From Eledone cirrhosa (taxonomy: Eukaryota): a stretch of DNA of 64,000 bases. This document shows positions 1 to 64,000 of the stretch, in pieces. A model generated the notes under the pieces. The model did no database searches. It was not told where the DNA came from and saw only the letters and a list, made by a program, of their open reading frames with translations. Position 1 is the stretch's first letter; every line of letters begins with the position of its first letter. The stretch lies in assembly GCA_964016885.1 (NCBI GenBank), contig OZ024742.1:235104001-235168000 (forward strand). The letters run 5' to 3'. The position numbers were made by a program, and so were the translations under genes.

Positions 1-1180
1 TATTCTCCTCATTTAATAGTCTCTCGTAGTGACACTTCCAGGCTATCTTCTTATCAGTATCAGTGAGCGCAAGTACACCGTTATCATTACGGACACACTT
101 CTCCCCCAAAATATCACGGTTTTCCTTGACACATTGTCTAGTAATCCTGAACACCTCACATTTTTGGTCCTCACGTTGTAGAACATGCTTGAACTTTCTA
201 TCCTCTGCTTCCCTTTTTGCAAGGTACACTTGTCTCCTAGCTTCTCTCCTGGCCACTTGATAGTACTCTCTACTTCCCCCATCCTGCCATACTTTCCAAG
301 CCTGCGTTTTGGCCTTGATTGTCTCCTCCACCTTACTGTTCCACCACCAAGTTATTCTCCTCCTGCCAATAGTCTGCTCCAGCCACAGATTTCATCCGTT
401 GCTTTCAGCAGGTTCACTTTCAAGAACTCCCACTGTTCCTCTATATTGCACGTCTCTAATTGCTCTTCCTTATTGTCAAATGCATCAAGAAATAAGCTTT
501 TAAATTTGTCACTGGCTATGGGGTCCTTCAACTTCCACATTCTTCTCCTCAAGGTAGGCCTCCTCTGTCGTCGAGTACGTCTATTCCTAACTATGAGGTC
601 ACTAACTGCTAGGATATGTTGGGAGGTGTATTCTTCACGGGGGAGGGATTTAGTGTTTACAACAGACGCTTTGTCACATCTTCTAGTAAGGATATAATCT
701 ATCTGGCTGGCGTGTTCCCCTGATCTATAGGTGATCAAGTGGTTTTCTCGTTTTTTGAAGTTTGTGTTACTGATAGTTAGGTTATTAGCGTCACAGAATT
801 CCAGGATTCTGAAGCCCTCCTCATTTCTATTTCCAACCCCATAGCCTCCATGGATTCCACCATAGCCATCACTATGTTGTCCAACATGACCATTTAGATC
901 GCCAGCAATAATTAAGTAGTCGCTGTCGGTTATTTGGGAGGTAGTGTGCATTAGCGTCTCATAGAATCTGTCATTTATAACGTCAGGTAGACCAGATTGG
1001 GGTGCATAAGCAGATATTATTGTCACAGTAGTTCTATTTAGAACTAGTCTTATTTTAATTATTCTGTCATTCACTCTATTTACGTCAATTACCATATCTA
1101 CCCATTTTTCAGCTAACATAATTCCTACTCCACCCAGTCCGTTGTCATTTCACACCCAGAAAAGTTTATAGCATCGTTTT
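1..1180 (-). mobile_element. RTE-clade LINE fragment (AP-endonuclease region, inactivated)
   Basis: ORF 352..1119 has APE motifs ISAYAPQ, IAGDLNGHVG and SQIDYIL. There is an in-frame TGA at 1150-1152, and the element runs off the window start. Confidence 0.9.
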
Positions 1181-1230
1181 ATATATACATATATATATTT
1201 AGTTATGTAATAAACAACATAAGATAATTA

Positions 1231-1291
1231 TTTCATTTACCAATGGTTTCTTGTAAGCAAACAAAATTTGCTTTCAGTCATCAGAATGAAA
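1231..1291 (-). ncRNA. Minimal type I hammerhead ribozyme in a PLE pseudo-LTR remnant
   Basis: Minus strand reads tttcatt-CTGATGA-ctg.aaagcaaa..tttgctt.acaa-GAAA-ccattgg-TA-aatgaaa. Stem I is a perfect 7 bp, stem III is short and near-palindromic, and the stem II closing pair is mismatched. Confidence 0.7.
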
Positions 1292-1413
1292 AAATCCTGG
1301 TGTATTTATTGACAGTGGATTTTAAAAACAAAAATATAATCTATATGAAAGTGAGGCTGGAAAAGGAAGAAGGAAAGGCAAAAGAATAAATATAAAAGTA
1401 GATAAACACACAT

Positions 1414-1486
<73 letters not shown>

Positions 1487-1687
1487 TACACACATACATA
1501 TATATATATATATACATACACACATATATACACATACATATATATATATATATGCAGAGGTTATATTTAATTTGTTGGGATTCAACAAGCTTAAAAATGT
1601 TTATAACTGATATAAAGCACTCAACAAATTAGTGGAGTAAATACACAATATATTAATAAATGGAAACTATATTTATAAAACCATATT

Positions 1688-1753
1688 TATTTTATTATAC
1701 ATATTTCAAGGGCCACCAAGGCAAATTATGGTGCGCTTTCATCAGATAATATA
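1688..1753 (-). ncRNA. Minimal type I hammerhead ribozyme (inverted pLTR copy)
   Basis: Minus strand reads tatattat-CTGATGA-aagcgcacca..tggtggccctt-GAAA-tatgta-TA-ataaaata. Confidence 0.75.
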
Positions 1754-2476
1754 GAGATTTGTTTTATAAATAAATATTGACATACCCGTAAAAAAAGATA
1801 ACCATAACGGTTGGAGCTTCCTGGATAGTGGAGATATTACATTTATTGAGGGTGATAGAAAATTATGATTGAGTATGCAAATGAGTGTCTGAAAGGTTGA
1901 AAAGATAACGGTTTATTTAAATTAAACTGTTGGAGGAAGGTGATATGTGAGGGAGAGAGAAAAAAAAGAAAAAAGAAAAAAAGAATAAAGAAATGAGAAA
2001 AAACAATAGGAGAGGAAAGAAAGAACGATTATATATATTTTGAGAGTGAAAATGGCGTGCATGAAGAGCAGAGCGTAAGTATATTTAAGTGAGGGAAGAG
2101 AATAGTTTCAAAGGATAAATACAGTGTAAGTATATTTACGTGAGGGAAGAAATGAAGAAAAGAATAAATGAGAATAGCGTGGAAGAATAATATTTATAAT
2201 GCAGGATTCATTTTGTTTTGATTATAATATTTATTTGATTATAATATTTATTTGATTATAATATTTATTTGATTATATATTATTTGATTAAAATATTTAT
2301 TGAAAAATTTAGATAAAAAATATAGATAAAAATTAAAATTTAATAATGTGTATGTTAAGGATTATAGATTATTTAAATAAATATATATTATTATTTTACA
2401 TTACAATGAGAATTTAAACTATGTTAACTTTAATTCCAATCACCCCAGATCCGTTAAAAACACTATTGTAAATTCT

Positions 2477-3337
2477 GTGCAGCAACGTATTTCTAGAATT
2501 TCAGCTAATAAAAATATATTTGAAGATAAGGCACAATATTATAACGAAGCGTTAGGTAGGGCAGGCTATAGTAATAAAATTAAATACATTGATAATAAGG
2601 GTGTGCCAATTAACCATAACTATAAATATTATAATAGAAAACCTTACACTAACTCGAAAACCAAAAGAAAAAATAGACCTAGAAATATATTATGGTTCGC
2701 TCCCCCTTTCTCATTAAGTATTAAAACTCCTATTGCTAAATTATTCTTTAAAGCTCTAGATAAGTGTTTTCCTAGAACACACAGGTATTACTCAATGTTT
2801 AATAGACATACTATTAAACTCTCATATTCCACCACTATGAATTTAGCGCAGAATATTAATAGAATTAATAATAGGAACTTAAAACCTAACCAGAATAGCA
2901 TTAAAACCCCTAGCAATATCCAATATAATGTTACTGCTCCCAATAATATAAATTTAGATAAATGTAATAGTAGAAATAAATCTAACTGTCTTCTAAATAA
3001 TAATTGTTTAGTTAAAAATATAGTATACAATTGTAATGTCAAAACAAATGTAAACTCCTTTAATTATGTAGGCTCTACCTCCATGGACTTCAAATCTCGT
3101 TTTAATAACCATAAATGTTCTTTTACGAATATAGGTAAAAAATCTTCAACTTCTCTATCTAACTTACTATGGGACTTGAAATCCAAGAACATTAACTATT
3201 CTTTATTTTGGAAAATTATTTCCAAAGCTCCTTCATACACTGCTTTATCCCAAAATTGTTCCCTTTGTGTCGAAGAAATATTCTTTATACTAAAAAGTAA
3301 GAACTCTATTAATTTGAGGAATAATTTATTCAGTTAA
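2477..3337 (+). pseudogene. PLE RT C-terminus + GIY-YIG endonuclease (truncated)
   Basis: Aligns by eye with the C-terminal part of the 709-aa ORF at 8753..10882 (YYNEAL, NRHTIKLSYSTT, CSLC). Confidence 0.9.
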
Positions 3338-4603
3338 ATGTAATATACGATTTATCTCTTTTACATATTGTCTTCTATATCTATATATGATTCATATACT
3401 TAATTTACTTTCTAATATCTCTACTTCACATATATATTATTACACCTATCGATAGATTATAAAATTCCTTTATATGACTGCTTGAAACTCCTTCAAGGAA
3501 AATTTTTTCTCGAAAAACTTATGGAAGAGTTTAAGAAAATCTTTTGAAAATTCCTTTGAAAGATATAGAAAAACCATTATTTTTATACCTTCCAATATTT
3601 TTATGTTTATATATATGTGGAAAAACATATGATTTTTTATATATATGTGGAGTAACCTATGATTTATGCTTTAAATATATTCGTAAGATAAATTTTTTAA
3701 ATGTTTTAACTTTATAGCAAGTAAATTTATGACTTCGTATAAAATAACATATGGTTCATGTTTTAATTATATTCTTAAGATAGAAAATTTAACTTCTTAA
3801 CTTTATAGCATTTAATCCTTAGAGACATCTGAGTTCTTAAACAATTCACTTTAAAAAATCACTTATAACTTCCTTTACGCTTCCTTACTGTTTTTATAAT
3901 ATAACTAAGTGGTTATTCTTTTGTAAACTCTCGAAAATTTTCCATAAATTTAGAATTATTTGGATGTTTAAAATCTTTGACTTACAACTTTTAATAAAAT
4001 AAACTATACTAGATTTGCTCTAATGTAAAATAATAATATATATTTATTTAAATAATCTATAATCTTTAACATACACATTATTAAATTTTAATTTTTATCT
4101 AAATCTTTCAACCTATCATTCTAAATATTATAATCAAAACAAAATGAATCCTGCATTATAAATATTATTCTTCCACACTATTCTCATTTATTCTTTTTTT
4201 CATTTCTTCCCTCACGTAAATATACTTACACTGTATTTATCCTTTGAAACTATTCTCTTCCCTCACTTAAATATACTTACGCTCTTCTCTTCATGCACAC
4301 TATTTTCACTCTCAAAATATATATAATCGTTCTTTCTTTCCTCTCCTATTTTTTTTTTCTCATTTCTTTATTCTTTTTTTCTTTTTTCTTTTTTTTTCTC
4401 TCTCCCTCACATATCACCTTCTTCCAACAGTTTAATTTAAATAAACCGTTATCTTTTCAACCTTTCGGACACTCATTTGCATACTCAATCATAATTTTCT
4501 ATCACCCTCAATAAATGTAATATCTCCACTATCCAGGAAGCTCCAACCGTTAAGGTTGTCTTTTTTTCCGGGTATGTCAATATTTATTTATGAAACAAAT
4601 CTC

Positions 4604-4669
4604 TATTTTATCTGATGAAAGTGCACCATAACTTGCCTTGGTGGCCCTTGAAATATGTATAATAAAATA
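4604..4669 (+). ncRNA. Minimal type I hammerhead ribozyme (3' pLTR copy)
   Basis: tattttat-CTGATGA-aagtgcacca..tggtggccctt-GAAA-tatgta-TA-ataaaata, with an 8-bp stem I and a self-complementary stem III. Confidence 0.8.
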
Positions 4670-4726
4670 AATATGGTTTTATAAATATAGTTTCCATTTA
4701 TTAATATATTGTGTATATATATATAT

Positions 4727-4778
<52 letters not shown>

Positions 4779-4802
4779 ATACATATACACATAAATACAC
4801 AA

Positions 4803-4829
<27 letters not shown>

Positions 4830-4833
<4 letters not shown>

Positions 4834-5115
4834 CACACACATAGTCATACATATATACACACGTACATATACACACATACATACACACATATATACACGC
4901 ATACATACGCACACACATATATATAGATATATGTACACACACACACACAATTAATTATAAGAAAAATAAAAAAACAATAAACAACCATATAATGCAATAG
5001 GCCGTCACATCAAAATGAAAAATATACGACTTAAGAATATAAAAATTATTATAAAGTTGACAGCGATACAGGAAAGGACACAAATAAATAAACAATCACA
5101 CGTGGTAAGCAATGC
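4830..5115. repeat. Inverted-repeat arm paired with ~11415-11690
   Basis: ...aaaggacacaaataaataaacaatcacacgtggtaagcaat at 5073-5113 is the near reverse complement of 11421-11462. The similarity extends through the flanking microsatellite. Confidence 0.8.
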
Positions 5116-5126
5116 CACACACACAT

Positions 5127-5185
<59 letters not shown>

Positions 5186-5804
5186 TATATATATATATAC
5201 ATGTATTAATCTCTCGAGTCTTACAATTAACCTGTTAATAATTCTATTGACAGATTAATTGCATAAGTTTATTTTAAAAACCACACGGTTGAGTGCTTAT
5301 TCGATTTGTGCTATCTAAGCAATTATTTATATGATATACACATACTGAATTCATTTGCCAAAATCTGGGGAATTTTCCCCTTGTGACTTACGCATGTGCT
5401 TTTACAAAGTTATGCGTCACTCACAAAGTTGGTTACAGAGCAAAATACCTGTTGATAACGTGGTATTCCTTGTTCGATCTTTATGCTGAAAGTTTATAGT
5501 TTTAAGCAGACAGTATTATTGATTTAGGTGTCATAGAAACCCTTCATTTGGATTTTACCATCAATTCCACTTGGGTCCAGGTCTGTTTATATCATTTATT
5601 TTGTTTGACCTGTTTAGCTTGATTTGTTTTTTTGGCTTAGGTGGTTAATGCCTTCTTGACCACTTTTCAGTTTGTATGGCGTTTTAACATATTGTTTAGC
5701 TCTAGTTTTTTTAACTATTGAAGCGCTTGCCAGCATTTCTACGATTTTACATTTCGTTTCGCTTTTTCTACCAGCCGCAATACGATTCTCGCTGAATTTA
5801 TAGT

Positions 5805-6061
5805 TATACATATATATATAAGAAAATACATAAATATTATATATATATATAAATAAAAAGGTGGAAGGGGAAAACAAATAGTTGGGAATACGACAAATAA
5901 TAAATAAATAAATAAATAGATAAAGGTATAAATGTTTATAGCTGATGTAGAGCACTCAACAAGTTCCTGGAGCAAATAATCAATGAAAATAAACATTAAA
6001 TCACTCTGTATGTAATTATGCATATACATACACATATATATACACACACACAACCATACAA

Positions 6062-6118
<57 letters not shown>

Positions 6119-7126
6119 AAAAAGTATGACCCCGACGGCAGAGCTCAAGCCGTTTTGACGGCTATTATATATATATATAAATATATACATATATATAAAA
6201 ATACACATATACACACACACACACACACTAATATACATATATATATATATACATATACATACAGATATATATAATTATATACATATATATATATATATAC
6301 ACATATATACACATATACACAACACATACATACGCACAGAAATAAATATCTATAAATAAAAAAGGTGGGTATGTAAAGGGTAAGGTAGAAAGTAGGGGGG
6401 AATAAGGAAAATAAATAACATAGGAAAAAGTTTAAATATAAGGGGAGATAAGGGAGAAAAAGAATATAAGTGTACAGAAAGTGAGTTCAGAGAGTAATAA
6501 AAATCGTAGTAGATGTAAGGCGTAAAGAGCAGAGAAGAAGTTCAAGGTGGTTGAGTCATCGTAGGAATGTCAATCTAGTTACAGAACAGATGTGATTTCA
6601 GGTGAGGACAACATCTAAAGATCTCGGTCTTGGAGTTCAGGCAAGTTGAAGTGACTTTCAAGTTTTGTAGAATTCTAAATGTTTCAGTGGTACACAAAGA
6701 ACAATTCTTTGTGCTCCTTTGGTAATCCCTCGAATGGTCTAAAATAGACCAATCGATAGAGTACGGGATGTTTTTATCTTTGAATTCCCACACCTTATTT
6801 GCGAGAGCCGTTGCTGTTCTTTTATCAGAGTGTTTAAAAGAAGCGACATGTGCATAAAACCTGGTTTTGAACCTGTCCTGAGTCATGCCAACATACCGTT
6901 CACTCCTGGCTGGTTGTTAATCAAAAGTGTCGCTTTGGCCTCATATACAACGGATTTGGTATTACATTTGCCCTGTAATGGGCATTCATCCGGCTTCCCG
7001 TACGATTAGAATTGGTGATTTTAGACTTCATTGATGGGCAGCAAGAGTAACTGATTTTAACTACATTTCTATTTATAGATATTTATTTCTGTGTGTATGT
7101 ATGTGTTGTGTATATGTGTATATATG

Positions 7127-7173
<47 letters not shown>

Positions 7174-7700
7174 GTGTGTATATAATTATATATATCTGTA
7201 TGTATATGTATGTGTATATATATATGTATATATATATGTGTGTGTGTGTTTATATATGTGTGTGTGTATTTTTATTAAGGTGGTGACGTAACTTTTTGTA
7301 TATATGTGTGTGTGTATATTTGTGTGTGTATTTGTGTATTTTTATATATATGTATATATTTATATATATATATATAATAGCCGTCGAAACGGCTTGAGCT
7401 CTGCCGTCGGGGTCATACTTTTTCCTATATATATATATATATATATGTTTTTGTATGGTTGTGTGTGTGTATATATATATGTGTATGTATATGCATAATT
7501 ACATACAGGGTGATTTACTGTTTATTTTCATTGATTATTTGCTCCAGGAACTTGTTGAGTGCTCTAAATCAGCTATAAACATTTATACCTTTATCTATTT
7601 ATTTATTTATTATTTGTCGTATTCCCAACTATTTGTTTACCCCTTCCACCTTTTTATTTTTATATATATATAATATTTATGTATTTTCTTATATATATAT
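5805..7700 (-). mobile_element. PLE 3' fragment (GIY-YIG) flanked by ~550-630 bp inverted repeats
   Basis: ORF 6575..6886 reads FKTRFYAHVASFKH..CSLCTTE..LNSKTE, with upstream frameshifted CPLQGKC..VVY..YVG. 5805-6358 is inverted at 7070-7700. Confidence 0.85.
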
Positions 7701-7705
7701 ATATG

Positions 7706-7776
<71 letters not shown>

Positions 7777-7783
7777 TAAAATA

Positions 7784-7859
7784 ACAGATTAAAGTTTAAG
7801 CAAAGAATCGCTGCTTTCACCCTTAACGGGATCTTCTGAAACTAACAAAGTCAATCTGT
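7784..7859 (-). ncRNA. Type I hammerhead-like ribozyme with variant core (CAGAAGA), 3' pLTR
   Basis: Minus strand reads acagattga-ctttgtt-agttt-CAGAAGA-t-ccc-gttaa-ggg-t-GAAA-gca..tgc-TT-aaact-ttaatctgt. All three stems pair. Confidence 0.7.
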
Positions 7860-8752
7860 AAACGCAGAACTGGATATTTCAAAAAACGTTGCAACCGGAG
7901 GAAGACAGGAAGACGATACTTTGGTTCGTGGTAACGTTCGCTGGCAAAGAACGGGAAAAAACGAATAATACGTCATTAATAGGAGCGGTGAAAAACAATT
8001 ATGCGCAAAGACAGAACCACGTTTATGGTATAAAAGAGGTCGTAGACTAATGTTCTCTTAGGTGGTGCATAGAGACGTTCTCTGGCAATGAACGAAAAAA
8101 CGAAGATAATAAGTCATATGTGGAGCGTGGAGAACAATAGCACGCAAAGACAAAACCACGTAAATGGTATAGCAGAAGTCGTAGACTAAAATTAATCTCC
8201 GCTACAGAGTTAAGAACAAAGTAAATAAATACAATACAGAAGTAATAGAAACAAATAAATACATACATGCAAACAGATACGTACATACACAAGCATACGC
8301 AAAACCTTACCATAGGTATACAAAACCACGCACATATAAATATGTGTGTGTGTGTATGCTTGTGTACAAATAAATAAATAATTATATCAATGTATATAAG
8401 TAAATAAATACGTATATAACAAGCACACACGCATACCTACATATAAATACACGAATGATCGGAGACGTAAGTCAACTAAAACAAGAAGTACACATATACA
8501 CACACCCACCATACGTACGAACCTGCATACTCACGCAGACGCGAAACTCCCGTATACACATAGCCAAACCCTAAATACCAGACTATGTAAAAATGATATG
8601 CCATAACAGTCAAATATACGTACGAGAAAGTATACATACCTTCACAAAACATACGGGTAATATATACTTACCTATGCAAATAAGTAAAGGAATAAACAAA
8701 ACATATACTTAGCTCCCACATTAAGACGTAAAATATCCACGTATAGGTCGTG

Positions 8753-10882
8753 CTATCCGTTAGGGTATAACGTGGGGCTGTAATACAGGAAAGTTTTGTG
8801 CAATTTATGTTTACAAGCCGAAATTGCCTCAGATTTTTTGTTTAAGATGTGGTCTGTGGCGTAGAGTATTTCCAGGGCCTCAGCGGCGCAGAGGTCACAT
8901 GGTCTTTTATTTCCGTTATACGATCTAGCCCTAGCTAGGATCTCCCAGTGTAACTTATATTGGGTGTGGTTATCTTTTAGACTCCAGATATAAGCTGAAA
9001 GTGACGTCATATTCCTTCTTAGAGGGTAGCGAAAAGAATGGGTATGCATGTAAAGACGCTGCTTGAAACTATTGGCGGTTAACCCTATGTAGGCCCTATG
9101 GGACGTGGGTGTTACAACCTTACATTTGTAGACAATGTTACTAGAGAGACATTTCCCGGATAGGGGGCAATCAGCCCGATTCCTACAATTACAGTTAGTA
9201 CTAACTACAGGGTTGCACGTGTTCCTACGGCTAGGTAGTTTAGCTAAATTTGAAGCTGTGATGTTATGTGCAAGGTTAGGAGTCGTAGAGTAAGAAATTT
9301 TAATAGTATTTCTATTAAAAATTTTACTATATTTATGTGTAGGGGGGAAATGCTTCGTAATAAGGGAAAGAAAGATCTTAGCTAATGGTGTAGCCACCTC
9401 CATATTATATGGTGGGTTAAACCAACAAATGCGACGGGATCTATTTCTTCTAGGTCTATTTTCGTACTCTGTATATGCTACCTTATCGACAAATCCACTT
9501 CGAGCAAGAGCTTCATTGTAATAAGTGGAATGGTCGTTGAAAATGCGCTCGTTGGTGGAAAGACGGGAAAGCCTCAACGAAACGTTTCTTACCAGGTTCT
9601 TGGTTATGCTGGCAGGATGGTTGGAATGCTTACTTATGTAATTAAGCGTATCATTCGGCTTTCTATACGGGTAATACAACCCATTCAATAAATTGAGGGT
9701 AACGTCGAGGTAATTAACGACCGAGAGATTGGCCTCAACCTGTATAGAGAGATTGAAGCCTTTAAAGAAGGCTGTGAGTTCTTTTCTGAACCTGTCGCAA
9801 GCACGAGGTCCGCACTTAGTCATGGTCAAAAGACCATCGTCACGGTACAAACCACCGCCCGCGTTGGGGAATTCGTCCTTGATAGAGAAAAGAAGGAAAA
9901 GGCCAATAAGATCAGTAACCTCCGCAGAGTCACTGGCGCCCATACTCACGTCGAATGGGGTACTATTGGATTTTTTAATCCAAATAGAGTCGTCGAAATT
10001 AATCACCGACTTTCGGGCATTAAGGATGACATCAACTTCAAAATCCTTAACCACTGTGAGTGTTTTAGCGAAATTGATAGCTCTAAGGAGAAGTGGTAGA
10101 GTGATGGAGGAGTAGTAATTGTTGATGTCGAATTGGATAAAACGGCAATGTTCCTTGTTACATATGCCGTTGAACCAATCAATCACCGCGAAAGAATTGT
10201 TCCACAGTGCGAGAGGGGCCAAACTTTTAATTTCAGGTATAATTCTATCAAGAATCGTTTTACTAAGTCTACCTAAATCGGACTTCGTAGGGTTAATAAG
10301 CCGAATAGAGGGGTTGTTCGGAAAATTGGATTTGTGATCCTTCAGGGTAAAGTGGGGAGAGATAGGGTCCAGAGGTTCGGTCCGGTCCAGGATGTTGAGA
10401 TCAGATGTGATTTTAAACCCAGCATCGTTGATTTCATTGATGACGCACCGATTAGTTTTACGGTAATCCTTAGTTACAGCATTATGTAGTAGTTGATGGT
10501 AAGTACTGCGCTCCACTTGATATAGGTTGCTAGTTTTGTTGGAATGGACGTGCACGGCGTTAGAATCCTTAATAGAACGAATTCTATTCTTCAGGTCTTG
10601 CTGGAAGGAATTGCTCCTATTCCGAAATTTGATATTCCGAATGAGTTCCAAGACATCATTTTCGAAGGGTGGCAATGCTGGGTTCCACGGAGGGTTATTA
10701 TAGGTTTTAAATCCAAATTTATCCTGTTTGTTGTCTGCTTTTCGCGGATTATCGAAATAAAAGGCACGCCAACGCAACCTTTTAATGAACGCGTCTGTTT
10801 TCTGTATCAGGAGTTTTAGGTATGTTTTCCTGCTTGGTACGGGCATGTTCTTTGTAGAAATATTCAGATGTTGTTTCTGCAT
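8753..10882 (-). CDS. PLE polyprotein: reverse transcriptase + C-terminal GIY-YIG endonuclease (709 aa)
   Basis: RT motifs FIQFDINNYYSSI, FDVSMGA, GLYRDDGL and VNYLDVTL; linker CNCRNRADCPLSGKC; EN IVYKC..AYIGLT..FKQR..CDLC..E..LNKKSE. No stop codons. Confidence 0.95.
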   Translation of the reverse strand: MQKQHLNISTKNMPVPSRKTYLKLLIQKTDAFIKRLRWRAFYFDNPRKADNKQDKFGFKTYNNPPWNPALPPFENDVLELIRNIKFRNRSNSFQQDLKNRIRSIKDSNAVHVHSNKTSNLYQVERSTYHQLLHNAVTKDYRKTNRCVINEINDAGFKITSDLNILDRTEPLDPISPHFTLKDHKSNFPNNPSIRLINPTKSDLGRLSKTILDRIIPEIKSLAPLALWNNSFAVIDWFNGICNKEHCRFIQFDINNYYSSITLPLLLRAINFAKTLTVVKDFEVDVILNARKSVINFDDSIWIKKSNSTPFDVSMGASDSAEVTDLIGLFLLFSIKDEFPNAGGGLYRDDGLLTMTKCGPRACDRFRKELTAFFKGFNLSIQVEANLSVVNYLDVTLNLLNGLYYPYRKPNDTLNYISKHSNHPASITKNLVRNVSLRLSRLSTNERIFNDHSTYYNEALARSGFVDKVAYTEYENRPRRNRSRRICWFNPPYNMEVATPLAKIFLSLITKHFPPTHKYSKIFNRNTIKISYSTTPNLAHNITASNLAKLPSRRNTCNPVVSTNCNCRNRADCPLSGKCLSSNIVYKCKVVTPTSHRAYIGLTANSFKQRLYMHTHSFRYPLRRNMTSLSAYIWSLKDNHTQYKLHWEILARARSYNGNKRPCDLCAAEALEILYATDHILNKKSEAISACKHKLHKTFLYYSPTLYPNG

Positions 10883-11026
10883 GATGAATATAAGTCAGTA
10901 GAGTGCTCAACCGAAGGAGCCAAATAGTAATAATAATAAAATTGAAGACTAAAATCCAAAGAGGGCTCGATAAGGAAAATATATATCAAATATATAAGAA
11001 CCGTAGAGCAAATATTTATTAAAATA

Positions 11027-11102
11027 ACAGATTAAAGTTTAAGCAAAGAATCGCTGCTTTCACCCTTAACGGGATCTTCTGAAACTAACAAAGTCAATCT
11101 GT
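11027..11102 (-). ncRNA. Type I hammerhead-like ribozyme with variant core (CAGAAGA), 5' pLTR
   Basis: Identical in sequence to 7784-7859 and offset by 3243 bp. Confidence 0.7.
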
Positions 11103-12334
11103 AAACGCAGAACTGGATATTTCAAAAAACGTTGCAACCGGAGGAAGACAGGAAGACGATACTTTGGTTCATGGTGACGTTCGCTGGCAAAGAACGGGAA
11201 AAAACGAATAATACGTCATTAATAGGAGCGGTGAAAAACAATTACGCGCAAAGACAGAACCACGTTTATGGTATAAAAGAGGTCGTAGACTAATGTTCTC
11301 TTAGGTGGTGCATAGAGACGTTCTCTGGCAATGAACGAAAAAACGAAGATAATAAGTCATATGTGGAGCGTGGCGTGTGTGTGTGTATATATTTATATGT
11401 ATGTATGTGTAAATGTGTGTATTGCTTACCACGTGTGTTTGTTTATTTATTTGTGTCCTTTCCTGTATCGCTCTCAACTTTATAATAATTTTTATTTTCT
11501 TATGTCGTATATTTTTTATTTTTATGTGACGGCCTATTGCATTATATGGTTGTTTATTGTTTTTTATTTTTTTATAATTAATTGTGTGTGTGTGCGTATG
11601 TATGCGTGTATATATGTGTGTATGTATGTGTGTGTATGTATGTGTGTGTATGTACGTGTGTATATATGTATGATTGTGTATATATATGTATGTCAGGTCA
11701 CCAGTTGGTGCTACTGGTAACCTGTATGCCAGTACAACCTGTCTCATGGTCGGGTCGTTGGCAACTAAACTGGCAACCCCACCAAGGTTTCTAGGGGAGG
11801 AGGGTGACTTTGGATATCCTGCAGGACTAAAAACAAAACCTGTCAAAGGGCAAAGGAGCTCTTAAGAGTCAATGGCCATCCAAAATCACCGGGAGAGATG
11901 ACCCCTTAGCCTTTGTCAAGGCAGAATTCTAGGAGAAGGAAAACTCTGATATAACACCTGCAACCCTGATGGTATCCAATGATGTTGACTTCTTTTTGGT
12001 AAATATCATCTTGGTTAAGAGAGTGGGACTGGCTTTGTGCAGTGCCTTTGCTCACTATAAAAGCTTCACGGCACAGGCATTGCTTTATATCTGGAGATCT
12101 CTCTGCATTTGTCGTCACATGGTACCATGGGCCCAGTACTATGTGTCAATAATTGTCGCAAGTGTAGTGTTTGTACCAGAGTTTTCAAGTCGCTGGCTGG
12201 ACTTAAAAGTCACACTCGTTCAGCCCATCGGTAGGGGTTCTCCTACTTGGATATAAAGTAGTGGCCGTACTCGAAAACGAGTTGGCAGCCACCATATATG
12301 TATGATTATGTGTGTATATATATATATATGTATA

Positions 12335-12390
<56 letters not shown>

Positions 12391-12400
12391 AACAAGTAAG

Positions 12401-12494
12401 ACCCCGACGGCTGAGCTCAAGCCGTTTCGACGGCTAATTCTGTACTGAATGAAAATTTATTCTGGTATTTAAATAGCCGAACTTATCAAGGGGT
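12401..12494 (-). ncRNA. Type I hammerhead ribozyme, U3-A8 variant (inverted pLTR copy)
   Basis: Reverse complement of 14953-15046. Confidence 0.8.
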
Positions 12495-12690
12495 AATTCC
12501 ATATATGGTCAAAGAGATAATCACCAGGATTGGTCACATCACAAGTTAGTAGTAAATCTGTGATGGCAAGTTGGTGGGGGAAGGGGTAGCTAAACCTGCC
12601 GGTAGGAGAAAAAGGGAGAGGGGGTGGAGTAGACCCATTCATGCGTTGGTAGTGCCAGCTACAGCTGGGTGTGAGGTCAAAGAGGATACA

Positions 12691-13747
12691 ATTAATCAGC
12701 TTCTTCCGCGACTGGGGATTTAAAATAACCCTACAAACGTCCCTGACCCGAGTTAATTTCCTGGACGTTACCCTCGATCTCAATAATGACCTGTACTACC
12801 CATACAGGAAACCCAATGACAACCTGCACTACATCCACCGCCGATCTAACCATCCTAGGAACATCACCAACAACCTGGTCAAAAACATCTCCCTCCGTGT
12901 ATCCCGTTTGTCAGCTAATGAGAAGATATTCGATGAACATGCGCCTTACTACAACCAGGCCCTCAAGCGGAGTGGTTTCTGGGAGGAAATATCCTACTGT
13001 CCAGCTCCCATTAGCGGAACCAGCAGGCGACACCGCCGCTCACGCAATGTAACATGGTTCAATCCTCCCCACAACGCCGAGGTGACAACTCCCATCGGGA
13101 AAATTTTCTTTAGGCTCATTGAAAAACACTTCCCACCACAACACCGCTACCACAACATAATTAACAAAAATACCATCAAACTCTCTTACAGCACTACACC
13201 TAACTTCGCACAAAACATCGTCTCCTCCAACAACAAAAAACTCAACCCCGATGGAAGAAACAACCTAAATAGCAGTGGAGAGCCGACCAGGAGGTGCAAC
13301 TGTCCTGATAGACCCAGTTGCCCCCTCGACAACAGATGCAGAGACCGTAATGTGATCTACCAGTGCACCGTGAGCACGGACACCTCCAACAAAGCTTATA
13401 TAGGATTAACCTCATGCGACTTCAAGACCCGGCTATACCAACACAGACATACCTTCCGAAACCCGGCCCGGCGTCACGCCACTACACTTTCGGGCCACAT
13501 ATGGGACCTCAAGGACAACAACATCAACTATGATCTCACTTGGAAATTACTGTCCAGAGCCAACTCTTACACGGGAGGACACCGTCCGTGCAATTTATGC
13601 TCGGAGGAAACATTACAAATGCTGTTTTCGACGGACCAACTCCTAAAAAAGAAAGATGAACTGGTTACTGCATGTAAACACCGATTACGTAGGACTTACC
13701 TCGCCCTCAAACTCCATAATGACCCGGGGGGTAGACTAGGGCTATAA
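12691..13747 (+). pseudogene. PLE RT C-terminus + GIY-YIG, open reading frame but 5'-truncated
   Basis: Collinear with residues ~370-709 of the ORF at 8753..10882. Confidence 0.9.
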
Positions 13748-14522
13748 CACCCCACTTGCCTATTTTGTAATGGGTAACCCCTGCTTGCCTATGGAGACGT
13801 AAGATCTTCTTTTACTTTCTTTTATCGCTTCCTCTATATTTCCCCCTTCCCCCATCCCTCCCTAGTCCTTCTACCCCAGTTCTCTTTCTTTGTCGTCGTC
13901 TTTTTCTCGCCCACCCGAGGTAGCCCATCGGTCCCTTGTAGCTTCAGCACCCCCACCCCATCCCCTATTCTATGATAGATTTGGCTGACTCCGCTTTTTA
14001 TAGCAGAGGTGTTAGACTTCGGATACCCGCCCCTTTCTCCGACCGTTGTCCCTTTTTCCCGTGCCTTCTATATTTCTTAGTGGCATCTTTGCTTAAATTT
14101 CTCGTTTATCCAGTATCTCTTTTTTCTTTTTCCCCTTTTTTTTTTTTGGGGGGGGGGGGGGGTGTTCCTGTATTAATTTTCCGTTCTTTACTTTTACTTC
14201 GTACGATCTTTCATGTAGCTTGTATAAGACTTTTTGTTTCGTGGCGGTACCTTTAGAGTTAGCACTAGTATTTTTTTGCGGGACCCTGAATTATATTCTC
14301 GTACTAGTTTACTTTCTTGCACTGGGTGGTTGCTGGCCCTGTGTTTGGGGTAGAAACCTTTATTATTTTCGTGGTAGTCTCTTTAGTATTCTGCCCCCCC
14401 CCCCCCCCCTTTGTTGACCCGTCACCGTACGATACACGCACTTATACCTCGTATAAGGGTCCCTTTATTTCCGTCCCACCTAGTTTATTTCTATTATTAT
14501 TATTTATTTTTTTATTCTACAT

Positions 14523-14553
<31 letters not shown>

Positions 14554-14952
14554 TTTTTTATTTATTTATCTATTCTTTTATTCACTTATTTGTTTTATTT
14601 ATTTATGTATTTCTTTAGCCTAGCAATAGCGAGAGACTTAAGTCTTAGTAACCAGATTTTGCTTTTTTTTTTTTTTTTTTTCTCTCTTAGTACCTTTTAT
14701 AGTTTTACCTTTCATTGTTCTACTTACCGTTTCGACCTCCTCCCCCTCCCCCTCCCCTGTATCCTCTTTGACCTCACACCCACCTGTAGCTGGCACTACC
14801 AACGCATGAATGGGTCTACTCCACCCCTCTCCCTTTTTCTCCTACCGGCAGGTTTAGCTACCCCTTCCCCCACCAACTTGCCATCACAGATTTACTACTA
14901 ACTTGTGATGTGACCAATCCTGGTGATTATCTCTTTGACCATATATGGAATT

Positions 14953-15046
14953 ACCCCTTGATAAGTTCGGCTATTTAAATACCAGAATAAATTTTCATTC
15001 AGTACAGAATTAGCCGTCGAAACGGCTTGAGCTCAGCCGTCGGGGT
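14953..15046 (+). ncRNA. Type I hammerhead ribozyme, U3-A8 variant
   Basis: acccc-TTGATAA-g.ttcggcta...tagccg.t.c-GAAA-cggct-tgagctc-agccg-TC-ggggt. It has a GUC cleavage triplet (cut after 15041) and a G-C stem II closure. Confidence 0.82.
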
Positions 15047-15162
15047 CTTACTTATTCCTATTACCCACTCTACTACCCTAAGTATTGAGTACTTTGGTGC
15101 GTTATGGTCCACCTGGTTCCTTACCACATTTCCTTCGTTATATATATATATATATATATATA

Positions 15163-16359
15163 TGTAGGAAGTGAGTTTTGTAAAGCAATGCAAATATCGG
15201 ATAAGTAGCACTCTACAGTTTGTAGGACTGGAGTATAAATAATATAAGATCAAAAGATGGTTAAAAGAGTTCCAAGTATTTTATTATACGCATTTCAAAA
15301 ACAAATATCATCATGAGATGATATCTGCGTTTTCATCAGATAAAATAGGGATACATGCTATGAAAGTTAAAAAACACTTGTGAATAGTGAAGTTTTAAAT
15401 AAACATATGAAAAATAATTTAAGATTGATGTATGATATTGGGAAAAAGTGAGAGAGGGTTGGAAAGGCTAAGGAAGAGGAGGAGATGAGAGTAAAGAATG
15501 GTGGGGGAGGAGTATAAGAAGGAAGGATGAGAGAGGAGGAGAGATGGGTGATAGAGAGAGAGAGATAGCCTTTACAACTGAGAAAAAATATATATTGTCT
15601 CACAGAGAGAAGTTAAAAAGCCGTTGGAAGATAATAGATAATTTTAAAGAATTTGAAATTAAAAGTTGATGAAGAGAAAAAGGGGTTAAGAATAATAATA
15701 AATTAAGGTTTGCATATTGAAGGATTTAATATGTGCGAGGAAAAGAAATTGTTAATATGTATTATTAAAATAAAAATATTAATGTTATTAAGGATATAAT
15801 GTGAAAAGAAGTAGAAGAGTGGATGAGTTATGAATTTAGAGGAATTAGTTAGTGTTTAAGTTTGTTTTTATGTAATGTAATATGTGTGCGTAATATATGT
15901 AAATAGTTTGTTTTAAAATGGGCGCAGAAAGCAAAGAAGAAAAGAATGTTTAAGGAAGAAAATATCTAACATCAAAATATATATGTTTACGAAATATTTT
16001 CTAATGGTAATAATATAATATATTAAAGGAAATTAGTTAGGGTTTAAGTTTGTTTTTATGTATTGTAATATGTAATATGTAAAAGTCAAACGAGCATGAA
16101 AGGAAGAGATAAGGAACTTAAGGAAGAAAAATCTAACGTCAAAAAATGTTTATGTTTACGAAGGACTATTAAAGGTAATACTATAATGTATTTAAAAGAT
16201 AATAATAATTTTTATGACCAATGATATGAAGAAAGATGGAAGAGTGGATATGTTGTGGTGAGTAATAATAAGAATTGAGAAGTAGTTAGGAAGAAAAGGT
16301 ACAGATTAGAGGTTAGAAATTAAAAAGAAAAAGAAAAAAGAAAAGAGGAAGAAAGGAAA
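15163..16359 (-). mobile_element. PLE 3' UTR/pLTR + tail remnant, tail-to-tail with the preceding element
   Basis: Carries a hammerhead and the bulged hairpin. The UTR is purine-rich on the + strand like 1760-2400, and it ends in (TA)n at 15139-15162. Confidence 0.7.
15277..15347 (-). ncRNA. Minimal type I hammerhead ribozyme with long stem II
   Basis: Minus strand reads tattttat-CTGATGA-aaacgcagatatcatc-tcat-gatgatatttgttttt-GAAA-tgcgta-TA-ataaaata. Confidence 0.85.
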
Positions 16360-16830
16360 ATTTAGGTCGCCAGCAATAATTAAGTAGTCGCTGTCGGTTA
16401 TTTGGGAGGTAGTGTGCATTAGCGTCTCATAGAACCTGTCCTTTATAACGTCAGGTAGACCAGATTGGGGTGCATAAGCGGATATTATTGTCACAGTAGT
16501 TCTATTTAGAACTAGTCTTGTTTTAATTATTGTCATTCACTCTATTTACCTCAATTACCTTATCTACCCATTTTTCAGGTAACATAATTCCTACTCCACC
16601 CAGTCCGTTGTCATTTCACACCCAGAAAAGTTTATAGCATCGTTTTTTACCCACAATGAATCGAGCAGACCACCCTCTCCACCAAGTCTCTTGAACACAA
16701 CAAACATCAACATCCTTACGTTCAAGCATCTCTACAACCTCATTTGAGCGGCCTTTTCAATGTGCCTATGTTCATGGCACCAACTCTGAAGTTGGGTGGG
16801 TAGAATGGATGGGTTGGAGGGGCAGGGAGG
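16360..16830 (-). mobile_element. RTE LINE 5' portion; 16360-16646 duplicates 892-1180
   Basis: Near-identical direct repeat (8 substitutions and one 2-bp indel counted), continuing into the APE N-terminus ([12 protein letters not shown]). Confidence 0.85.
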
Positions 16831-17152
16831 GATGTGGGAGATGGAATTATGTTGGTCATCCATGTCTGAAATATATATATACATTACATATATATATATA
16901 TATACACACATATATATACACATATATATATATACATATATATATATGTGTGTGTATATATATATATGTGTGTGTATATATATATGTGTGTGTGTATATA
17001 TATATATATACACATATATATATATTCATTCACACACATATATATATACATATATATATACATATACACATATATATATATATACACATGTATATATATA
17101 TATATACACATATATATACACACATATATGTATATATATGTATGTATATATG

Positions 17153-17198
<46 letters not shown>

Positions 17199-17208
17199 CA
17201 TATATACA

Positions 17209-20200
17209 CATCATCATTTTACGTCCGCTTTTCCCTGCTTGCAAGGGTTGGACGGGTCCTATTCAGCACAGCATCTCCCCACTTGTCAAGGTCCTTCGTC
17301 ATCTCCTCCGTGAGTTTCAGCGATCTGAGGTCTGCTCTCACCACCTCCACCCATGTTTTTCGTTGTCTACCTCTACTGTGTCTTCCCTCCACTGGGACTT
17401 CCTGGCACTTCTTCACCCAGCGGCCATCCTCCATGCGCATCACATGTCCATACCATCTCAGCCTTCTCTCCTGCACACCACAACTTATCCCTCTTATACC
17501 CAGTTTCTTTCTCAACTCATCTATGCCTGGTCGTTCAAGCACATTGACATCCAACGAAGCATACTTGCTACATTTCTCTCCAGCCGTCGCATATCTTCTG
17601 CAGTTGCTGCCCATGTCTCACTACCATGCAGCATCGCGCATCTCACACAGGCATCATATAACCGTCCTTTCGTACGCAGGGAGAAACCCTTCTTTGTCAA
17701 CAGAGGAAGCAGCTCCCTAAACTTCTTCCAACCCGTCCTTATTCTAGATACTATGGCCTCGGAACACCCCCCTCTCCTCCCATGCTAATCTGATCACCTA
17801 GGTACCGGAAGCTATCAACCACTTCTATAGAACCCACCTGCATTGGAAAAATGAGTCTATCACAGCAATTACTACTGCCAACTTTCCCTGTACATCTACT
17901 GCATATGTAGTTTTCCCTACCTGTTAGTTTGCCAATACATTTCTTGTGTACCCAAGATCTGCATTGTATACATTTTATGGAATTTATGCCAGTTCCTTTC
18001 CAATATATCGAACATGGCCATTTCCCTGACGGAATCAGAGTTTTGTCCTCTTTTCTACTCATCAACGCTTTTGTCTTAGCTAGGTTCACTCTCAGTCCTC
18101 TTGCTTCCAACTGCTGTTTCCATAGCCAGAATTTATTCTCTAGCTCCTCTACTGATTCTGCTATAAGAACCAGATCGTCAGCATAGAGAAGTTCCCATGG
18201 ACAGCCAGTCTTAAACTCTTCTGTTATGGCTTGGAGGACTATAATGAACAAGAGCGGGCTGAGGACCGAACCTTGATGTACTCCTACTTGTATCTGGAAT
18301 TCCTCACTAAACTCCATTCCTACCCTGACTTTACTGACAGTACCTCTGTACAAAGTTTGCACTGTCCTCACAAGCCATTCCTCAACACCTAATTTCCTTA
18401 GGGACCACCAGATGACAGATCGGGGTACCCTATCAAAGGCCTTCTCTAGGTCAACAAAGGCTAAGTATAGTGGCTTATTTTTTCTCTAAGAACCTCTCTT
18501 GCAATTGTCTCACCAAGAAGAGGGCATCTGTTGTACTCTTCCCAGGCACAAAACCAAACTGCATCTCATCTAGTTTGACCCTTTCTCTAATTAGTTGTGC
18601 TAATATCCTTTCTGCCACTTTCATAACCTGATCCATCAGTTTTATACCCCTATAACTGCTCCTCTCCAGAACATCCCCTTTACCTTTGTAGCAATTTATG
18701 AGAATACTGCTGCACCAGTCTTTGGGTATGACACCACCATATATAGCCTGATTGATGATGCGTGCAACCAGTTTAGTACCTACGTCCCCTGATGCCTTCA
18801 GCATCTCAGCAACTATTCCCGATGGTCCATCAGCCTTATCATTTTTCATTTCCTTAATCGCCTCTTGGACCCTATATTCGTCAATCTCAATAGCTGGTCC
18901 CTCTGTCGGATCTACTAAGGGTAATTTCTCTCTCTCCCAGTCGTTCTCCACATTCATCAGTCTCTCATAATGACATTTCCAGGCCTCCTTTTTCTGATCA
19001 TTCGTGACACTAAGTACACCGGCATCATCTCGGACACATTTATCTCCAACAACATCCTGATTTGCATTGACACACTGCCTTGCAATGTGGAACACCGCAC
19101 GCCTCTGATCTTCCCGTCGCAGAACATTGGCAAACCTCCTACTCTCCGCCTCCCTGCGTGCTAAGTACACCTGACGTCTAGAGTCTCTCTTAGTGGCTGT
19201 ATATTCTTCCCTACTCCCACCCTTTTTGCAAGCTTTCCATGCCAGTCTTTTGTCTCTAATGGCCTTATCTACTGTGCTGTTCCACCACCAGGTCACTCTC
19301 TGTCTGGTTGGAACTCTGCTCCAGCCACAAGTTTCACCAGTAGCCTGCAGCAAGTTGTCACGTAAGAAATTCCAGTTATTATCTATGTCATACGTCTCTA
19401 AATCGTCTTCTTTTTCGTCATATACATCTTGAAGGGCTTTCCTAAATTTGTATTTTAGTGAAAGGTCTTTTAGCTTCAGACCTTTCTTCTCAACACCTTC
19501 CTGTATGTCTCATTCAATCTCTTGCTTACTGATATATCACTAACGACTAACCTATGCTGTGGGGTACATTCTTTCCCAAGGTATGCCTTGGTATTAGACA
19601 CTATCTGCCTGTCCCGCTGCCTAACTAGTAAGAAGTCAATCTGGCTTATGTGCTTACCAGATTTGTAGGCTATTAGGTGATTGGCAGGTTTCTGGAAGTT
19701 TGTGTTGCAAATAGTCAATGTACCTGCATCACAAAATTCAAGAAGTCTCACTCCTTCTTCATTTCTTGAGCCGTAACCGTGCCCACCATGTACCCCAGTG
19801 TAACCATCCTGGAGCTGTCCAATATGACCATTGAAGTCTCCTGCTAGCATAACGATGTCTCCGTCCTCTGTCATTGCGGTTGTTTGTAAAAGTTGCTCGT
19901 AAAAGCAGTCTTTCTCATCTTTGCCTAGGCCTGCTTGGGGAGCATAGGCAGAGATGATTGTCAGTAGTCTCCTGCCTAGAACTAATCTAAGCTTAATTAT
20001 TCGATTACTAACTCGAACTACCTCTATTGTCTTATTGATCCATTTCTCAGCCAGGAAAATGCCTACTCCCCCTAACCCATCATCCTTACCTACCCAGAAT
20101 AGCTAAGACGTTTGCCTACGACTAGTCTCGCAGAGGCACCTCTCCATCTCACCCTTGCACGCAGCACACATCCACATGCCTTCTCTCCAGCATCTCCGCT

Positions 20201-20270
20201 ATTTCAGCAGATCTACCTCTGAGAGTGCCAACATTAAGTGTTGCAACTCTGAGATGCGACGTCTTCATAT
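17209..20270 (-). mobile_element. Near full-length decayed RTE LINE (APE-RT with Cys-rich insert)
   Basis: Consecutive ORF pieces read [53 protein letters not shown] and RLRWYGHV. There is an (ATG)n 3' tail and several frameshifts. Confidence 0.95.
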
Positions 20271-20462
20271 CTTGTTGTTGTTCCTATTTGTTGCTGTGCC
20301 GATAAGCGTTTTGGCATTGATACACTGGTTGGATGCCCTTCCTAACACCAGCGCCACTTTACAGCATGGACTGGGTGCTTTTATTTGTGCCACCAGCACT
20401 AGAGAGGATGTCTTACTAGACTCAAGGGCTCTCTCTACCCCTCCATTTTACAGCATGGTCAT

Positions 20463-20493
<31 letters not shown>

Positions 20494-20697
20494 CACTTAT
20501 TGACACGACACACACACACCAACATTCATGCATACAAACCACAAACACACACGCCACTCACATACCAACACTCATTCATGCATACAAACACACACACACC
20601 ACTCACAAACACACACATGTATATATATATTACCGGCAGTACTGATACAAAATCAAAATCATGTCAACTGTTGACTTTTCCCAGTTCAGTTTTTATA

Positions 20698-20870
20698 TAA
20701 TAATAATAATAATTGTTTGCTTTACGCTGGTAATGGTGGTGGCAGTTGTTGTTGCTGTAGTTGTTATTGTAGTTGCTGCTGCTGTTGATGTTGTTGTTGC
20801 TGTTGCTGTTGTTGTTGCTGTTGTTGGTGGTGTCACTATTGTTGTTGTTGTAGTTGTAGTTGTTGCTGTG
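20698..20870. repeat. (GTT/GCT/GTA)n trinucleotide repeat
   Basis: Visible degenerate (GTT)n tract. Confidence 0.85.
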
Positions 20871-21126
20871 TTGAAATCTGGTCGCATCCACTGAGATATA
20901 CATATACACATATATATATGTATATACACATACATACATCAAAAGAGTTAGCAGTATGTCAACAGTCAACAGGTCAGCCACCTTAGATAGAGTAATGAGT
21001 TATGTGATGATGGTGGGGAGCGAGTGTAGACGTTATTGTTATTATGGTGGCGGGGGGTAATTGAGATGTACAAGTTCATAGTTCACTTGTCTCTTTTCCT
21101 CTCTCTTCAAAATTTATATATATATA

Positions 21127-22926
<1,800 letters not shown>

Positions 22927-23215
22927 TGTTTTACTCTTTTACCTTTTCCAGCCATCTGACTGAGGCCATGCTGGGGCACCACCCTTGTTGCTACGTGTTC
23001 TATCTCCAGCCTGTGTTGGCTGGCCATTGGTGTAAGAGCGAGTTCGTTACTGCTGCCCTTAGGTTACCTTCGTACCATGCTGTGGGCTCATCCGGGATCC
23101 TGGATAGCAGGGTGTCAAGATGTTTCTTGAAAACATCCATGTCCACACCATGCAGATCTCTCAAATTTATTGGCAGCTTGTTGAAGAGATGAGAGCCCTT
23201 GAGCCCCAGGTTATT
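22927..23215 (-). mobile_element. CR1-group LINE 3' fragment (related copy at 32970-33150)
   Basis: [33 protein letters not shown] is a typical CR1-group ORF2 C-terminus. Confidence 0.75.
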
Positions 23216-23797
23216 GCAATATACATATATATATACACACATATATATATATTGAAAAATGTCAAGTTTGAAGGCCACGACAATGAAAAATGGACAAAGC
23301 AAGATGTTGTGTGTTACCTTATTTATTTAGCTGTCCTGTTATCTCAAGATAAAATCTCTTCTTTGGAAGAATATAACAAGTGAGCAGTCCGGATTTGGTA
23401 AAATACACTATGTCATGCTGCCGGAAGTGGTGGACATAGGTGAGGGAGGAGGGTAAGGGGGGATTAGGGCTCCATCCTTCTTCTATATTTTATGGTCTTG
23501 CGGAAGAAAGGTCAAGAAGGCCACAGAATTCTTTCCCTTTATATCTATATATACATACTCACACACACAAACATATATATATTTATGTGTGTATACACAC
23601 ACATATACATATATGCCTACACATACCCATACAAACACATATATGCACGTACGTATGTTCTCACAGATAAATAACCCGAGAAGCGTGTCTTAGTATTCTA
23701 GGGCACAGAAATCCCTTCTCATGTTATCTATATGTGCATACACATGCACACACAAACACACCTACACACACGCATATATATATATGTACATGCACAT

Positions 23798-23839
<42 letters not shown>

Positions 23840-23949
23840 TTAAATACATAGGCATGCACTTACATGCACACATACAGACACATAGATATGCGTACCTCTG
23901 ATATAAAGTCCGGGTAGTCTTCTATGTATTGTGTGCCTAATTCTAGTCT

Positions 23950-24190
23950 ATTATAGTGTTTTGGCTATGATTATCGCTTCTTTTATTCTTAGATTCCCTA
24001 AATTCCTGTCTCTAGCTTTTATTATAACTGCTATATTTTTATCTGTGTTTTTACATTTCTCTAAGTGTTTTTTGAATGAGGAAACATTAGTATTGAGGTG
24101 TTCTTTAATTCTAATGTGTAGATGTCGAGTAGTGTTCCCTATATAGAGGTCATCACATTTTTTGCACTGGATTCAGTACACAACGTATAC
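23950..24190 (-). pseudogene. GIY-YIG endonuclease fragment of a canonical (CCHH-type) PLE
   Basis: Manual translation gives VVY*IQCKKCDDLYIGNTTRHLHIRIKEHL..FKKHL..LRIKEAIII. Confidence 0.75.
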
Positions 24191-24979
24191 AGGCATTCAC
24201 AGATGACATTGTTTTAATTGCACCTTCGATACAGAAAACACAAGATCATTTAAATCGCATAGTATACGAAGTACACACTGTTGGCCTGGAACCAAACGTT
24301 GCAAAAACTGAGTACATGTGTTTAAACATTGATAACTAGAATGGAATATTTGCAGAATAATTAGATTAGACGTTCTTGAACTTTTCCTCTCTCTAAAGTT
24401 AACGCTATATATATTACAAACTCTGGGGAAAACGATATATTTCTTTTGCAAGGTTTTCGATATGAAATCTTGTGTCGAAACAGATATTGTTATATTTGGG
24501 GAGGGTCATGTTGTCCTAAAATTGCCAAAATAATAATAAGATACACCCACTGTTTGGTTTGATTTTCACTTCAGTTCAGTATATCTTTATATTTTTATAA
24601 ATAATTTAGCTGGCAATCAAAATAAAAAAAACCTTATAGAAACACAATTGGAGGAAATCACTGAAGATGTTATGTGTGACGAAAGAACTTTGAGAAATTA
24701 TATTTATATTTATAATTTTAACTGTTGGTCAATCAATGATAAACCAATGTTTATCATTCTAGTCTATTATAGTGCCAGCTAAATTATTATTATTTTCACA
24801 ATATTATGTCAACATGATCCTCCCCAAATATAACAATACCTGGGAAAATCATATTGTCAGGGAAATTTGTGCGTTATTTTTTTGTCGGATTATCTACACC
24901 TAACCCAAAGACATCATGGCAATATGTATGTGGAATATACCCTCAGGATTTACAATCAAGTTCTCTGTGACCTGTCCCA

Positions 24980-26460
24980 TAGAGTTCAGGTAATGAAAAG
25001 CACATGAGCTAACTGCGGGATGCCAGAGCCAGATGAAAAAAAATGGAGATAGCACAAGAAGTTTTTCAGGAGACAAACTACAATATTCAAACATTGCGTA
25101 AGTTTGAGGATAAAAATGAACCTCGATTGATGGATGACCAGAAATATGCCGACCACAATATCATGGAAAACGTTCAAAATGACAGGGGAAGACTTTTCTT
25201 CATCGATGCTCCAACTGGCACAGGTAAAAGATTCCTCATAAACTTCCTGTTTGCAAAGGTTAGCTAAAAGCAACATATTTCCCTTGCTGTGGCTTCAGGT
25301 GGCATTGCAGCAACACTTCTGGATGGATGAAGAACTGCAGAGTCTATGTTTAAGTTGCCCCTAGACCTCACAAGACCTGAACAATCTTTTTGCAACATCA
25401 AGAAAAACTCACCTAAGGACAAGCCTCTGCAAACATGCAAGATGATGATTTGGGATGAAGACACCATGAGCCATAATTGAAGCTTTGGCCCAGATGATAA
25501 GAGATCCAATCCAAGAAAACATACTTGCTTATTTAGAAATGACAATGGTACTTGCTGGTGATTTCAGACAAACTCTGCCTGTAATTCTCTGAGGGACCCA
25601 AGCTGATCAGATCAACACTTGTCTAAAAACATCCTATTTCTGGCCCCACTTTCAGCGACAGAGCTTTTCAACCAATATGCAAGTGCACATGACTGGTGAC
25701 GAAGGTGTCAGTGAGTTTACTATCCAACTATTTAAATTGGGAAATGGGCTAGTTGAAAAGGGCTCCAATGACCAGATTCAGTTGTTAATTGGCCATATCA
25801 TTGAAACAGAACAAGAACTGATTGCCAGAGTGTTTCCAAACATTCAGATCAGACAATGTTATCCCAAATGACTCTGTGAATGAGTAAACTTAGCACTGAA
25901 AAATGTTGCTGTGTAAGAAATCATCAGAAGGCTGCTGGACATTTTACCAGGAGAGAAAAGATGCTACAAATCAGTTGACACAATTACTTCCAAAGACCAG
26001 GTCGTAAACTATCCAACTGAATTTTTGAACAGCCTTGAACTAGCAGGAATTCCTCCACACAATCTGATACTGAAGCTTGGAGTATCGGTTATGCTACTTT
26101 GTAATCTGGATCATCCAAAACTTTGCAATGACACAAGACTCATTATCAAAATATGATGCCCATTGTCCTAAAAGTCGCAATCATGTCAGGAAAATTTGAT
26201 GCTGACAATTGTTTCATTCCCAGAATACCTTTGAAGGCAACTGATTTGTCATTTGAATTTCAAAGGCTTCAATTTCCTATCAAACTCAGTTTTTCCATGA
26301 CCATCAATAAATCTCAAGGGCAAATATTGAAAGTTGTTGGGTTGAACCAGGCAGATCCTGTCTTTTCACACGATCAGCTCTATGTTGGTACTACAAAGGT
26401 TGGAAACCCTGATTGTCTCTTCAATGTAGTACCACAGAGCAAAACCAATAATGTTACTTG
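24980..26460 (+). pseudogene. Helitron RepHel PIF1-family helicase remnant
   Basis: FFIDAPTGTGK, AVASGGIAATLL, IWDE, AGDFRQTLPVI, RLQFPIKLSFSMTINKSQGQ and FSHDQLYV, with multiple stops and frameshifts. Confidence 0.92.
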
Positions 26461-26544
26461 GAATGAGCAATATCGTAATTCCTCATTCAATGACAATAGA
26501 TCCTAATTCCTTAGTCTGTTTGTAAGGAATTCTGAAGTCACAAC

Positions 26545-28954
26545 TGTGATATGATTTTGTTTTATAGCATCACTTTTGTCTCTTTGATTCTTATTCGTTG
26601 TATTCGTTCTGTTCTTGTTTGTTGTATTGTTGACCCATACTAATTTCTTCTCTTATTGACTCTTTCTATATTATTCTTAGATTAAATAAAAACCTTTGAT
26701 TTACAGTCTGAGTTCAAATTCCGCCGAGGTTAACTTTGCCTTTCATCCTTACGGGGTCGATAAAATAAAGTACCAGTAATGTACTGGGTAATTGTTGGCC
26801 TTGTGCCAAAAGTAGAAACAATTATTATAGGAGGAGACACAGTCAAAGAACATAACCATAACCTAAAGCAATTCATGAATGCAGCTAACAATGCAGGTAT
26901 GCAATTGAATCAAGACAAATGCAGCTTTAATCAAAATAGAATACATTTCCTTGGACTTGTCATAGAAAAAAGGTAAATTAAGACCGGACCCTGAAAGGTA
27001 TAAAGCCCTTATTGACATGCCGTCCCCAAAGACGTTAAAAGCGTTGAACCGGGTAATCGGTCTTTTTGCATACTATGCTAAATGGATTAAGGGCTCTTCT
27101 AACCTCTCAGTCGTTCTTACAAAGGCAAGAAACACCATTGATAAACAAGGTCCATCAAATGAAGAAAAATCTACTATTAATAAGATGAAGGAAGAACTCA
27201 TAAAGGCATCACTGTTTTCCCTTGATTTCACTACACCATTTATAATCGAAACCGACGCATCAAATAATGCCATTGGTGGAACTCTATCACAAAATGGTCG
27301 TCCAATTGCTTTTCTTAGTAGAACCCTAAATAAGTCAGAAAGAGGACATTCCATCATCGAAAAGGAAGCTTGCGCAATTATAGAATATTGAATAAAATAG
27401 AGGCATATGATCAGCGCTGTTCCACATTGTAATATAATAACAGACCAATGATCGGTTGCATTTGCGTTCAACAAAAAACACACTTCCAAGATTAAAAACA
27501 AGAAGGTAGCCCGCTGGTGACTGGAGCTAAGCAATCTTAACCTTACCTTCTCATATAGACCTGGTTCATTAAACCAAGCCACAGACGCTCTATCGCGCTG
27601 CTGCTCTACTAAGACGGAACACGAATTATACAATATTCACTCACGTCTATGTCATCCGGGGGTCACCAGACTTCTACATTATTGTAAATCAATGAACTTG
27701 GCATATTCTATTAATGAAATAAGAGAAGTTATCGCCAATTGCAAAATATGCCGTGAATGTAAACCACAATTCTATAAACCACCCAAAGGAAGATTAATAC
27801 ATGCCACAAGACCCTGGGAAAGACTATCAATGGACTTTGTGGGTCTCATGGCTATCTCAAACGGTTTTCGATTTATATTAACTATAGTTGACGAGTACTC
27901 ACATTTTCCATTCGCCATTCCCTGTAAAGAGATAACAACCGACGTAGTAATTAAACATCTATTGGAGATATTCTCTATATTTGGAAAACCCAGTTTAATT
28001 CATACAGATAGGGGACGTCAATTTGAATCACAAAAACTCAAAGATTTCTTATAAAAAGCCACACCACGCCATATCGACCCCAAGCCAACGGCCAATGCGA
28101 AAGAGTTAACGGCACAATATGCAAAGCGATAAGTCTGGCATTGCAGACAAATAATCTCAATAAAAATGGAGTAACATGATTCTAATCGCTCTGTCGTCTA
28201 TCCGAGGATTGCTTTGCACTGCTACAAACGCCACGCCACATGAAAGAGTATTTTCATTCACCAGATCAACAAACAACGGCACAGAAATACCAGAGTTGCT
28301 AAATAAACCGGGAACAATCGTGCTACATTGACGTCACATAAGGAATAAAGGTGATGATCTCACGGAAAACGTTCAACTCATCGAGACGATCTCACCTCAC
28401 TTTGCCAAGGTACAATTTAATAGTGGAAGAATAGACACAGTCTCAACTACAAATCTCGCACCAGCAGCATCACCACAAAACAATGGAAATTCAACAACAT
28501 CGGAGTGTCAGAATAACAACTCCCCAAAAGGCGCCAATTTAACTCAACCAACAGTAATATCTACACCTGTGGCAGTTGGGAACGAAAGTATGACATCTAC
28601 CGCCGATGACAATCCTACAGAGAGTGCGGAATTTAACGACGATGAATCTTCTGACACATTCTTAACCTTGAATAACACACCCCAACAACAAAGAACATGC
28701 CGAGAACACTTAGTAGTGAGGCCAATGCGATACAACGATTAACACTAGAGGGAAAGAATGTGATATGATTTGTTTTATAGCATCACTTTCTTCTCTTTGA
28801 TTTGATTCCTTTTTATTCTTATTCGTTGTATTCGTTCTGTTCTTGTTTGTTGTATTGTTGTATTGTTGACCCATACTAATTTCTTCTCTTATTGACTCTT
28901 TCTATATTATTCTTAGATTGAATAAAAACCTTTGATTTGGTACAAAATAATACA
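26545..28954 (+). mobile_element. Gypsy/Ty3 LTR retrotransposon, internally deleted
   Basis: LTRs at 26545-26702 (truncated) and 28759-28954 (TG...CA), PPT agagggaaagaa and a 5-bp TSD ACAAC (26540-44 / 28955-59). Pol order is RT end, RNase H (ETDASN, IEKEA), integrase (H..CHPG, C..C, SMDFVG, HTDRG). Confidence 0.93.
26703..26829 (+). mobile_element. tRNA-SINE 3' part (Meta-domain-like core); full-length copies at 30005-30190 (-) and 62056-62249 (+)
   Basis: Shared core gagttcaaat..actttgcctttcatccttacggggtcgataaaataaagtacca and tail gtgccaaaagtagaaa(c/t)aattatt occur in three dispersed copies. Confidence 0.8.
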
Positions 28955-29759
28955 ACAACGTTACTTTGGAAGAATATGCAGGCATTCCTGGGTATCTCTG
29001 CTATATAAAGTAGTATAAGTGAGATCTTTTTATGGTAGCTAGCTCGACCTGTTACTAATAGCAGCCAAAATTATGTGTGAAGCAAAAAAGAAAGGTTCTA
29101 TGTGATACCTTGATCTACTAGAAATATTAGCAAAATCCATTTCAAATCACAGCCAACAGTCTTACACACACACACACACACACACGTACACACACACACG
29201 AGTGTGTATGTATGTATTTCACTATAACTGTTGGTGTACCTAAAAGAAATAGAAAACAAATCTCCCTCAAACAAGATCCTACTGCCATAGAGGCAAAGGT
29301 TGGTGAAAGCTACAGTGTAAAAATCTAAATACACTTTCCTGAATTACAGAAATGAGTAAGTAAATGCTTCATTCATTCATAAACCAATGCTAAATTTTTT
29401 TTTTTCATTTTATTTTATTTGTGGTTTTCAAAATAGCCTTCACATGTTGTTTGAAGTTCTGATTGTGCAAAAAAAAAAAAAAAGATAAATAAAAAATTCC
29501 AAATGTATTTTTGGTCATGTCATTTCATTGACAACATACCTAGGTGTGAAGCATTATATATGCTGGCTGTAATAGGGAGCAGTATTCAAAATAACACCAC
29601 TGGACAAAACTAATATTTTTTTCTAGATGATTTGCTTTGAACAAGTGACAATAAATATTCTGTTAAAATTCCTACTTTAGTTACAATACAGCCATCATAT
29701 TTCATTAGTCAAATATTTTTGAAATATGTACCAAACCATATTGTTACTTTCATAAAATT

Positions 29760-29787
29760 CCCGGGCATTGCCGGGTATCTCTGCTAG
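29760..29787 (+). mobile_element. Helitron 3' terminus (hairpin + CTAG)
   Basis: cccgg-gcattg-ccggg, 8 nt, then CTAG followed by T. Confidence 0.8.
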
Positions 29788-30539
29788 TATATATATATAT
29801 ATATATACACACATATATATAGTTCAAGGAAACAACAAAACAGAGATACAAAAAGTCTTATTAGTTTCACGCTTTATATGGAAAAGAGGAAAGAAAGTTC
29901 GACGTGTCGGACTTTAGCCCTTCTTCAGGAGTACAAAAATAGAGACAGGATCACAAAGGGTAGATTGAGAAAATAAAAGGTAGTCCACAGTAAAATAAAT
30001 GAAAATAATTGTTTCTACTTTTGGCACAAGGCCAGCAATTACCCGGTGCATTACTGGTACTTTATTTTATCGACCCCGTAAGGATGAAAGGCAAAGTTAA
30101 CCTCAGCGGGATTTGAACTCAGAATGGCAAGGACCGTAACTCTATGCGTCAAAGCATGGCGTCCAACCCTCTACCGATACTGCCAATCCACATGAAAATA
30201 ATGAGAATAGACAAGACAAACCGTTAGGTAGTCTTAGTAAGAATTTTGGAATGCAAAGTGAAATGTGTGTATTAGTGTTGATATTATGTGTGAGTGTATG
30301 TGTATGTTTAAACATGTTTTTTTTTATTAAAGGTTTATTGTGAAAAGTATCAATGTTTGTGTGCGGTTGTGGATTTTTATGTGTGAGTGAATGTATGTAC
30401 TGTATGTGTGTGTGTGTGAAGACTATTTTGTGTGTGGCCAGTTGGCCATGCCGAACCATGGTTTGGGAGCCGCAGCCACATTTACAATGTGAAACTGGAT
30501 GGTCCCATTATGAAGTGGGGGCAGCCTACTCATAGCGAA

Positions 30540-31227
30540 ACCATAGTTTATGAGGGAAGTTGGCTGCATCAAGCCTTACTCACAAAGGAGCCATGTTACT
30601 GGTTGAGCCTGCCATCAACCATGTTTACAGTGTGGAGCTGTATTGAGCAGAGGCTGGGGTTGAGTTGTCAACTCAAGTCTTTTTTTGTACATTGTAAGCA
30701 CCGAAGGACTCAATCATGAGTCATGCTCATTGGGAGATTCAGCTAAGTCAGGTCTGCCTTTATCATTTCATCCCACGTCTTCCTCTTTTGGGGCATCCTG
30801 CAAACTCTGAAGCCCTGCACATTTTTAAACAGCTGTCATCCTTCATGCGCATCACGTGCCCATACCACTGCAGTCTTCTCTCCTGCACACATTTGATCCC
30901 TTATGCCTAGTTTCGCTCTCAATTCATTTACACTTTGCAGGCCACAGACACTACTTTTACACATCCATCTAATCCTATAGGTTTCATTTCTTTCCAAACT
31001 CCATAGATCATCGGCACGTAGAGCCTATGTTTTGCTTCCATGTAGCATTATTGTATGCACACAGGCATTGTACAGCTTGCCGTTTATCTTAAGTGAGAGA
31101 CCTTTTGTAGTTAGCAGTGGCAGTAGCTCCTTGAACTTTTTCCATCCCGTTCTTAACTGGCAACTGTGCTTTCCGCACAACCATCTCCACAGCTGATTTG
31201 GTCACCCAGATAACAGAAGCTATCAAC

Positions 31228-31230
<3 letters not shown>
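30540..31230 (-). mobile_element. Decayed RTE LINE 3' fragment
   Basis: Homologous to 39291-39880 ([20 protein letters not shown]). Confidence 0.75.
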
Positions 31231-31256
<26 letters not shown>

Positions 31257-31259
<3 letters not shown>

Positions 31260-31680
31260 AATCAGGAAAGAAGAGTGACACGGTTTGCTATACAAAAAAG
31301 GTTTCTAATCTCATTGCTGACAATTGTTTCTCTGAACTGGTAGGTCTAGAGATCTCTACCCGCCTGTTTTCGCGTCATTCGATCACCAATACATAGTTGT
31401 AACCAGTCAATAGCGATCTCTAGACCTACCAGTTCAGAGAAACAATTGTCAGCAATGAGATTAGAAACCTTTTTTGTATAGCAAACCGTGTCACTCTTCT
31501 TTCCTGATTTATCATTTCTCCAAGTGTTAACAACATAGAAATCACCGCGTACACGCAGCATCACTATGGAAACGCCTTGTTGAGTGAAACTTAGCCAAGC
31601 GTTGATATCATCCACTACTCGGAGTACCCTAACTGGACTACACCTAAGTGGACTACCTATAACAATAATCTGTTATTCCG
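31257..31680 (+). mobile_element. Miniature fold-back PLE-like insertion (98-bp perfect inverted repeat + ~170-nt tail)
   Basis: 31257-31354 is the reverse complement of 31415-31512. It contains GAAA-caattg-TC (a hammerhead 3' half) and ttgttgagtg, and has (TA)n flanks. Confidence 0.65.
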
Positions 31681-31881
31681 TATATATATGTATATTTAAT
31701 AGTATGGGCTGGAGGCTTCACTAGATGTATGTTTTAGCCTGTCCTCATGAAGAGATGTATGGGATGGTGCATACGATATATATGCTTCAGCCTGTTCCCA
31801 TGGGAGGGCGAGTCTTGTGGACATTAAATGGTGATGATGATGATGATGTATATATGTATGTATATATATATATATATATAA

Positions 31882-32220
31882 TCATCATCATCATCATGAT
31901 TTTACATCCGCTTTTCCCTGCTTGCAAGGGTAGGATGGAACTGATTCTGGCTTGATTTCTACAGCTGGATGCCCTTCCTAACACCAACCTCATTTACAGT
32001 GAGTGCTGGGTGCTTTTTTCCGTTGCACCTCCACGACCACTTTGCAGTGGAATGATAGGGACCCAGTCCTATCATCTCATTTCTACAGCTGAGTAAACTG
32101 GAGCAATGTGAAATAAAGTGTCTTGCTCAAGGAAACAACACATCATCCGGTCTGAGAATTGAACTCCCAACCTTTTGATTGTAAGGCCAATGCTCTAACC
32201 ACTAAGCCATGTGCCTCCAT
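31882..32220 (-). mobile_element. tRNA-derived SINE with RTE-type 3' tail (close copy at 42459-42768)
   Basis: Minus strand has A box tggcttagtgg and B box gttcaattc, then ccttgagcaagacac, ggttggtgttaggaagggcatccagctg and an (ATG)n tail. Confidence 0.8.
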
Positions 32221-32259
32221 ATATATATATATATATACACACACATACATATATATACA

Positions 32260-32895
32260 TCATCATCACCGTTTAACGTCCACAAGACTCACCTTCCCAT
32301 GGGCACAGGCTGAAGCATATATATAGTATGCACCATCCCATGAGGCCAGGCTAGATGTATCTATTGAAGACTCCAGCCAACACTGTAAAATGGTCGTGAT
32401 GGCAACACGACAAAAAGTGCCCAGCCAACACTGTAAAGTGATTGTGGTGGTGACATGGCAAAAAGTACCCATCCCACGGGAAGGTGGGTCTTCTGTATTA
32501 CTGCATAATGCCAAAGATCTTGTTCCTGCGTCATCATCTTTGAGAGGTGCAATTGAGCCAGGTCAGCTTTTATCACCTTATCCCAAGTCTTCCTGGGTCT
32601 CTCCACTCCAAGGATTCCATCATCTTTGAAAGTTCTGCACCATTTTATACATACGCATCACATGTCCATATCAACGCAGTCTCCTCTCCTGCACACTGTA
32701 TCTGATTCGTCTTACGTGTAGTTTCTCTCTCAGTTCATTGATGCTTTGCTGTTCATGTATATTACTATTACATATCCATCGGAGCATGCAAGCTTCATTT
32801 CTTTCCAATCTATGCAAGTCTTCTGCACACAGTGCACAGGTCTCACTAACATGCAACATTGCTGTTCGTATGCATGCATCATACAGTCTGCCTTA
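32260..32895 (-). mobile_element. RTE LINE 3' fragment
   Basis: [35 protein letters not shown], with an (ATG)n tail. Confidence 0.85.
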
Positions 32896-32951
<56 letters not shown>

Positions 32952-33329
32952 TACATATACACATATATACTGTTACCTGTTTCAGCAATCCAGCTGAGGC
33001 CATGCTGGGGCACCGTCATTGTTGCTACATATTCTATATCCAGTCTGCGTTGGTTGACCATTGATGTAGGAGGGAGTTCATTGTTGCTGCCCTTAGGTTA
33101 CCTTCATTCCATGCTGTGGGTTCATCTTGGATCCTGGATAGCAGAATGTCCAGCAAACCAAAGATGTGGGTTCGTGTCCCATGTACGTCAATACTCACCT
33201 TTTTTTCCATTCAGAGGGTTTTTTTCAAACCCCAACTACCAGACTAATTCTATTTAGTCAAATACGGCATAAGCACATGTTACTACCTAATTTTCAAATT
33301 CACTAGCCGTTTGTAAACAAAGCCTGCTA

Positions 33330-38887
<5,558 letters not shown>

Positions 38888-40740
38888 CATCATCATCATC
38901 ATCATCATCATCAACGTTTAACGTCCGTGTTCCACGCTTGCATGGGTTTGGACGGGGGTAGTCCCACTTGAGGCAAGAGTGATTGTCTTGCTCGCATAGG
39001 ACTGTCTGGCAGGTTTTCTACAGTTGGATGCCCTTCCTAACACCAACCACATTTACAGTGTGGGTCTGGGAGGTTTTTACCGTGTTGCCTACACGGCCAC
39101 ATTACAGCGTGGACTGTGTGTTTTTTTGTCGTGACACCTACACGATCTCATTTGTTTCGGCCTCGATGGCGCGGCACCAACATAACTTTACATAGAACGG
39201 GGTGGTGTGGATCGGGTGGGGGTGGGGGTGGTGGGACGGGGTGTATTTTGTTAGAGATGCCTACTGGCTGGAGTAGGTTTTACTATATATTTAGGTAAGG
39301 CGGGTCTTCTCTGTTACTGAGTACCGCCAAAGGTCTCGGTCCAGTGACATTGTCTTGGAGAGGTGTAAGTGTGTGATGTCGGAGTTTATCAGCTCGTCCC
39401 AGGTTTTTCTAGGTCTGCCTATTCCGTGACTACCGTCTATCTTTATTGCCCTGCACTTTGTTATACAGCTATCGACTTTCATGCGCATCACGTGTCCATA
39501 CCAACGTAGCCTTCTCTCGAGTAAACAACATCTGATCCCTCTTATCTCTAATTTTTTCCTTAGTTCGTTTATGCTTTGCCGTTCACGTATATTACTGTTA
39601 CACATCCAGCGGAGCATGCAAGCTTCGTTCCTCTCTAGTCTGCGTATATCCTCTGCACACAATGCCCAGGTCTCACTGCCATGCAGCATTGCTGTTCGTA
39701 TGCAGGCATCGTACAACCTGCCTTTCATTTTTAGTGAGAACCCTTTAGCAGCTAATAGTGGTATAAGCTCTCTGAACTTTTTCCAACCAGTTCTGACTCT
39801 AGCTACAGTACTTTCAGAGCACCCTCCCCCACTGCTGATTTTATCGCCCAGGTAACGGAAGCTGTCCACTATTTCTATAGAACCCTCTGCGCAATTGAAG
39901 GAGCTAGTAGTTTGTGGGCACTTGCTGCTACTTATTGCACCAGAGCACCGGCCACATGTAAAATCTATGTTCTTAGTTAGCTTACCTGTGATCCCACTAC
40001 ATCTTTTATGCACCCATACTTTGCATTTAGGACATAAAATGGAGTTTCTACCTACGCCTTTCCTACACACCGAGCACGACCATTTCCCAGAAGGGACCGC
40101 CGCCTTGTTTTCTTTCCTACAAACTAGTACTTTGGTCTTAGCCAGGTTAATTTTAAGTCCTTTTGACTCTAGGCCGTGCTTCCATGTTTGGAATTTCTTC
40201 TCTAGCTCGGCCATTGATTCCGCTATGAGTGTCAGGTCGTCTGCGTATAGGAGTTCCCATGGGCAGCCTGTCTTGAACTCCTCTGTTATAGCCTGAAGGG
40301 CAATAATAAATAGTAGTGGACTGAGAACAGAGCCCTGATGGACGCCAACTTTTACGCTAAACTCTTCACTATATTCGTTGTTAATTCTAACCTTGCTGAC
40401 TGTTTCTTTATACATGGCTTGTATAGCCCTCACAAGCCATTCGTCAACGCCTAGTTTTCTAAGAGCCCACCAGATAATGGAGCGGGGGACTCTGTCGAAG
40501 GCTTTCTCCAAGTCGACAAAAGCTAAGTAGAGGGGTTTACCTTTAGCTAGGTACTTCTCCTGTAGTTGTCGTACTATGAAAAGAGCGTCTGTGGTACTTT
40601 TGCCTGACACAAACCCGAACTGCATTTCATCTAGGTCAATTCTCTCTCTGATTAGTTGCGCTATTACTCTTTCCGTGACCTTCATGACCTGGTCGATTAA
40701 TTTAATGCCTCTATAGTTACTCCTATCTAGGGCGTCTCCT
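38888..40740 (-). mobile_element. Young 5'-truncated RTE LINE; RT frame 39291-40740 uninterrupted
   Basis: [37 protein letters not shown] and FRYLG, with a 3' UTR and (ATG)n tail. Confidence 0.95.
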
Positions 40741-42021
<1,281 letters not shown>

Positions 42022-42391
42022 AAGTCAATGACACACGACCGTGACTTCTGGCGTCACGCAGTAATACAGGGTACCCGACCTCCCATGGGTACATGCTGAA
42101 GCATATAAACAATATGCCCCCCCCCCCCCACCGCAAGGTGGTCGTGGAGGTGCCACGGCAAAAAAGCACCCAGCCCACACTGTAAAGTGGACGTGTAGGC
42201 GCCACGAAAAAGCACCCAGCACTCACTGTAAATGAGGTTGGTGTTAGGAAGGGCATCCAGCTGTAGAAATCAAGCCAGATCAGTTCCTGTATGAGCAAGG
42301 CATGGTCAGCCGACCAGACACTGCCCACAACAGGACAACCCGTCTAACCCATGCTAGCGTGGAAGAACGGACGTAAAACGGTGATGATGAT
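42022..42391 (+). mobile_element. RTE LINE extreme 3' end
   Basis: [19 protein letters not shown], then a 3' UTR with ggttggtgttaggaagggcatcc and a gacgtaaaacggtgatgatga tail. Confidence 0.8.
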
Positions 42392-42799
42392 ATATACATA
42401 CATATACATATATATACATATATATACATATATATACATACATATATATACACATATATCATCATCATTATTTTACGTCCACTTTTTCCTGCTTGCAAGG
42501 GTGGGACGGGAACTGATTCTGGCTTGATTTCTACAGCTGGATGCCCTTCCTAACACCAACCTCATTTACAGTGAGTGCTGGGTGCTTCTTTTCCATGGCG
42601 TCTACACATCCACTTTACAGTGAGTGCTGGGTGCTTTTTTGCAGTGGCGCCTCCACGACCACTTTGCAGTGGAATGATATGGACCCCAGTCCCTATCATC
42701 TCATTTCTACAGCTGAGTAAACTGGAGCAATGTGAAATAAAGTGTCTTGCTCAAGGAAACAACACATCACATACATATATATATACATATATATACATA

Positions 42800-42833
<34 letters not shown>

Positions 42834-42879
42834 CATATATATGCATACATACATATATATGCATACATATATACATATA

Positions 42880-45057
42880 CAGTGTTACCATGAGTTATGA
42901 GTATCCCAACTAACGAGTTTTTCGAGATAGCTGCCGTCTCTCGGCTGATTTTTTGCTTTGAGTTGCGAGCTAAACTTTGGGTTACGAGCCACCTTCACAT
43001 ACTCACCACTAGTTGGTATAGCGACCGCGACAGTGAATACCGTAACATACACCCAGCATCCCATGGGTCTGATGAAAGTGAGCGTGAAGGTCAGTGCTGA
43101 GAAGAAACGGATGTGCATTGAATTAAAGAAAGAAATTATCGAAAAAACATGACAAAGGTGTGCGTGTAGTCGACTTGGCAAAGCAGTACAAGCGTAACAC
43201 TTCTACGATCTACACCATACTGAAGCAGGAGTCAATAAAGGCTATAACGCCAGCCAAAGGCGTTAAACTAATTTCCAAACAGCAGACATCCATCCATGAA
43301 AATATGGAAAAGCTGTTGATAGTGTGGTTGTCAGAAAAGCAGCTTGCAGGAGATACCATGACGGAGGCTACAATCTATGAGAAGGCATGAGCTATTTACG
43401 CTGATTTGCTGCAGCAAAGCCCAGGCACTTCGACGGACGCGAGGCATCAGGCTAGCCATTTAAAGCCAGTTGGGGCTGGTTCGAGAATTTTAAAAAGAGG
43501 AGCGGTATTCACTCCGTTGTCAGGCATGGTGAGGCAAGCGTGGATATGAAAGCAGCTGAGGATTACCTCAAAATGTTTGCCGGAATTATAGCAGCCAAAG
43601 GATACATCCCGCAGCAATTCTTCAACTGACGAAACAGGACCTTTTTGGAAGATGCCAAGGAGGACTTATATAATGGCAGAGGAGAAGAGGATGCCAGGCC
43701 ACAAACCCATGAAGGATAGGTTAACCCTCACACTGTGTGCCAATGCGAGCGGCAACTGCAAGATTAAGCTACTGCTCGTTTATCATTCGGAAAACCCCAG
43801 AGCCTTTAAGTCACATAAGAATTGCTAGTTATGTGGAGGGCAAGCCCGAGGGTGTGGGTCACCAGACAGTTCTTTGTGGCGTCGGTGTATTTGGTCTTTG
43901 GTTCTGATGCTAAGAAATATCTCCAGGAAATAACGTATCCCTGCAAGCCCTTCTCGTCCTGGACAATGCACTTTCTCACCCACCTAACCTCGAAGAGTTC
44001 AAGTTTATAAAGGTTCTTTACCTTCTATCCAACACCACCCCTATCCTGCAGCCCACGGACCAGCAGGTGATTTCTAATTTCAAGGAGCACTTCACCAACC
44101 ACCTGTTCCGCCGCTGCTTTGAGATGATGGAGAGCACAAACCTCACCCTTTGAGAGTTCTGGAAGGACCATTATAACATCGTGATATGACTCATAATTAT
44201 CGCTATGGCCTGGCAGGGTGTTACAAAGAGGACCTTAACCTCTGTGTGGAAGAAGCTGTGGCCTGAAACGGACTTTGAAAGACACGACCCCGAAGCGGCA
44301 GTAGTGGAGGGGATTGTATCCCTCGGCAAGTCTATGGGCTTGGACATGGATGGAGGTGACATGAACGAGCTCATCGAGGAGCACTGAGGAGCTGACAACG
44401 GAGGAGCTAAAGGAGCTACAGAGGCAGCAGCACACGGAGGTTTAGCAAGAAATAGGCGATATGGAGGACGTTATCTCTACAAGTGAGATAAAGGAAATAT
44501 TGGGAATGTGGAAGAAACTTTCAGACATTATTCAAAAGAAACACCCAGAAAAAGTTGCAACTGGGCTTGTGACGGCGCTATTTAATGACACTTGCCTAAC
44601 TCATTTCAGAAACATTCTGAAGGGGAGGATGAAACAAACCTCATTAGACAGGATTTTATGGAAAACTACTGCAGATAAAAGGGAGGAAATGGTGGCGAAA
44701 AGGGCAAAAATCAGCAAATAAGATTCAGTTATTCAGTTCAGCCTTTCTCCTTCACCTCCATGAACATCCTCAAGTTGTCTGATCTCCAAGGTAAATGCTG
44801 TACATTATACTTAATAAAGCCAGTTTATTGCAGTACATTCTATAGTACTGTTTTTTTTATACAATATTCGTTATTTATAAGTACATTTTTCTTATTTAAA
44901 AACACGTAAAAAAAAAAATTGCAGTGTTTTTGCGGGTCCCGGTCGGATTAATGGCATTTAAATTAATTTCAATAGAAAAATTGATTTGGCATACGAGTAA
45001 TTTGAGTTACAAGCTCCGTCACGAAACAAATTAAACTCGTAAGTCAACGTACCACTG
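42880..45057 (+). mobile_element. Tigger/pogo DNA transposon (decayed, full length)
   Basis: Imperfect TIRs cagtgttacc.. / ..gtaccactg and a TA TSD. CENP-B HTH (ELKKEII, MEKLL.VW) and DDE motifs (FKAS.GWF, FN.DETG, KDRLTL, LQP.DQQVI) lie at 43062-44721 with stops and frameshifts. Confidence 0.93.
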
Positions 45058-45103
45058 TATATGCATACATATACATGCATACATATACATGCATACATAT
45101 ACA

Positions 45104-45480
45104 TCTATATATATAAAGTTGTAGTTCCTGTCTGTTTGTTCACAAACTCCCCCTATAGTTTTGGAGATAGACCCCCATAGGCATATATATTCTGAAACTA
45201 CATTGCCCAGGGTACTTGGATAAGTATATTTCATTTTAATCAAAGGGTTCCCCTGGGGCACAAACCCCCGCTGAAAATTTTTTCCCTTCGATTTATATGA
45301 AATTTAAACCATAGGTAAAAGATATGATGCGTATTCACAAAATTTCAGCAAATTTCAATAATATTAAGACACCCTAATGGGGGTTAAACCCCCTATAGTG
45401 AAAATTTTGGAAGCCCATAACTTGAGTATTGGAACCTCTATTGTCACGGGGGTTTTCTATTAATTAAACGTAAATCAACA
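45104..45480 (+). mobile_element. Probable non-autonomous Helitron 5' part
   Basis: The start a|TCTATATATATAAAgttgtag..ctgtctgtttgtt is typical of Helitron 5' ends. No 3' end was identified. Confidence 0.4.
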
Positions 45481-45719
45481 AAAGAAGCACCTCTCTTTTA
45501 TAGTAAAATCTAGACATTTTTTTCAGACATCCCTTATACCATGGAAAAGAAAATCCAGTTATGCAAATAATCCACATGCAAAAAGGATGAGGCTTCGTCA
45601 TCAATGTGAAAGCTGTGATGCAAGGAAAGAACAACTTTCTAGCCAAAGACAGAGGCAGAGTCTCGGTAAAATGAAAGTAGTTATGCAAGGGAAGAACGAC
45701 TTTATAAGCAAAGACATAT

Positions 45720-46062
45720 AGTACATATATATATATACATAAATATGCATACGCCCGCTTTTCCCTGCATACACATATATATACATACATATATATATAT
45801 ATACATACATACATATATATGCATACATATATATATACATCCATATATATGCATACACATATATATACATCCATATATATGCATACACATATACATACAT
45901 CCATATATATGCATACACATATACATACATACATATATATGCATACACATATACATACATATATATGCATACACATATACATAGATATATATGCATACAC
46001 ATATACATAGATATATATGCATACACACATATATATATATATATACACACATATATATATAT

Positions 46063-46113
<51 letters not shown>

Positions 46114-46826
46114 AATATATATATATATATATATATACACACAAATATATATATATATACATACACACATATATATATATGCATACACACATATATATAT
46201 ATATGCATACACACATATATATATATGCATACACACATATATATATATATATGCATACACACATATATATATATATATGCATACACACATATATATATAT
46301 ATATGCATACACACATATATATATATATGCATACACACATATATATATGCATACATATATATATACATATATATATACATACATATATATATATATATGC
46401 ATACATATATATATATATGCATACATATATATATGCATACACATATTTATATATACATACATATATACACATACACATATTTATATATACATACATATAT
46501 ACACATATATATATTCATATATATGCATACACATATATATATTCATATATATGCATACACATATTTATATATACATACATATATATACATACACATATAT
46601 ACATACACATATATATACATACACATATATATACATACACATATATATAGATATATATACATACATATATATACATACACATATATACATACACATATAT
46701 ATAGATATATATACATACACATATATACATACACATATATATAGATATATATACATACATATATATATATACAGATATATATACATACAGATATATATAC
46801 ATACAGATATATATATATACATACAT

Positions 46827-46865
<39 letters not shown>

Positions 46866-47012
46866 CACATATATATATATACATATACATACACATATAT
46901 ATATACATATACATACACATATATATATACATATACATACACATATATACATATACATACACATATATATATATACATACACATATATATATATACATAC
47001 ATATATATATAC

Positions 47013-47061
<49 letters not shown>

Positions 47062-47145
47062 CATACATATATATATATACATACATATATATATATACAT
47101 ACATACATATATATATATACATACATATATATATATACATACATA

Positions 47146-47218
<73 letters not shown>

Positions 47219-47650
47219 ACATATATATATATACATATATATATATACATACATATATATATACATACATACATATATACATACATACATATACATATAT
47301 ATATATATATCTCCAAAATTAAATTAAGGGTGTCATGTCAGAGAGACATGCGCCATATCCACTGTAGAATGTACTCCAAGATTCCAATGAATAGATCCGA
47401 GCATTTTATATCAACTAGAAATTGATTGACATATATATATATATATCTAAAATATATATATATATATATATATATACATATGCATACACATATATATATA
47501 TATACATACATATGCATACACATATATATATATATAAATAGATACATATATATATACATATATATATATATACATACATATATATGCATACACACACATA
47601 TATACATACATATAAAAACATATATATATATATATACGTGTGTGTATATA
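45720..47650. repeat. Compound TA/CA/TGCA microsatellite array
   Basis: Direct reading. Confidence 0.93.
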
Positions 47651-48099
47651 TAACTTTGATAGGTTTCGGCCAGTATTGGCCCATGCCATGTCTAACTTAA
47701 TAGCACCACCTCACGTGTTGGTCATTGGATCTGTGGCAATCTTCTGCACCAATCCTTTGTTATCCACATTTCCAAAAAATGTGGCTGGCCCTACACAAGC
47801 TTTCACCACTGTAAATAACTCTTTTGTGTGGGTAGCTGCTGATAAAAAGGACTCAAAAGCCAACTGGCGAGAGGGGAATGAGTATTACTGGAAATCCTTA
47901 GCTGGTGCACTACACACTGGCAATCATCAGGTGATGGCCATTCATGCACAAAATGTGTAATGTATGCTGTTTGTGTCCTTTGATGGTAACAAAGCAGGTC
48001 TTTTTAGAGATAGTACTGCTTTCCCTATACAGGGAGTTGGCGATAGAAGGAGCCCTAAACAAATGCTTACTCAATACTTTAACTTAACAGTCAACCTCA

Positions 48100-49430
48100 G
48101 CTGTCTGGTTATCCAAATACGCAGTCAAAACAAAAGGAAAAGAAAATGTTTAACTTTTGGTTCCTGGAACATTCCAAGACAGTGACTCCAACTCGGATCG
48201 AAGATCAGTCCTCATCTGTAATGTACTCAACAGACACAGTATTGATATCTGTGCAGTAAGTGAAACACGAGTCCTTGGCATATCCCAGTGGAAGAAGTGG
48301 AAGAGGGCTACTCAGTTTTCTGGTCTGGAAAGAGTGAAGAAGACCACCGTCAATTGGGTGTTGGTTTTGTCATCAGATTTGTCATTGCCAAATCCCTAAC
48401 ATCATTCCCCAAAGGTGTCAGTGATCGTATAATGACTGTCACTGGATTTAGCAAACAACACCTCTGTTACAGTAGTAAGTTGCTATGCCACAACACTCTG
48501 CTCAGTGAGCAAGAGATTGAAATATTCTACGATCAGCTTCACACAGTGGTCTCTTCTGTTTCCAAAAGAACAAACTGATCATAATGGGAGATTTCAATGC
48601 TAGAGTTGGAAATGACTTTCAAACATGGCATAATGACCTTGGATCTAATGAAGTCGAAGCTATGAACTCCAATGGGCTTAGGCTGCTCTCACTCTGTAAA
48701 GAATTTGATCTCAGCATCAACGTGTAAACCCTAAAACAACATGGATACATCCTAGATCCAAAGAGTGGCATATGATTGACTATGTCATCACCTAAAATCA
48801 CTTGTTCTTTTCACTCTTCTTATTTCTCAGATCATGCACTGCTGCACAGTAAAGTTTCACTCAATCTTACAAACAAAAGGCATCTTCAGAGGCCACATAT
48901 CCCACTCAAAATTGATGTGGGCAAGCTGTGATCAGTTAATGGGAGGCTGAACTTTCAGCAAAGCTTGACTCATCTCTCAACTCTGTCCAGATTTCTGATG
49001 ACATTAAGGCTTCCTGGAAAACGCTCAAAGATGCCACCTATGCAGCCTCTGTAGAAATCTTAGCATTTCTATGAGAAAACATCAAGACTGGTTTGATGAA
49101 GGCAACTCGGATGTCCAGAACCTTATCGGCAGGATGCATAACTTACACAGGATTTGGATTGGAGATAAAAACTCAGTAACAAAAAAGATAGCCTAGAAAG
49201 ATTGCAAGCAACAAAATACAGTCCTCACTTAGAAAGATGAAGGATGCCTGGTAGAAGGCTAGAGCAGCCAACTATAAGAAGCTGCTGATAAAAAGGACTC
49301 ACAAGCCTTTTATAATGGTCTCAAGGCAATGCATGGTCTGAGGGAGGTAAAATCCAGTGCTTACTTCTGATGGAACATTCCTATACACAGACAAAGCTGA
49401 GCTTCGCACTCACTGGAAGGAACGCTGAAT
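48100..49430 (+). mobile_element. Old RTE-BovB-like LINE 5' half (APE)
   Basis: GSWNI, IDICAVSETR, YSVFWSG, LGVGF, SDRIMT, MGDFNARVG, TWIHPRSKEWHMIDYVI and KHQDWFDE, with many disruptions. Confidence 0.85.
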
Positions 49431-49625
49431 CAAAGATGAAATGGAAATACTAATTTGCATATAATTAGCAGTCATGTTGGGTATTATTTTAAGATATATA
49501 TTGAGAAGACCCATGCTAGCGTGGAAGATGGACGTTAAACGAAGATGATGACTAACAGGCTCAGTTACACTCTGTATTTATACAGATATAACTACATCAT
49601 ACATTTCAGTTGCCAGCACACATCT

Positions 49626-49680
<55 letters not shown>

Positions 49681-49859
49681 TATACACACAATATGTGTGT
49701 CTGTGTGTGTATAATTATATATATATATATATAATAGTAATGATAATAACCCAATAATAAAAAGTAATAGGGGAATGAAATTACATTGTCGAGGTTTATT
49801 GGCTGAACAGGTTAATGTTCTGTTTAGAGAACAGGTTCAAAATGTTTATATGCGACACT

Positions 49860-50520
49860 GATCTTGTGCACACAAGTAGGGCAGCGTTCCAAGAGCCTGT
49901 TCAAGACTGGGCTCTTGACAAACAAAATTTTGAAACTTTCCCAGATGCATAATTCATAATGTTTATGTCCGCCCTCGTAAGATTACACAATCCGGAGTAT
50001 TTTCCATCACAAAGTAAATGGTATGGAATTCCTCTTTAGGTCCCCTACATGAGCAGCATGTGCCATTTGGATAACTTTGTCAGGTTTTTGAAAGAAATGG
50101 GTATGTGCATACCTCCAGGTATATGCCTTTGTCGAGGTGTTCACAATGACATCACATTTGTACACAATGTCATTTGTCAGGCACTTTTGGTTATGTGGGC
50201 TGTTACATAGTGCCCTTGTACAAGCAAGGGTTTTGGATGTTGTCTGAGGAATATTCATATTTGTGATGTTTCTAGCTAAGCTAGGTGTGGTAGAGTATGA
50301 AAGCCTAGTTGTGTTTCTGTTGAGGAAGATGTAATATTGTGCTGCGTGGGGAAGTGTTTCTTAAGTAACATGAAAAACTTTCTAGCTACTGATGTGGACA
50401 CAGGTATGTTGAAGGGAGTGGTGATAACAACTTATGTGCCTATTGCAGAGGAACTAGGTGTGTTATTGGTGTAGGTTATTTTTTCCCTTAATCCACTATG
50501 AGCTAAATGTTTATCTCTTC
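49860..50520 (-). pseudogene. Heavily decayed PLE C-terminal fragment
   Basis: Manual translation gives TPFNIPVSTSVARKFF.LLKKHFP..NRNTTRLSYSTTPSLARNI and CLTNDIVYKCDV. Confidence 0.75.
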
Positions 50521-50818
50521 CCGGTGATGAAATATTTACACATATATAAATATACATATACACACACACATATATATATATATACTTACTTCGTTTTTGA
50601 ATTTGTTTTGTAAGATTTCTCATCTGAAAGCACGTGTTGAAACATATTGTTATACTTTGGGAGGGTCATGTTGCCAATAAAAACACACACACCTGTTGAT
50701 TTTCACTTCAATTTATTATAAATTTCCAGTTGGTTCAATAACCAGAAATTTATAATAAATAACCAACAGGTGGGTGTGTTTTTATTGGCAGCATGACCCT
50801 CCCAAAGTATAACAAAAA

Positions 50819-50967
<149 letters not shown>

Positions 50968-53649
50968 CTATTGACATAATGAGTACTGCATACTGAAGTA
51001 GAGTTTAAATATTCTTTACTATGCTAAGTCTTGTTACTCTGGAGTTTCACCTGTGCATTTACAGGATCTTTTGAGTACACAGGTGAAACTCCAGAGTAAT
51101 AAGACTCACCACTTAGCCATAATAAAGAATATATATATGTATATATATATATATAAAGTAACCATCTCTGAGGGTACCTTATATATTTTGGTTATCAGCT
51201 ATCATATGGCTATCTGCCTTGCAGTGATTCCCTACCTGTGCCAAACTCCAATGTCTGCTGGTAGATATTGGGAACCACTGGTCTCTATCATACTTTCTTT
51301 TTTCAATATGATAAAAGGCACCAGCAAAAATAATTAGCTAAAATTTAAATAGTGATCATTATAGCAATAAAATGAATGAAATTATTAAATAAAAAAAAAA
51401 AAAAAAGATATTTTTTACCAAGTTTAAGAAAACTTTTCCACGGCTACAAGAAGAGTTTGGGTCAAATGGAGGCCCAGTCATATTTTAGGATATATATATA
51501 AAATGTCTAACATAATATTATTTTTGAACTTCTGTCAGCTCCAATGAGTGTTCCAGTCGATTCAATCAATAGATCAGCCTGCTCATGAAATTAATGTGTA
51601 AGTGACTGAACATTCTATAGACATGTGTACCCTTAACATAGTTCTGAAGGAATTTTAGCATGGCAAATCAATTGTACCTCTAATTAAAACCTCTGTTTTA
51701 ATTAGAGGTACAATTGATTTTTTTTTTTTTTCAAGCTGAGTTGACTGGAGCAATATGTAATGTGTCTTGTTCAAAGATACAACGTACCGCTGGGAATTGA
51801 ATTCACAACCATATGACTGTGAGCAGAACACCCTAACCACTAAGCCACATGCCTTCACAAGTCTAACATTATAATCTAACAATATAATTCTCATACAAAC
51901 CAGTTTCCTTGCTGAAATACACCTTGAAATAGTGAGTACCACAAATTCTTTGTATCAATTTCTTAGGTCAAAATATTTCTTTACTGAGTATTTCAGGTAT
52001 TTTTATATTCACTATGACATATATAGCATTGCTAGAGCAATATTCCTTCATACATGGAATCATAGGGGCAATTATTCTCTGATTATGACACAATAACATC
52101 TGAAATGCAGGCATAAAAATATTCTCATGATTTTCCGTGTACAGAGCAATAGTCAATTGTGACAACTAGGGCTTCTAATTCAAAAATAACAGCTATATCT
52201 AGAACAAGTTTAACCTAACCTCTCACATGTACACTGTTCCAACATAAATATGTATTACCTATTGTCTAAAACATGCAAGCATGGAAAAGTAGGCGTAAAA
52301 TGATGATGATGGTGATTATCTAATTTTAAACTTAGTCAAACCGTGAAGAAAATGAGGCAACATTTGCAAACAAAGGCAATCACAAATCTCACAATAGAAT
52401 GTTTGTTTTTGTATAATTATAGCAATTTAACCAATATTTTGTGATAACAGCAAAGTGCAGTTTGAAATATATAATCAGAGCAGTAAGAAATAGTATTTTA
52501 GTGGCTACTGGCTACACAGTGGAAACAGTATCAGGGGGATAGCGAATTTAGGAAAAAAAAACACTTTTGGAAAGTTTTAAAAAATAAAAAATTATTAAGT
52601 GATTTGTTCAATATATTAATCATAAGAAAATAATTCACGTTTTGAAAAGGCAGGTTCACTGAGAAAACACAAGGGCATAGGAAGGGAGGTAACTGCAAAG
52701 CGCTAACTCTCCCAATACCTGACAATAGTTAGTTTTTCATTACACCTAGTTAAAATAGAATTGGTATTGAACAAGACACGAGAAAAGGATTTCTCAATTT
52801 GTAATAGAAGGAAATGGGTCTTATTTCTGAATAATTCATTAGGAATTTTTCTTTTTAGATTTATTAAGGTGTAAAATAAAAGCAACTGTAAGCAGTTCAA
52901 AACAAAATCAGTAGGTTCTTGTAAAAAAAAAATCTTTAAACATCAAAACAGGTTGTTACTCTATTCTAGAATTTTTTTACTCTGATGAAGGATAAACATG
53001 ACATATGTTTTGTTGGATGGATAGACTTATTACCCACAATTACATCATGATAGGACAAGGAATATTTCCATTATATAAGCTTTGAAATTGTCATCACTAT
53101 AAACTTTATTTGTTTGTGAGTGTCATAGTGATAAGCTATATTGTGAATTTGATATCCCATCAAACTATTGAATTTATAAACATCTGTGTTTATTCCTTAA
53201 TCACAGGGCCCTAGTGAGTAAAAAAGCATATTGCAGCAAAAAAAAAAAATCTATTATATACATTATGATATAACTAGAAAAATGATTTTACATGCAATAT
53301 ATGGATTGACAAATTGAAAATATCAGCATATTTTCAGTGAACTTAAAAAAATTCAATAAAGTACAATTATGTTAATTTCAAATATGAAAATATTTTTTTT
53401 AAATGAGTTAGAAACAAAGAAAAATATCAAGGAATGGGAAGGAATCATAATTTATGTTCACCCAAGTTTCAGAAACTGAAGAAAAATCTTGCTTTATCAG
53501 CACTAGGTGTCTCAGAGGTGGGATATTCTTCATATCATTGAGTACTTTTCATATAAGCCCTCTCTCTACATACTTTGATATTCCTCTCTGAGCCCACCAC
53601 AACAAACACATCCATACAAGAAAAAGAGTAACCTTTTCCACTATGTGTG

Positions 53650-53708
<59 letters not shown>

Positions 53709-53789
53709 GTAATCTGAGTTTTTCGAATATTAATAACATTCAATTTGTTTGCAATTATGCAAACAAGCCTCATTGTTAAAGCCATGTCA

Positions 53790-55343
<1,554 letters not shown>

Positions 55344-55743
55344 CTAAATTAGTATGCAAATTATTATGAATTAAATTCTTGAATATTAATTTAATGTTAC
55401 TGTTAATAAAATTGATGGTTTTATATTAATGAGTAGGATGGCAGCATTTATAAGATTTACACAATTCAATTATTTTAATTTTCATAGTTTTTCTTTCCCC
55501 TCTTAAAGCATATGGTTGCATTCAGGATTGACACAGTAACCCTATTTGACAACACATAAATATTGTAGTTAAATTCAGCCAAACTAAAAAAAAAAAAAAC
55601 AGATAAAACTCTGAAGAATCCATCACTGTTGATCTTCATATTGGAGAATAAATAAAGGTCTGGTGAACAGTTTGATAATTTTTCCAAATGATCAAATTGG
55701 TAAATAAAACAGCCTTTATTTGAAAGTTAGCAGCAGCAGTAGT

Positions 55744-55836
55744 CTATGCTAGTAAACCTAGTCGACTTACTTTGGCAGAGAGGAAAGTGTGAAGAACAAA
55801 CACAATAGGTTTGGGACATGTGTGCAGGTCAAGCTC
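55744..55836 (-). CDS. SNTB1: Syntrophin (alpha/beta-type), last coding exon (SU domain end)
   Basis: tttcag|[30 protein letters not shown] is the hallmark syntrophin C-terminus. Phase 0 matches the upstream exon. Confidence 0.93.
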
Positions 55837-57330
55837 CTGAAAACAAAACAAAAATCAAAGTAAAATAAACATTTCAATTTGATAGACAATAATGTTTACA
55901 TAAGACAGAGATATGTTCTATATTTCTTTTATTGGAGCACCACCACCTTAGAAAGATTTGGTTGATTACATCAACCCCAGTACTTTTTTCTTCATGTCTG
56001 GTACTAATTTTATCAATATCTTTTTGTGAAACCATTGAGTTATAAGACATGAATGAATGGAAATGAAATGAAATGGAATGGACTTCCATTGGTTTTCAGT
56101 AATTAATGTTCCAGTTGTTCAAATAGCTCTCTCAAACCCATATTGTCTCCATTCTACTGACAACCACTTTACAGAGTGTACTAGGTGCATTTAACCATGG
56201 CACCAATACTAGAGAGGTTGTCAAGTTCTTGACATGGCCAAAGGATCTCTTCTACCCTATTTTGTCAACTCTTTACACATAAAGAGAAAACAGACAGAGC
56301 ATACTTTGATTCTTTTACTAGTTTCAGTCATTGAATTAGGGACATGCTGGTGCCTTGTCTTGGAGTTTATTATATGATCCCCACTACTTATTTTCAAGTC
56401 TGGTACTTATTTTTTTATCTCTATTTGTTGAACTGCAAAGTTACTGGGCACAAACAAACATCACCCATTTATTAAGCAGTGTGGTGCCAACATAAATACA
56501 GACTCACAAGAACAGACCAACATATATATACAATGTGTTTCTGCACAGTTTCCATCTACCCAAATAGAAGACATTTGCCCAAAGTGCCACACAGTGGGAC
56601 TGGACTTGAAGCCACACAGTTGCAAAGTAAACTTCTTAACCACACAGTCATATGATCTCATCATCATCGTTTAACATCCACTCTCCATGGTTAGAAGGGT
56701 TGTCACTTTATGAGACAAGTCAGGTTAGGTGACGTGGCCAAGTATTGTTCATACAGATCTAATGCCAACCATGTTGCAGTGTGGACTGTGTGCTTTTTGT
56801 CATGGCACCAAAATAACCATCTAACAGGCTGGATTAAACAATCAAAACTACACCTATTAGATTTTGAGCTTGCTTTAAATTATTCTACTCCACCATAGGT
56901 TTACTTAATCAAAAAGAAAAGAAAAGGAACCAACCATCCGAACAGACCAAGGAAACAATGTTTCCATTGATTGTTCTAATGCTGATACTATCTGCAGGTC
57001 ATAAGTCCTGCAAGAAACAGGATTTGAACTCAGAATGCACAAAGGTAGATCAGGGTCCATAGTGCAACCCGTTCAACTCTTTAACAATTCTGCCAATCCA
57101 CTGCCCCTGGACTGCTACTTAATTTATCCAGACTGAAATGAATACAGGCGAAGTTGACCTCAGCAGGATTTCAACTCAGAGTGAAGGGTATTGAAAATCT
57201 GATGCCCTACTGACCCTGCCAATTCACCACCAAAGATTACTGTAACTATTAAAAACAAACTATAGATACATGTTTTACAATTCAAAATTCATAAATTACC
57301 TTTTATGGTACATAAGAAAACAACAATATA

Positions 57331-58520
57331 CAGGGTGTGTCAGATTTTTGAGGACATTTGCATGAGTTTAGAAAAAGATGTGTAGCACATCTAAGAAATG
57401 CTATCTTTAGATACAAATTGGCACAAATATTATTTTTAATACATTAACTTCAGTGACTGCTTCAATACGGGATCTGAAGCATTGGCATACCTGAATCAAA
57501 TGACCTCTGTCGATACTGAACATTGTGCTGGTAATGGCAGACTTAAGAGCTTCTACAGTGTTGTGAGGGTGATGATTGACCCCATATGTAATAGTTCAGG
57601 GAATTGAGATCTGGCAAGCTAGGAGGCCATGTACCTGGAAAAACGTAGTCCTGGAGATTATCACACATCCATGCTTGTGTCATTCTAGCCTTATGAGAGG
57701 GCATAGTCTTGTTGGCAGACAGATGGTCTGCCGTTGCTTATTCTGTTTATCCAACACCTCTTTGTTGACAGCAGCATTGATTCTTAAGCCACGAGAAAAA
57801 AAAATATGGAGGCAGAATATTTCCCTCTTTGGTGATGACATCCAGAACCATCACAGTCACTGGAAATTTGGTGTGCATGACTGTTGGAACCTCGTTTATG
57901 TTTCTACATAGCCCTCTATCATTCCTTCGGTTTACCTTTTGGTCCTGATCAAAGTTCTTCTCATCAGAAAAGAACCAAAGCATTCCAGCTTCTTGATGTT
58001 TTATCTTATTCAGTAAGCACTTTGCATGGACCAAACGATTTTCTTTTGTCACATCTGACATAAACTGGCCTCTCCATATCACACCAACTTATATTGGATG
58101 TCTTCATGGACAACTCTTCTGATGATGCATTCTGAAACCTTAAGGTCCTTTGCGATGGTTCTGATTGACTTTCCTGAAGTTTTATCGATTAATTTTTAAA
58201 ACTTTTTTTTACAAACTTAGGCATTCTGATTGTCATTAGACCTTGTGCATGCGTTTTGTGCTTGGCTACTGATGTTGGATCCCCCTCAGTAGCTTCCAGA
58301 TCCTTTCTAACTTTGATGATGAAGTATCGGGAAAATTTCAAGAAGGAAATTATCGGTGTATCACTATGATGTGCTTTCAAAGCAATGAATACAACGTGCC
58401 TTTTCTTTTGCTGAGTCAATTTATGTCTGGTATTATTTATCTTAAAAATTAAAACAAACAAATTAGTAATAAGGAAGTTAGAGCTCAAGAAAGAGGTTTC
58501 CCCAAAAAACTGATACCCTG
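57331..58520 (-). mobile_element. Tc1/mariner-superfamily transposon (decayed) in the last syntrophin intron
   Basis: TIRs ta|cagggtgtgtcagattttt and aaaaaactgataccctg|ta; transposase WFFSDEKNFDQDQKVNRRNDR..KFPVTVMV. Confidence 0.88.
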
Positions 58521-58551
58521 TATACAATTAGTACATCCAAGTTCCACATAC

Positions 58552-58733
58552 CTGCTCTCCTTCACCAAAATCTAACCACAATAGGCGTTGTCCATCATCA
58601 GCAGTCATCCGAAGTTTTTCAAATGGATATTGCCAAAATATATGATTCTGAGATAATTCATCCTCTTTTAACAGTGTCAGACCATTTTCATAGTGAACCA
58701 GCAGTTTAGTTTCTTGCCTGCTCCAAGTGGCAG
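58552..58733 (-). CDS. SNTB1: Syntrophin penultimate exon
   Basis: aag|..ATWSRQETKLLVHYENG..WQYPFEKLRMTADDGQRLLWLDFGEGEQ|gtatgt; 182 nt, phase 1 to 0. Confidence 0.93.
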
Positions 58734-59839
58734 CTTGAAAAAAAATTGGATAATTTATGATAATTGATGATGATCTATTAATAATGTTGCACAGGACAAT
58801 GTCCATGCCATACTGTGGCCCCATAACTTTTAATGCAGTTGTAGGGGCACCATCATGACATTACAGCATGCCTTGAGCATTTAAACCTGGCAGAGCCCAT
58901 ATTCTCTAGGTGACAGAAAAAGAAAAAGTAAAAAAAAAGATATGAAGGAAGAATCGACCTGGTTTTTTGTTTATTGACCTTGAAAGAATGAAAAGGCAAA
59001 ACTGTCCTTGGTGGAATTTGATCTCAGAGTACTAAGAGCCAGAATGAATACTATATAGAATTTTGATATTCTAAAGGCTCTGCCAATTCCCCACCTACAT
59101 GACACTGTAGTATAAGTCTAAGAAAGAGCAATAATTAGAGAGTAATAAATGAAACAAATACATATAACCATTATTCATTAACTGTATAATTTAATTCATA
59201 CAAATCTTTTTAAATGGTTTAAATCTGTTCCAAGCCAGAGCTTATTCCAGTTTTGTTGGCATTAAATAACTGAGAATACAAGACTCTTCTCTGAACAGGG
59301 TGTCAGTTCACTGCAGGTCTAACTACCACCACCTGCTGCTTGGCACTCATTTTTAGCTGAGTAGACTGGAGCAACATGAAATAAAGTAACTTACTCAAAG
59401 ACATAAGACAGCCCCCTGTCCAGAAATTGAACTCACTAACTTAGGATCAAGAGACCAACACTAACTACAATAGTTTTCATCTTCATGTATTATCATCATC
59501 ATTTGACACTAATTTTTTCCTTGTCAGCATGAATTGGAGAAATATGTTTTGTTCACACATCCACTTTTTGGGGGCATCATTTCTACAGCTGGATGCCCTT
59601 TCTATTGCCAACCTCAATACAGAGTATACTGAATATATTTTATCATGACATCAGTACAGAGTGTAATTGGACTATGTTATTGAGGCACCAATACCACCTC
59701 TTCCCAAAATGCATAGGTTGAATTTAAATATGGCACCAGCACTACCAGTTTACAGAGTGTACTGGGTACATATTGTAGTACCAGCACTACATTTAGTACG
59801 CTCTCAATGATTCAGCTAGCACCAATTCAAATTGTGAAA

Positions 59840-60105
59840 GCATGTGACCTAGTAGTTAGAGTGCTGGACTAACAATTATAATGACGTGTTCAATTCATGG
59901 ACTGAGTGGCATGCTGTATTCTTAAACAGAACATTTCATTTCATGGAGTTTCAGTCAACACAGCTGAGTACCAGCAGCAGCTGGAGATTAGACTTCCTAT
60001 GGATTGGTATCCTGTCCAAGAGGGGATCTTGTCCTGTCAGTCACTTAACTCCAATGAAACCTAGATAAGCTCTAGCCTGATGAACCTCCAGGCTTGGGAC
60101 AAGTT
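59840..60105 (+). mobile_element. Decayed tRNA-SINE with V-domain-like core (opposite-strand relative at ~59230-59470)
   Basis: tRNA-like head, then cagtcaacacagctgagtacc and atggattggtatcctgtccaagaggg. Confidence 0.5.
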
Positions 60106-60470
60106 TTAAATAACTCATCATCATTTAACGTCTGTTTTCCCTGCTAGTAATGGTTGGACAGGTTGACACAGACCAAGTTAATACATAATTGGAGCTGGCT
60201 AGTGGCCACATAACACATGTTCCTGCACTTTTCAGGGTGCACTGGATACATTTTATTGTGGCACTTGTACTAGGGAAGTTTTCATGTCTTTGACAGAACT
60301 GAAGAGTCCTCTTGACTCTAATTTGGCTAGTTTTCTATGGTTGAATGCCCTTCCTATCACCAATCACTTGACAGAGTATACTGGTTGCATTTTATCAGGT
60401 CACCAACACTAGAAAGATTGTTGTGCCCGAGTCTTCTCAACCCTTTTTTGGAATAACTACAGATACATAC

Positions 60471-60667
60471 CACATATGACTTCTTTAACAAGCCCAGCAG
60501 CACCATGTGCCCCCTGCACTAAGGCACGAGACCAACTAGCAAGGTCTCTCTGTGTTTCAACTCGAAAGATGTGTGTGTCAATGCCCTGTCGTGTTCCTGA
60601 ACGCGTTCCAAATGTGAGTATATCAGAATCAGTGGTTGGATTATACTGCCGACCAGAATGGACAAGT
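60471..60667 (-). CDS. SNTB1: Syntrophin exon (PH2 domain C-half)
   Basis: ttcag|..LVHSGRQ..FGTRSGTRQGIDTHIFRVETQRDLASWSRALVQGAHGAA..EVIC|gtatgt; 197 nt, phase 2 to 1. Confidence 0.95.
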
Positions 60668-61418
60668 CTGAAAGAAAAGGAACTTAATACAATCACAAAG
60701 AACAATAATACCTATTCATTAATTTATTATTATTATTTTTTTCTTTGTAGATAAAAATAAAAAATAGCTTAAAACATGATCTGCTTTTAGCAAATATATT
60801 GCTGGATCTCTGTCAATTACAATGGGGAGTATCGCAGTTGTTTGACCAGCATCCTGCTTGGGAAATTAACATGCAAGTGTCTGACCATTCCACAGATACA
60901 TATACACTTAATGTAGTTCTCAGGGAGATTCAGTGTGAAACTGTGTGTCATAAGGCTGGCTTTGAATTACAGGTACAACTAATTTTTTCCAGCTGAAAGC
61001 AATGTGGAATAAAATGTTTTGCTCAAGGACACAATGCACAGCCAAGAATCAAACTCATGACCTTATGATCGCAAGCCATACACCTTAACCACTAAATTAC
61101 ATACCTTTCCATAACAAATGTAATCTAAACAAAAATTATCAGGCAAAACTTTAAAAAGAATTATCGCACTGACTTAACTCTTAACATCCTGTAATGATTT
61201 AGCAGAAAATATCAAAAACAGGTTTTTAATTCAAATATTTATAGTTGATTTATTAGTGGACAGATCGTTGTACAAATTTGCAATATCAGAATAAAGACTA
61301 GCTTTTAATGTGATGCAGTCATCATGCTATTTTATACTTTTCAAAAATGCCTTGCTAATGCAGTTTCATGAAGTACAGGAAATTGAAAGTTAAATAATGG
61401 TGATTAGATGAAGTTTAC

Positions 61419-61561
61419 CTGGTGGCAAGTAAAGAGTGACTCTGAAATGGTGTTGCCCATTCTTCTTTACTCCAAGGAGAGGTATCATAGAGTAGCATAT
61501 CTTGGTCAGTCAAAGCAACAAAGACAGGTTTCCAAGTAGCAGCACCCTGATCGTTCAAAAG
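61419..61561 (-). CDS. SNTB1: Syntrophin exon (PH2 domain N-half); upstream exons lie beyond the window
   Basis: ctttag|LLNDQGAATWKPVFVALTDQDMLLYDTSPWSKEEWATPFQSHSLLAT AG|gtaaac; 143 nt, phase 0 to 2. Not in the supplied ORF track. Confidence 0.93.
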
Positions 61562-62974
61562 CTAAAGCAAACAAGAAATTAAAATAAAATCTGCAATTCA
61601 AAACAGTTTCCTTATTTGATAACCAAATATGTCCCTCTATCAAGGTAATTCAACACTTACAAATTATTCTATATTAAATAAAATAAATGGTTTAAAAACA
61701 TTACAAAATGGAAGTTTAGCTCTTTTGAGAGCAAACTGCCTGAAATTGCTGCTGGTTTATGATAAAAAACCATTTATCTAAAAACATCCCATCATGTAAA
61801 AACCTTTAAGTTATGCTTCAAACACCAGCTTAATAATGTAAAAGTTGATTACGTAACTAAATTCCTCCAAATTCTTGAATATTTTCAAAATTAATTGAAA
61901 AATATAAGCAGTCTTTAAATAGAAATGTAGTAATGAAAGGATTAGAGTATCAAAATTGGTTAACACTTTTATTACCACATTCCCAATAAAAATAGCTGTA
62001 TTTGAAATAATTAATAAAGAATTTGGATGGATTTACAAAAATTATTTCATTATTAAGCGGTGGATTGGCAGTATCAGTAGACGGTCGGACGCCATGCTTT
62101 GCAGCAAAGAGTTACGGCCCTTTATGGTCTGAGTTCAAATCCTGTCGAGGTGAACTTTGCCTTTCATCCTTACGGGGTTGATAAAATAAAGTACCACTAA
62201 TGCACTGGAGTAATTGCTGGCCTTGTGCCAAAAGTAGAAATAATTATTAAGATGGCATTTATGATATAACACTTAACAAAAGATTCTTATTAACCCTTTT
62301 GATACCAAACTACACTGGATTTATGACACAAAATTACTCATTTGTTAAATCAATCAAGTTCCTGCAACTGTTGCAGCCAGTGATTAGGATTCCTCTCTAA
62401 ATGTTTGACTGTGTAACCATTCTGTGGACCTTAGAAATGTTTGGCAATGCCTACCTCCTCTCCTAGTGTCCAGTCCCTCACTAAGTTTAGCTTGCCAGCA
62501 GAATTAGTTACTGGGATATGGTTGAAAAATTTCCCGGAGCCATAAGTGAGAGCAAGATGAAAACCAGTGTACCCATCTGTCCATAAGGATGCCACTGCCA
62601 GACATGAAGGTATTCTCTCTATATGAAAACTCTGGTTTTGAGATAATGTTTCTTTAAATCATAGATAACAGTACATCTGTTATTGTGTTTCTTCACATCC
62701 ACATCAAATCATTCTATTTTAAAAGGAACATTAGATAATGTTATGCTTCATCTTGAAATATTTCATTAAATCATTTCACCCTAGTTTCAAGAGACAGTAG
62801 GTAATGGTACATCTGGTTTTGAAATAATAATTCTTAAAATGTTTATACTTATTTTAAAACTTCTATCATAATTTCATTTTTAACAATTTTATGTATAAGC
62901 TTATTAATCATAAAGTTATTTTAAATTCCTTCAAATTTTAAATTGTTTTCAAAATTATTTCAAAAATATAATTA

Positions 62975-64000
62975 ATGTATTTAATTAAACTTAGACTTGT
63001 ACTAAATAGAGCAACCATGACAATTATATCTGCATATGCACCTCAATCTGGACTGCCCGACATAATAAAAGACAGCTTCTATGAATCTCTAATGCACACT
63101 ACTTCCCAAATATTGACAGTGACTTCATTATCATTGCAGGCAACTTTAATGGGCATATCGACAACAATGCAATGGCTTTGACAGGATCCACGGGGGTTAT
63201 GGGTTTTGTGCCAGAAATGAGGAAGGTTTCAAGCTCCTAGAATTCTGCAACTCTAATAACCTATTTATCTGTTAAACAAACTTCAAAAAATGAGACAACT
63301 ACTTGATCGCCTATAGATCTGGTGAGCATGCCAGCCAGATAGATTTTATCCTTACCAGAAGACAAGACAAAGTGACGGTTGTAAACACAAAGTGAAGAAT
63401 GCACCTCCCAACATATCCTAGTAGTTAGCAATATTATATTTAGGGTTAGAAGAACTCAGTGACAGAAGACAACCTGGAGGAGAAGAATATAGAAGTTAAA
63501 AGACCCATCAGCCAATATCAAATTCAGAGGTATGTTGCTTGATGCTTTCAACAGTAAGGAAGATCAAATAGAGATATACAATATAGAGGAGCAGTGGGAG
63601 TTCCTGAAAGATAACCTTGAAGGTGACAAACAAAATCTGTGGTTGGAGTAGGTCTCTGGGGGGGAAGGAGAGTGAGTTGGTGATGGAATAGTAGGGTAGA
63701 TGAGACAATTAAGGCCAAAAAACAGGCATAGAAAGAATAACAGAATGGAGAAAGTAGAGAATTCCACTAGAATGCGAGGCGACAAGTATACTTTGCAAGA
63801 AGGGAAGCAGAAAATAAAAATTTTAAGCATGTTTTGCAGCATGAGGACCAAAAGCGTGGTGTTCAGAATTACAATGCAGTGTGTCAGGGAAAATTGTGAT
63901 GATGGGGAGAAGTGTGCCTGAAATGATTATGGCGTACTTGCCCTCACTGACGCTGAAAAGAATGTAAGCATGGAAGTGCCACTATAAAAGATTACTGAAT
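62975..64000 (+). mobile_element. Decayed RTE LINE (APE region), same family as 1-1180, intronic
   Basis: IKLRLVLNR..IISAYAPQSGLPD and YRSGEHASQID, with many frameshifts. Confidence 0.88.

Follow-up and report, generated by a model that had tools for sequence, protein, structure and literature searches.

The Hydra clade of Penelope-like retrotransposons (PLEs), in the accessible text of Craig et al. 2021 (PMC8557442), consists of C-terminal EN+ elements with a single ORF of ~700 aa, (TA)n targets, a hammerhead in the pLTR, and tandem and inverted structures. For PAc, a Poseidon element of Anolis, the accessible text of Frangieh et al. 2024 (PMC11167929) describes two internal starts of reverse transcription that bound the tail, with both target strands cut and extended. 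The PAc targets are AT-rich, RNA 3′ of the start is required, a dimer is predicted, and in vitro the start site did not differ between the strands. The Penelope of Adineta vaga has an inverted pLTR and an optional tail, as far as the accessible part of Arkhipova et al. 2013 (PMC3846280) describes it, and tails and hairpins go unmentioned in the accessible part of Li et al. 2026 (bioRxiv). How the inverted ends and the one-sided tail of PLEs originate has been an open question, and the only in vitro system gave no RNA signal.

Penelope-like elements of the window

The window analysed here, a stretch of 64,000 nucleotides, sits in a (TA)n-rich animal genome of 3.0 Gb (Eledone cirrhosa). Six PLE families were labelled: A (the ends at 15140 and 21320), B (1553), C (15163), D (31680), E (41080) and F, the family of the intact ORF at 8753-10882 on the minus strand. 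This ORF encodes a 709-aa protein of the Hydra clade with RT and GIY-YIG domains. Its YxDD and VY..YIG motifs are kept in 106 homologs, and 483 homologs were found at E ≤ 1e-20. A predicted model of the protein (pLDDT 93.5) had the telomerase RT (TERT) as its best fold match; a fold made from the single sequence was unusable (pLDDT 33.6), a Pfam scan of three pieces of the ORF returned no family, and a profile search against solved structures brought nothing useful. The family F copy ends, at its 3′ pLTR (7771-8125, minus strand), at the shorter of the two ends described below, in (TA)n. The pLTR of this family has an internal duplication of 139 nt (7934-8189 and 11021-11365).

As judged by diagnostic motifs, the elements are Hydra-clade Penelope-like retrotransposons. 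An N-terminal RW[KR] motif is present in five of the six families (RWI in C), and DKG is replaced by DKT in families A to E and by NKT in the window copy of F. The CxCX5C linker, as well as the CxxC and CxH around conserved E and N, are present in F and nearly invariant in the 106 homologs, and the GIY-YIG core has no conserved cysteine pair (no CCHH). Insertion into (TA)n, a trait of the clade, was found as well. The tandem unit of family A is ~3.7 kb, owing to a long 3′ UTR, versus the <3 kb that the accessible text of Craig et al. 2021 (PMC8557442) gives as a general trait of the clade and not as a criterion. A Naiad or Chlamys identity was ruled out by domain order, the GIY-YIG domain being C-terminal and not N-terminal.

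Other elements in the window include decayed LINE fragments on the minus strand, with AP endonuclease and RT (352-1149, 17751-20102, 39291-40730 and 34672-35450), which by their motifs we take to be RTE-like and CR1/L2-like, and a fragment at 27521-28054 that is, presumably and again by motifs, the integrase-like part of an LTR retrotransposon.

Two ends in the non-coding leader

An earlier note on this DNA, made from its letters, had proposed that the 3′ extensions of five families (A to E) resemble ORF starts and stop within ~7 nt of a Ser/Cys codon of the ORF N-terminus. The five ends that it named all exist, run into (TA)n and translate as it gave them. They are also sharp: of the 30 best family A loci, a set biased by a query that included the tail, 29 stop at the same base and one reads through. 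The position of the ends relative to the ORF was, however, not as proposed. Copies that read through the long end place the cognate ATG downstream of it by 93 nt in A (L031), 50 nt in B (L225, L266), 85 nt in C (L140/L269), 51 nt in D (L265, L272) and 54 nt in E (L186/L268); the family A start was positioned with the read-through copy and 30 further loci retrieved by its downstream sequence. Since the conserved Ser is residue 9 in all six family N-termini, simple arithmetic puts it 74-117 nt beyond the ends. The family A peptide starts 128 nt before the true ATG, is out of frame and meets a stop one codon past the end point. When checked on their cognate families, the tails matched the 5′ leader and not the ORF start, so that they are leader sequence and the peptides are chance translations (for B to E this rests on the ATG positions). 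A codon-defined end, suggested by short peptide look-alikes in one frame, is therefore refuted by five ATGs that all lie 50-93 nt downstream of the ends, and we give it practically no credence.

Nor is there one end per family: every family also has a second, shorter end 80-171 nt upstream, which the earlier note had missed. We call the short, upstream end site 1, the long end site 2 and the spacer between them the tail, and number each site by how far the first T of its TA run lies from the cognate ATG. Junctions in the window and in loci L001-L273 were mapped against natural read-through references. Away from the locus centres this yielded 179 matches (a second C reference was excluded as redundant), comprising 131 TA junctions, 6 read-through copies and 42 unclassified matches. 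All but two of these untargeted TA junctions (129/131) lie ≤9 nt from one of two sites in the six families, and most of the unclassified matches fall at the same two sites, with TA runs that are short or imperfect. Sites 1 and 2 are at -173/-93 in A, -143/-50 in B, about -175/-85 in C, -222/-51 in D, -167/-54 in E and -132/-44 in F, giving tails of 80-171 nt. At the junction 1-5 nt are identical to (TA)n (11 sites scored), with only 1 nt at site 2 of C.

Both ends are in common use. The site-1 anchor of family A has 18,074 matches genome-wide, and among the first 30 copies taken in order of position site 1 was used by 18 and site 2 by 12, two of which have internal deletions. The long ends of B and D have 2,559 and 243 matches genome-wide. 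For family F, the depth of contigs from four public runs steps up at 10920 and 11010, and their TA loose ends lie at 10924 and 11012; these contigs, whose kind is unspecified, agree with two ends and give no copy count. Each family thus has two fixed ends in a non-coding leader, upstream of the ATG.

In the window, family A site 1 lies at 15059-15061 (plus strand; 173 nt before the cognate ATG), where 3 nt are identical to (TA)n. It opens an 80-nt tail of non-coding 5′ leader that runs to site 2 (15059-15138). The (TA)n target at 15139-15163 is common to this site-2 end, 93 nt before the cognate ATG, and to a family C 3′ end on the minus strand (15164-15340). The C end comprises a hammerhead-like motif (15285-15340), site 1 near 15243, hairpin 1 at 15210-15234 and a tail to site 2; this copy is without ~11 nt present in most C copies. 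Almost nothing but a tail makes up the family E stub (41080-41200, minus strand), which begins a few bases before site 1 and has hairpin 1 at 41146-41186. Family E looks young, 13 of its 24 matches being identical over 99 nt. The full layout is seen in the 5′ leader of the intact family F copy (10905-11014, minus strand), in the order site 1 (11014-11012), hairpin 1 (11009-10965), site 2 (10926-10924), hairpin 2 (10920-10905) and ATG (10882).

A bulged hairpin downstream of each end

The hairpin consists of a CTC/GAG stem, a 2-nt bulge on the 3′ side whose first letter is T, and an upper stem. Its core starts 6-10 nt 3′ of the junction at 12 of 12 sites in the six families (hairpin 1 of D was placed from the window copy, and that of E by eye). 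It was first seen in A, C, E and F, and site 2 of B and D, inspected afterwards, fitted. In family A, hairpin 1 (15067-15090, plus strand) has a 4-bp lower stem, the 2-nt bulge and a 4-bp upper stem. The 45-95 nt between hairpin and end that the earlier note gave are only the gap separating hairpin 1 from site 2. What stays at a constant distance from an end is the hairpin downstream of it, which that arm lacks. The strict motif is expected by chance at ~1.7e-4 per nt (resampled units), and both E hairpins and the window hairpin 1 of D lack the outer pair that it demands.

Counting pairs position by position in 18 short hairpins showed the first core pair and the first upper pair in all 18, both above shuffles; 17 keep the outer pair (shuffle mean 14.5, p 0.002) and 14 the second upper pair (shuffle mean 8.2, p 0.003). 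Pairs swap between G-C and A-T and between C-G and T-A, and other bulge registers pair rarely (1 of 18 with a 0-nt, 2 with a 1-nt and 5 with a 3-nt bulge). This covariation is supportive and its p values are optimistic, because the hairpins were selected on their core and first upper pairs and share a common descent. The predicted fold of the leader contains both family A hairpins; the 235-nt leader as a whole folds no more stably than shuffles (z -1.14), and folding energy did not favour the sense over the antisense strand. An Rfam scan of positions 1-32000 of the window found no family over the hairpins, its sole match there, MIR4208, being a fold-back artefact far below threshold.

Outside families A to F, a blind search for fold-backs between TA runs returned 38 tailed rows, of which 9 have the strict hairpin at ≤12 nt; three of these 9 are diverged copies of B or D. 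Among 11 hand-picked rows 10 have a hairpin under a relaxed rule, one of them at 20 nt, and one has none under that rule. Nine metagenome loci from other organisms were inspected as well: five have two hairpins before the ATG, three have one clear or relaxed copy, and one has none that is convincing. Loci L275 and L276 carry 3′ ends of their own, both stopping 9 nt before hairpin 1.

The search also returned other structures. Fold-backs in (TA)n with one-sided tails of 31-45 nt and no CTC/GAG hairpin (L055, L097, L138, L167, L172, L198, L273) are probably from other PLE clades with a different signal. Recurrent tail-less symmetric fold-backs between TA runs (L059, L083, L112, L136, L159, L169, L202) could be the ends of TA-targeting DNA transposons or other elements. 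Some of the 46 rows with zero tail are artefacts caused by TA-like runs within hammerhead stems.

Judging from these sequences, the element protein probably binds the two leader hairpins of a single RNA, and the two nicked strands of (TA)n would each start a cDNA immediately 5′ of one of them. The earlier note had suggested that reverse transcription begins at a fixed internal point of a read-through RNA, positioned by the bulged hairpin and primed by nicked (TA)n, and this much we infer too; the geometry is the reverse of that suggested, and there are two paired sites in place of one. The likeness to template definition by telomerase, drawn at the same time, holds loosely, there being no sign here of repeated copying of a short template.

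The hairpin could instead act at the DNA level, being recognised in single-stranded cDNA or as a DNA motif, with the GIY-YIG nuclease cutting just 5′ of it and so making one or both ends. Most ends do lie on TA-like letters, the preferred target of the nuclease, and folding is symmetric between strands. The accessible text of Craig et al. (PMC8557442) ascribes the tail to nuclease resolution of an intermediate, and a Penelope nuclease needed tail DNA to cleave (cited in the accessible text of PMC11167929). Loops of 4 to ~60 nt with a constant bulge, however, fit a folded single strand and not a duplex site, and the two genomic ends of PAc match the starts of reverse transcription on RNA in vitro (PMC11167929, accessible text). 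Resolution of DNA alone would also leave the different sites on the two arms, described below, unexplained. We regard it as unlikely.

The template itself can be followed in family A. Of 203 5′ ends, 118 lie between -240 and -221, with 38 more at the edge of the reference. The cluster is 25-29 nt below a TATA-like box and within the loop of a hammerhead-like stem II. In the window the TATA-like box is at 14972 and an initiator-like site at 15001 (plus strand), where the 5′ ends of A arms cluster. This is the spacing of a promoter from TATA box to start, and on that basis the cluster likely marks the transcript start. Most A stubs start inside the stem II loop and so carry half a ribozyme. If transcripts from the pLTR promoter are primed in the leader, stubs of ~60 and ~140 nt would result, and such stubs are the common form. 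The 5′ ends of B cluster at -332 to -325 and those of C at a 6-nt palindrome that lies 257 nt upstream of the long end; these are possible transcript starts or annealing points.

Hammerhead core-like motifs were found by pattern in A, B and C. The putative family A motif, read by eye (14954-15045, plus strand), is of type I with a long stem II and a variant core in which a U3-A8 pair replaces C3-G8; Rfam had no hammerhead match in window positions 1-32000. The presence of such motifs bears on another reading, in which the hairpin is a signal for RNA processing or termination, transcripts end at the two sites, and they are copied from their 3′ ends as in target-primed reverse transcription. Sharp ends would follow, PLE transcripts bear self-cleaving hammerheads nearby, and RNA-seq read ends of PAc fell at the sites (PMC11167929, accessible text). 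But the hammerhead-like cut sites are upstream of site 1 and at neither end, PAc favours internal starts over template 3′ ends (same source), and two RNA species would not explain the near-absence of pairs of like ends reported below. The processing reading seems to us very unlikely.

Pairing of the arms and comparison with known systems

The family A end at 15138 (site 2) closes a 2.75-kb insertion that has a site-1 arm at its left end (12389). The inverted arm (12389-12690, minus strand; inner junction approximate) meets a forward arm (12690-15138, plus strand) that comprises the C-terminal part of the ORF (to 13747), the 3′ UTR, the pLTR and the tail. A family A stub at 21126-21320 has the same arrangement, with a site-1 arm on the minus strand, a site-2 arm on the plus strand and hairpin 1 at 21247-21270. 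The same holds for a family D stub at 31257-31681 (site-1 arm minus, site-2 arm plus), which has a long-loop hairpin 1 (31517-31585) and a tail of 171 nt. The family B insertion at 1553-4715 is likewise head-to-head: its site-2 arm (minus strand) ends at 1553 and has hairpin 1 at 1619-1638 and a hammerhead-like motif at 1696-1746, and its site-1 arm (plus strand) holds an ORF remnant (2381-3337).

Among head-to-head pairs without a TA run between the arms (pairs with such a run are left out of the count, and most loci had been picked by a site-2 query), 128 of 129 join a site-1 to a site-2 end; one is 2+2 and none is 1+1. Pairs that were not targeted gave the same result (25/25 mixed). So did the first 100 of the 18,074 family A matches in order of position, where all 21 pairs are mixed as judged by the next letter (0.5^21 = 5e-7); the clean pairs at these loci are all mixed (19/19), and one of the two pairs with TA inside is 2+2. 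The pairs do not descend from one amplified unit, since they have 122 distinct junction geometries. Many ends have no partner inside the 1.5-kb flanks.

Two further observations concern the junctions. A GIY-YIG fragment from another PLE family is flanked, at 6114 and 7428, by two outward-facing stubs of an A-like subfamily; both end at site 1, their 5′ ends are identical, and they are possibly a split 1+1 pair. A long A/T run at the head-to-head junction of an A stub (L289/L290) suggests untemplated addition before joining.

A mixed pair might also arise from a single priming followed by fold-back or self-priming, possibly on an antisense template, with the second arm a copy of the first cDNA that halts at hairpin 1. 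Self-priming has been proposed for head-to-head junctions (Arkhipova et al. 2013, accessible part of PMC3846280), and in 61 of 108 tight pairs the 5′ ends of both arms are ≤15 nt apart, some of them on short palindromes. Similar 5′ ends would, however, also result from two cDNAs that run off the same transcript start. Of the 108 tight pairs, 19 have a site-2 arm too short to reach site 1, and another 14 have a site-1 arm that extends >15 nt further 5′. The site-1 arm in these 33 pairs holds sequence that is absent from the site-2 arm and could not have been copied from it, so that fold-back on one cDNA is excluded there. The extents of the arms argue against fold-back and for two primings, and we hold fold-back to be highly unlikely as the general route.

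Two primings on one RNA could proceed as follows. The PLE protein would dock at the two leader hairpins and nick both (TA)n strands, and each nicked 3′ end would start a cDNA just 5′ of one hairpin, which the RT would read as RNA. As the cDNA runs toward the RNA 5′ end, the hairpin that positions an arm should not be copied in that arm, and the site-2 cDNA would carry the tail and hairpin 1. Head-to-head joining of the two cDNAs by end joining would give an inverted arm and a one-sided tail. An ordinary transcript from the pLTR promoter, primed in its leader, would yield short stubs only; for a full-length copy the template would have to be a tandem read-through transcript that includes a downstream leader. 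The two sites would be coupled most simply by a protein dimer. The broader proposal, that Hydra-clade PLEs use a programmed form of twin priming, in which a dimer on two tandem RNA hairpins assigns one nicked strand to each and one RNA builds both ends, we consider about evenly balanced between right and wrong.

If twin priming is true, the inverted arm and the one-sided tail of PLEs follow directly, and it would explain the many thousands of short stubs in the genome, of which the family A matches alone number 18,074. A hairpin of 16-25 nt would then be a portable address that sets the start of reverse transcription at a chosen internal point of any RNA. This bears on template definition by telomerase-related RTs, and possibly on tools for RNA-templated insertion. 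The duplicated minimal hairpin and the near-absolute rule of one of each open the question to experiments that mutate, move or swap the hairpins, and an intact ORF is present in the window.

Related strategies are found among other retroelements. In L1 twin priming both target strands prime one RNA, giving an inverted structure, and the starts are at the poly(A) end and a variable internal site; here, in contrast, each of the two sites is internal and has a fixed, marked place, and overlap between the arms is frequent. Small structured RNAs bound by the RT define the place of copying in hepadnaviruses (epsilon), in LINEs (3′ stem-loops) and in telomerase (the template boundary). The signal described here differs: it lies 3′ of the start and occurs twice, protein priming is not involved, and nothing points to a short template being copied repeatedly.

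The Hydra clade in the accessible text of PMC8557442 has the same protein motifs, ORF, targets, tandem copies and inverted arms, and a tail that is often at one end only; its tails are of 30-40 nt, versus 80-171 nt here. The words hairpin and stem-loop are absent from the main text of that paper (Craig et al. 2021), and in the Hydra consensus sequences of its accessible part we found the hairpin by eye. Hydra-1_Ajap has two copies of it ahead of the ATG, Hydra-2_Amil and Hydra-2_Ajap each have one in their 3′ part, Hydra-1_Crog has variants, and in Hydra-1_Obim and Hydra-1_Amil it is degenerate or doubtful. The hairpin-bearing consensus sequences come from a sea cucumber, a coral and a copepod.

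Head-to-head inverted arms with a tail on one arm only are shared with the Penelope of A. vaga, whose pLTR and tail, in the accessible part of PMC3846280, include the first 12-22 codons and for which self-priming on an antisense template is proposed; the tail here is non-coding. PAc, in the accessible text of PMC11167929, has in common with the families here two fixed ends that bound the tail. PAc starts inside its ORF (+111 to +118), at an AC-rich stem-loop and with no homology to the target, whereas the ends here lie within the 5′ leader, 44-222 nt before the ATG, on TA-like letters and ahead of a duplicated hairpin. The same text describes for PAc no duplicated signal and no coupling of strand to site. 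Its printed template has, by eye and as a lead only, a CUC/GAG stem 9 nt after +118, without the 2-nt bulge, and none at the upstream AC-rich stretch. In the openly accessible literature we found no description of the twin hairpin or of the 1+2 pairing rule. Two-site internal initiation and the one-sided tail were known already; the twin hairpin as a cis-signal and the pairing rule are apparently unpublished.
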